A DNA stretch of 64,000 nt from Eledone cirrhosa. Its lineage: Eukaryota. The stretch covers positions 23,250,001-23,314,000 of the forward strand of contig OZ024765.1 of the NCBI GenBank assembly GCA_964016885.1, written 5' to 3'. Numbering within the stretch: the first letter of the stretch is position 1; every line of letters starts with the position of its first letter. The notes beneath the pieces are model-generated. The model searched no databases. It saw nothing but the letters and a program-made list of their open reading frames with translations, and was not told the origin of the DNA. The position numbers and the translations under genes are program-made. This document shows, one piece after another, positions 1 through 64,000 of this stretch.

Positions 1-2151
1 GACAGGGAGGCGAGGTCCTGCGACGGGCCGATCTCAGCGGCTGAAATAGGGGACGTGCTGAGCCTATGCGGCAAACGCAAATCTCCAGGACTCGATGGTC
101 TGCCCTACGAACTATATATTAATATGCCGGACTTGTTCCCCGATCTCCTCGAGGCGGTCTACTGCAACTGGCAACAGAACGGGAGAATTCCCTGTTCTGT
201 GACCAAGGGCGTAGTCTCGCTAGTGAGGAAGGACGAGAACAAGGGGGATGACATTAGTAATTTTAGGCCCATAACTCTGCTAAATGCAGAGTTAAAGATT
301 TTGGCGAAGGTGTTAGCGAAGAGGTTGGCGCTTGTCGTGGGGGGCCTGGTGGGAGATGCGCAGACATGCGCTATCCCGTCCAGGTCCATCCACGACAACC
401 TCCACCTCATGCGATACATCATAGAGAGGGTTGGGAACGAACCCGGCTTTGGTGGGGCCCTGATAAATTTAGATCAGTCTAAAGCGTTCGATAGGGTGGA
501 CCATGGTTACCTGGATGCGGTGCTAGCGGCGGCTGGGTTCGGACCCGTTTTCAGGGGCTGGATCACTGCCATGCACAGCAGCCGCATCTGCTCTAGAATC
601 AAGGTGAACGGCTACCTTTCGGAGCCATTCGAAATCACCCGCTCCATCCGACAGGGGTGCCCTCTCTCCTCCCTTCTGTATGTATTGACTCTCGAGCCAT
701 TACTGCGGAAGTTGGAGTTGTTGCAGGGCATCCCTTTGGAACCGGGATTGCGCAAAGCGGTGTCGGCCTACGCCGATGACGTAACAGTAATGGTGTCGAC
801 CGCCTCGGAAATCGAGGCGATCGGCACCTTACTAGAGGAGTACGAAAGGTTGACAGGGGCTAAGCTGAACCGGGACAAGTCAGTCGCTTTGCAACTCGGC
901 GAGTGGAGGGGCAAAGCGATGTCGTGCGACGGTATCGTCGGACGGTGGACGGAGGGCCCGGTGAAGTTGCTTGGGGTCTGGTTCGGACCGGACCTCCAGG
1001 TGGAGAAAAACTGGGGTGAGGTGACGAATAGGGTGTTTGCACTGACCCAGAAGTGGGCCGAGTGCAAACTATCCCTAAAAGGTCGGGCGGAGGTGGCGAA
1101 CGCTTACATAGCGTCCGTCATCTATTACCGCTTGAATGTCGTGCCTTGCCCGGGTGAGATCCTCGCCAAAATGGAGCGCGCCCTCTTTTATTTCCTTTGG
1201 AAGAAGAGGTCTCCTCTAGTGAGGAGATCCATCTGCTGTCAACACCCTTTGAAAGGAGGGCTGGGGATGCCGTGGCTAAAAATGCGTAAACACGCATTGA
1301 GGCTAAGGCACCTCCACGTATTCCTCACCGGTCAACCGGTGTGGGCCCCGTTTGTGAGGCGAGCCTTCCCGAGGCTCGTCTCGCTCACCGAGCTGCAGTC
1401 CTGGGTGAAGCAAAGACCGAGAAAACTGGGCGACTGGCACACCGAGTGTGCCCAGGCGCTCACGGCTCTCTGGCAGGCGGACCCGGCTATCGACGGAGAC
1501 TCCACCTCGTCATTCTATAGAGGGCTGGTGGTTAGCGGGTGCGACGACGCCCTCGGAGAAGCCCTAGGCATGGAGGAGGACGAACTGGCCAGTCTATTCG
1601 GTAGGACTTTCGGCCCGGGACCTATGGACAACTTCCAGAAGTCCTTGGCCTGGCAGTGCTACCGAGGGGCTCTGCCCGTTCGGGATAAGCTCTACAGACA
1701 CGGGCGCCCGGGTAGGGACCCCTCGAAAAAGATCTGTCCCAGATGCGTGCGCGACGAGGAAACCGTCGCGCACGCATTGGTGCACTGCCCGGGCGTTGCC
1801 GATCTGTGGGGCTATGTTGAACAACTGCTGTCACGGGTGGGACCAATTAGGTTGACCACCGAGTCCATTGTAACGATCAAGCCGCCTCCCCCCTTCAAAA
1901 ATGAAGGAGAGGCGGTCTTCCTCTGTGTAATAGCCATGGTAAAAGAGGCTATATGGTGGACGCGTCTGAAAGGGCTGAGGTCGGACACCTTTCTCTCCGG
2001 CCAACAACTGGTCCTTTTCTTCCGATACCATTTCGGAAGAAGGATCAGGATGGAGAGAGAGGTGCTCCACTCCAGCCAGTTTTATGAAAGGTGGGTGAAA
2101 GTTGCGAGAATGGCCCGTGTGAATGGGCCTTCTCTCTACCTCAGCCTGTAG
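1..2151 (+). CDS. LINE ORF2 C-terminal part: reverse transcriptase + C-terminal CCHC zinc finger
   Basis: KSPGLDG, FRPITLLN, DQSKAFDRV, IRQGCPLS, YADD, GGLG, CPRC..ETVAHALVHC; frame open from position 1. Confidence 0.92.
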   Translation, partial: DREARSCDGPISAAEIGDVLSLCGKRKSPGLDGLPYELYINMPDLFPDLLEAVYCNWQQNGRIPCSVTKGVVSLVRKDENKGDDISNFRPITLLNAELKILAKVLAKRLALVVGGLVGDAQTCAIPSRSIHDNLHLMRYIIERVGNEPGFGGALINLDQSKAFDRVDHGYLDAVLAAAGFGPVFRGWITAMHSSRICSRIKVNGYLSEPFEITRSIRQGCPLSSLLYVLTLEPLLRKLELLQGIPLEPGLRKAVSAYADDVTVMVSTASEIEAIGTLLEEYERLTGAKLNRDKSVALQLGEWRGKAMSCDGIVGRWTEGPVKLLGVWFGPDLQVEKNWGEVTNRVFALTQKWAECKLSLKGRAEVANAYIASVIYYRLNVVPCPGEILAKMERALFYFLWKKRSPLVRRSICCQHPLKGGLGMPWLKMRKHALRLRHLHVFLTGQPVWAPFVRRAFPRLVSLTELQSWVKQRPRKLGDWHTECAQALTALWQADPAIDGDSTSSFYRGLVVSGCDDALGEALGMEEDELASLFGRTFGPGPMDNFQKSLAWQCYRGALPVRDKLYRHGRPGRDPSKKICPRCVRDEETVAHALVHCPGVADLWGYVEQLLSRVGPIRLTTESIVTIKPPPPFKNEGEAVFLCVIAMVKEAIWWTRLKGLRSDTFLSGQQLVLFFRYHFGRRIRMEREVLHSSQFYERWVKVARMARVNGPSLYLSL

Positions 2152-2373
2152 GTGGAACAGAAAGAAGGGAGCACCCCTCTTTGTACTCCCGTGGAGAAGG
2201 GTCGCACACTTTTTTCGGGGGTGTGTGTGATCCCAAAACGATCCCTCCCTATTGAGGATCTTCTTGTTATTATTTTGTTTGTTATATTTTTCTTACTCGA
2301 TTTTTATGTAAACTCCCCCCACCCATGTACATGTCCCTTTCTTTTGTGCCCTAGTGGCAAATAAACAGAAATT
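1..2373 (+). mobile_element. Tx1/L1-clade non-LTR retrotransposon, copy 1 (3' part; runs off window start)
   Basis: RT ORF followed by 3' UTR ending GGCAAATAAACAGAAATT; near-identical to 8153-10527. Confidence 0.9.
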
Positions 2374-4915
2374 TGTCTGTCCCTATGTATGTCTGTCCCT
2401 ATGTCTGTCTGTCTGTCCCTATGTCTGTCTGTCTGTCCCTATGTATGTCTGTCCCTATGTCTGTCTGTCTGTCCCTATGTATGTCTGTCCCTATGTCTGT
2501 CTGTCTGTCCCTATGTCTGTCTCTCTGTCTGTCCCTATGTTTGTCTGTCTGTCTGTCCCTATGTATGTCTGTCCCTATGTATGTCTGTCCCTATGTCTGT
2601 CTGTCTGTCCCTATGTCTGTCTGTCTGTCCCTATGTATGTCTGTCCCTATGTCTGTCTGTCTGTCCCTATGTATGTCTGTCCCTATGTCTGTCTGTCTGT
2701 CCCTATGTCTGTCTGTCTGTCCCTATGTCTGTCTGTCCCTATGTCTGTCTGTCTGTCCCTATGTTTGTCTGTCTGTATGTCCCTATGTCTGTCTGTCTGT
2801 CCCTATGTATGTCTGTCCCTATGTATGTCTGTCTGTCCTTATGTCTGTCTGTCCCTATGTCTGTCTGTCTGTCCCTATGTATGTCTGTCCCTATGTCTGT
2901 CTGTCCCTATGTCTGTCTGTCCCTATGTCTGTCTGTCCCTATGTCTGTCTGTCTGTCCCTATGTATGTCTGTCCCTATGTCTGTCTGCCTGTCCCTATGT
3001 ATGTCTGTCCCTATGTCTGTCTGTCTGTCCCTATGTCTGTCTGTCCCTATGTCTGTCTGTCTGTCCCTATGTTTGTCTGTCTGTATGTCCCTATGTCTGT
3101 CTGTCTGTCCCTATGTATGTCTGTCCCTATGTCTGTCTGTCCCTATGTATGTCTGTCCCTATGTCTGTCTGTCTGTCCCTATGTATGTATGTCCCTATGT
3201 CTGTCTGTCCCTATGTATGTCTGTCCCTATGTCTGTCTGTCTGTCCCTATGTCTGTCTGTCCCTATGTCTGTCTGTCTGTCCCTATGTTTGTCTGTCTGT
3301 CTGTCCCTATGTCTGTCTGTCTGTCCCTATGTCTGTCTGTCTGTCCCTATGTATGTCTGTCCCTATGTCTGTCTGTCTGTCCCTATGTATGTCTGTCCCT
3401 ATGTCTGTCTGTCTGTCCCTATGTCTGTATGTCTGTCCCTATGTATGTCTGTCCCTATGTCTGTCTGTCTGTCCCTATGTATGTCTGTCCCTATGTCTGT
3501 CTGTCTGTCCCTATGTCTGTCTGTCCCTATGTCTGTCTGTCTGTCCCTATGTTTGTCTGTCTGTATGTCCCTATGTCTGTCTGTCTGTCCCTATGTATGT
3601 CTGTCCCTATGTATGTCTGTCTGTCCCTATGTATGTCTGTCCCTATGTCTGTCTGTCTGTCCCTATGTCTGTCTGTCCCTATGTCTGTCTGTCTGTCCCT
3701 ATGTATGTCTGTCCCTATGTCTGTCTGTCTGTCCCTATGTCTGTCTGTCTGTCCCTATGTATGTCTGTCCCTATGTCTGTCTGTATGTCCCTATGTCTGT
3801 CTGTCCCTATGTCTGTCTATCCCTATGTATGTCTGTCTGTCCCTATGTCTGTCTGTCTGTCTGTCCCTATGTCTGTCTGTCCCTATGTCTGTCTGTCTGT
3901 CCCTATGTATGTCTGTCCCTATGTCTGTCTGTCTGTCCCTATGTATGTCTGTCCCTATGTATGTCTGTCCCTATGTCTGTCTGTCCCTATGTCTGTCTGT
4001 CTATCCCTATGTATGTCTGTCTGTCCCTATGTCTGTCTGTCTGTCCCTATGTCTGTCTGTCCCTGTGTCTGTTTGTCTGTCCCTATGCCTGTCTGTCTGT
4101 CCCTATGTCTGTCTGTCTGTCCCTATGTATGTCTGTCTGTCCCTATGTCTGTCTGTCTGTCCCTATGCCTGTCTGTCTGTCCCTGTGTCTGTCTGTCTGT
4201 CCCTATGCCTGTCTGTCTGTCCCTATGTCGGTCTGTCTGTCCCTATGCCTGTATGTCTGTCCCTGTGTCTGTTTGTCTGTCCCTATGCCTGTCTGTATGT
4301 CCCTATGTCTGTCTGTCTGTCCCTATGTCTGTCTGTCTGTCCCTATGTCTGTCTGTCCCTCTGTCTGTCTGTCCCTATGTCTGTCTGTCTGTCTGTCCCT
4401 ATGTATGTCTGTCTGTCTGTCTGTATGTCCCTATGTCTGTCTGTCTGTCCCTATGCCTGTCTGTATGTCCCTATGCCTGTCTGTCTGTCCCTATGTATGT
4501 CTGTCTGTCCCTATGTCTGTCTGTCTGTCCCTATGTCTGTCTGTCTGTCCCTATGTATGTCTGTCCCTATGTCTGTCTGTCTGTATGTCCCTATGTCTGT
4601 CTGTATGTCCCTATGCCTGTCTGTCTGTCCCTATGTATGTCTGTCCCTATGTCTGTCTGTCTGTCTGTCCCTATGCCTGTCTGTCTGTCCCTATGCCTGT
4701 CTGTCTGTCTGTCCCTATGTCTGTCTGTCTGTCTGTCCCTATGCCTGTCTGTCTGTCCCTATGTCTGTCTGTCTGTCTGTCCCTATGTCTGTCTGTCTGT
4801 CTGTCTGTCTGTCCCTATGTCTGTCTGTGTGTCTGTCCCTATGTCTGTCTGTCTGTCCCTATGTCTGTCTGTCTGTCCCTATATCTGTCTGTCTGTCCCT
4901 ATGTCTGTCTGTCTG
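2374..4915. repeat. Compound satellite CCCTATG(TCTG)n, units 12-24 bp
   Basis: Continuous ccctatgtctgtctgtctgt reiteration. Confidence 0.97.
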
Positions 4916-5410
4916 ATGATAGTAGACGTCTTTCATATCGGCTCTTCGATTTGGAATTTTTACCTGGAATATTTGTGAGTGCATTATTTGAATTGTTTTT
5001 TATTATTGACTCTAACCCCTAGTCTGGGACTGTAGACATAGGGTAAATATATTTTCACCCCTTTTGGGGTGAAAAATATTTAATTCAGAAATGTTTATCG
5101 ATATCGTTGATAACGATATCGTCGAAAACGATATCGCCATATTGGAAGCGAACGCCACGCCTACCAAAAAAATAAGCGGGAAAGAGGGAACAACAATTCA
5201 AACTGTTGAACAGCCCCTCCTCTCCAATGAAAAAAAAAAGAATATTAATTCGAATGAAAAACTTAATTTTGAAGAAAAAAATAACACACAAATAATGAAA
5301 CCAACAACATTACAACAACAAGCAACAAAGACAACAAAATTTCTTTTGCCCAAACGGTCAGGAAAGCTATTGAATACAAGCCCATAGATATAACTAATGC
5401 TAAGCAAAAT

Positions 5411-6853
5411 TTGCTAGATGCCAGAAAATACGTATCTTTTGGGGAGGATGGTTCTTTTATGATCAACTCCCCAGAAGAAGTTCGTCAACAGGTATATAGG
5501 AATACTGTAACCTACAGGACTATAACCAACGCAACAAGAAAGCCAGCTCAATTGACAGAAAGTCAAATTGAGCTGGTTCTGAAAGACATTAAAAAGGACA
5601 TACTCTTTATTCAAAGAGGAAAGCTATATGCCAGCATTATGGTCCGAATGAAGGACGAAATGCTGGCTCAAAAATATTCGGTGGCACCTATAGTGTCACC
5701 ACAATACACCTTCTTCCCCACATATAAAGGAAGAAGAACACAAAGAATAAGAATGTGGAGCCCAACGCCAGAAGTTAACATCTGGTCCATCCTAACAGGA
5801 TTTACGGACCTAGAAAAGGACATCCTTATTTCAACAGGGGAGTCCACCAGTGGACTGTTCGGGGGGAAAAGTCTGGAGGTTCTCTTACAGATGACACCTG
5901 AGAGAATCTCCGGAATACCCGACCGAGTCCTACTGGATGTGCGAACCTTCATAAATATCACAGTGGAAGGCAGGAGACCCTCATGTTACCACTGCGCTGG
6001 CAGAGGTCACCTGAGGACGGCCTGCCCTCTACTAACAACAAAAAAACCACTGCTACAAACACCACAACAACAAAAACAACCAGCACCACCATCACAAAAA
6101 CAACAAAATACACTACCATCACCACCACAACGACAACAAAAACCAACAACACCACCACCACAACAACAACAACATCAACAACAGCTCAAGAAAACAACCC
6201 AAAACACGGTCCCACCCAGCCCCACCCGACAGAACACAAATACAAAAACACACGCAGTTCATACACAACCCGGAGATATACCCCTCCCCTCCAATACGGA
6301 AGAGGAGCTCATATCGTCGGAAGACGAGGGGGTTCCCTTCCAAAAAGTGAAAAGAAAAAAACGTACACACACCACACAAACAAAAATAACCCCACCTGAC
6401 AACACAACACAGACAACAAAACGTAAACTCACTCAAGAACAACAAGCAAAAACAAACACAACAACACAAAAACTCTACACATACATAAACAAAAACAATA
6501 AAAACCTAACTGAAAAAATAGAAAACAACCCTTCGATACAAACCGAAGGGCCGAATTTTGTAACGGCAATGGGACTCCCTAAACTGAAAATGGTGAAATT
6601 CCCACTTGACATTTTCAAAACTTTGAAAGACATTTACCCTGAGGACGTGGGCCCACCCTGCACCAGGCCACTCAACCGCGTCCTCCTGAAAGATTTTCCC
6701 CTCCCGTCCTCAAACACCCACACAACTCCAAACACCCCAACCCCTCCACACACTAATACCCCCACACCACCACAAACCACCACCCCACCCATCAACCCCT
6801 CCACCAGCCCCATGGAAACTGAGCGGCCCGAACCCCGGGACGCAGAGAGGTAA
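5411..6853 (+). CDS. LINE ORF1 (gag-like, CCHC zinc knuckle, low-complexity Q/T/P tail); true start uncertain, may include 5091-5387 via a frameshift
   Basis: CYHCAGRGHLRTAC knuckle directly upstream of ORF2. Confidence 0.8.
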   Translation: MLDARKYVSFGEDGSFMINSPEEVRQQVYRNTVTYRTITNATRKPAQLTESQIELVLKDIKKDILFIQRGKLYASIMVRMKDEMLAQKYSVAPIVSPQYTFFPTYKGRRTQRIRMWSPTPEVNIWSILTGFTDLEKDILISTGESTSGLFGGKSLEVLLQMTPERISGIPDRVLLDVRTFINITVEGRRPSCYHCAGRGHLRTACPLLTTKKPLLQTPQQQKQPAPPSQKQQNTLPSPPQRQQKPTTPPPQQQQHQQQLKKTTQNTVPPSPTRQNTNTKTHAVHTQPGDIPLPSNTEEELISSEDEGVPFQKVKRKKRTHTTQTKITPPDNTTQTTKRKLTQEQQAKTNTTTQKLYTYINKNNKNLTEKIENNPSIQTEGPNFVTAMGLPKLKMVKFPLDIFKTLKDIYPEDVGPPCTRPLNRVLLKDFPLPSSNTHTTPNTPTPPHTNTPTPPQTTTPPINPSTSPMETERPEPRDAER

Positions 6854-6876
6854 GTGCCTCTTTCTTTGCCACCAAC

Positions 6877-9800
6877 ATGGCTGTGTTAAGAGTAGGTTGT
6901 CTAAATGCGCGTGGCCTGGGCTCACCTTGGAAGCAAGCTAAACTTCTAAGTGACCTCAGGTCACAATGTATAAATGTGATGGTTATTTGAGAGGCCCCCC
7001 CGACAGCTGACCCCCACCTTTGATGACTTTGAGATGCACGCATCTCTCTGTCAGCCCGGAGGTGGGGGTGGGGTTGTCGTTCTGCTGCAAAAACATCTGG
7101 GTCTCGCTACACAGACGGTACACTTGGACCCGGAGGGTCGACTCGTGGTTCTGGACCTTGGCAATGGTGAAGGCGAAGCTTTTAGGCTTGTCGCCGTATA
7201 CGCCCCTTTTGGGGCAATGCGGTCGGACTTCTTCCATCGTCTGGAGACTTTTCTAGGGACGTCCCGCTCCTTGCTTTTAGTGGGGGACTGGAATGGTATA
7301 CTAGATGCACGTTGGGACTATGTAGGGGCATGTCCCGATAGAGGGGGGTGTAACAGCCTTAAGGGGTTAATCGGCCGATTTGACCTGGCCAATAGATACC
7401 GACTAGATTTTCTGACTGTGCCAACCTGGACTTGGTCAAATAACAGTGGTCAATCTCGATCGTACCTAGATAGGTTCTTAGTTAGAATTAAGGATAGGGA
7501 CTTTTTAAGTTGTCCAGAAATGCTCATGGTGGGCTATTCAGACCACAAGTTAGTGACCTGCGTAGTCCACCTTGATAGAACGCATAGGCAGGGGCCCGGT
7601 TACTGGAAGCTCAACTTGTCCTTACCGGCAAGTAGAGCTTACAGGGACCGGATTAGAACCTTAGTTAAGGAGCGGTTGACGGGTGCCATCGTCAACAACA
7701 GGTGGTGGGGCTCTCTAAAAAGAGAGATTAGAGTTGTTTCAATAGGAGTTAGTAAGGAGTTAGCCTCAGATAGAAATAGGAAGGAAAGGGAGTTGGTAGT
7801 TAATGTTGAAGAGGCAATGAGAAGCGGCAACGTGGCCAGAGTGCAAGCGTCGAGAACGGTCTTGAACCAGTTCTTCGACGCGAAACACGAAGGCTGCGTT
7901 GTCCAAAGCAAAATACGTGCTCTGGGATACGAGGGGACCAAAGCTGTTAGCTGGGCCCGCGTGACAGAAGCGAAAAGTGGGATTAAATCCACTATCCGGT
8001 CTTTGCGAGACCAGGATGGACGGTTGATCCTTGAACCTAAGCAAATGTGCGAGGCCTTTCAAAGGCACTTTGCCCGATTGTTTGGGAGGGGTGGGGGGCC
8101 GGTTGGGGATGTGGATTTCGGTCCATACCTCGACGGCCTGCCGTGTCTTTCGGACAAGGAGGCGAGGTCCTGCGACGGGCCGATCTCAGCTGCTGAAATA
8201 GGGGACGTGCTGAGCCTATGCGGCAAACGCAAATCTCCAGGGCTCGATGGTCTGCCCTACGAACTATATATTAATATGCCGGACTTGTTCCCCGATCTCC
8301 TCGAGGTGGTCTACTGCAACTGGCAACAGAACGGGAGAATTCCCTGTTCTGTGACCAAGGGCGTAGTCACGCTAGTGAGGAAGGACGAGAACAAGGGGGA
8401 TGACATTAGTAATTTTAGGCCCATAACTCTGCTAAATGCAGAGTTAAAGATTTTGGCCAAGGTGTTAGCGAAGAGGTTGGCGCTTGTCGTGGGGGGCCTG
8501 GTGGGAGATGCGCAGACATGCGCTATCCCGTCCAGGTCCATCCACGACAACCTCCACCTCATGCGATACATCATAGAGAGGGTTGGGAACGAACCCGGCT
8601 TTGGTGGGGCCCTGATAAATTTAGATCAGTCTAAAGCATTCGATAGGGTGGACCATGGTTACCTGGATGCGGTGCTAGCGGCGGCTGGGTTCGGACCCGT
8701 TTTCAGGGGCTGGATCACTGCCATGCGCAGCAGCCGCATCTGCTCTAGAGTCAAGGTGAACGGCTACCTTTCGGAGCTATTCGAAATCACCCGCTCCATC
8801 CGACAGGGGTGCCCTCTCTCCTCCCTTCTGTATGTGTTGACTCTCGAGCCACTACTGCGGAAGTTGGAGTTGTTGCAGGGCATCCCTTTGGAACCGGGAT
8901 TGCGCAAAGCGGTGTCGGCCTACGCCGATGACGTAACAGTAATGGTGTCGACCACCTCGGAAATCGAGGCAATCGGCACCTTACTGGAGGAGTACGAAAG
9001 GTTGACAGGGGCTAAGCTGAACCGGGACAAGTCGGTCGCTTTGCAACTCGGCGAGTGGAGGGGCAAAACGATGTTGTCCGACGGTATCGTCGGACGGTGG
9101 ACGGCGGGCCCGGTGAAGTTGCTTGGGGTCTGGTTTGGACCGGACCTCCAGGTGGAGAAAAACTGGGGTGAGGTGACGAATAGGGTGTTTGCACTGACCC
9201 AGAAGTGGGCCGAGTGCAAACTATCCCTGAAAGGTCGGGCGGAGGTGGCGAACGCTTACATAGCATTCGTCATCTATTACCGCTTGACTGTCGTGCCTTG
9301 CCCGGGTGAGATCCTCGCCAAAATGGAGCGCGCCCTCTTTTATTTCCTTTGGAAGAAGAGGTCTCCTCTGGTGAGGAGATCCATCTGCTGTCAACACCCT
9401 TTGAAAGGAGGGCTGGGGATGCCATGGCTAAAAATGCGTAAACACGCATTGAGGCTAAGGCACCTCCAGGTATTCCTCACTGGTCAACCGGTGTGGGCCC
9501 CGTTTGTGAGGAGAGCCTTCCCGAGGCTCGTCTCGCTCACCGAGCTGCAGTCCTGGGTGAAGCAAAGACCGAGAAAACTGGGCGACTGGCACACCGAGTA
9601 TGCCCAGGCGCTCACGGCTCTCTGGCAGGCGGACCCGGCTATCGACGGAGACTCCACCTCGTCATTCTATAGAGGGCTGGTGGTTAGCGGGTGCGACGAT
9701 GCCCTCGGAGAAACCCTAGGCATGGAGGAGGACGAACTGGCCAGCCTATTCGGTAGGACTTTCGGCCCGGGACCTATGGACAACTTCCAGAAGTCCTTGG

Positions 9801-10303
9801 CCTGGCAGTGCTACCGAGGGGCTCTGCCCATTCGGGATAAGCTCTACAGACACGGGCGCCCGGGTAGGGACCCCTCGAAAAAGATCTGTCCCAGATGCGT
9901 GCACGACGAGGAAACCGTCGCGCACGCATTGGTGCACTGCCCGGGCGTTGCCGATCTGTGGGGCTATGTCGAACAACTGCTGTCACGGGTGGGACCAATT
10001 AGGTTGACCACCGAGTCCATTGTAACGATCAAGCCGCCTCCCCCCTTCAAAAATGAAGGAGAGGCGGTCTTCCTCTGTGTAATAGCCATGGTAAAAGAGG
10101 TTATATGGTGGACGCGTCTGAAAGGGCTGAGGTCGGACACCTTTCTCTCCGGCCAACAACTGGTCCTTTTCTTCCGATACCATTTCAGAAGAAGGATCAG
10201 GATGGAGAGAGAGGTGCTCCACTCCAGCCAGTTTTATGAAAGGTGGGTGAAAGTTGCGAGAATGGCCCGTGTGAATGGGCCTTCTCTCTACCTCAGCCTG
10301 TAG
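6877..10303 (+). pseudogene. LINE ORF2 (APE endonuclease + RT + zinc finger), disrupted near the N-terminus
   Basis: ATG 6877 MAVLRVGCLNARGL; TGA at 6988-6990 and frameshift into the 7034-10303 frame (VYAP, GDWN, YLDRF, SDH, YADD). Confidence 0.88.
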
Positions 10304-10527
10304 GTGGAACAAGAAGAAGGGAGCACCCTCTCTTTGTGCTCCCGTGGAGAAGGGTCGCACACTTTTTTTCGGGGGTGTGTGTGACCCCAAAACGAACCCT
10401 CCCTATTGAGGACCTTCTTGTTACTATTTTGTTTGTTATATTTTTCTTACTCGATTTTTATGTAAACTCCCCCCACCCATGTACATGTCCCTTTCTTTTG
10501 TGCCCTAGTGGCAAATAAACAGAAATT

Positions 10528-10827
10528 TGTCTCTCTGTCCCTATGTCTGTCTGTCTGTCTGTCCCTATGTCTGTCTGTCTGTCCCTATGTCTGTCTGTCT
10601 CTCTGTCCCTGTTTGTCAGTCTGTCCCTATGTCTGTCTGTCCCTATGTCTGTCTGTCTGTCCCTATGTCTGTCTCTCTGTCCCTATGTCTGTCTGTCTGT
10701 CCCTATGTCTGTCTCTCTGTCCCTATGTCTGTCTCTCTGTCCCTATGTCTGTCCGTCCCTATGTCCGTCTGTCTGTCCCTATGTCTGTCTCTCTGTCCCT
10801 ATGTCTGTCTGTCTGTCTCTATGTCTG
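10528..10827. repeat. CCCTATG(TCTG)n satellite, continuation of the 2374-4915 type
   Basis: Same unit. Confidence 0.95.
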
Positions 10828-10938
10828 GGGGACGCTATCATTAAAACACCCAAGAAACCTCCTTTAACATAGAACCTCATAAAAGGCCGGTTAAACCTAC
10901 AAAGATGTCACAACAAGATATGGCTGGGGTCTCTATCA

Positions 10939-11075
10939 TTAACCCTTTAGCATTTAAATTAGCTGTAACCGGCCAGAATTCTCTCACCTCTTTCTGTTCA
11001 AACCGGCCGTAACTGGCTGCTCATACTGATATTAAGGTATTTTTCTCAAAATAAATATAAAAATCTCGTAAATTC
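10939..11075 (+). mobile_element. piggyBac-like MITE terminus (TTAA-CCCT)
   Basis: Starts TTAACCCTTTAGC; inverted homolog at 17820-17947. Confidence 0.55.
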
Positions 11076-11116
11076 AATATTATTGTAAAACAAACATTGT
11101 CAACATCACAATTCTG

Positions 11117-11643
11117 TGGCAGTATCGGTAGAGGGTCGGACGCCATGCTAGGGTGGTGGATTGGCAGTATCGGTAGAGGGTCAGACGCCATGCTAGGGTG
11201 GTGGATTGGCAGTATCGGTAGAGGGTCAGACGCCATGCTAGGGTGGTGGATTGGCAGTATCGGTAGAGGGTCAGACGCCATGCTAGGGTGGTGGATTGGC
11301 AGTATCGGTAGAGGGTCAGACGCCATGCTAGGGTGGTGGATTGGCAGTATCGGTAGAGGGTCAGATGCCATGCTAGGGTGGTGGATTGGCAGTATCGGTA
11401 GAGGGTCAGACGCCATGCTAGGGTGGTGGATTGGCAGTATCGGTAGAGGGTCGGACGCCATGCTAGGGTGGTGGATTGGCAGTATCAGTAGAGGGTCAGA
11501 CGCCATGCTAGGGTGGTGGATTGGCAGTATCGGTAGAGGGTCGGACGCCATGCTAGGGTGGTGGATTGGCAGTATCGGTAGAGGGTCGGACGCCATGCTA
11601 GGGCAGTGGATTGGCAGTATCGGTAGAGGGTCGGACGCCATGC
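11117..11643 (+). repeat. 45-bp tandem array (~12 copies) of a SINE 5' head
   Basis: Unit tggcagtatcggtagagggtcagacgccatgctagggtggtggat; last unit runs into the SINE body. Confidence 0.93.
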
Positions 11644-11790
11644 TTTCCAGCATAGTTATGGCCCTTTACGATCCGAGTTCAAATCCCGCCGAGGTTGACT
11701 TTGCCTTTCATCCTTACGGGGTCGATAAAATAAAGTACCAGTAATGCACTGGGGTAATTGCTGGCCTTGTGCCTAAAGTAGAAACAATTA
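11600..11790 (+). mobile_element. tRNA-derived SINE (family A)
   Basis: A-box-like TGGCAGTATCGG, B-box GAGTTCAAATCC, tail GCTGGCCTTGTGCCTAAAGTAGAAAC; multiple copies in window. Confidence 0.85.
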
Positions 11791-11833
11791 TTCTTTTTGT
11801 CATTCATCCCGAAAGGAATACATTTATCCACTA

Positions 11834-12251
11834 CATATGTACTCCTATATATGTGTGTATATGTGTGTATATATGTGTGTCTGTGTGTGTATGTCTCTGT
11901 GTATGTATGCACAGCTATATATGTGTGTATATTTGTGTATATATGTGTGTCTGTGTGTGTATGCACACCTATATATGTGTGTATATGTATGTATATATGT
12001 CTGTATGTGTGTATATGTATGTATATATGTGTGTCTGTGTGTGTATGCACACCTATATATGTGTGTATATATGTGTGTGTGTGTGTATGTATGCACACCT
12101 ATATATGTGTGTATATGTATGTATATATGTGTGTGTATGTCTCTGTGTATGTATGTACACCTATATATGTGTGTATATGTGTGTATATATGTCTGTGTGT
12201 ATGTATGTCTCTGTGTATGTATGTACACCTATATATGTGTGTATATGTATG

Positions 12252-12282
<31 letters not shown>

Positions 12283-13927
12283 CTCTGTGTATGTATGCAC
12301 ACCTATATATGTGTGTATATATGTGTGTCTGTGTGTGTGTATGTCTCTGTGTATGTATGCACACCTATATATATGTGTATATGTGTGTATATATGTGTCT
12401 GTGTGTATGTATTTACTCCTATATATGTGTGTATATGTGTGTCTGTGTGTGTCTCTGTGTATGTATGCACACCTATATATGTGTATATGTATGTATATAT
12501 GTGTGTGTGTGAGTGTATGTCTGTGTGTATGTATGTACTCCTATATATGTGTGTATATGTGTGTATATATGTGTGTATGTATGCACACCTATATGTGTGT
12601 GTATGTATGTATATATGTGTCTGTGTGTGTATGTATGCACTCCTATATATGTGTGTATATGTGTGTCTGTGTGTGTGTATGTCTCTGTGTATGTATGCAC
12701 ACCTATATATGTGTATATGTATGTATATATGTGTGTGTGTGAGTGTGTCTGTGTGTATGTATGTACTCCTATATATGTGTGTATATGTGTGTATATATGT
12801 GTGTGTGTGTGTGTGTGTATATATGTGTGTATGTATGCACACCTATATGTGTGTGTATGTATGTATATATGTGTCTGTGTGTGTATGTATGCACTCCTAT
12901 ATATGTGTGTATATGTGTGTCTGTGTGTGTGTATGTCTCTGTGTATGTATGCACACCTATATATGTGTATATGTATGTATATATGTGTGTGTGTGAGTGT
13001 ATGTCTGTGTGTATGTATGTACTCCTATATGTGTGTATATGTGTGTATATATGTGTGTGTGTGTGTGTATATATGTGTGTATGTATGCACACCTATATGT
13101 GTGTGTATGTATGTATATATGTGTCTGTGTGTGTGTGTATATATGTGTGTATGTATGCACTCCTATATATGTGTGTATATGTGTGTCTGTGTGTGTGTAT
13201 GTCTCTGTGTATGTATGCACACCTATATATGTGTATATGTATGTATATATGTGTGTGTGAGTGTATGTCTGTGTGTGTGTATGTACTCCTATATATGTGT
13301 GTATATGTGTGTATATATGTGTGTGTGTGTGTGTATATATGTGTGTATATGTGTGTATATATATGTATGTATATGTGTGTATATATGTGTGTGTGTGTAT
13401 GTCTCTGTGTATGTATGCACTCCTATATATGTGTGTATATGTGTGTATATATGTGTGTGTGTGTGTATGTCTCTGTGTATGTATGCACACCTATATATGT
13501 GTGTGTATGTATGTATATATGTGTGTCTGTGTGTGTGTATGTCTCTGTGTATGTATGCACACCTATATATGTGTATATGTATGTATATATGTGTGTGTGT
13601 GTGTATGTCTCTGTGTATGTATGCACACCTATATATGTGTGTGTATGTATGTATATATGTGTGTCTGTGTGTGTGTATGTCTCTGTGTATGTATGCACAT
13701 CTATATATGTGTGTATATATATGTATATATGTGTGTCTGTGTGTGTATGTCTGTGTATGTATGTACTCCTATATATGTGTGTATATCTATGTATATATGT
13801 GTGTCTGTGTGTGTGTATGTCTCTGTGTATGTATGCACACCTATATATGTGTGTATATGTATGTATATATGTGTGTCTGTGTGTGTATGTCTGTATATGT
13901 ATGTATATATGTGTGTGTGTATACACA
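11834..13927. repeat. Compound (TG/TA) minisatellite with gcacacctatat anchors
   Basis: Direct inspection. Confidence 0.95.
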
Positions 13928-13962
13928 TAAACTGCTATGTTTCATTTCTTTGTCTTTTCCAG

Positions 13963-14864
13963 AGCCCAAATGTACAATTCAACCATTTGCCACAACCCCT
14001 CTTTCACAGAACTCCCTGAATAAACATTCTTCATCTTATTCTCCTCCTTTACCTTCTTTGTCTTCATACAACCCCGTCTTCTATCAGAACAACCTTAGCT
14101 ACAGCAACAACAACAGTACAGTGAGGGGGCCACCCACAGAATCTAGTGATATCTTTTTCAACGAGAAAACCAAAACAATCAACAACGACAACATTAACAC
14201 AAATCCTTCGTCTGCTTCTTTCAACAAAATGGCAGGCTCCGCTACACATTCAAATGATTTATGTATTGCGGGTCTTAGGAAAGAATTGGAGGAGCAGAAA
14301 ATCCAAATACATACTTTGTCAGAAGAAGTGGATGCTTATAAGAAAGAAGTGCGGAAATTGAAAGAGAGCAGACTTATTTTGTCTGTTCAACGGGACATAT
14401 CCCGTGAGGTTTCTGAGAACATGGCGTCTGGTGTGTCTTCAGGACATAACTATTCCTTTGACAGTCATTCATCGAATCATTTCACCAGTGGTCAGTCCCG
14501 CTCCCCTGTAGCATCTGTTCCTCGGTCTTCAAAATTTCTGAACATCGAACAACCTCAGTTTATATGCACCCACAATACCGAAGCCACGTCAGTTGGTGTG
14601 ACCCGTTCTCACAAGATCTTGCTCCAAATCTGTCGACAGTCTACGACCCAGCTGGAGACATCTACCCTAAAGCAGCACTTGATATCAAACTGGGTCCAAT
14701 GCCCTCCTACAACACTCATCAATGAAGATGATAAGGTTGAATGGTTACAAGATGCACATTATACCCTAAAAGACTCGAAACCCTTAAACAAGGGCAACTG
14801 CATAGAAGGAGCTTGCTCCCTTATATTCCGAATAACACACAAAGGACAGGAGCTCATTCTTAAG
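13963..14864 (+). CDS. PINK1-like kinase, internal exon A (Ser-rich region, coiled coil, start of kinase N-lobe)
   Basis: Acceptor tgtcttttccAG, donor AAG|GTAAAA; open frame EPKCT...LRKELEEQKIQ...GACSLIFR...ELILK. Confidence 0.82.
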
Positions 14865-14872
14865 GTAAAAAC

Positions 14873-15151
14873 ATACTACTACTACTACTCTTACTACTAC
14901 TTCTCTTACTACTACTACTCTTACTACTACTACTCTTACTACCTCTACTACTGCTACTACTACTACTACTCTTCTTACTACTGTTACTACTACTACTACT
15001 ACTACCACCACTACTACTATTACTACTACTACTACTACTGCCACTACTACTACTACTGCTACCACTACTACTACTACTACTACTCTTACTACTACTACTA
15101 CTCTTACTACTCTTACTACTAATACTGTTACTACTACTACTACTACTACTA
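14873..15151. repeat. (TAC)n microsatellite
   Basis: Direct inspection. Confidence 0.97.
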
Positions 15152-15900
15152 CCAAGTCCTTGGCTTGGCAGTGTTACCGAGGGGCTCTACCCGTTCGAGA
15201 CAAGCTCCACAGGCATGGGAGCCTGGGTAGAGATCCTTTGAATAAGATCTGTCCGAGATGCGTGCATGATGACGAAACCGTTGCACACGCATTCGTACAC
15301 TGCCCAGGCATTGCTGACCTGTGGGGCTATGTGGAACGACTACTGTCGAGGGTGGCACCAATCCGGTTGACCACCGAGTCCATTGTCACGATCAAACCGC
15401 CTCCCCCTTTCAAAAACGAAGGAGAGGCGGTTTTTCTCTGTGTGATAGCCATGGCTAAAGAAGTTGTATGGTGGACGAGGCTGAAAGGGCTGAGGTCAGA
15501 CACCTTTCTCTCCGGCCAACAACTGGTCCCCTTTTTCAAATACCATTTTAAAAGAAGGATCAGAATGGAGAGAGAGGTGCTCTACCCCAGCAAGTTTTAT
15601 GAAAGGTGGGTGAAAGTAAGGAGAATGGCCAGAGTGAATGGGTCTTCTCTCTATATCAGCCTGTAGGTGAAAGAAGAGGAAAAAGAGGAGATGAGGGAAG
15701 CACCTACTCTTTGTGCTCCTGAGGAGAAGGGTTGCACATTTTTTCCGGGGTGTGTGCGACCCATGTTAATGCCCCCACCCTATTGAGGACTTCGTTTGTT
15801 GTTATTTCATTTTTATATTTTTGTACTCGTTAATTATATGTAAACTTCCCCCCTTGTATCTGTCCCTATCTTTTGTGCCCTGGTGGCAAATAAAGAAATT
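15152..15900 (+). mobile_element. 5'-truncated diverged Tx1-like copy 3 (ZnF region + 3' UTR)
   Basis: ORF 15160-15666 homologous to the ORF2 C-terminus; ends GGCAAATAAAGAAATT. Confidence 0.9.
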
Positions 15901-17805
15901 ACTCTATATATACTATTGTATTTTCAGAGTAAAGTCTTTACCTCACATAACATTTACATTACTCTATATATACTTTTGTATTTTCACAGTAAAGGCTTTA
16001 CCTCACATAATATCTCACATAACATTTACATTACTCTATATATACTATTGTATTTTCACAGTAAAGGCTTTACCTCACATAATATCTCACATAACATTTA
16101 CATTACTCTATATAAACTATTGTATTTTCACAGTAAAGGCTTTACCTCACATAATATCTCACATAACATTTACATTACTCTATATATACTATTGTATTTT
16201 CACAGTAAAGGCTTTACCTCACATAATATCTCGCATAATATTTACATTACTCTATATAACTATTGTATTTTCACAGTAAAGGCTTTACCTCACATAATAC
16301 CTCACATAATATCTACATTACTCTATATATACTATTGTATTTTCATCGTAAAGGCTTTACCTCACATAATATCTCACACAACATTTACATTACTCTATAT
16401 ATACTATTGTATTTTCACAGTAAAGTCTTTACCTCACATAATATCTCACATAACATTTACATTACTCTATATATACTATTGTATTTTCACGGTAAATGCT
16501 TTATCTCACATAATATCTCACATAACATTTACATTACTCTATATATACTATTGTATTTTCACAGTAAAGGCTTTACCTCACATAATATCTCACATAACAT
16601 TTACATTACTCTATATATACTATTGTATTTTCACGGTAAATGCTTTATCTCACATAATATCTCACATAACATTTACATTACTCTATATATACTATTGTAT
16701 TTTCACAGTAAAGGCTTTACCTCACATAATATCTCACATAACATTTACATTACTCTATATATACTATTGTATTTTCACAGTAAATGCTTTATCTCACATA
16801 ATATCTCACATAACATTTACATTACTCTATATATACTATTGTATTTTCACGGTAAATGCTTTATCTCACATAATATCTCACATAACATTTACATTACTCT
16901 ATATATACTATTGTATTTTCACAGTAAAGGCTTTATCTCACATAATATCACATAACATTTACATTACTCTATATATACTATTGTATTTTCACAGTAAAGG
17001 CTTTACCTCACATAATATCTCACATAACATTTACATTACTCTATATATACTATTGTATTTTCACAGTAAAGGCTTTATCTCACATAATATCACATAACAT
17101 TTACATTCCTCTATATATACTATTGTATTTTCACAGTAAAGGCTTTACCTCACATAATATCTCACATAACATTTACATTACTCTATATATACTATTGTAT
17201 TTTCACAGTAAAGGCTTTACCTCACATAATATCTCACATAACATTTACATTACTCTATATATACTATTGTATTTTCACAGTAAAGGCTTTACCTCACATA
17301 ATATCTCACATAACATTTACATTACTCTATATATACTATTGTATTTTCACAGTAAAGGCTTTACCTCACATAATATCTCACATAACATTTACATTACTCT
17401 ATATATACTATTGTATTTTCACAGTAAAGGCTTTACCTCACATAATATCTCACATAACATTTACATTACTCTATATATACTATTGTATTTTCACAGTAAA
17501 GGCTTTACCTCACATAATATCTCACATAACATTTACATTACTCTATATATACTATTGTATTTTCACAGTAAAGGCTTTACCTCACATAATATCTCACATA
17601 ACATTTACATTACTCTATATATACTATTGTATTTTCACAGTAAAGGCTTTACCTCACATAATATCTCACATAACATTTACATTACTCTATATATACTATT
17701 GTATTTTCACAGTAAAGGCTTTACCTCACATAATATCACATAACATTTACATTACTCTATATATACTATTGTATTTTCACGGTAAATGCTTTATCTCACA
17801 TATTA
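15901..17805. repeat. 72-bp minisatellite (~26 copies)
   Basis: Unit actctatatatactattgtattttcacagtaaaggctttacctcacataatatctcacataacatttacatt. Confidence 0.96.
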
Positions 17806-17819
17806 TCGAATCAATGACA

Positions 17820-17947
17820 TTTGGATTTTATTTATTTTGAGAACAATACGTTAACATAAGTATAATCAGCTGGTTGTGGCTGGTTTGAACAGAAAGAGGT
17901 GAGAGAATTCTGGCTGGATATGGCTGCTTTAAAAGCTAATGGGTTAA
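17820..17947 (-). mobile_element. piggyBac-like MITE terminus, inverted relative to 10939
   Basis: Reverse complement shares GAATTCTCTCACCTCTTTCTGTTCAAACC with 10976-11005; ends GGGTTAA. Confidence 0.55.
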
Positions 17948-18052
17948 TGCGGGTGTGAAGCTTTCATCCTACTGTCCATTTTGCATCGTTCAGCCTTCTT
18001 TCATATATCACTTTCCACATTATTAATATATTTATTTTTGTTGCAATTTTAG

Positions 18053-18688
18053 ATGTTAATAAACATTCTGGAGATGCAGGAATATGGACACAACCAGGGC
18101 TTCAGTTTAACAAACGCCCTTCATCACAGATTCGGTGCAGAGTGTTTACCTAGTTATCTCCCTTTACACAGGAACATTATCAAAATTCTACACAGTTTCA
18201 CTGGATCAACATTAGACTTTCATGATTTCCAACACTACTGCATACCAGAGGAGATATCAGAGCTGGAATTCTCACACCAAACCCAGTTCTTAGTTTTACA
18301 TCGATATCCGACCACTTTGAAGAACTTCTTGGAAAATTCAATACTGGATCATGATGTCTTTAACACGTTTTTCCTCCAAATTCTTTACCAGCTGCTCAGC
18401 GCTGTAGATTTCCTCCAGGAGCATCATATCGTCCACAGAGACATCAAATCTGATAATATATTTCTAAATTCACATCTCCAACCTGTGTTGGCTGATTTTG
18501 GGTTTGCCCAGAAGCTGTACGCTGATAGATCTGTTGATAGCAATGAGGATAATGGTGCTGGCAACAGTCATGAACAGGGCCCCTTATATCCAGACAGCTT
18601 GGATGACATTGAATGTGCCAACCCCCTAGCGTGGGCTCCAGAGTTGATACGATGGAAAAATAAAATTGACGCAATTTGTCTACAAGAG
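18053..18688 (+). CDS. PINK1-like kinase exon B (catalytic core)
   Basis: Acceptor gcaattttAG, donor GAG|GTAAGT, phase 0/0; HRNII, YPTTL, HRDIKSDN, LADFG, WAPEL. Confidence 0.92.
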
Positions 18689-18845
18689 GTAAGTTTTATG
18701 TTTAGTTAGGAAGGAAAAAAAAAAAAAGGGCCAATGTTGGGTAAGTTTAGTGTGGAGTTTATAGAATATATTATGAAGTCTGTAGAGCTGTTATTTCCCT
18801 CATATTACAGAATGTCTTAGGAAAGAATCGAACAGGAGACCCATG

Positions 18846-20636
18846 GTAATGATAGGGTTAAAGACAGGCGATGTTTTTCATTAGAAATATGGTAATGGAA
18901 GGGTTAATGACATAGACAGTGTCTTTCATTAGAAATATGGTAATGAAAGGGTTAATGACATAGACAGTGTCTTTCATTAGAAATATGGTAATGAAAGGGT
19001 TAAAGACATAGACAGTGTCTTTCATTAGAAATATGGTAATGGAAGGGTTAATGACATAGACAGTGTCTTTCATTAGAAATATGGTAATGAAAGGGTTAAT
19101 GACATAGACAGTGTCTTTCATTAGAAATATGGTAATGGAAGGGTTAATGACATAGACAGTGTCTTTCATTAGAAATATGGTAATGAAAGGGTTAATGACA
19201 TAGAGAGTGTCTTTCATTAGAAATATGGTAATGAAAGGGTTAAAGACATAGACAGTGTCTTTCATTAGAAATATGGTAATGGAAGGGTTAATGACATAGA
19301 CAGTGTCGTTCATTAGAAATATGGTAATGAAAGGGTTAATGACATAGACAGTGTCTTTCATTAGAAATATGGTAATGAAAGGGTTAAAGACATAGACAGT
19401 GTCTTTCATTAGAAATATGGTAATGAAAGGGTTAATGACATAGACAGTGTCTTTCATTAGAAATATGGTAATGAAAGGGTTAATGACATAGAGAGTGTCT
19501 TTCATTAGAAATATGGTAATGAAAGGGTTAATGACATAGACACTGTCTTACATTAGAAATATGGTAATGAAAGGGTTAATGACATAGACAGTGTCTTTCA
19601 TTAGAAATATGATAATGAAAGGGTTAATGACATAGACAGTGTCTTACATTAGAAATATGGTAATGAAACGGTTAAAGACATAGACAGTGTGTTTCATTAG
19701 AAATATGGTAATGAAAGGGTTAATGACATAGACAGTGTCTTTCATTAGAAATATGGTAATGAAAGGGTTAATGACATAGACAGTGTCTTTCATTAGAAAT
19801 ATGGTAATGAAAGGGTTAATGACATAGACAGTGTCTTACATTAGAAATATGGTAATGAAAGGGTTAATGACATAGACATTGTCTTTCATTAGATATATGG
19901 TAATGAAAGGGTTAATGACATATACAGTGTCTTTCATTAGAAATATGGTAATGAAAGGGTTAATGACATACACAGTGTCTTTCATTAGAAATATGGTAAT
20001 GAAAGGATTAAAGACATATACAGTGTCTTTCATTAGAAATATGGTAATGAAAGGGTTAAAGACATAGACAGTGTCTTACATTAGAAATATGGTAATGAAA
20101 GGGTTAATGACATAGACTGTGTCTTTCATTAGAAATATGGTAATGAAAGGGTTAATGACATAGACTGTGTCGTTCATTAGATATATGGTAATGAAAGGGT
20201 TAATGACATAGACAGTGTCGTTCATTAGATATATGGTAATGAAAGGGTTAATGACATAGACTGTGTCGTTCATTAGATATATGGTAATGAAAGGGTTAAA
20301 GACATAGACAGTGTCTTACATTAGAAATATGGTAATGAATGGGTTAATGACATAGACTGTGTCTTTCATTAGAAATATGGTAATGAAAGGGTTAATGACA
20401 TAGACAGTGTCGTTCATTAGATATATGGTAATGAAAGGGTTAATAACATAGACTGTGTCGTTCATTAGATATATGGTAATGAAAGGGTTAATGACATAGA
20501 CAGTGTCGTTCATTAGATATATGGTAATGAAAGGGTTAATGACATAGGTAGTGTCTTTCATTAGAAATATGGTAGCGAAAGGGTGAATGACATAGACAGT
20601 GTCTTTCATTAGAAATATGGTAATGAAAGGGTTAAC
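18846..20636. repeat. 48-bp minisatellite (~37 copies) resembling a TTAA-CCCT transposon end
   Basis: Unit atgacatagacagtgtctttcattagaaatatggtaatgaaagggtta. Confidence 0.95.
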
Positions 20637-20662
20637 CCTCTCTTTATTTCTTCCTTATTCAG

Positions 20663-20895
20663 GTGACTCTTGAAAATATCTACCAATATACAGACGTCTA
20701 TGCCATTGGTAGGATGTTTTACACATTCTTTACATCAGCTGACCAGAGTTTTCCAGAAGTGTCAACTTCGAAACCACACTATTCCCCTCATGAATTACCG
20801 ATACTCAGTATACTTCCAGCCCTTTCTGCTATCCTAAAACAGCTTGTACTGGATATACCCTCTAAACGGCTCACAGCACGGCAGGCCATGTTGAG
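20663..20895 (+). CDS. PINK1-like kinase exon C (subdomains IX-XI)
   Basis: Acceptor ttccttattcAG, donor GAG|GTAAT; TDVYAIG, PSKRLTARQA; phase 0 in, phase 2 out. Confidence 0.9.
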
Positions 20896-21048
20896 GTAAT
20901 GAGTCCAGATATGGTCTTCTAATGCCACATATACCACCACACACACCACACACATAAACATATAAACACATACATACACACATACACATAAATACACACG
21001 CATATAAATACATACATTTATATATATGTATATATATATGTATGTATA

Positions 21049-21362
21049 GCCTTGCAATCGAAAGGTTGTGAGTTCAATTCTCAGACCGGGTGATGTGTTG
21101 TTTCCTTGAGCAACACACTTTATTTCACATTGCTCCAGTTTACTCAGCTGTAGAAATGAGATGATAGGGACTGCGGTCCCTATCATTCCACTGAAAAGTG
21201 GTCGTGCAGGTGACACGGCAAAAAAGCACCCAGCACTCACTGTAAATGAGGTTGGTGTTAGGAAGGGCATCCAGCTGTAGAAATCAAGCCAGAATCAGTT
21301 CCCGTCCCACCCTTGCAGGCAGGGAAAAAGCGGACGTAAAATGAAATGATGATGATGATGAT
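21049..21362 (+). mobile_element. SINE family B: tRNA B-box, CORE-like body, RTE-derived middle and (GAT)n tail
   Basis: GAGTTCAATTC; TCCTTGAGCAACACACTT; GTTAGGAAGGGCATCCAGC; tail matches RTE 3' end at 35865-35920. Confidence 0.75.
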
Positions 21363-21467
21363 GTATATATATATATATACCCACAGACATGCATGGGTTT
21401 ATATGTATGTGTGTGTATATATATACAACACATGCTAGCGTGGAAGATGGACGTTAAACGAAGATGA

Positions 21468-21502
<35 letters not shown>

Positions 21503-21644
21503 CACACATACATGGCTTTATATGTATGTGTATATATATATGTTTTGACTTGTGTGTTAAGCAAGCTTTACATCTTGATACGCATTAGACGCAAGTTGGG
21601 TCAGGTGACCGCGTCTCGCTCATACAGAACTGTTTCAGGCTTGC

Positions 21645-24405
21645 TTTCTATGGCTGGATACCCTTCCTAACACCAACCACAGTTACAGTGTTGACTGGGG
21701 GCTTTTTGTCGTGACACCTACATGACCACTTTACAGAGTGGACTGGGTGCTTTTTGTCGTGACACCTACATGACCACTTTACAGAGTGGACTGGGTGCTT
21801 TTTGTCGTGACACCTACATGACCACTTTACAGTGTGGACTGGGTGCTTTTTGTCGTGACACCTACATGACCAGTTTACAGAGTGGACTGGGTGCTTTTTG
21901 TCGTGACACCTACATGACCACTTTACAGAGTGGACTGGGTGCTTTTTGTCGTGACACCTACATGACCACTTTACAGAGTGGACTGGGTGCTTTTTGTCGT
22001 GACACCTACATGACCACTTTACAGAGTGGACTGGGTGCTTTTTGTCGTGACACCTACATGACCACTTTACAGAGTGGACTGGATGCTTTTTGTCGTGACA
22101 CCTACATGACCACTTTACAGAGTGGACTGGGTGCTTTTTGTCGTGACACCTACATGACCACTTTACAGAGTGGACTGGGTGCTTTTTGTCGTGACACCTA
22201 CATGACCACTTTACAGAGTGGACTGGGTGCTTTTTGTTGTGACAGCTACATGACCACTTTACAGAGTGGACTGGGTGCTTTTTGTCGTGACACCTACATG
22301 ACCACTTTACAGAGTGGACTGGGTGCTTTTTGTCGTGACACCTACATGACCACTTTACAGAGTGGACTGGGTGCTTTTTGTCGTGACACCTACATGACCA
22401 CTTTACAGAGTGGACTGGGGGCTTTTTGTCGTGACACCTACATGACCACTTTACAGAGTGGACTGGGTGTTTTTTGTCGTGACACCTACATGACCACTTT
22501 ACAGAGTGGACTGGGGGCTTTTTGTCATGACACCTACAGGACCACTTTACAGAGTGGACTGAGTGCTTTTTGTTGTGACACCTACATGACCACTTTACAG
22601 AGTGGACTGGGTGCTTTTTGTTGTGACAGCTACATGACCACTTTACAGAGTGGACTGGGTGCTTTTTGTCGTGACACCTACATGACCACTTTACAGAGTG
22701 GACTGGGTGCTTTTTGTCGTGACACCTACATGACCACTTTACAGAGTGGACTGGGTGCTTTTTGTCGTGACACCTACATGACCACTTTACAGAGTGGACT
22801 GGGGGCTTTTTGTCGTGACACCTACATGACCACTTTACAGAGTGGACTGGGTGCTTTTTGTCGTGACACCTACATGACCACTTTACAGAGTGGACTGGGG
22901 GCTTTTTGTCGTGACACCTACAGGACCACTTTACAGAGTGGACTGAGTGCTTTTTGTCGTGACACCTACATGACCACTTTACAGAGTGGACTAGGTGCTT
23001 TTTGTCGTGACACCTACATGACCACTTTACAGTGTTGGCTGGGTGCTTTTTGTCGTGACACCTACATGACCACTTTACAGAGTGGACTGGGTGCTTTTTG
23101 TCATGACACCTACATGACCACTTTACAGTGTTGGCTGGGTGCTTTTTGTCGTGACACCTACATGACCACTTTACAGTGTTGGCTGGGTGCTTTTTGTCGT
23201 GACACCTACATGACCACTTTACAGAGTGGACTGGGTGCTTTTTGTCGTGACACCTACATGACCACCTTACAGAGTGGACTGGGTGCTTTTTGTCGTGACA
23301 CCTACATGACCACTTTACAGTGTTGGCTGGGTGCTTTTTGTCCTGACACCTACATGACCACTTTACAGAGTGGACTGGGTGCTTTTTGTCATGACACCTA
23401 CATGACCACTTTACAGTGTTGGCTGGGTGCTTTTTGTCGTGACACCTACATGACCACTTTACAGAGTGGACTGGGTGCTTTTTGTCGTGACACCTACATG
23501 ACCACTTTACAGAGTGGACTGGGTGCTTTTTGTCATGACACCTACATGACCACTTTACAGTGTTGGCTGGGTGCTTTTTGTCGTGACACCTACATGACCA
23601 CTTTACAGAGTGGACTGGGTGCTTTTTGTCGTGACACCTACATGACCACTTTACAGTGTTGGCTGTGTGCTTTTTGTCGTGACACCTACATGACCACTTT
23701 ACAGAGTGGACTGGGTGCTTTTTGTCGTAACACCTACATGACCACTTTACAGTGTGGTCTGGGTGGTTTTTGTCGTGACACCTACATGACCACTTTACAG
23801 TGTGGTCTGGGTGGTTTTTGTCGTGACACCTACATGACCACTTTACAGTGTGGTCTGGGTGGTTTTTGTCGTGACACCTACATGACCACTTTACAGAGTG
23901 GACTGGGTGCTTTTTGTCGTGACACCTACATGACCACTTTACAGTGTTGGCTGGGTGCTGTTTGTCGTGACACCTACATAACCACTTTACAGAGTGGACT
24001 GGGTGCTTTTTGTCGTGACACCTACATGACCACTTTACAGAGTGGACTGGGTGCTTTTTGTCGTGACACCTACATGACCACTTTACAGTGTTGGCTGGGT
24101 GCTTTTTGTCGTGACACCTACATGACCACTTTACAGAGTGGACTGGGTGCTTTTTGTCATGACACCTACATGACCACTTTACAGTGTTGGCTGGGTGCTT
24201 TTTGTCGTGACACCTACATGACCACTTTACAGAGTGGACTGGGGGCTTTTTGTCGTGACACCTACATGACCACTTTACAGAGTGGACTGGGGGCTTTTTG
24301 TCGTGACACCTACATGACCACTTTACAGAGTGGACTGGGTGCTTGTTGTCGTGACACCTACATGACCACTTTACAGAGTGGACTGGGTGCTTGTTGTCGT
24401 GGCAC
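21645..24405 (-). repeat. 48-bp minisatellite (~56 copies) amplified from the RTE/SINE-B internal domain
   Basis: Unit catgaccactttacagagtggactgggtgctttttgtcgtgacaccta, contiguous with GGATACCCTTCCTAACACCAACC. Confidence 0.93.
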
Positions 24406-24499
24406 CGACACAATGACTTTAATAGAAAGATAGTGAGAAGAGGGCTGAATGGGAAAAAAATGTCTGAGAAAAAATCGTGTGTCAGTGATATGCATATAT

Positions 24500-24780
<281 letters not shown>

Positions 24781-24866
24781 ATGAATTGACCTGTAATTTT
24801 TATCTAAAGACATTTTTTCCAATTCCATCCCACCCGTCCCCTCAATCTACCTTATTTCTCATTCTT

Positions 24867-24902
24867 TCTTCTAATGAAGGACTAGCGTCTGAAACGTTAA
24901 GA
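24867..24902 (+). ncRNA. Degenerate minimal hammerhead ribozyme relic (G5>A)
   Basis: TCTT-CTAATGA-AGGACTAGCGTCT-GAAACGTT-AAGA. Confidence 0.45.
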
Positions 24903-25279
24903 CCCTCTTCCTGCTATATCAAGTGTTAACCTAATATATCCCTTCCATATACTGTACTGATTGTGTTGTTATTTCTGTTTAACTTTTACATACACACATA
25001 TATATATATATAAACGGAAAAAATGAAACAAAATTTCATTTCCCACTCTTAGTACGGCTGTTACTTAAATATATGTATGTATACGTATATACATATATGT
25101 ATACAGACGTACAATAGTATGTATATATATATATATACATGCACATATATATATATATGTACGTATGGATTCAGCGAACATTTATTATAATGCTCGGTGT
25201 GTTTGTAAACAAACATCCCGTATGAAGCCGTAGTGTCCAGAAACCATCGTTGCTCGTTTGTTCAACACTGACAAAGGAA

Positions 25280-25320
25280 CGCTGTACTAGTTTCAAGCTT
25301 ATTAGCTATCGTCAGCAACT
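25280..25320 (-). ncRNA. Minimal type I hammerhead ribozyme
   Basis: Reverse complement: GTTG-CTGACGA-tAGCTaataAGCTt-GAAA-CTA-GTA-CAGC. Confidence 0.85.
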
Positions 25321-25767
25321 TATACCTTCCTGCCAGATGGTTGAACATCTGAAAGTATATACTTTCCTTATGCATATTAACGGCTGAGCAGCCTAATTTG
25401 CATATTGAGTGAGTTAATCGGCCCCGGGGTACCGAAAATCATAAACGCAAAAAATGAAACAAAATTTCATTTCTCACTCTTTGTACGGCTGTTACTTAAA
25501 TATAAGTATGTATACGTATATACATATATGTATACAAACGTACAGTAGTATGTATATATATATATATATATATATATACATGCACACATATATATATATG
25601 TACGTATGGATTCACCAAACATTTATTATAATGCTCGGTGTGTTTGTAAACAAACATCCCGCATGAAGCCGTACAGTGTCTAGCAACCATCGTTGCTCAT
25701 TTGTTCAACACTGACAAAGGAACGCTGTACTAGTTTCAAGCTTATTAGCTATCGTCAGGAAGGTATA

Positions 25768-25808
25768 CGTTGCTGACGATCGCTAATAAGCTTGAAACTA
25801 GTACAGCG
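25768..25808 (+). ncRNA. Minimal type I hammerhead ribozyme
   Basis: CGTTG-CTGACGA-tcGCTaataAGCtt-GAAA-CTA-GTA-CAGCG. Confidence 0.85.
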
Positions 25809-25952
25809 TTCCTTTGTCAGTGTTGAACAAACGAGCAACGATGGTTGCTAGACACTACGGCTTACTTCGGGATGTTTGTTTACAAACACACCGAGCATTA
25901 TAATAAATGTTCGGTGAATCCTTACGTACATATATATATGTGTGTGTGCATG

Positions 25953-25996
<44 letters not shown>

Positions 25997-26046
25997 CTAC
26001 TGTACATCTGTATACATATATGTATGTACGTATACATACTTATATT

Positions 26047-26082
<36 letters not shown>

Positions 26083-26084
26083 TA

Positions 26085-26245
26085 TCTTCCATGCTAGTAT
26101 GGGTAGGATGGGTTGACCTTCAGAGAAAGAATGAGGTCAGAGGACCATGTTTAGCTCACCCAGGGCAGATTTTGGCTTGGTTTCTACAACTGGATGCTCT
26201 TCCTAACGCCAACCACATTTACAATCTGGACTGGGCACTTTTGTC
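26085..26245 (-). mobile_element. RTE-related SINE fragment
   Basis: CTTCCATGCTAG tail and GGATGCTCTTCCTAACGCCAACC domain. Confidence 0.65.
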
Positions 26246-26324
26246 TTGGAATTATGATGCTTGGGAAAATTGCAAATGTAGGTAATAATATTTATATATA
26301 TATGAATTGATTGAAAATATATAT

Positions 26325-27500
26325 ATAGAAGTGGTAACACAACAGTTAGTTCACCATATCGAGAACAATTGTTTCACCTTAGCGGATCTGTAGCTCATAA
26401 TGGACATGGTTATACGGAACAGCTCATAATGGACATGGTGAACGCACATACACAGGAACAGTCACTTCAGCCAGGCAATACAAAACTGTGTGTGAGAGGT
26501 GTAAGGGAGATAACTGTGAAAGTTTCTAGTTAAGAAAATTAGGATGTTGTTGTTGTTCAATCCGGAGCTTTGTAGTTATGTAAAAGGTGTTTCCAGACAT
26601 GTGGACAACGCGTGAAGAATTAATTTCTTAAGTTTAGGCAATCACTATTGCGTAATCTCTTTAGAATATTTATATGTTCATCAATACATAGTCCACACGA
26701 CGGATTGCCCCTTGCATATGGCTTGGACTTAGTGATGGCTTTCCATTGAATGGACCATATGTGGCTCGTGAGTTTCGTGGATGATCGGTTGTCCAGGTAC
26801 CTAAAGGTCGACTGGTGGTTCAGGAAGCGCTCCTTAAATCAGCCCTCCGCCATACCTACATAAAGATTTGACCTCCTGTGGTTGATTTGGTCGGTTGGAA
26901 GTGACCACAGTTTCATAAACTACAGCGGGTGTGTTGCATTGCTGTTGAAGGGGACAAGCTTCAGGCTTTCAGCAAGAGCACCTTTGTGGCTTGTTGCTCT
27001 TGCCGAAAGCCTGAAGTTCCATCCAATGGAAAGCCATCACTAAGTCCAAGCCATACGCAAGGGACAATCCGTAGTGTGTGGACTATGTATTGATGAATGG
27101 ATAAATATTCTAAAGAGATTATGCAATAATGATTGCCTAAACTCAAGAAATGAATTCTTCACACGTCCACATGTCTGGAAACACCTCTTACATAACTACA
27201 AAGCTCCGGATTGAATTACAACAACATCCTAATTTTCTTATCAACTAGAAACTTTTGGACTTTCGCAGTTATCTCCCTTAAACCTCTTGCACGCAGTTTT
27301 GTATTGCCTGAATGAAGTGACTGTTCCTGCACATGCGCGTTCATACGATTTTCCTTCCTGTTCTGTATAACCATGTCCATTACGAGCTGAAGATCAGCTA
27401 AGGTGAAACAATTGTTCTCGATATGGTGAACTAACTGTTGTGTAACCACTTCTACCCAACTCGTCCCTTGAACTGAGTGCTCTACTACTACGGATATTAC
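26325..27500. mobile_element. Two degraded Penelope-like 3' fragments (GIY-YIG) arranged head to head
   Basis: Minus strand reads CPLQQQCNTPAVVYE...YVG...FKERFLNHQSTF...HIW..WKAITKSKPY; 27015-27455 is an inverted homolog of 26325-26755. Confidence 0.75.
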
Positions 27501-27681
27501 CTACCACTATATATATATCACAGAAAATAGAGAATCAGGGTTGCGACGAAAGGAATTTATTGGACATATTACAATAAATATATATATATGTTCCGAAGAG
27601 ATTGTTTTGGTAAAAACAGGAGCAAGCAGGAGAAAGCACTCAACATTCGTAGTTTGTATTTACGATGGAGATTCAGTATAA

Positions 27682-28005
27682 TAATTGTCCCTACTTTAGG
27701 CACAAGGCCAGCAATTACCCAGTGCATTACTGGTACTTTATTTTATCGACCCCGTAAGAATGAAAGGCAAAGTTAACCTCGGCGGGATTAGAACTCAGAA
27801 TGGCAAGGGCCGTAACTCTATGCGTCAAAGCATGGTGTCCGACCCTCTACCGATACTGCCAATCCACCGCCCTTCCTTCAGTATATTAATTGTTTCTACG
27901 TTAGGCACAAGGCCAGCAATTACCCAGTGCATTACTGGTACTTTTAATAACTGTTTCTACTTTAGGCACAAGGCCAGCAATTACCCAGTGCATTACTGGT
28001 ACTTT
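27682..28005 (-). mobile_element. SINE family A with two extra tail duplications
   Basis: Reverse complement of the SINE-A consensus; tails repeated at 27888-27945 and 27950-28005. Confidence 0.85.
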
Positions 28006-28054
28006 TAATAACATTAATAAAGATGCTTTGTTGTTGTTGTTATAATAACAACAA

Positions 28055-28245
28055 GGCGGTGGATTGGCAGTATCGGTAGAGGGTCGGACGCCATGCTTTG
28101 ACGCATAGAGTTACGGCCCTTGCCATTCTAAGTTCTAATCTCGCCGAGGTTAACTTTGCCTTTCATCCTTTACGGGGTCGATAAAATAAAGTACCAGTAA
28201 TGCACTGGGTAATTTGCTGGCCTTGTGCCTAAAGTAGAAACAGTT
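28055..28245 (+). mobile_element. SINE family A, full length
   Basis: GGCGGTGGATTGGCAGTATCGG ... GTGCCTAAAGTAGAAAC. Confidence 0.88.
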
Positions 28246-28381
28246 ATAATAACAACAAATGCATGAATTACATCTTGATTCCATGAGAGAACCGTTGAAA
28301 TAATTATAATGAATAAACGATTTTTGTAACATCAGCATCTTTATTAATGTTGTTGTTTTATATATTTGTTGTTTACTGTAG

Positions 28382-28492
28382 GGCTGGTTGTCTTCTTTAT
28401 CCACCGTCAGAAGATGACATAACATGTGAAGGGGATGTGGGTTCCTATCTGCAGGCAAAGATGTTGTCACTGCACACTGTACCACCTCCAAA
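28382..28492 (+). CDS. PINK1-like kinase exon D (111 nt, C-terminal extension)
   Basis: Acceptor gtttactgtAG, donor AA|GTAAGT, phase 2/2; continues frame AGCLLYPPSEDD...HTVPPP. Confidence 0.8.
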
Positions 28493-28534
28493 GTAAGTCT
28501 CTCTCTCTCTCTCTCTCTCACTGTACCACCTCCA

Positions 28535-28572
<38 letters not shown>

Positions 28573-28622
28573 ACCACCTCCAAAGTAAGTCTCTCTCTCT
28601 CTCTCTCACTGTACCACCTCCA

Positions 28623-28668
<46 letters not shown>

Positions 28669-29855
28669 ACCACCTCCAAAGTAAGTCTCTCTCTCTCTCT
28701 CTCTCACTGTACCACCTCCAAAGTAAGTCTCTCTCTCTCTCTCTTACTGTACCACCTCCAAAGTAAGTCTCTCTCACTGTACCACCTCCAAAGTAAGTCT
28801 CTCTCTCTCACTGTACCACCTCCAAAGTAAGTCTCTCTCTCTCTCTCCCTCACTGTACCACCTCCAAAGTAAGTCTCTCTCTCTCTCACTCACTGTACCA
28901 CCTCCAAAGTAAGTCTCTCTCTCTCTCCCTCTCTCACTGTACCACCTCCAAAGTAAGTCTCTCTCTCTCTCTCACTGTATCACCTCCAAAGTAAGTCTCT
29001 CTCTCTCTCTCTCACTGTACCACCTCCAAAGTAAGTCTCTCTCTCTCTCTCTCTCTCACTGTACCACCTCCAAAGTAAGTCTCTCTCTCTCTCTCTCTCT
29101 CACTGTACCACCTCCAAAGTAAGTCTCTCTCTCTCTCTCTCTCACTGTACCACCTCCAAAGTAAGTCTCTCTCTCTCTCTCACTGTACCACCTCCAAAGT
29201 AAGTCTCTCTCTCTCCCTCTCTCTCTCTCTCTCACTGTACCACCTCCAAAGTAAGTCTCTCTCTCTCTCTCTCTCACTGTACCACCTCCAAAGTAAGTCT
29301 CTCTCTCTCTCTCACTGTACCACCTCCAAAGTAAGTCTCTCTCTCTCTCTCACTGTACCACCTCCAAAGTAAGTCTCTCTCTCTCTCTCCTCTCACTGTA
29401 CCACCTCCAAAGTAAGTCTCTCTCTCTCTCTCACTGTACCACCTCCAAAGTAAGTCTCTCTCTCTCTCCTCTCACTGTACCACCTCCAAAGTAAGTCTCT
29501 CTCTCTCTCTCCCTCTCACTGTACCACCTCCAAAGTAAGTCTCTCTCTCTCTCTCACTGTACCACCTCCAAAGTAAGTCTCTCTCTCTCTCCCTCTCACT
29601 GTACCACCTCCAAAGTAAGTCTCTCTCTCTCTCTCTCTCTCACTGTACCACCTCCAAAGTAAGTCTCTCTCTCTCTCTCACTGTACCACCTCCAAAGTAA
29701 GTCTCTCTCTCTCCTCTCACTGTACCACCTCCAAAGTAAGTCTCTCTCTCTCCTCTCACTGTACCACCTCCAAAGTAAGTCTCTCTCTCTCTCCTCTCAC
29801 TGTACCACCTCCAAAGTAAGTCTCTCTCTCTCTCCCTCTCACTGTACCACCTCCA

Positions 29856-29893
<38 letters not shown>

Positions 29894-29980
29894 ACCACCT
29901 CCAAAGTAAGTCTCTCTCTCTCTCTCACTGTACCACCTCCAAAGTAAGTCTCTCTCTCCTCTCTCACTGTACCACCTCCA

Positions 29981-30011
<31 letters not shown>

Positions 30012-30026
30012 ACTGTACCACCTCCA

Positions 30027-30064
<38 letters not shown>

Positions 30065-30116
30065 ACCACCTCCAAAGTAAGTCTCTCTCTCTCTCCCTCT
30101 CACTGTACCACCTCCA

Positions 30117-30162
<46 letters not shown>

Positions 30163-30392
30163 ACCACCTCCAAAGTAAGTCTCTCTCTCTCTCTCTCACT
30201 GTACCACCTCCAAAGTAAGTCTCTCTCTCTCTCAATGTACCACCTCCAAAGTAAGTCTCTCTCACTGTACCACCTCCAAAGTAAGTCTCTCTCTCTCTCT
30301 CTCTCACTGTACCACCTCCAAAGTAAGTCTCTCTCTCTCTCTCTCTCAATGTACCACCTCCAAAGTAAGTCTCTCTCACTGTACCACCTCCA

Positions 30393-30423
<31 letters not shown>

Positions 30424-30474
30424 ACTGTACCACCTCCAAAGTAAGTCTCTCTCTCTCTCACTGTACCACCTCCA

Positions 30475-30505
<31 letters not shown>

Positions 30506-30556
30506 ACTGTACCACCTCCAAAGTAAATCTCTCTCTCTCTCACTGTACCACCTCCA

Positions 30557-30587
<31 letters not shown>

Positions 30588-30710
30588 ACTGTACCACCTC
30601 CAAAGTAAGTCTCTCTCTCTCTCACTGTACCACCTCCAAAGTAAGTCTCTCTCTCTCTCACTGTACCACCTCCAAAGTAAGTCTCTCTCTCTCTCACTGT
30701 ACCACCTCCA

Positions 30711-30741
<31 letters not shown>

Positions 30742-30756
30742 ACTGTACCACCTCCA

Positions 30757-30794
<38 letters not shown>

Positions 30795-30804
30795 ACCACC
30801 TCCA

Positions 30805-30835
<31 letters not shown>

Positions 30836-30922
30836 ACTGTACCACCTCCAAAGTAAGTCTCTCTCTCTCTCACTGTACCACCTCCAAAGTAAGTCTCTCT
30901 CTCTCTCACTGTACCACCTCCA

Positions 30923-30953
<31 letters not shown>

Positions 30954-31690
30954 ACTGTACCACCTCCAAAGTAAGTCTCTCTCTCTCTCACTGTACCACC
31001 TCCAAAGTAAGTCTCTCTCTCTCCCTCTCACTGTACCACCTCCAAAGTAAGTCTCTCTCTCTCTCACTGTACCACCTCCAAAGTAAGTCTCTCTCTCTCT
31101 CACTGTACCACCTCCAAAGTAAGTCTCTCTCCCTCTCACTGTACCACCTCCAAAGTAAGTCTCTCTCTCTCTCCCTCTCCCTCTCTCACTGTACCACCTC
31201 CAAAGTAAGTCCTCTCTCTCTCTCTCTCTCACTGTACCACCTCCAAAGTAAGTCTCTCTCTCTCTCAATGTACCACCTCCAAAGTAAGTCTCTCTCTCTC
31301 TCTCACTGTACCACCTCCAAAGTAAGTCTCTCTCTCTCTCCCTCTCTCACTGTACCACCTCCAAAGTAAGTCTCTCTCTCTCCCTCTCTCTCTCTCTGTA
31401 CCACCTCCAATGTAAGTCTCTCTCTCTCTCACTGTACCACCTCCAAAGTAAGTCTCTCTCTCTCTCTCTCTCCCTCTCTCTCCCTCTCTCTGTCTCTCAC
31501 TGTACCACCTCCAAAGTAAGTCTCTCTCTCTCTCCCTCTCTCTCTCTCTCTCACTGTACCACCTCCAAAGTAAGTCTCTCTCTCTCTCCCTCTCTCTCCC
31601 TCTCTCTGTCTCTCACTGTACCACCTCCAAAGTAAGTCTCTCTCTCTCTCCCTCTCTCTCTCTCACTGTACCACCTCCAAAGTCTCTCTC
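28474..31690 (+). repeat. Tandem array (~80 units) of CACTGTACCACCTCCAAA|GTAAGT(CT)n
   Basis: First unit is the real exon D end plus donor. Confidence 0.95.
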
Positions 31691-31804
31691 TCTGCCCCCC
31701 CCCCCCCTCTCCCATCTTCCCCTCCCTCTCTCTCTCTACTCTACAATAATTACCCCTCCCCCCTTGCCAATATTATTTATGTTGTGTCACTTCTTCCCTT
31801 TCAG

Positions 31805-31970
31805 TATCCCAGAAGAGTCCATGTATGGCGAAGGGATGTGTAGCGTGGTGGAGAGTATCTGTTTGACTTCTGACCTCTTGGAGGCTCACTTCCTGTCGAC
31901 AGTCACAGCTAAGGAATTCTGGGAAGTTTATCAAACCTTTGTCCTTCACATGTCAAACATTGTCACATGA
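31805..31970 (+). CDS. PINK1-like kinase terminal coding exon E
   Basis: Acceptor ttcttccctttcAG, phase 2 fits exon D; IPEES...EAHFLSTVTAKEFW...VT then TGA. Confidence 0.78.
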
Positions 31971-32046
31971 CTATTTCCACCAATCACTTGGCTCCGTTTA
32001 TCACACTCGGTTATTATATTTTTCCTCACTCACACTCAAAGACAGT

Positions 32047-32535
32047 CACACTACCAGCCACACACACACACACAGACATACACACACACTACCAGCCACA
32101 CACACACACACACAGACATACACACACACTACCAGCCACACACACACACAGACACACACATACACACACTACCAGCCACACACACACACAGACATACACA
32201 CACATACACACACTACCAGCCACACACACACACAGACATACACACACACACACATACATACACTACCAGTCACACACACGCACAGACATACACACACACT
32301 ACCAGCCACACACACGCACAGACATACACACACACTACCAGCCACACACATGCACACTACCAGCCACACACACACACAGACATACACACACATACCAGCT
32401 ACACACACACACACAGACATACACACATACATACGCAGTCACACAAAAATATATGCACAGACATACACATGAATATACCTGCATAGATACACACACACAG
32501 ATAACAGCATACGTACACACACACACATAAATGCA
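32047..32535. repeat. (CA)n-rich minisatellite with ctaccagc anchors
   Basis: Direct inspection. Confidence 0.9.
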
Positions 32536-32536
32536 C

Positions 32537-34516
32537 ATACATACACATAGAGGCAGACACACAAATGCATGCCCACATGCCTACTAATACATACACATAG
32601 AGGCAGACACACACAAATGCATGCCCACATGCCTACTAATACATACACATAGAGGCAGACACACACAAATGCATGCCCACATGCCTACTAATACATACAC
32701 ATAGAGGCAGACACACACAAATGCATGCCCACATGCCTACTAATACATACACATAGAGGCAGACACACAAATGCATGCCCACATGCCTACTAATACATAC
32801 ACATAGAGGCAGACACACACAAATGCATGCCCACATGCCTACTAATACATACACATAGAGGCAGACACACACAAATGCATGCCCACATGCCTACTAATAC
32901 ATACACATACAGGCAGACACACACAAATGCATGCCCACATGCCTACTAATACATACACATACAGGCAGACACACACAAATGCATGCCCACATGCCTACTA
33001 ATACATACACATAGAGGCAGACACACACAAATGCATGCCCACATGCCTACTAATACATACACATAGAGGCAGACACACACAATTGCATGCCCACATGCCT
33101 ACTAATACATACACATACAGGCAGACACACACAAATGCATGCCCACATGCCTACTAATACATACACATAGAGGCAGACACACACAATTGCATGCCCACAT
33201 GCCTACTAATACATACACATACAGGCAGACACACACAATTGCATGCCCACATGCCTACTAATACATACACATAGAGGCAGACACACACAATTGCATGCCC
33301 ACATGCCTACTAATACATACACATAGAGGCAGACACACACAAATGCATGCCCACATGCCTACTAATACATACACATACAGGCAGACACACACAAATGCAT
33401 GCCCACATGCCTACTAATACATACACATACAGGCAGACACACACAAATGCATGCCCACATGCCTACTAATACATACACATAGAGGCAGACACACACAAAT
33501 GCATGCCCACATGCCTACTAATACATACACATAGAGGCAGACACACACAAATGCATGCCCACATGCCTACTAATACATACACATACAGGCAGACACACAC
33601 AAATGCATGCCCACATGCCTACTAATACATACACATACAGGCAGACACACACAAATGCATGCCCACATGCCTACTAATACATACACATAGAGGCAGACAC
33701 ACACAAATGCATGCCCACATGCCTACTAATACATACACATAGAGGCAGACACACACAAATGCATGCCCACATGCCTACTAATACATACACATACAGGCAG
33801 ACACACACAATTGCATGCCCACATGCCTACTAATACATACACATAGAGGCAGACACACACAAATGCATGCCCACATGCCTACTAATACATACACATACAG
33901 GCAGACACACACAAATGCATGCCCACATGCCTACTAATACATACACATAGAGGCAGACACACACAATTGCATGCCCACATGCCTACTAATACATACACAT
34001 AGAGGCAGACACACACAAATGCATGCCCACATGCCTACTAATACATACACATACAGGCAGACACACACAAATGCATGCCCACATGCCTACTAATACATAC
34101 ACATACAGGCAGACACACACAAATGCATGCCCACATGCCTACTAATACATACACATACAGGCAGACACACACAAATGCATGCCCACATGCCTACTAATAC
34201 ATACACATAGAGGCAGACACACAAATGCATGCCCACATGCCTACTAATACATACACATACAGGCAGACACACACAAATGCATGCCCACATGCCTACTAAT
34301 ACATACACATAGAGGCAGACACACACAAATGCATGCCCACATGCCTACTAATACATACACATACAGGCAGACACACACAAATGCATGCCCACATGCCTAC
34401 TAATACATACACATACAGGCAGAAACACACAAATGCATGCCCACATGCCTACTAATACATACACATAGAGGCAGACACACACAAATGCATGCCCACATGC
34501 CTACTAATACATACAT
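32537..34516. repeat. 52-bp minisatellite (~38 copies)
   Basis: Unit acatacacatagaggcagacacacacaaatgcatgcccacatgcctactaat. Confidence 0.96.
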
Positions 34517-34603
34517 ATAAGAAGGAAACAAACTTAAACCCTAACTAATTCCTCTAATTTCATAGTTCATTTAATCTCTCCTTCATTCATATTATATCCT
34601 TAA

Positions 34604-34862
34604 AGCTCAAAACCCGCCGAGGTTACTTTGCCTTTCATCCTTAAGGGGTCGATAAAATAAATTACCAGTAATACACTGGGATAATTGCTGGCCTTGTGCC
34701 AAAAATAGAAACAATTATTACTATTAATACTGAGTTCAAATCATTCTGAGTTCAAATCCCGCCGAGGTTAACTTTGCCTTTCATCCTTACGACGTCGATA
34801 AAATAAAGTACCAGTAATACACTGGGATAATTGCTGGCCTTGTGCCAAAAGTAGAAACGATT
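34604..34862 (+). mobile_element. Two 5'-truncated SINE-A copies in tandem
   Basis: B-box through tail, twice. Confidence 0.85.
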
Positions 34863-34895
34863 ATATCCTTAATATTTTTGTGTTAATAATACATA

Positions 34896-35255
34896 TATAG
34901 CGAAATACTGGGTTGTATGAATGTAACAAGGACGCGTGGTTTGTGTGTATAATATTTAATTAACAATATGTGGATATATAGAACAGTATAGTTGACATGT
35001 CAATGAATAGATGTAAGAATGAAACAAAGTTATTAGTTACCGTTTGATTGCCAGGCGAACGTGGCTGGCAGAAGACGCCGGAAGGGCAAATGAGAGATAG
35101 GGAGCCGAAAGCTATTCGTTTTATAGGGCTCTGCCGGAAGTGATAAAAAGGGTTCTATCACCCCAACGGGAAGCAACTCCAACTACTTCCCGTCTACAGA
35201 GCGTTACTCCATTGGTGATGTGAGTGTCACAACAAGGGAGGCAACTCCTGCTACA
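34896..35255 (-). mobile_element. Solo LTR (Gypsy-like)
   Basis: Inverted termini TATAGC(G)...(T)GCTACA, 4-bp TSD CATA on both sides, minus-strand TATAAAA. Confidence 0.65.
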
Positions 35256-35864
35256 CATATTAATAAATTCCTTTTCGCACATATTATTAAACCCTTCAAT
35301 ATATAAACCTTAAATAAATACTATTCTTAATTCCTTTTTCTTTAATCATAAACATCACCATTCATAAACCTCGTAAATAACGTTTTATTTCAAAATCTTT
35401 TTAAATTATCTATTATCTCTCAACCGTTTTTTTTTATTTCTCTCTGTTGAGACAGTATTTTCTCAGTTTTAAAGGCTATTTCTCTCTCACTATCACTCAT
35501 TTCTCCTCCTCTATCATCCTTCTTTCTTATACTCTTCCCCCGTCATCCTTTATTTTCTTTCTCCCTCTTCCTTACCTTTTCCTACCCCCCCCCCCTCCTT
35601 TTTTTTCCAAATCTCATATACCATCTTACTTTATTTTTCATATGTAGATTTAACACTTCACTGCTCGCAAGTGTTTTTTAACTTCATATCATGTCTCCCT
35701 ATTTTAACTGATGAGAATGCAAGCATCATCCCATAATGATATTTGTTTTTGAAATGCGCATAATAAAATACATGGAACTCTTTTAACCATCTTTTGATCT
35801 TATATTATATGTATATATATATATGTATATATGTATATATATATATATAGATATATATATATAT

Positions 35865-38800
35865 CATCATCATCATTATCATTTTACGTCCGCTTTTCCC
35901 TGCTTGCAAGGGTGGGACGGGTCCTATTCAGTACAGCATCTCTCCACTTGTCACGGTCCTTCGTCATCTCCACTGTGAGCTTCAGCGATCTGAGGTCTGT
36001 TCTCACCCCGGCCGCCCATGATTTTCGTGGTCTACCTCTACCACGTCTTCCTTCAACTGGCAATTCCTGGCACTTCTTCACCCATCGGTCATCCTCCATG
36101 CACATCACATGTCCATACCACCGCAGTGTCCTCTCTCGCACACTACATTCTATCTCTCTCAGACACAGTTTCTCTCTCAACACATCACATGTCCATACCA
36201 TCTCAGTCTCCTCTCCCACACTCTACAACTTATCCCTCTCAGACACCTTTTCTCTCTCAACTCATCACATGTCCATACCATCTCAGTCTTGTCTCCCACA
36301 TTACAACTTATCCCTCTTATACACAGTTTCTCTCTCAACTCATCACATGTCCATACCACCTCAGTCTCCTCTCCCGCACACTACATTCTATCCAACTCAG
36401 ACACAGTTTCTCTCTCAACACATTCATGCTGGGTCGTTCACGCACATTGACACTGCACATCCAATGGAGCATGCTTGCCTCATTTCTCTCCAGCCATCAC
36501 ATATCCTCTGCAGTTGTTGCCCATGTCTCACTACCATGCAGCATTGTGCTCCTCACACAGGCATCTTACAACCAGCCTTTCGTACGCAGGGAGAAACCCT
36601 TCTTTGTCAGCAGAGGAAGCAGCTCCCTAAACTTCTTCTAACCCGTCCTTATTCTAGATACTATGCCCCCCCCCCCCCCTCCCCCATGATAATCTGATCT
36701 CCTAGGTACCGGAAGCTATCCACCACTTCTATAGCACCTTTCTGCATTTGAAAAATGTGTCTATCAATGCGACTTCTACTTTCTAATTTCCCTGTACATC
36801 TGCTGCATACATATTTCTCCCTACCTGTTAGTTTGCCTGCTAACCCGCTACATCTCTTGTGTACCCAGTATCTGCATTGTGCATTTTATAGAATTTATGC
36901 CAGTTCCTTTTCTGCATATCGAACATGGCCATTTCCCTGACGGAATCAGGGTTTTGTCCTCTTTTCTACTCATCAACACTTTTGTCTTAGCTAGGTTCAC
37001 TCTAGGTCCTCTTGCTTCCAACTGCTGTTTCCAGAGCCAGAATTTATTCTCTAGCTCCTCTACTGATTCTGCTATAAGAACCAGATCATCAGCATAGAGA
37101 AGTTCCCATGGATAGCCAGTCTTAAACTCCTCTGTTATGGCTTGGAGGACTATAATGAACAAGAGCGGGCTGAGGACTGAACCTTGATGTACTCCTACTT
37201 GTATCTGGAATTCCTCACTAAACTCCATTCCTACCCTGACTTTACTGACAATACCTCTGTACAAAGTTTGCACTGTCCTCACAAGCCATTCCTCAACACC
37301 TAGTTTCCTTAGGGACCACCAGATAACAGATCGGGGTACCCTATCAAAGGCCTTCTCTAGGTCAACAAAGGCTAAGTATAGTGGCTTATTTTTCTCTAAG
37401 AACCTCTCTTGCAATTGTCTCACCAAGAAGAGGGCATCTGTTGTACTCTTCCCAGGCACAAAACCAAACTGCATCTCATCTAGTTTGATCCTTTCTCTAA
37501 TTAGTTGTGCTAATATCCTTTCTGCCACTTTCATAACCTGATCCATCAGTTTTATACCCCTATAATTGCTCCTCTCCAGTGCATCCCCTTTACCTTTGTA
37601 GCAATTTATGAGAATAGTGCTGCACCAGTCTTTGGGTATGACACCACCATATATAGCCTGATTGATGATGCGTGCAACCAGTTTAGTGCCTACGTCCCCT
37701 GATGCCTTCAGCATCTCAGCAACTATTCCCGATGGTCCAGCAGCCTTACCATTTTTCATTTCCTTAATTGTCTCTTGGACCCTATATTCGTCAATCTCAA
37801 TAGCTGGTCCCTCTGCCGGATCTACTGAGGGTAATTTCTCTCTCTCCCATTCGTTCTCCACATTCATCAGTCTCTCATAATGTCTTTTCCAGGCCTCCTT
37901 TTTCTGATCATTCGTGACACTAAGTACACCGGCATCGTTCCGGACACATTTATCTCCAACAACATCCTGATTTGCATTGACACACTGCCTTGCAATGTTG
38001 AACACCGCACGCCTCTGATCTTCCCGTCGCAGAACATTGGCAAACCTCCTACTCTCAGCCTCCCTGCCTGCTAAGTACACTTGATGTCTAGCTTCTCTCT
38101 TAGCGGCTGTACATTCTTCCCTACTCCCACCCTTTTTCCAAGCCTTCCATGCTAGTATTTTGTCTCTAATGGCCTTATCTTCTGTGCTGTTCCACCACCA
38201 GGTCACTCTCTGTCTGGTTGGACCTATGCTCCAGCCACAAGTTTCAACAGTAGCCTGCAGTAAGTTGTCACGTAAGAAATTCCAGTTATTATCTATGTCA
38301 TACCTCTCTAAATCGTCTTCTTTTTCATCATACACATCTTGAAGGGCTTTCCTAAATTTGTATTTTAGTGAAAGGTCTTTTAGCTTCCAGACCTTTCTTC
38401 TCCACACCTTCCTGTATGTCTCATTCCTTCTCTTGCTTACTGAGATATCACTAACGACTAACCTATGCTGTGGGGTACATTCTTCCCCAGGGTATGCCTT
38501 GGTATTAGACACTATCTGCCTGTCCCACTGCCTAACTAGTAAGAAGTCAATATGGCTTATGTGCTTGCCAGATTTGTAGGTTATTAGGTGGTTGGCAGGT
38601 TTCTGGAAGTTTGTGTTGCAAATAGTCGGTGTACTTGCATCACAAAATTCAAGAAGTCTCACTCCTTCTTCATTTCTTGAGCCGTAACCGTGCCCACCAT
38701 GTACCCCAGTGGTTTTTTGAAGTCCCCTGCTAGCATAACGATTTCTCCGTCCTCTGTCATTGCAGTTGTTTGTAAAAGTTGCTCGTAAAAGCAGTCTTTC

Positions 38801-39300
38801 TCATCTTTGCCTAGGCCGAGATGATTGTCAGTAGTCTCCTACCTACAACTAATCTAAGCTCATTCTATTACTAACTCGAACTACCTCTATTGTCTTATTG
38901 ATCCATCTCTCAGCCAGGAAAATGCCTACTCCCCCTAACCCATCATCCTTACCTACCCAGAATAGCTTATAGCTAAGACGCTTGCCTACGACTAGTCTCG
39001 CAGAGGCACCTCTCCATCTCACATCTTGCACGCAGCACAGATCCACCTGCCTTCTCTCCAGCATCTCCGCTATTTCAGCAGATTACCTCTGAGAGTGCCA
39101 ACATTAAGTGTTGCAACTCTGAGATGCGACATCTTCATATTTTGTTGTTGTTCCTATTTGTTGCTGTGCTGATAAGCGTTTTGGCATTGATACACTGGTT
39201 GGATGCCCTTCCTAACACCAGCGCCACTTTACAGCATGGACTGGGTGCTTTTATTTGTGCCACCAGCACTAGAGAGGATGTCTTACTAGACTCAAGGGCC
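35865..39300 (-). mobile_element. RTE-clade LINE, near full length, degraded
   Basis: APE (TLNVGTL, LCCVQDVRW), RT, C-terminal LRWYGHV..GRPRK, (GAT)n tail. Confidence 0.92.
36848..38662 (-). pseudogene. RTE ORF fragment: end of APE domain + RT
   Basis: KAAGPSG, NYRGIKL, QFGF, DLEKAFDRV, VHQGSVLSP, YADD; frameshifts on both sides. Confidence 0.9.
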
Positions 39301-39842
39301 CTCTCTACCCCTCCATTTTAGAGCATGGTCATTAAAAAAAAAAAACAAAAAAAGAAACAATTATTGACACGACACACAATCACACACCAACACTCATGCA
39401 TACAAACTACAAACACACAGCAACACTCACGCATACAAACACACACACCACTCACATACATACATACATATATTACCGGCAGTACTGATACAAAATCAAA
39501 ATCATGTCAACTGTTGACTTTTCCCATATCTATATATATATATAGATAAGTCTACCAAAATATACGGTAGTGTCCAATCCGTATGAAGAACTCAATGTAA
39601 TCCAAATATAGAAGATATCATGAAAAGAGAAGATACATTCAAAAATTTACGATAAAAATCATAGGAAAACTGAGTCAAGATAAATTAATAAAAACAATGA
39701 AATAAACACAAAGAACAAGTTCTTTATGTTATAAAATTCATCATTTTACGATCGTTTCTGGGATGTATATGTGCGTTGGTATGTATATCATATAGATCTA
39801 TGTTTTACATAGATCTATATGATATTAAAAATTTTTTTTTAG

Positions 39843-40530
39843 GGCGGCATGTATATGTGAAGGTATGTGGCCGGTGCTCTGGTGCAATAAATAGCAGCAA
39901 GTGCCCACAGAACACTAGCTCATTCCATTGCACAGATGGTTCTATAGAAATAGTGGACACCTTCCGTTACTTGGGTGACAAATTCAGCAGTGGGGGAGGG
40001 TGCTCTGAAAGTACAGTAGCTAGAGTCAGAACGGGATGGAAAAAGTTCAGAGAGCTTATACCACTATTGGCCGCTAAAGGGTTCTCTCTAAAAATGAAAG
40101 GCAGGCTGTATGATGCCTGCATACGAACAGCAATGCTGCATGACAGTGAAACCTGGGCATTGTGTGCAGAGGATATACGCAGACTGGAGAGGAACGAAGC
40201 TTGCATGCTCCGCTGGATGTGTAATAGTAATATACGTGAACGGCAAAGCATAAACGAACTAAGGGAGAAATTAGGAATAAGAGGGATCAGATGCTGTTTA
40301 CTCGAGAGAAGACTACGTTGGTACGGTCACGTGATGCGCATGAAGGACGATAGCTGTATAAAAAAGTGCAGGGCGATAAAAATAGACGGTAGCCACGGAG
40401 TAGGCAGACCCAGAAAAACCTGGGACGACTTGATAAATTCCGACCTCACACACACCTCTCCAAGACAATGTCACTGGACCAAGATCTTTGGCGGTACTCA
40501 GTAATAGAGAAGACCCGCCTTACCTAAGTA
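39843..40530 (+). mobile_element. 5'-truncated RTE LINE of a second family
   Basis: FRYLG, SETW, RRLRWYGHV, GRPRKTW. Confidence 0.88.
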
Positions 40531-40624
40531 CAAAGTAAAACCTACAGTCAGTAGGCACCTCTAACAAAAATACACCCCTTCCAATGTAAAGTTATGTTGG
40601 TACCACAACATCCAGGTGGAAACA

Positions 40625-40878
40625 AATGAGGTTGTGTAGGTGTCACGACAAAAAAACACAGTCCACACTGTAATGTAGCCATGTAGGTAGCACGGTAAAA
40701 ACCTCCCAGTCCACACTGTAAACGTGGTTGGTGTTAGGAAGGGCATCCAGCCGTAGAAAACCCGCCGGACAGTCCTATGCGAGCAAGACAACCACTCTTG
40801 TCTCAAGTGGGAAAACTCCCATCCAAACCCATGCTAGCGTGGAAGATGGACGTTAAACGATGATGATGATGATGATGA
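40625..40878 (+). mobile_element. RTE-derived SINE/non-autonomous segment with (GAT)n tail
   Basis: Two diverged copies of the 48-bp unit, GTTAGGAAGGGCATCCAGC, GGACGTTAAACGATGATG. Confidence 0.7.
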
Positions 40879-40976
40879 TACATATATGTTTATATATATA
40901 TACATATATGTTTATATATATATATATATATATACATATATGTTTATATATATATATGTTTATATATATATGTTTA

Positions 40977-41765
40977 TAGGAACGAGTAAGACCCCGACGG
41001 CTGAGCTCAAGCCGTTTCGACGGCTAATTCTGGACTAAATGAACATTTTTATCCTGGTATATGAATAGCCGAGCTTCTCAGGGGGTAATGCCATATATGG
41101 TAAAAGTGATTGTTACAAGGATTGGTCAAAAGTTTGTTGTTGAGACACATAATTCTATCATGGCAATTTGTGGAAGGAAGGGGTAGCTGAACCTGCCAGT
41201 AGAAGGGAGAGGGAGTGGAGGAAACCCAGTCGTGCGTTGATAGTGCCAACTACAGCAGGGCAGGAGGTCAAGCAAGTATACTAGGGAGGGGGAGGAAGTC
41301 GAAACAATAAGTAAATCAATATGGAGTAAATATATAGAAGAATACCAAGAATGTTAAAAATATAAAAAAACAATTTCTGGTTACTATTCCCTAACCACAG
41401 TCATCAAGTCTCTCACTGGTACTGCTAAACTATAGAAAAGTTTACTAGGTGGGACGGAATTGTAGTGAGACCCTTTTAAGAGTTAGTAGTAATCAACCGA
41501 GTATATCTTACGGTGACAGGTCAACAAGTGGGGGGCCAAAATACTAAAGAAACTACCACAAAATAATAATTCAGAGTCCCGAAACTAATACAAAATAATT
41601 GTTTCTACCCTAGGAACAAGGCCAGCAACCACCCAGTGCAAAAAATAAACTAATACTAAATAATAATTCAGAATCCCGAAAATGAATACTATCTCTAAGG
41701 GTGCCGCTACGATACAAAAATTCTAGTGCAAACTACATAAATGCTCATACGAAGTATATGAAAAA
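40977..41765 (-). mobile_element. Penelope-like 3' UTR/pLTR fragment (diverged relative of 42973-50540)
   Basis: Reverse complement aligns by eye to 46035-46950; ends in TA repeat. Confidence 0.8.
40991..41086 (-). ncRNA. Hammerhead ribozyme variant in pLTR (core CUGAGAA)
   Basis: Reverse complement ACCCC-CTGAGAA-long stem II-GAAACGGCT..AGCCGTC-GGGGT. Confidence 0.7.
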
Positions 41766-41859
41766 TTTGATATACTTCGTACAAGCATTTATGTAGTTTG
41801 CACTAGAATTTTTGTATCGTAGCGGCACCCTTAGAGATAGTATTAGTATTCATACGAGA

Positions 41860-42680
41860 ACAAATTCAGGATGCAGTTGCAGGAAGCCGGATGAATGCCC
41901 ATTGCAGGGCAAATGTAACACCAAATCTGTTGTTTATGAGGCTAAAATAACACCGTTAATCAACAACCAGCCAGAAGTGAGCGATATGTCAGCATGACCC
42001 AGGACAGGTTTAAAACCAGGTTTTACTCACATGTCACTTCTTTTAAGCACTCCGAAAAACGAACAACAACGGCCCTCACAAGTAAGGTGTGGGATTTCAA
42101 GGATAATAACATCCCGTACTCTATTGGTCTATTTTAGACCATTCGAGGGAGTACCAAAGGGGCACAAAGAATTGTTCTTCGTGTACCACAGAAAAATATA
42201 GGATTTTGCTAAACTTGAAAGCCACTTCTGCTTGCCTGAGATCTTTAGATCTTGTCCTCATCTGAAATCACATCTGATCTGTAACTGGATTGACATTCCT
42301 ATGATAACTCAACCGTCTTGAACTCCTTTCCTGCTCTTTACTTCTACTACGGTTTTTTTACCTGCTGAATCCACGTTCTGTACTCTTGTATTCTCTTTCT
42401 CCTTTATCTCCCCTTATATTTAACCTTTTCCTATGTCATTCCCCCCCCCCCCTATGTTTTCCCTTACCCTTCACATACCATAATGTATGTGTATATATAT
42501 ATGTGTGTGTATATGTATATATATGGATAGACCATGATTTTTTCATTCTGATTGAAGGAAAAATTTTTTGCTTTTAAGAAACCATTGGTAAATGGAATAA
42601 TTGCCTTATGTTGTTTATTACATAACTATATGTATATATATATAGCCTCAGAAAAGGCTTGAGCTCTGCCGTAGGGTCAG
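41860..42680 (+). mobile_element. Degraded Penelope-like GIY-YIG fragment plus 3' region
   Basis: CSCRKPDECPLQGKCNTKSVVYE, FKTRFYSH, KVWD; partial hammerhead 3' half at 42647-42677. Confidence 0.72.
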
Positions 42681-42704
42681 GCTTCTTCCTATGTGTGTGT
42701 GTCA

Positions 42705-42738
<34 letters not shown>

Positions 42739-43119
42739 CGTTTTTGTATGTGTGTTTGTATTTCTGTGGTTGGGGGGTTTTTTTGTGTGCGTGTGTGTAT
42801 GTATATATTTTTGTGTGTGTGTGTATATGTATAATTGTATTAGGGTGTATGTATGTGCATCATTATGTATAGGGATTTGATGAATATTTTCATTGATCTT
42901 TTGCTCCATGAACTTGTTGAGTGCTCTAGGTCTGCTATGGGCATTTATACCCTTTTCTAAATATATATATATAATGAATGGGTCTACTCCACCCCCTCAC
43001 CCTTTTTCTCCTACCGGCAGGTTTAGCTACTCCTTCCCCCACCAACTTGCCATCACAGATTTACTACTAACTTGTGATGTGACCAATCCTGGTGATTATC
43101 TCTGACCATATATGGAATT

Positions 43120-43213
43120 ACCCCTTGATAAGTTTGGCTATTTAAATACCAGAATAAATTTTCATTCAGTACAGAATTAGCCGTCGAAACGGCTTGAGCT
43201 CAGCCGTCGGGGT
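43120..43213 (+). ncRNA. Type I hammerhead ribozyme, U3-A8 variant, pLTR1
   Basis: ACCCC-TTGATAA-G..TGGCTA/TAGCCGTC-GAAA-CGGCT/AGCC-GTC-GGGGT. Confidence 0.75.
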
Positions 43214-43398
43214 CTTACTTATTCCTATTACCCACTCTACTACCCTAAGTATTGAGTACTTTGGTGCGTTATGGTCCACCTGGTTCCTTACCACATTTCC
43301 TTCGTTATCTAGCTCCTATCCCCGTAGTAGAGCACTTTCCGACCCTACCACACCGTATCCAGACTTTTCCACTAAGCTCAATTTCTTTCAACCGCACC

Positions 43399-45578
43399 AT
43401 GCGAAAACACAATATCGACTTCTCTACCAAGAACATCCCAATCCCACCGAAAAAACTTTACCTTCGGATGCTCACGCAAAAAATCGATCTATTTGCGAAA
43501 AGACTTAGATGGAGAACTTTTTTCTACGACAGATTCTGCGACAATCAGGACTTCGGTACCAAGGAGAGATTCGGATTTATTACCTACAAATATCCCCCCC
43601 TCCCCCGAACCCTTTGCTCTCACCCTTCGAGAATGACCTCTTCCAACTGGTCAAGAACCTTAAATTCAAACCCAGACACAACCGATTCCTACAAAAACTC
43701 CGTAGCAATTTAACAGAGTATGATAACACCAATGACATCATGGTGCATTCGGATAAAACTGGGAACCTATATTTTGTCAACCCCGACAGATACCACACAC
43801 TGATCAGGAGCAGCCTAAACTCCACCTATAAAAAGGCTAACCACTCATGCATCGGGGACATTAATCGAGATGGACAACAAATTACCTCCAGCCTCGGGGT
43901 CGCCGACCGCACCGAACCCCTAGACCCACGGACACCCTACTTCACACTGAAGGACCACAAATCCGATTTCGACCGTAAACCATCTATCAGGCTTATAAAC
44001 CCAACGAAGTCCGACATAGGGTGAATCAGCAAAAAAATCCTAGACCGCGTGATACCAAAAGTCAAGCAACACGCCCGACTTAGCCTATGGATCAACACCC
44101 AGGAAGTTATCTCATGGTTCAGCAATTTGGAGGATAAACGAGACACTAAATTTATCCAGTTCGACATAGAGAGCTACTATGCTTCAATCACATTACCGCT
44201 ACTTACTGCCGCCTTGGACTTCGCCGAAGCATTTGTGCCCATCACCGACCAGGAAAGAAAAATCATCCTCCACGCCAGGAAGACAGTCTTACTCTTTGAC
44301 AACTCCAAATGGATAAAAAGAGCTCCTGATTCACCCTGCGACGTCAGCATGGGCGCTACGGATTCGGCGGAGGTCACAGATCTTATAGGATTATTCCTTA
44401 TAGCCAAACTCACCGATATGTTTCCTGCTTTCGGTGGTGGATTGTACCGTGATGATGGGCTCCTTACCCTTAAAGGGTACAACCCCAGTAGTACAGACCA
44501 GGTCCGTAAACAATTAATCAGCTTCTTCCGCGACTGGGGATTTAAAATAACCCTACAAACGTCCCTGACCCGAGTTAATTTCCTGGACGTGACCCTCGAT
44601 CTCAATAATGACCTGTACTACCCATACAGGAAACCCAATGACAACCTGCACTACATCCACCGCCGATCTAACCATCCTAGGAACATCACCAACAACCTGG
44701 TCAAAAACATCTCCCTCCGTATATCCCGTTTGTCAGCTAATGAGAAGATATTCGATGAACATGCGCCTTACTACAACCAGGCCCTCAAGCGGAGTGGTTT
44801 CCGGGAGGAAATATCCTACTGTCCAGCTCCCATTAGCGGAACCAGCAGGCGACACCGCCGCTCACGCAATGTAACATGGTTCAATCCTCCCCACAACGCC
44901 GAGGTGACAACTCCCATCGGGAAAATTTTCTTTAGGCTCATTGAAAAACACTTCCCACCACAACACCGCTACCACAACATAATTAACAAAAATACCATCA
45001 AACTCTCTTACAGCACTACACCTAACTTCGCACAAAACATCGTCTCCTCCAACAACAAAAAACTCAACCCCGATGGAAGAAACAACCTAAATAGCAGTGG
45101 AGAGCCGACCAGGAGGTGCAACTGTCCTGATAGATCCAGTTTCCCCCTCGACAACAGATGCAGAGACCGTAATGTGATCTACCAGTGCAACGTGAGCACG
45201 GACACCTCCAACAAAGCTTATATAGGATTAACCGCATGCGACTTCAAGACCCAGCTATACCAACAGAGACATACCTTCCGAAACCCGGCCCGGCGTCACG
45301 CCACTACACTTTCGGGCCACATATGGGACCTCAAGGACAACAACATCAACTATGATCTCACTTGGAAATTACTGTCCAGAGCCAACTCTTACACGGGAGG
45401 ACGCCGTCCGTGCAATTTATGCTCGGAGGAAACATTACAAATGCTGTGTTCGACGGACCAACTCCTAAACAAGAAAGGTGAACTGGTTACTGCATGTAAA
45501 CACCGATTACGTAGGACTTACCTCGCCCTCAAACCCCATAATGACCCCGGGGGGGGGGGGGGTAAACTAGGGCTATAA
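43399..45578 (+). pseudogene. Penelope RT + GIY-YIG ORF copy 1 (frameshift in C-run ~43600, in-frame TGA 44022)
   Basis: DKT, QFDIESYY, SMG, YRDDGL, FLDV, WFNPP, CNC..C, NVIY..YIG, CNLC, CKH. Confidence 0.9.
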
Positions 45579-46339
45579 CACCCCACTTGCCTATTTTGTA
45601 ATGGGTAACCCCTGCTTGCCAATGGAGACGTAAGATCTTCTTTTACATTCTTTTATCGCTTCCTCTATATTTCCTCCTCCCCCCATCCCTCCCTAGTCCT
45701 TCTACCCCAGTTCCTTTTTTTTGTCGTTTTCTTTGTCGTCGTCTTTTTCTTGCCCACCCGAGGTAGCCCATCGGTCCCTTGTAGCTCCAGCACCCCCACC
45801 CCCTCCCCTATTCTATGATAGATTTGGCTGACTCCGCTTTTTATAGCAGAGGTGTTAGACTTCGGATACTCGCCCCCTTCTCCGACCGCTGTCCCTTTTT
45901 TCCGTGCCTTCTATATTTCTTAGTGGCATCTTTGCTTTAATTTCTCGTTTATCCAGTATTTCTTTCTCCTTTTTCCCCTTTTTTGGGGGGGAGGGGGGAT
46001 GTTCCTGTATTAATTTTCCGTTCTTTATTTTTACTTCGTACGATCTTTCATGTAGCTTGTATAAGACTTTCTGTTTCGTGGCGGAACCCTTAGAGTTAGC
46101 ACTAGTATTTTTTTGCGGGACCCTGAATTATATTCTCGTACTAGTTTACTTTCTTGCACCGGGTGGTTGCTGGCCCTGTGATTGGGGTAGAAACCTTTAT
46201 TATTTCGTGGTAGTCTCTTTAGTACTCTGCCCCCACCTTTGTTGACCCGTCACCGTACGATACACGCACTTATGCCTCGTATAAGGGTCCCTTTATTTCC
46301 ATCCCACCTAGTTTATTTCTATTATTATTATTTATTTTT

Positions 46340-46403
46340 ATATAAATAAAGTACCAGTAATGTACTGGGTAATTGCTGGCCTTGTGCCTAAAGTAGAAAC
46401 AAT
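46340..46403 (+). mobile_element. Short SINE-A tail insertion with TSD, present only in Penelope unit 1
   Basis: Absent at the equivalent site ~50010-50030; flanked by duplicated ttattattatttattttt. Confidence 0.8.
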
Positions 46404-46841
46404 TATTATTATTTATTTTTTTATTCTACATTATATATATATATATTTTTTTTTAAAATTTATTTATCTATTCTTTTATTCACTTATTTGTTTATTTATT
46501 TATTTATGTATTTCTTTAGCCTAGCAATAGCGAGAGACTTAAGTTCTAGTAACCAGACTTTGCTTATTTATTTTTTTTCTCTCTCAGTTCCTTTTAGTTT
46601 TACCCTCATTGTTCTACTTACCGTTTCGACCTCCTCCCCCTCCCCAGTATCCTCTTTGACCTCACACCCAGCTGTAGCTGGCACTACCAACGCATGAATA
46701 GGTCTACTCCACCCCCTCTCCCTTTTTCTCCTACCGGCAGATTTAGCTACCCCTTCCCCCACCAACTTGCCATCACAGATTTACTACTAACTTGTGATGT
46801 GACCAATCCTGGTGATTATCTCTTTGACCTTATATGGAATT

Positions 46842-46935
46842 ACCCCTTGATAAGTTTGGCTATTTAAATACCAGAGTAAATTTTCATTCAGTACAGAATT
46901 AGCCGTCGAAACGGCTTGAGCTCAGCCGTCGGGGT
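46842..46935 (+). ncRNA. Type I hammerhead ribozyme, U3-A8 variant, pLTR2
   Basis: Same motif as pLTR1. Confidence 0.75.
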
Positions 46936-47120
46936 CTTACTTGTTCCTATTACCCACTCTACTACCCTAAGTATTGAGTACTTTGGTGCGTTATGGTCCA
47001 CCTGGTTCCTTACCACATTTCCTTCGTTATCTAGCTCCTATCCCCGTAGTAGAGCACTTTCCGACCCTACCACGCCGTATCCAGACTTTTCCGCTAAGCT
47101 CAATTTCTTTCACCCGCACC

Positions 47121-49281
47121 ATGCGAAAACACAATATCAACTTCTCTACCAAGAACATCCCAATCCCACCGAAAAAACTTTACCTTCGGATGCTCACGCA
47201 ACAAATTGATCTATTTGCGAAAAGACTTAGATGGAGAACTTTTTTCTACGACAGATTCTGCGACAATCAGGACTTCGGTATCAAGGAGAGATTCGGATTT
47301 ATTACCTACAAATTTCCCCCCCCCGAACCCTTTGCTCTAAACCTTCGAGAATGACCTCTTCCAACTGGTCAAGAACCTTAAATTCAAACCCAGACACAAC
47401 CGATTCCTACAAAAACTCCGTAGCAACTTAACAGAGTATGATAACACCAATGACATCATGGTGCATTCGGATAAAACTGGGAACCTATATTTTGTCAACC
47501 CCGACAGATACCTCACACTGATCAGGAGCAGCCTAAACTCCACCTATAAAAAGGCTAACCACTCATGCATCGAGGACATTAATCGAGATGGACAACAAAT
47601 TACCTCCAGCCTCGGGGTCGCCGACCGCACCGAACCCCTAGACCCACGAACACCCTACTTCACACTGAAGGACCACAAATCCGATTTCGACCGTAAACCA
47701 TCTATCAGGCTTATAAACCCAACGAAGTCCGACATAGGGTGAATCAGCAAAAAAATCCTAGACCGCGTGATACCAAAAGTCAAGCAACACACCCGACTTA
47801 GCCTATGGATCAACACCCAGGAAGTTATCTCATGGTTCAGCAATTTGGAGGATAAACGAGACACTAAATTTATCCAGTTCGACATAGAGAGCTACTATGC
47901 TTCAATCACATTACCGCTACTTACTGCCGCCTTGGACTTCGCCGAAGCATTTGTGCCCATCACCGACCAGGAAAGAAAAATCATCCTCCACGCCAGGAAG
48001 ACAGTCTTACTCTTTGACAACTCCAAATGGATAAAAAGAGCTCCTGATTCACCCTGCGACGTCAGCATGGGCGCTACGGATTCGGCGGAGGTCACAGATC
48101 TTATAGGATTATTCCTTATAGCCAAACTCACCGATATGTTTCCTGCTTTCGGTGGTGGATTGTACCGTGATGATGGGCTCCTTACCCTTAAAGGGTACAA
48201 CCCCAGTAGTACAGATCGGGTCCGTAAACAATTAATCAGCTTCTTCCGCGACTGGGGATTTAAAATACAAACGTCCCTGACCCGAGTTAATTTCCTGGAC
48301 GTTACCCTCGATCTCAATAATGACCTGTACTACCCATACAGGAAACCCAATGACAACCTGCACTACATCCACCGCCGATCTAACCATCCTAGGAACATCA
48401 CCAACAACCTGGTCAAAAACATCTCCCTCCGTATATCCCGTTTGTCAGCTAATGAGAAGATATTCGATGAACATGCGCCTTACTACAACCAGGCCCTCAA
48501 GCGGAGTGGTTTCCGGGAGGAAATATCCTACTGTCCAGCTCCCATTAGCGGAACCAGCAGGCGACACCGCCGCTCACGCAATGTAACATGGTTCAATCCT
48601 CCCCACAACGCCGAGGTGACAACTCCCATCGGGAAAATTTTCTTTAGGCTCATTGAAAAACACTTCCCACCACACCGCTACCACAACATAATTAACAAAA
48701 ATACCATCAAACTCTCTTACAGCACTACACCTAACTTCGCACAAAACATCGTCTCCTCCAACAACAAAAAACTCAACCCCGATGGAAGAAACAACCTAAA
48801 TAGCAGTGGAGAGCCGACCAGGAGGTGTAACTGTCCTGATAGATCCAGTTGCCCCCTCGACAACAGATGCAGAGACCGTAATGTGATCTACCAGTGCAAC
48901 GTGAGCACGGACACCTCCAACAAAGCTTATATAGGATTAACCGCATGCGACTTCAAGACCCGGCTATACCAACAGAGACATACCTTCCGAAACCCGGCCC
49001 GGCGTCACGCCACTACACTTTCGGGCCACATATGGGACCTCAAGGACAACAACATCAACTATGATCTCACTTGGAAATTACTGTCCAGAGCCAACTCTTA
49101 CACGGGAGGACGCCGTCCGTGCAATTTATGCTCGGAGGAAACATTACAAATGCTGTGTTCGACGGACCAACTCCTAAACAAGAAAGATGAACTGGTTACT
49201 GCATGTAAACACCGATTACGTAGGACTTACCTCGCCCTCAAACCCCAGAATGACCCCGGGGGGGAGGGGGGGGGGGGGTAA
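47121..49281 (+). pseudogene. Penelope RT + GIY-YIG ORF copy 2 (indels ~47315-47345, in-frame TGA 47740)
   Basis: Near-identical to copy 1. Confidence 0.9.
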
Positions 49282-50432
49282 ACACCCCACTTGCCTATTT
49301 TGTATTGGGTAACCCCTGCTTGCCAATGGAGACGTAAGATCTTCTTTTACATTCTTTTATCGCTTCCTCTATATTTCCTCCTCCCCCCATCCCTCCCTAG
49401 TCCTTCTACCCCAGTTCCTTTTTTTTGTCGTTTTCTTTGTCGTCGTCTTTTTCTTGCCCACCCGAGGTAGCCCATCGGTCCCTTGTAGCTCCAGCACCCC
49501 CACCCCCTCCCCTATTCTATGATAGATTTGGCTGACTCCGCTTTTTATAGCAGAGGTGTTAGACTTCGGATACTCGCCCCCTTCTCCGACCGCTGTCCCT
49601 TTTTTCCGTGCCTTCTATATTTCTTAGTGGCATCTTTGCTTTAATTTCTCGTTTATCCAGTATTTCTTTCTCCTTTTTCCCCTTTTTTGGGGGGGAGGGG
49701 GGGTGTTCCTGTATTAATTTTCCGTTCTTTATTTTTACTTCGTACGATCTTTCATGTAGCTTGTTTCGTGGCGGTAACCTTAGAGTTAGCACTAGTATTT
49801 TTTTGCGGGACCCTGAATTATATTCTCGTACTAGTTTACTTTCTTGCACCGGGTGGTTGCTGGCCCTGTGATTGGGGTAGAAACCTTTATTATTTCGTGG
49901 TAGTCTCTTTAGTACTCTGACCCCCCTTTGTTGACCCGTCACCGTACGATACACGCACTTATGCCTCGTATAAGGGTCCCTTTATTTCCGTCCCACCTAG
50001 TTTATTTCTATTATTATTATTTATTTTTTTATTCTACATTATATATATATATATATTTTTTTTAAAAATTTATTTATCTATTCTTTTATTCACTTATTTG
50101 TTTATTTATTTATTTATGTATTTCTTTAGCCTAGCAATAGCGAGAGACTTAAGTCCTAGTAACCAGACTTTGCTTATTTATTTTTTTTCTCTCTCAGTAC
50201 CTTTTAGTTTTACCCTCATTGTTCTACTTACCGTTTCGACCTCCTCCCCCTCCCCTTCACACCCAGCTGTAGCTGGCACTACCAATGCATGAATGGGTCT
50301 ACTCCACCCCCTCTCCCTTTTTCTCCTGCAGGTTTAGCTACACCTTCCCCCACCAACTTGCCATCACAGATTTACTACTAACTTGTGATGTGACCAATCC
50401 TGGTGATTATCTCTTTGACCATATATGGAATT

Positions 50433-50526
50433 ACCCCTTGATAAGTTCGGCTATTTAAATACCAGAATAAATTTTCATTCAGTACAGAATTAGCCGTCGA
50501 AACGGCTTGAGCTCAGCCGTCGGGGT
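50433..50526 (+). ncRNA. Type I hammerhead ribozyme, U3-A8 variant, pLTR3
   Basis: Same motif; stem II U-G pair is C-G here. Confidence 0.75.
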
Positions 50527-50536
50527 CTTACTTGTT

Positions 50537-50577
<41 letters not shown>

Positions 50578-50790
50578 ATATTTTAGTTAAATAAGGTTCA
50601 TATGAATTATCTAAGAATGAGTTTTACACACATATATATATGCACCGAAACGAAATTTTGTTTCAATTTTTCCGTTTATCGTTTTCGGTGCACCCGGCCG
50701 ATTAACCCACTCGATATGCAAATTGGGCTACTCAGCCGTTAATATGCATAAGGTAAGTATATACATTCAACAATCTGGTAGGAAGGTATA

Positions 50791-50831
50791 CGTTGCTGAT
50801 GATAGCTAATAAGCTTGAAACTAGTACAGCG
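50791..50831 (+). ncRNA. Minimal type I hammerhead ribozyme, canonical core
   Basis: CGTTG-CTGATGA-tAGCTaataAGCTt-GAAA-CTA-GTA-CAGCG. Confidence 0.88.
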
Positions 50832-51212
50832 TTCCTTTGTCAGTGTTGAACAAACGAGCAACGATGGTTGCTAGACACTACGGCTTAATACGGGATGTTT
50901 GTTTACAAACACACCGAGCATTATAATAAATGTTCGCTGAATCCATACGTACATATATATATGTGTGTGCATGTATGTATATATATATACATACTACTGT
51001 ACGTCTGTATACATATATGTATGTACGTGTACATAATTATATTTAAGTAACAGCCGTTCTAAGAGTGGGAAATGAAATTTAGTTTCATTTTTTCCATTTA
51101 TCGTTTTCGGTGCACCCGGCCGATTAACCCACTCAATATGCAAATTGGGCTACTCAGCCGTTAATATGCATAAGGTAAGTATATACGTTCAACAATCTGG
51201 CAGGAAGGTATA

Positions 51213-51253
51213 CGTTGCTGACCATATCTAATAAGCTTGAAACTAGTACAGCG
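51213..51253 (+). ncRNA. Minimal hammerhead, mutated core (CTGACCA)
   Basis: Same scaffold with G8>C and a stem II mismatch. Confidence 0.7.
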
Positions 51254-51521
51254 TTCCTTTGTCAGTGTTGAACAAACGAGCAACGGTGGTTGCTAGACAC
51301 TACGGCTTAATACGGGATGTTTGTTTACAAACACACCGAGCATTATAATAAATGTTCGGTGAATCCATACGTACATATATATGTGTGCGTGTATGTATAT
51401 ATATATATACATACTACTGTACGTCTGTATACAAATATGTATGTACGTGTACATACTTATATTTAAGTAACAGCCGTACTAAGAGTGGGAAATGAAATTT
51501 AGTTTCATTTTTTTCCATTTA

Positions 51522-51990
51522 TATATATATATATAGATATATGTTAATATATATATATACATATATGTTTATATATATACATATATGTTTATATATATAT
51601 ATATACATATGTTTATATATATATATATATACATATGTTTATATATATATATATATACATATGTTTATATATATATATGTTTATATATATATATATGTTT
51701 ATATATATATATGTTTATATATATATATATATATATATGTTTATATATATATATGTTTATATATATATATATATATATATGTTTATATATATATATATAT
51801 ATGTTTATATATATATATATGTTTATATATATATATATATGTTTATATATATATATATATATGTTTATATATATATATATATATATGTTTATATATATAT
51901 ATATATGTTTATATATATATATATGTTTATATATATATGTTTATATATATATATATGTTTATATATATATATATGTTTATATATATATAA
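51522..51990. repeat. (TA)n/TATGTT microsatellite
   Basis: Direct inspection. Confidence 0.96.
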
Positions 51991-52040
51991 ATAGATAGAT
52001 AAATATACATGGGTGTGTATGATTGTGTATAGAAGATTAT

Positions 52041-52626
52041 ATTAATAAGAGGAATTCCAACTTTGTCTGATTTACTCGTTTTATTTACAATCCTTTAAAA
52101 TTTATAATGGTATTATAATTGTTTCTAATTTAGGCACAAGGCCAGCAAATACCCAGTGCATTACTGGTACTTTATTTTATCGACCTCGTAAGGATGAAAG
52201 GTAAAGTCAACCTCGGCGGGATTTGAACTCAGATCGTAAAGGGACTTAACTATGCTGGAAAGCATTGTGTCCGACCCTCTACCGATACTGCCAATCCACC
52301 ACCATAATGGTATTATAATGAAATAGTATGATAGAATATTAAATGTTAAGTGTTAATTGAACAAGTACTTTCATGCTTTCGCAATCTTCAGGTTCATAAT
52401 ATGTGGTGACAGTAAAGTTTGCAATTTTCAACTGTTGAAAATTGCAAACTTGACTGTCACCACATATTATGAACCTGAAGATTGCGACAGCATGAAAGTA
52501 CTTGTTCAATTAACACTTAACATTTAATATTCTATCATACTATTTCATTATAATACCATTATAAATTTTAAAGGATTGTAAATAAAACGAGTAAATCAGA
52601 CAAAGTTGGAATTCCTCTTATTAATA
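52041..52626. repeat. Foldback palindrome (~190-bp arms, centre ~52433) with SINE inserted in left arm
   Basis: 52304-52431 mirrors 52434-52563; 52041-52119 mirrors 52548-52626. Confidence 0.9.
52120..52303 (-). mobile_element. Full-length SINE-A with 16-bp TSD
   Basis: ATAATGGTATTATAAT at 52104-52119 and 52304-52319. Confidence 0.9.
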
Positions 52627-53114
52627 TATGTTTATATATATATATATTTACATACCTACTAGACCTGACTATCAAACTATCCTCTTGCATTATCTGTGTT
52701 ATCTGCCGAATGTATTTTAATTTTGATTTTGATTTTGATTTTGAACTTGAATTGCTGTACAAAAATAGTATAGTATAATATATGTCACTCCACTGTACAT
52801 CAATATATATATATGTATCTGTATGCGTTGAAAAGGAGGTCAATTATGTGTACAAACATTGAAAAATGCTCCGAAGATTCCACGCCTAGGATTGGATGAA
52901 ACAATTGTGAGTGAATAAATGCTTTTAAAATAGCTTTGATTCTTTTGAATTCTATATAACTGCTCTGTAGAACAACTGATGTTATTACATTGAGCTATTT
53001 ATCTTACTGGTAATAAGGTAGTAATAAATTACTGACCTTCACTGTTTAGGGTTTAAAATATACATAACTATAAAAAGTTTTAGTATATACATAACCATAA
53101 ATAGTATCCCTAAT

Positions 53115-56982
<3,868 letters not shown>

Positions 56983-57660
56983 GGCTTGGCATATATACAT
57001 ATAGGCTTGGCACTTGTTGGTATAAGACGTGAATTGTCGTCTCTCCGGATTTGAAATTTTAATATTTTAAATCGACAGTAATCGGATTTATGTATGGTTT
57101 TAATTCTTCAGAGGACAAGGAAAACATACAAAAAAGATAAGTTTTTGTGCTTTGACGCAATTATTTTGAAGTATATTTTACATATATTACCGTTTTGAAC
57201 ATGTTTATTTTCACTGTATGATTCATTCATGGGAGACAACACACACACGTGCTTTCTATTTTTGTTTCATACAGAGCATTTTGGTTTAGCTTAAGCAATT
57301 TTGTATTAATTTTGATATTTCTGAGTAACATAATTTAATTTGATATAATCTTGTTTGATTTTGTATAATCTTATCTGTATTTGACCCGATTTCGTTGTTT
57401 CTTGTATGATATGCTGATATTGCAATAACTCCGTATATTTGTAAACAGACATTTACATCGTGTTTCTATATCTCTGTTTCCGGTTTCTTCCATTCATTAA
57501 TTTAAATTTAGATTTAAAAATTTATTTTTATATTTATGAACTGCAGTTGCCCACGCTCTCACGCTGTCTCTATCTCTCTCCTTCCTCTCTCTCTCTCTCT
57601 CTCCCCCTCTCTCTCTCTCGATCAACGAGCTCTCTTTCTCCCTCTCTCTAGATCAACGAG

Positions 57661-57700
<40 letters not shown>

Positions 57701-57918
57701 TCTCTCTCTCCCTCTGACCCCCACCCCCCCACTCTTCCCGCTATCTCTCTCGCTCCCCTCTTCTGTCTCCCCCTTTTCTTTTCTTTTCTTCTGTTTCTCT
57801 TTCTTTTTCTCTCGCTGGAGTTATATCTCTATCTCCCTCCCTCACTCTGTCCCTCTCTAACCTCTACTCTACACCTCCCACTGTCCCTCTTTCTCCCCTC
57901 CACAGCGAAATGGACTGC

Positions 57919-58350
57919 ATGCAGGAAAAATGGGAAGAATGTGAAATCAGGAGTCAGCGAAACTGGTCGAAGATTGAACTAGCGGTTTTGATCAAGGGGT
58001 GGACTATGGCTGATGGGTCTCCACCAAGCAAAAAGATGGCGGAGAACCTGAAGAGCCATGGGTTTATGAGGACCCTGGTACAGATAGAGAGAAAGAGAAA
58101 AGAAAAGAAATTGAGAAGGCGTATGTCCTCATAGCGCTTCATATGGCGATGCTAAGCCGTGTCCTCAGGGAGGAGAAAACCGAAGGGAGGGATGAGGAGA
58201 AGGAGAGGGAAAAGGAAGAGGAAAAGGAAAGGGAAAAAGAAAAGGAGGAGAGCACAAGCACGGACCTGAAAGAAAATGATATACCCTCCGCTACAGGCAG
58301 GGAGGGCAGGCCGGGCAACCAACAAGCTAAGGGCAAAGGTGAAAAGCGAA
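57919..58350 (+). pseudogene. Possible Myb/SANT-like (trihelix) fragment plus charged region, probably transposon-derived; truncated by gap
   Basis: NWSKIELAVLIKGW..MAENLKSHGFMRTLVQIERK resembles the trihelix W..E..LI..W / GF.RT..Q..K pattern. Confidence 0.35.
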
Positions 58351-58550
58351 NNNNNNNNNNNNNNNNNNNNNNNNNNNNNNNNNNNNNNNNNNNNNNNNNN
58401 NNNNNNNNNNNNNNNNNNNNNNNNNNNNNNNNNNNNNNNNNNNNNNNNNNNNNNNNNNNNNNNNNNNNNNNNNNNNNNNNNNNNNNNNNNNNNNNNNNNN
58501 NNNNNNNNNNNNNNNNNNNNNNNNNNNNNNNNNNNNNNNNNNNNNNNNNN
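58351..58550. other. Assembly gap (200 N)
   Basis: N run. Confidence 1.
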
Positions 58551-58651
58551 CACTTACACATATATAAAGATATATATACATACACACACACACACAACAT
58601 ATACACACATACACATATATATAAAAAAAATAAATAACAAAGATATATACA

Positions 58652-58703
<52 letters not shown>

Positions 58704-59211
58704 TATACACATACACACACATATACATACATATACATACACACATACATAGACGTACATGTACATACATACACGTACATCGATATACATACATATATAT
58801 ATACACACATAGACACATACATACATACACACACAACTTACATACATACATATATATACATGTATATTCATACATAGAATTAGATATATAATCATATATA
58901 TATATGCACTTACTTATACTCATATATACAAATACATACGCATCCATATATGCGTATATACATAAAAACGCCACTACAACCTCACCTAACTCAGACATAC
59001 AAATAAAAATAAAAAGGCATATGTATATACATATATACACGCATTAATCGAGACATATATATACATACATATATATACATATATATATATACATATACAT
59101 ATATATATACATACACACATACATTCATATATATATATATATAGATACCCACACACACATACCACCATAAATACACATACAAACACCCACATATACATAT
59201 ATATACACACG

Positions 59212-59243
<32 letters not shown>

Positions 59244-59370
59244 AAAAACAGACATGCACATATATATATAATTTTTCTACACTTATATATACACATATTA
59301 CATACACATACACAACCTCACATATACACACATACACATAAGTTATATTATAATAATAAAAAAATAAAAA

Positions 59371-59409
<39 letters not shown>

Positions 59410-59496
59410 CATATATATATATATATATATACATATAGACATATACATACATATATACACACATACGAAATATAGACATATCACACATAGACACCC

Positions 59497-59531
<35 letters not shown>

Positions 59532-59784
59532 TACATATACACAGACACATATACACACTCACATATATATGTGTGTGCATACACCCATATATACATACAT
59601 ACACATATATATACATAAACACATATATGTGCATACATGCACACACACACACATATATCACATAGATACGAAGATAGACATATAAATAGAGAGACATACA
59701 TATATATATACACAACACACATACACACACATACATACACACACACATACATATACATATATATATATATATATATCCCTATAT

Positions 59785-59830
<46 letters not shown>

Positions 59831-60045
59831 ACATACATACACATATACATATACACATTCACATACACATACATATATACATGCATATATACACATATAT
59901 ACATATATACACACACTCATATATACACACACAATCTTACATTCATATTTGCATGCGCATATATGTATTTTTATATTCAGATATAAATACCCAAACCTAT
60001 ATAGACACCTACCTACATATATATTCATACATACACGCTTACAAA
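58551..60045. repeat. Degenerate (CA/TA) low-complexity tract
   Basis: Direct inspection. Confidence 0.92.
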
Positions 60046-60059
60046 TACAGATGATAATA

Positions 60060-63000
60060 GTATGGGGGAAAGGGGGGTTTGGAGAAGGGGATCATATTAA
60101 ATATATGTTTCAAGAAACAGAATATTTTCCGTATCTTGATCCAATGTATGTTTTTACATAGTTTCAGTGTTAGGAAATACAACAAACAAGAACTAAGGCA
60201 AAATCTATGCATCTCAAAATAAACAAGTATACCATTAACTATATGTTAACTAAACCAAAGATAGTTAACATATTGATTTCTAAGGTGTGAATTAGTTAGG
60301 TTTATAATATTTGAAGCAGAATTTTAAAGTTAAATAGTAGTAGAGTATTGATTATAGTATAACTAAATTAAAGTTAATAACGTTATGGTATCAATATTAG
60401 GAAATGAATTTAGTAATAGGGAAAAAAACAAATAAAATAAAGTATTACATCGGTAGTAGAATATAAATTATAGGTTAACTAAATTAAAAATTATATATTT
60501 ATTTCTATAGTATATGTTAATTAGGTATATAATACATAAAACAGATATTGTATTTTATCAATAGCATAATATAATTATATGCAAATAGACATCAAAATTA
60601 ATACACATACATATACATATACATACACATACATATATACATATACATATATATACACATACATATATACATATATATACACATATATATATATATATAC
60701 ACATATACACATATACATACACACACACATACACATACACATATACATATACATATCTTTTTCAAAAAATTGCATAGAATATATTAACTAGGTATATATC
60801 CAAAACACATCTCATTCTATGATTACATGACTTTCTGCAATTCGTCTGTATAAGGATACTAATTTTAAGCAAATTAAAATTAAATTTTTAGGTTGATTAA
60901 AATTAAAACCAAATTATAAATATATTTCTAAAATGTATATTAATTAGGTCTATAATACTAAAAATTATTTCTCTGTCATTGGATACACGATAATATTTTG
61001 TTATAATTTATCTGTAAAAGAATTATAATAAAAGGTTTAAATAAATTAAAATTAATCTATAAATTAAATTACTAAGTATATATTAGTAATATTTAAAGGT
61101 TTTTCACAATTTATGATTACATAATATTTTATATTCTCATCTGTAATAAAATTTTAATTAAATTAAATTTATAGGTTAAATAACATTTAAATTAAATTAA
61201 TTTCTAAAATAATGTTATTAATTAGGTTTATAATATTTAAATGTTTTTTTTAGTTTATGATTACACGATATAATTAATTCCTGTCGTTTATTTAATAAGA
61301 TATCCTTAGACTTCATTATTTCAAATAGTTCTTGGGAACATAATCTACATTCATTTCTATTATTTTGATAAGGGGTGGCTCTTTTGAGCATACTCCAGGT
61401 CAAAACATATTCTATATTCTTATTTTTATAACTATTGATTTTTTCTGCTAGAGATGTTGTATTAGCCAGTGCGGCATTTTTAAAACTATGCTTGTGGGTA
61501 TTAAACCTTGTCTTAAAATTGTTAGAGGTAGCTCCTATATATGAGCAAATAGAATCTTTAGTTTTAACATTACATTTATAGACTATGTTGTTAACAAGAC
61601 AATTCCCTTTTAATGGGCAGTTTGCTTTGTTTCTACAGTTACATCCTTTCGTTAATTCTGTATTTGAGGAGATATTATGGTTAATTTGATGTACTGGTGG
61701 TATACTTATGGTTTTCTTACATTTATATGCATTATAGGCACTTATATTTTGTTTTATGTTATTTGTTGTAGAGTATGAGAATTTAACTGTAGACCTATTT
61801 AAGATTTGATGGTATTTGTGGTTTGGCGGGAAGTTTTTCTCAAGGATATAAAAAAATTTTTTAGCAATATTATCCTTAACTTGTAAATTAAAAGGAGCAT
61901 TATACCAAGTAACCCGTCTATTACGGTTTCTATGTTGTTTATTATTTTTATTATTTTTATAGGTTGTATCGTGATTTTTACTAGGAGGATTAATGTTAAT
62001 GATCTCACCACAACTATTTTTAGTTATATTTGTAGATTTAGGTGTTTTATCCTTTTTATTAGGAGCTTTATTATTAATATTTATTAGAGTTGTATGATGA
62101 GTAGTTTTTTGAGAGTTACTATACTTTATATTAGAAGATTTGGTATTTTGGGGTATAGTGTGGGTGGCATTTAGGTGTGTACTTTTCATTTGGTGTTTGT
62201 TGGTAATATTATGTTGTATGCTTTCAGTATTTTTAGTAGAAGGTATATACTCTAATCTATTTTTGTGGCCACTTCTATCTAGAGCTTCGTTATAGAAGGT
62301 CGCATTTTTATCAAATACATCTTGGTTAGAAGAAAGGTTAGAAATTCTAAGTGATATATTATATGCAAGGTTTTTAAGGATAGATTTAGGGTGATTAGAT
62401 TGTGAGTGTATGTAATGTAAGTTTTGGTTAGGTTTATGGTAAGGTTGGTAGATACCCGTAGCTAAATCTAAAGTTATATCTAGGAAATTTACTACTTTAC
62501 TTGTTTTTTCAAAAGTAATATTAAGATTATAATAGTCTTTAAGGAAAGTTCTAATATGTTTTTTGTTTTTTTCAATTTCTGAAAGGCTAAGGTTGTTAGA
62601 AAGAAGAAGACAGTCATCACGATATAAACCACCTTTAAGGTGGGGAAAAGAGGCATTTATGTTGAAAAGGAGAAAGAGGCCCACAAGATCAGTAATTTGG
62701 GCGGAATCGCTTGAACCCATAGTAATATCAAAAGGATTACTATATGTGTTTCTGGTCCAGTATTCATTCTGAAATTCAATAAGTGTTAGTCTAGCATGTG
62801 TAATAATATTAATGTCATCCAAAGTTAAGTTAGATCTATTTTTAGCAAATATCAATGCTTTGTTCAGGAGTATAGGTGATATAGAAGAATAGTAATTATC
62901 TATATCAAATTGTAGGAATTATAGGAATTGTAGGAATTAATTATCAAATTGTAGGAATTAATTATATCGTGTAATCATAAACTAAAAAAAACATTTAAAT

Positions 63001-63523
63001 ATTATAAACCTAATTAATAACATTATTTTAGAAATTAATTTAATTTAAATGTTATTTAACCTATAAATTTAATTTAATTAAAATTTTATTACAGATGAGA
63101 ATATAAAATATTATGTAATCATAAATTGTGAAAAACCTTTAAATATTACTAATATATACTTAGTAATTTAATTTATAGATTAATTTTAATTTATTTAAAC
63201 CTTTTATTATAATTCTTTTACAGATAAATTATAACAAAATATTATCGTGTATCCAATGACAGAGAAATAATTTTTAGTATTATAGACCTAATTAATATAC
63301 ATTTTAGAAATATATTTATAATTTGGTTTTAATTTTAATCAACCTAAAAATTTAATTTTAATTTGCTTAAAATTGGTATCCTTATACAGACGAATTGCAG
63401 AAAGTCATGTAATCATAGAATGAGATGTGTTTTGGATATATACCTAGTTAATATATTCTATGCAATTTTTTGAAAAAGATATGTATATGTATATGTGTAT
63501 GTGTATGTGTGTGTGTATGTATA

Positions 63524-63554
<31 letters not shown>

Positions 63555-64000
63555 GTGTATATATATGTATATATGTATGTGTATATATATGTATATGTAT
63601 ATATGTATGTGTATGTATATGTATATGTATGTGTATTAATTTTGATGTCTATTTGCATATAATTATATTATGCTATTGATAAAATACAATATCTGTTTTA
63701 TGTATTATATACCTAATTAACATATACTATAGAAATAAATATATAATTTTTAATTTAGTTAACCTATAATTTATATTCTACTACCGATGTAATACTTTAT
63801 TTTATTTGTTTTTTTCCCTATTACTAAATTCATTTCCTAATATTGATACCATAACGTTATTAACTTTAATTTAGTTATACTATAATTAATACTCTACTAC
63901 TATTTAACTTTAAAATTCTGCTTCAAATATTATAAACCTAACTAATTCACACCTTAGAAATCAATATGTTAACTATCTTTGGTTTAGTTAACATATAGTT
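60060..64000 (-). mobile_element. AT-rich Penelope-like element, 5'-truncated, with inverted duplicate of its 3' end
   Basis: ORF 61218-62920 on minus; 62952-64000 is the reverse complement of 60237-61283. Confidence 0.88.
61218..62920 (-). CDS. Penelope (Naiad-like) RT C-half + GIY-YIG, 5'-truncated but otherwise open
   Basis: QFDIDNYY, TMG, YRDDCL, FLDI, WYNAP, CNCRNKANCPLKGNC, NIVY..YIG, CRLC, CNH. Confidence 0.88.

Follow-up and report, generated by a model that had tools for sequence, protein, structure and literature searches.

Introduction

Metazoan non-LTR retrozymes are described, in the available text of Cervera and de la Pena (2020; PMC7229834), as tandem, non-coding, low-GC units spanning a few hundred bp, with one type I hammerhead each. 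The idea that a Penelope-like element (PLE) serves as their helper has already been published (PMC7229834; 10.64898/2026.07.22.740005, as far as their accessible parts go), and in the accessible part of the 2026 preprint by Li, Clavereau and Pollet (10.64898/2026.07.22.740005) the case is made for vertebrates from co-occurrence and pLTR homology. PLE insertions, in the excerpts available, contain an inverted 5'-truncated copy, carry a tail on one side, and are biased toward (TA)n (PMC8557442, PMC3846280); with a purified PLE protein, both strands are cut and extended, and the tail is defined by the two RNA sites used as starts (PMC11167929, in the portion available). How head-to-head Penelope insertions arise is described as unresolved in the accessible literature, and a fold-back origin of the inverted copies has been proposed (PMC3846280, in the part available). 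Other hammerhead repeats, those of newt satellite 2 and of Schistosoma, have an internal promoter, the newt ribozyme being of the dimer type (PMC2220036, PMC6765202, from partial texts).

Here we analyze an element in a 64,000-nt stretch of the Eledone cirrhosa genome (hereafter, the window). It shares the above traits of metazoan retrozymes and is very probably a non-coding, hammerhead-motif non-LTR retrozyme written into (TA)n by a Penelope-like enzyme from both cut sides at once. While the helper enzyme of animal retrozymes has so far been proposed from co-occurrence and homology, this family adds a countable footprint with in-genome controls: unlike in the available text of the retrozyme papers (PMC7229834; 10.64898/2026.07.22.740005), the evidence here is the head-to-head layout and the pairing of long and short ends, with no pLTR homology found to two PLEs of the window or in four flanks. 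Our literature search, with most subscription papers outside its scope, found no report of a Penelope insertion footprint in any retrozyme.

Layout of the Insertion

The element spans positions 25013–26048 of the window (Table 1); unit coordinates q1–433 correspond to window positions 25445 down to 25013. It comprises a minus run (25013–25758), equal to one full unit plus q131–433, and a plus run (25756–26048), equal to q114–380. The sequence-only reading had described minus-strand units with a 443-bp period that switch to the plus strand at 25756–25758, with CAG common to both strands. The period is exact, as measured between the two hammerheads at 25290 and 25733, and exact extension at the switch confirms the 3-nt overlap. 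The two breakpoints are just 17 nt apart.

Table 1. Features of the retrozyme insertion and of its surroundings, in window coordinates.
Feature	Position	Strand	Comment
Intron of ankyrin-repeat protein kinase gene hosting the element	20896..28381	+	homologue mapping
Retrozyme unit 1, full ~433-bp monomer	25013..25445	-	its 3' end at 25013, of the long (tailed) kind, adjoins a (TA)n tract
~56-nt tail	25013..25068	-	bounded by the short 3' end (q~377-380) and the long one (q~430-433)
Minimal type I hammerhead motif, unit 1	25279..25321	-	predicted cut after 25285; one stem I mismatch
GTATATAC, TATA-like box	25355..25362	-	+1 predicted near 25331 if placed as in U6 genes
TATGCAAATTAG, upstream motif of host U6, U6atac, MRP and tRNA-Sec genes	25393..25404	-
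Unit 2, 5'-truncated at the CTGACGA core (q131)	25444..25758	-	hammerhead without the 5' strand of stem I
Head-to-head junction, 3-nt microhomology CAG	25756..25758	.	exact extension
Inverted arm, q114-380	25756..26048	+	ends at the short (untailed) end, then (TA)n
Sense hammerhead motif	25767..25809	+	cut predicted after 25803; stem II altered by A>C at 25781
Second insertion of the retrozyme family	50646..51520	+	direct tandem, not inverted; long end followed by (TA)n

The resulting layout, head-to-head arms with 3-nt microhomology, one tailed and one untailed end, and (TA)n on both sides, resembles that of endonuclease-bearing PLE insertions, for which partial tandems, an inverted 5'-truncated head-to-head copy, a one-sided tail, (TA)n as target, and a hammerhead motif are likewise described in the accessible parts of PMC8557442, PMC3846280, and PMC11167929. 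The retrozyme differs from PLE insertions in being a stand-alone 433-bp repeat without an ORF, in having mostly non-palindromic junctions, and in its tail of ~56 nt, compared with 30–40 bp published for PLEs in the excerpts available. The tail contains a small hairpin and a T6 run (25018–25023). With regard to a target-site duplication, the sequence ATACACACATATATAT is present on each side of the element, but it is of low complexity and the flanks are (TA)n. Only repeat-derived frames, and no ORF of its own, are seen over the element, and the unit has no frame for RT and GIY-YIG, the trait of an autonomous PLE.

The hairpin proposed initially is present, although its arms are shorter than the ~290 bp then assigned to it: the paired arms (25497–25758 and 25773–26048) measure about 260–275 bp, with 249/260 aligned bases identical. 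The predicted RNA fold of the inverted stretch has an energy of -404 kcal/mol (z -34).

Inverted Copies in the Family and in Control Repeats

The retrozyme family is represented by at least 5,898 exact matches to a 31-base core pattern, the reversed control giving 0. Its copies, 94–96% identical, lie on many chromosomes as tandem, non-coding units of ~420–445 bp with one hammerhead motif each; two subfamilies differ by an 8-nt insertion at q90–97, between the TATA-like box and the hammerhead. Three samples of loci were parsed. Sample A comprises the 30 loci of best identity, including the one at 25013–26048. Sample B comprises 59 loci, that is, 70 fetched from the first 100 C1 matches minus 10 overlapping ones and one segmental duplicate, and omits two long arrays and the last three places of these 100. 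Sample C comprises 62 loci found with a less frequent pattern that lies downstream of the ribozyme, and omits overlaps with sample B, one array, a duplicated cluster (one place kept), and one duplicate.

A simple head-to-head order is found in 18/30 (A), 27/59 (B), and 36/62 (C) loci, hence in 63/121 position-sampled loci (B and C). Sample C has in addition one convergent and two complex loci, the convergent order being almost absent from the parsed loci (one). TA repeats occur on both flanks in 45 of the 63 inverted position-sampled loci. The 3' ends of the family fall at two sites, q~377–380 and q~430–433 (short and long ends, respectively). Among the 81 inverted loci of the three samples, 67 have both ends at these sites and 14 have an end elsewhere; a long end is paired with a short one in 63 of the 67 classable loci (p 6e-15), the locus at 25013–26048 being among the 63. 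The inversion is family-wide and not peculiar to this locus, which is an ordinary member of its family.

In a tRNA-like SINE, one clear and one ambiguous inversion are found in 29 loci; an RTE-type LINE shows none in 23 loci with the 5' end in view, and none in seven running off the edge. Compared with these, the retrozyme proportion of 63/121 has Fisher p values of 5e-6 (SINE, at most 2/29) and 7e-7 (RTE LINE, 0/23), in a comparison where the SINE does not reach the length of the retrozyme runs and the LINE loci were chosen by identity. As a positive control we used the Penelope-like family at 42.5–50.5 kb of the window, with 18/27 loci head-to-head; all 16 simple head-to-head loci of this control have one short and one longer end and TA-rich flanks. 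The sequence-only reading had taken the inversion for a footprint of Penelope-type integration, and both counts agree with it: inversions are commoner in the retrozyme than in the non-Penelope repeats, and the tail is one-sided in nearly all classable inverted loci. Its link to the Penelope machinery stands as regards insertion geometry, while a partner element with common sequence was not found among the PLEs compared. The retrozyme unit has no significant match to the two PLEs of the window, and none of four widened flanks contains PLE frames contiguous with the retrozyme, (TA)n lying in between. A tblastn search places PLE frames near 9 of the first 100 retrozyme loci.

The control element, at 42560–50540 (plus strand), consists of two tandem copies with RT and YIG motifs in frames broken by stops, and has three pLTR hammerheads reading UUGAUAA, a U3-A8 swap of the core. 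Judging by the YRDD and YIG motifs, the tandem layout, and the hammerhead, we take it to be Penelope-like; it has no Pfam match, and its relatives are only unnamed ones. The 33-base hammerhead pattern of this family has 20,034 matches. Most sampled copies are short fold-back stumps with an 80-nt tail, and the 5' ends of the stumps pile up 11–21 nt before GAAAC. A second Penelope-like fragment (26326–27510) lies in the kinase intron, 280 bp from the retrozyme, with the same layout: head-to-head arms (26326–26754 and 27018–27454) that are 87% alike, a minimal hammerhead close to 27387, and a tail confined to the right end. The sole clearly inverted copy of the tRNA-SINE (L134:1354–1543) is head-to-head and is located in (TA)n, unlike the other SINE copies; its RNA was possibly copied by a Penelope-like enzyme.

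Junction Positions and Similarity of the Arms

The retrozyme breakpoints are spread over the whole unit (KS test against uniform, p 0.27). The interval q127–137 was fixed from an excess in samples A and B and then tested on sample C against a simulated null. It holds 6/72 breakpoints of sample C (2.3 expected, p 0.027), 7/88 of samples A and B without the locus at 25013–26048 (2.8 expected), and 13/160 of all samples (5.1 expected, p 0.002; 2.6-fold). Hence, of the suggestion that the ribozyme core is a special site for the strand switch, a mild enrichment is retained, and 147/160 breakpoints are elsewhere; the core is a weakly supported, mild stop zone. We speculate that such a zone might arise if the enzyme meets a double hammerhead in which stem I has not yet opened. 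A sharp stop at q132–133, suggested by BLAST ends, was rejected, as exact reading gives 9/31 stops in q130–134 (p 0.10); the other exactly read stops range over q114–139, several of them being internal mutations, which indicates a broad zone with no single base. The excess of breakpoints is not significant at the cleavage site (6/160 vs. 3.1 expected) or near the predicted transcription start (7/88 vs. 3.9, p 0.09).

Subfamily alleles are common to both arms of a locus in 200/228 comparisons (124 expected), and rare variants are common to both arms in 54/696 cases compared with 1,604/268,505 between loci, a 14-fold difference that is about the same as for tandem neighbors; the comparisons behind these figures are not mutually independent, and inter-arm conversion could have raised the sharing. 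As the arms share rare variants, each insertion is one event. Neighboring tandem units are alike at 216/236 polymorphic sites, with 0/2 at the locus at 25013–26048; since some tandem neighbors differ, not every insertion can have been templated by one circular monomer.

Regarding editing traces, an A>G excess is seen when counted per unit (50 vs. 18, p 0.0009); counted once per locus in a larger set, it is 101/10,399 vs. 67/9,114 (p 0.09), and G>A is skewed, too. In inverted loci (q24–268), rare A>G variants are found on both arms in 14/62 cases, and other rare variants in 40/634. This sharing of rare A>G variants hints that edits were already on the RNA template.

Hammerhead Motif

The unit motif reads, in order, stem I, CUGACGA, stem II (short, with a basal U-U pair), GAAA, a single A-U pair closing CUAG, the cut site after GUA, and stem I. 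According to the available text of PMC7229834, axolotl retrozymes likewise have a single-pair stem III with a palindromic tetraloop and a stem II with a basal U-U mismatch. The core is intact in 85/102 near-full units. An Rfam search of the hammerhead gives nothing at the gathering score, the only match being a weak one to HH9 (E 0.23), and RNAfold z-scores of single hammerhead motifs are near 0, the catalytic fold being absent from the RNAfold and cofold output; because Rfam and single-motif folding are weak, the ribozyme call is based on the core motif and its conservation. Microrna-type Rfam matches, all below the gathering score, were discarded as TA-repeat noise.

Hammerheads had been assigned to both strands of the hairpin. 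The sense motif is indeed seen, in weakened form: stem I is formed by 25767–25772 with 25804–25809, and CTGACGA (25773–25779) is followed by GAAAC-TA-GTA. The minus-arm motif at the junction is broken by the loss of the 5' strand of stem I, and the complete minus-strand motif is in unit 1, with a mismatch in stem I.

The further proposal, that the sense hammerhead cuts the kinase pre-mRNA, is not upheld. Short-stem-III (minimal) hammerheads are reported to need a dimer (PMC7229834, PMC6765202, in the parts available), and the insertion has a single sense copy of this dimer-type motif, with A>C at 25781; moreover, the sense motif is predicted to be fully paired within the -404 kcal/mol hairpin, the antisense arm being transcribed first. 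Since the motif is weakened, single, and predicted to be locked in the hairpin, cleavage of the pre-mRNA by the predicted ribozyme is unlikely. Formation of long dsRNA from the inverted arms in the kinase pre-mRNA is plausible, given the predicted fold. Apart from this ~270-bp hairpin, the retrozyme copy at 25013–26048 is likely inert. About half of several thousand insertions of the family are long inverted repeats, and the intronic ones are therefore candidate substrates for dsRNA formation or editing.

U6-Type Promoter-Like Motifs

Seven host genes, namely three U6, U6atac, MRP, and two tRNA-Sec genes, have the motif TATG(C/G)(A/T)AAT(T/G)AG near -77 to -80, and also GTATA(T/A)A at -31 or -32. 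The pair TATGCAAATTAG and GTATATAC in the retrozyme spacer scores 28.3 on a promoter profile built from five of the seven scored host genes, compared with 27.4–31.6 for the host genes, and this score is reached by 0/1,256 background tiles. The spacing of the two motifs is 42 nt in the retrozyme vs. 46–48 nt in the seven host genes, a real mismatch of 4–6 nt. Transcription of the retrozyme RNA probably starts from a promoter of U6 type that each unit contains. The predicted start is just ahead of stem I, and the 8-nt subfamily insertion would move it from q115 to q123; promoter conservation between the subfamilies is uninformative because the whole unit is conserved. The T6 run, just before the long end, would stop Pol III there; therefore, copies containing the spacer would need read-through, which we assume, or a circle.

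The accessible text of the metazoan retrozyme papers (PMC7229834; 10.64898/2026.07.22.740005) makes no mention of such a U6-type pair of motifs within the unit. An internal promoter is also a feature of the newt and Schistosoma hammerhead repeats; that of newt satellite 2 is reported as an snRNA-type Pol II promoter in the partial texts available (PMC2220036, PMC6765202), whereas the retrozyme motifs match the upstream regions of host U6, U6atac, MRP, and tRNA-Sec genes and not the U2 regions examined.

The RNase P and U2 genes examined (L226; L212, L214, and L215) lack the upstream motif TATGCAAAT(T/G)AG and have in common a CAGTGG-containing stretch ~60 nt upstream, a hint that RNase P RNA uses a U2-type promoter in this genome. 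In some U6 genes of the C19 tandem array (L107, L110, and L112), a SINE with target duplication is located between the TATA box and the start. A promoterless U6atac copy (L116:1390–1500, minus strand) starts right after the (TA)n beyond the long end of a Penelope-like stump.

Proposed Mechanism of Insertion

Insertion of the retrozyme by a PLE enzyme is likely, as read from geometry only. In the scheme that we propose, RNA would probably be transcribed from the U6-type promoter within each unit, with some read-through of T6, and be cut by dimeric hammerheads. The protein of a Penelope-like element, borrowed by the retrozyme, would nick both target strands; reverse transcription would be primed at two fixed positions, ~56 nt from each other, in RNA of a single source (a multimer or circle); and the two cDNAs would stop at mostly random points and then be joined end to end. 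A more specific version is possible, if doubtful: a self-transcribing retrozyme with an internal U6-type promoter, inserted by a dimeric Penelope protein, the two halves of which would each have their own fixed start on one RNA and elongate opposite DNA ends. If true, the strict pairing of long and short ends would document the way in which every head-to-head Penelope insertion forms, and the surplus of stops just 3' of stem I would reflect a folded double hammerhead that blocks reverse transcriptase in vivo.

The joining of two cDNAs has to be weighed against other sources of inverted copies. L1-type twin priming by a LINE, with one RNA primed at its 3' end and again internally to give a 5' inversion, also yields head-to-head order and short microhomology, and the 1–5 nt overlaps in 18 of the 44 refined junctions and the abundance of RTE LINEs in the genome are in its favor. 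Here it is very unlikely, as the second priming site is fixed (at the long or the short end) instead of variable, no poly(A) tail is seen, the 5' breakpoint of the long arm is not clustered at the other priming site, and inversions in RTE and SINE copies are absent or rare, as counted above. Self-priming or DNA fold-back, in which the first copy folds at a palindrome and is extended into its mirror image, is quite unlikely. The rare variants common to the arms, the short distance between the breakpoints of the locus at 25013–26048, and an 8-nt palindrome at the junction of another locus (L027) agree with it, but fold-back alone would not yield one tailed and one untailed end, and in most loci the two arms break off at distant points (circular distance 0–215, within 20 nt in 4/44). 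This distance, together with the overlaps and the extra letters (the latter in 22 of the 44 junctions), favors joined cDNAs primed from opposite strands over fold-back self-priming.

That the locus would result from two independent opposite insertions into one (TA)n tract, or from an assembly artifact, is extremely unlikely. (TA)n tracts do gather nested insertions (e.g., L031), but the junction has no (TA)n, the convergent order is almost absent, and alleles are common to the arms. As for an artifact, no read or contig piece spanning 25756–25758 is found among the 24 listed of 4,237 pieces; against it, the arms differ at 11/260 bases plus indels, and family minus-to-plus joints are present in short reads (12/15 among the joints listed), as other family loci would give. 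The retrozyme footprint argues for two-ended priming over self-priming, and it specifies two priming sites on an RNA of 433 nt, a size suited to in vitro assays.

Host Gene

The placement of the element in a kinase intron is confirmed by Octopus ankyrin-kinase homologues, whose plus-strand exons, as mapped, end near 20896 and resume near 28380; the intron boundaries are GT at 20896 and AG at 28380–28381, and the homologues of the host exon are octopod ankyrin-repeat kinases. Downstream, a 36-bp satellite (28475–31700) has a unit in which the 3' end of kinase exon 28382–28493 is present together with its splice donor, and the satellite thus contains dozens of decoy donor sites.

Follow-up and report, generated by a model that had tools for sequence, protein, structure and literature searches.

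Two direct copies of a 422-bp repeat, each with a hammerhead ribozyme motif, stand against a TA-rich microsatellite in the window, i.e., the stretch of 64,000 nucleotides of Eledone cirrhosa DNA analysed here. They raise the question of what kind of element the repeat represents, which enzymes spread it and from what RNA it is copied. The reading that best explains the data, to which we give a probability of roughly 0.6, is a non-LTR retrozyme with Penelope-type ends, for which a Penelope-like RT/endonuclease likely used a single monomer-length RNA, probably circular, as template. A circular-RNA copying route has already been proposed for such repeats; the family described here makes it testable by providing junction-level evidence for mobilisation by Penelope-like elements (PLEs) and for one monomer template per insertion. 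The features of the window are collected in Table 1.

Table 1. Features of the two insertions and of the neighbouring Penelope-like element (positions in the window)
Feature	Position	Strand	Remarks
Unit 1	50647..51068	+	422 bp, non-coding; ruler for numbering, position 1 = 50647
Unit 2	51069..51488	+	95% identical to unit 1; hammerhead core mutated
3' end of insertion	51489..51521	+	at the tail site
Inverted unit fragment at 5' junction	50641..50653	-	short; approximately unit positions 33-46, one base missing; read by eye
Candidate U6-type promoter	50716..50764	+	octamer ATGCAAAT at 50716-50723 and TATA-like GTATATAC at 50757-50764; motif level
Hammerhead of unit 1	50775..50843	+	type I, intact; extended stem I with internal loop; predicted cut after 50826
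Hammerhead of unit 2	51197..51265	+	core CUGACCA, stem II broken; palindrome and GUA site intact (cut position after 51248)
TA-rich hairpin	50945..51035	+	long, of variable length, within the unit
Tail	51046..51101	+	56 nt, bounded by the two fixed 3' ends: the short site (after 51045) and the tail site (51101)
TA-rich microsatellite	51520..52007	.	insertion target
Second insertion, first arm	25011..25774	-	1.8 units, ending at the tail site in (TA)n
Second insertion, inverted arm	25757..26048	+	ending at the short site in (TA)n
PLE-A, Penelope-like element	42974..50540	+	two tandem broken copies, Hydra-clade motifs; separate insertion

The preliminary description of this DNA, made from its letters alone, had reported two direct, non-coding 422-bp units with hammerheads, and this holds: the units, followed by 33 bp of the next, are 95.4% identical and differ at 13 of the 315 scored columns, although the second hammerhead is broken. 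The unit has a GC content of 0.37, and its longest stop-free frame, found in a young 2.6-unit copy, amounts to 53 codons. As an insertion, the locus (50647-51521) consists of one arm, 2.08 units long, whose end is of the tail type; it is an old, decayed copy of a hammerhead-bearing tandem non-coding repeat. Because just one hammerhead core is intact, it could not release a monomer by itself, and the dead core makes the locus a clean test of single versus double hammerhead cleavage. The recurrence of the family near position 25012 was likewise found, as two inverted arms spanning 25011-26048. The claim that this second insertion has the same 3' breakpoint stands for the arm that matches the 51521 site but not for the other, which ends 56 nt upstream; with one short-site arm and one tail-site arm, the insertion obeys the genome-wide rule described below. 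The 56-nt tail itself contains a small hairpin.

In unit 1, stem I (ACGUUG/CAGCGU) would pair 50790-50795 with 50827-50832 around the core CUGAUGA (50796-50802) and the GAAA at 50817-50820, while stem II (50804-50815) has 4 bp, is closed by U.U and carries an AAUA loop. Stem III is the palindrome ACUAGU, and the cut is predicted after a GUA triplet. Unit 2 has lost G8 of the core. A covariance-model search gave a divided answer: the Rfam model HH9 aligned over its full length at 50778-50849 with an E-value of 0.00066 on 161 nt, but its score of 23.3 bits lies below the gathering score of 52. Nothing in the whole window reaches a gathering score, and miRNA matches at the E-value level were discarded as TA-hairpin noise. 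Taken by itself, the 81-nt hammerhead region does not fold more stably than shuffled versions (z -0.78). In view of the sub-gathering score and of this fold result, the motif was tested comparatively. Across ten hammerhead variants from three lineages, 95.7% of cells pair, compared with 32-48% in slid controls, and 8 of the 21 pairs change on both sides; since the ten rows are related, the shuffle counts for this covariation are not probabilities. Deviations from the majority affect 10 of 1,678 cells in the core and 1,066 of 39,074 outside it, in loci chosen for a good core. Covariation and core conservation thus argue for the hammerhead fold. The motif had been called minimal, but its stem I is extended and contains an internal loop, and its 4-bp stem II is complete, with a tetraloop, unlike the minimal PLE type with its reduced helices and lack of a loop 1/loop 2 frame; the hammerhead is of the canonical type, its helix III being weak. 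When monomers are folded as circles, all six examined pair strongly with themselves (z -6 to -10, against 40 shuffles each), in part owing to the TA-rich hairpin.

A 37-nt core of the unit has 5,747 matches with at most one mismatch in the 3.0-Gb genome and none for the reversed control, so that the motif is not a chance occurrence. Two related lineages were found in the flanks of these main-family loci: a subfamily approximately 85% identical over aligned columns, with 12,600 core matches, and a very young sister lineage of 466 bp, approximately 70% identical and collinear over the whole monomer, with 5,430. In the loci read, all three lineages are tandem and non-coding. The copies are short, from dimers to multimers, and are dispersed over many chromosomes, and those sampled run into (TA)n. 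Loci were selected for an intact core, and approximately 108 of the main family were read out of thousands. The longest arrays belong to the sister lineage rather than to the 422-bp family: L166, L171/L172 and L168 (G000 C1 at 30.83, 56.39 and 38.76 Mb) are very young two-armed arrays of 466-468-bp units, each with its own period and variants, and the two largest hold approximately 20 units or more. Related sequence also occurs in one contig of organism B and five contigs of organism C.

The ends of the insertions follow a strict pattern. Of the 149 arms in the first 89 loci of the main family, 116 stop at unit position 399 or 455 (equivalent to 33 of the next unit) and pass into (TA)n; 88 of the 149 are longer than one unit, without an ORF. 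The 5' ends in main-family loci are scattered, i.e., the copies are variably 5'-truncated. Many insertions consist of two arms head to head, with an overlap of a few bases at the join. Over the three lineages, 116 inverted junctions were found, and 42 of them have at least one end that is cut or unscorable. Among the 74 scorable insertions, 71 pair one short-site end with one tail-site end (31/32 in the main family, 30/31 in the sister lineage and 10/11 in the subfamily); three are short with short and none tail with tail. The tails measure 56, 59 and 74 nt. Apparent starts of the sister lineage at position 1 proved to be alignment artefacts in three of four cases checked, and the fourth is an extra inversion.

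Insertions of PLEs have been reported to bear a tail at one end (PMC8557442), and a PLE RT was found to start at two internal sites that define the tail (PMC11167929); both reports leave the role of the hammerhead and of the tail in PLEs open. The present family shares with these endonuclease-bearing (EN+) PLEs the 5' truncation, the inverted copy, the (TA)n target and the one-end tail, as well as two presumable RT start sites, namely the two fixed 3' ends that flank the tail (PMC8557442; PMC11167929). The short-plus-tail pairing is the Penelope tail footprint, and the ends match the Penelope type. On the other hand, the unit has no ORF, and its tail of 56-74 nt exceeds the 30-40 bp given for those elements; moreover, the available in vitro account describes no strand difference in start site (PMC11167929), whereas the pairing here is nearly absolute. 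Taken with the abundance of the family and its two fixed 3' ends, the 71 of 74 pairings support the proposal of a non-coding tandem hammerhead family mobilised in the Penelope manner.

What RNA was copied can be approached through the variants within insertions. Mismatch at diagnostic sites is 7% within arms and 10% between arms, as opposed to 33% between loci, and rare alleles are shared at 16% and 13% versus 0.6%. In L166, of the sister lineage, 18 of 18 monomers are identical across both arms and carry their own variants and period; in L126, the units diverge in a star-like manner. By sequence comparison, all units of an insertion thus descend from one monomer sequence, and it is likely that one monomer RNA, probably a circle, was copied repeatedly per insertion. 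As internal priming needs no RNA 3' end, it would be compatible with a circular template. By contrast, 5' ends show no pile-up at the cut site (4 of 178 within positions 176-187, with approximately 5 expected), which makes a cut linear monomer copied once unlikely; this candidate template was rejected. No indel occurs at the cut site in any of the 480 matched junctions. The single-monomer signal is not proof of a covalent circle, since a young array of homogeneous units would, when transcribed, yield the same pattern.

The type of variant adds a further hint. On the sense strand, of the 24 variants that occur in a single insertion and in every one of its units, 9 are A>G and none is T>C, an excess that rests on few events, partly clustered in few loci; the variants of L166 include three clustered A>G changes. 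Unit-private variants, conversely, are symmetric (A>G 33/340, T>C 41/340). This count leaves out microsatellite columns, as well as ten units of the main family and three of the subfamily that were too short or too strongly diverged. The idea was formed on the first sister-lineage batch; in data fetched afterwards the excess was 7/19 versus 12/146 (p 0.002), although it is weak in some batches (0/1 in one sister batch, 2/8 in subfamily 2 and 1/4 in the main family). A-to-I editing of a repeatedly copied, structured RNA may be the simplest reading, for which the excess offers modest evidence.

In the proposed mechanism, tandem loci would be transcribed, the hammerheads would cut the transcript, probably as dimers via the ACUAGU palindrome, and the cut monomer would be ligated. 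A Penelope protein would then nick both strands of (TA)n and prime at the two sites flanking the tail; each cDNA would extend around the template to a varying extent, and microhomology would join both cDNAs head to head. A fuller version, in which a Penelope RT dimer performs double rolling-circle copying of one A-to-I-edited RNA circle, priming both nicked (TA)n strands and using each tail site once, remains tentative, at a little short of even odds. If true, retrozyme insertions would constitute a genomic record of circular-RNA retrotransposition and reveal the origin of the Penelope tail.

The same retrozyme and Penelope machinery might instead copy the uncut, linear multimeric transcript of a tandem source locus, with circles and monomers as a hammerhead side product and with long arrays growing by later DNA-level duplication. 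Uncut RNA was the main substrate in PMC11167929, where hammerhead cleavage was dispensable for insertion, and long arrays are present as possible sources. Variant patterns of period 4 in L031, period 2 in L173 and period 3 in one arm of L171 also call for DNA duplication or multimeric templates in some arrays. Such a template nevertheless fits poorly with insertion-private variants and periods common to every unit of both arms, and the sense-strand A>G bias requires a change at the RNA level that is fixed in all units; the star-like divergence in L126, too, suggests birth at full length. We consider this alternative unlikely, though by no means negligible, and prefer copying from one monomer-length RNA.

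Two further explanations concern the unit itself. It had been set down as a condition against the retrozyme reading that the unit might be only the pseudo-LTR (pLTR) of a coding Penelope element elsewhere, the copies being its 5'-truncated insertions. The ends, inversions and TA targets are of the PLE kind, an RT/GIY-YIG fragment is joined directly to a unit in L040, a preprint relates retrozymes to pLTRs (10.64898/2026.07.22.740005), and the main-family loci read are a small part of the thousands present. Yet the tail continues straight into the next unit, more than half of the arms run beyond one unit without an ORF, and the three collinear lineages are all tandem and non-coding. In L040 the join lies in the middle of the endonuclease, and the element concerned carries a different hammerhead in a pLTR of its own; the loose ends at contigs share no common alternative continuation among the matches listed. 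In none of the 108 main-family loci does an ORF continue into the unit by way of its own 3' UTR, and tblastn on 90 loci detected ORF fragments nearby but none with the unit as its pLTR. The condition thus found no support, and this explanation is improbable, while a remote descent of the unit from a pLTR is possible. The other explanation, an ordinary satellite that spread through DNA recombination and whose hammerhead-like motif is vestigial, would agree with the tandem layout, the sub-threshold Rfam score, the unremarkable fold of the isolated motif and the local amplification by unequal crossover proposed in the 2026 preprint (10.64898/2026.07.22.740005). It does not account for dispersed short copies on many chromosomes with fixed 3' ends, variable 5' truncation and two arms, nor for hammerhead covariation and strand-biased A>G; largely refuted by the end statistics, it is highly improbable.

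Which Penelope element could supply the enzyme is a separate matter. One had been noted about 100 bp away, and PLE-A indeed ends 106 bp from the first unit. It has the motifs RWR, DKT and CNCPDRSSC, and its RWK-like and DKT motifs, CxCX5C linker, C-terminal GIY-YIG, TA target and hammerhead correspond to those given for the Hydra clade (PMC8557442); judged by these motifs, it is probably a Hydra-type Penelope. Its protein has no Pfam or PDB match. The type I hammerhead of PLE-A (50433-50526, also present in pLTRs ending near 43228 and 46950) combines a long stem II and a stable stem III with a U3-A8 core, which reads UUGAUAA here and UUGAGAA in other copies; the motif has 50,140 matches in the genome. 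An in-frame stop is common to both tandem copies (44022-44024 and 47740-47742) and absent from the first 100 genomic matches listed, so that both copies come from one mutated monomer; a selenocysteine reading of this TGA was rejected, the codon being a sense codon in 100 of those 100 matches. As PLE-A shares no DNA similarity with the unit and differs in its hammerhead and in its 83-nt tail, it was dismissed as the parent, and the suggestion of the adjacent element as the specific partner finds no support on the same grounds. Six of 108 loci have a PLE-A pLTR no more than 150 bp away, and its motif was seen 22 times versus 8.9 expected, a mild enrichment that shared TA targeting can explain.

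In five loci (L005, L020, L032, L040 and L043), the 5' end of a retrozyme arm abuts an inverted end or an ORF piece from another family, five families in all; this may reflect promiscuous co-packaging or serial insertion into TA tracts. These junctions name no partner, because the family differs each time and the insertions are possibly serial. No coding parent of the unit was found among the loci read. The window also holds an intact-looking LINE (5285-10303; ORF1 and EN/RT/zf-RVT), a broken LINE (36848-40504) and a second PLE family (61218-62918) approximately 45% identical to PLE-A. As the genome also offers sister copies of very recent origin and PLE families that look intact, rolling-circle target-primed reverse transcription is open to direct testing.

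Metazoan non-LTR retrozymes were defined in coral, mussel and axolotl, with circles and dimer cleavage demonstrated in animals other than the present one; an unknown RT was suggested to use the circles as templates, and PLEs were named as candidate mobilisers (PMC7229834). The present family shares with them the non-coding tandem unit, a GC content of approximately 37%, one type I hammerhead per unit, thousands of copies and a self-paired monomer. Further resemblances are the U.U at the base of helix II in axolotl HHR_Amex2 and the weak palindromic helix III of HHR_Amex1 (PMC7229834). By these features, it appears to be a further member of this known class. Its units (422-540 bp) are at or above the top of the size range reported there, the RNA was shown there whereas the family here is known from genome sequence, and two-armed insertions with two fixed ends are a feature of the present family compared with the retrozymes of that report. 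Vertebrate retrozymes, likewise, co-occur with PLEs and have been proposed to use PLE enzymes (10.64898/2026.07.22.740005). The preprint links them to pLTRs by distribution and similarity and invokes unequal crossover for tandems, whereas the argument here relies on insertion junctions and has no parent pLTR. Since one of nine elements tested there cleaved, hammerhead activity in the present family is to be judged cautiously. Non-autonomous Chlamys elements such as MRC1 are also non-coding, PLE-dependent and inserted as multiple head-to-tail copies, but they are described as mostly devoid of hammerheads and have a 3' end like that of the autonomous partner (PMC8557442). A literature search that covered few subscription papers returned no cephalopod retrozymes and no tail-type ends in retrozymes.

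Newt satellite 2 offers another comparison, having a dimer-type hammerhead in a tandem unit (PMC7229834) and an snRNA-type promoter cited in PMC2220036; a possible internal promoter of this type in the present unit is a lead at the motif level. The octamer of the unit resembles the -77 element of three U6 loci. Upstream of the U6 genes (L216-L219), TATGC(A/T)AAT lies at about -77 and TATA at -31, and the spacing between octamer and TATA is 40-41 nt in the unit versus 45-47 nt in U6. The octamer is absent from the U2 promoters examined. Most shuffle tests gave no significance, and 288 kb of flanking sequence contains the motif 10 times.

Many other hammerhead-like families with a palindromic stem III occupy the same TA tracts, both in the flanks of L032-L090 and in the window (20739, 24870, 27387 and 52391/52475), some with the variant cores CAGAAGA and UUGAAAA. 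At 52010-52625, a 300-bp inverted pair has a hammerhead-like motif in each arm and is interrupted by a SINE-like insert. In L049 (1-1300), an unrelated 312-bp tandem hammerhead unit with an ACGCGU palindrome likewise shows the two-armed layout.
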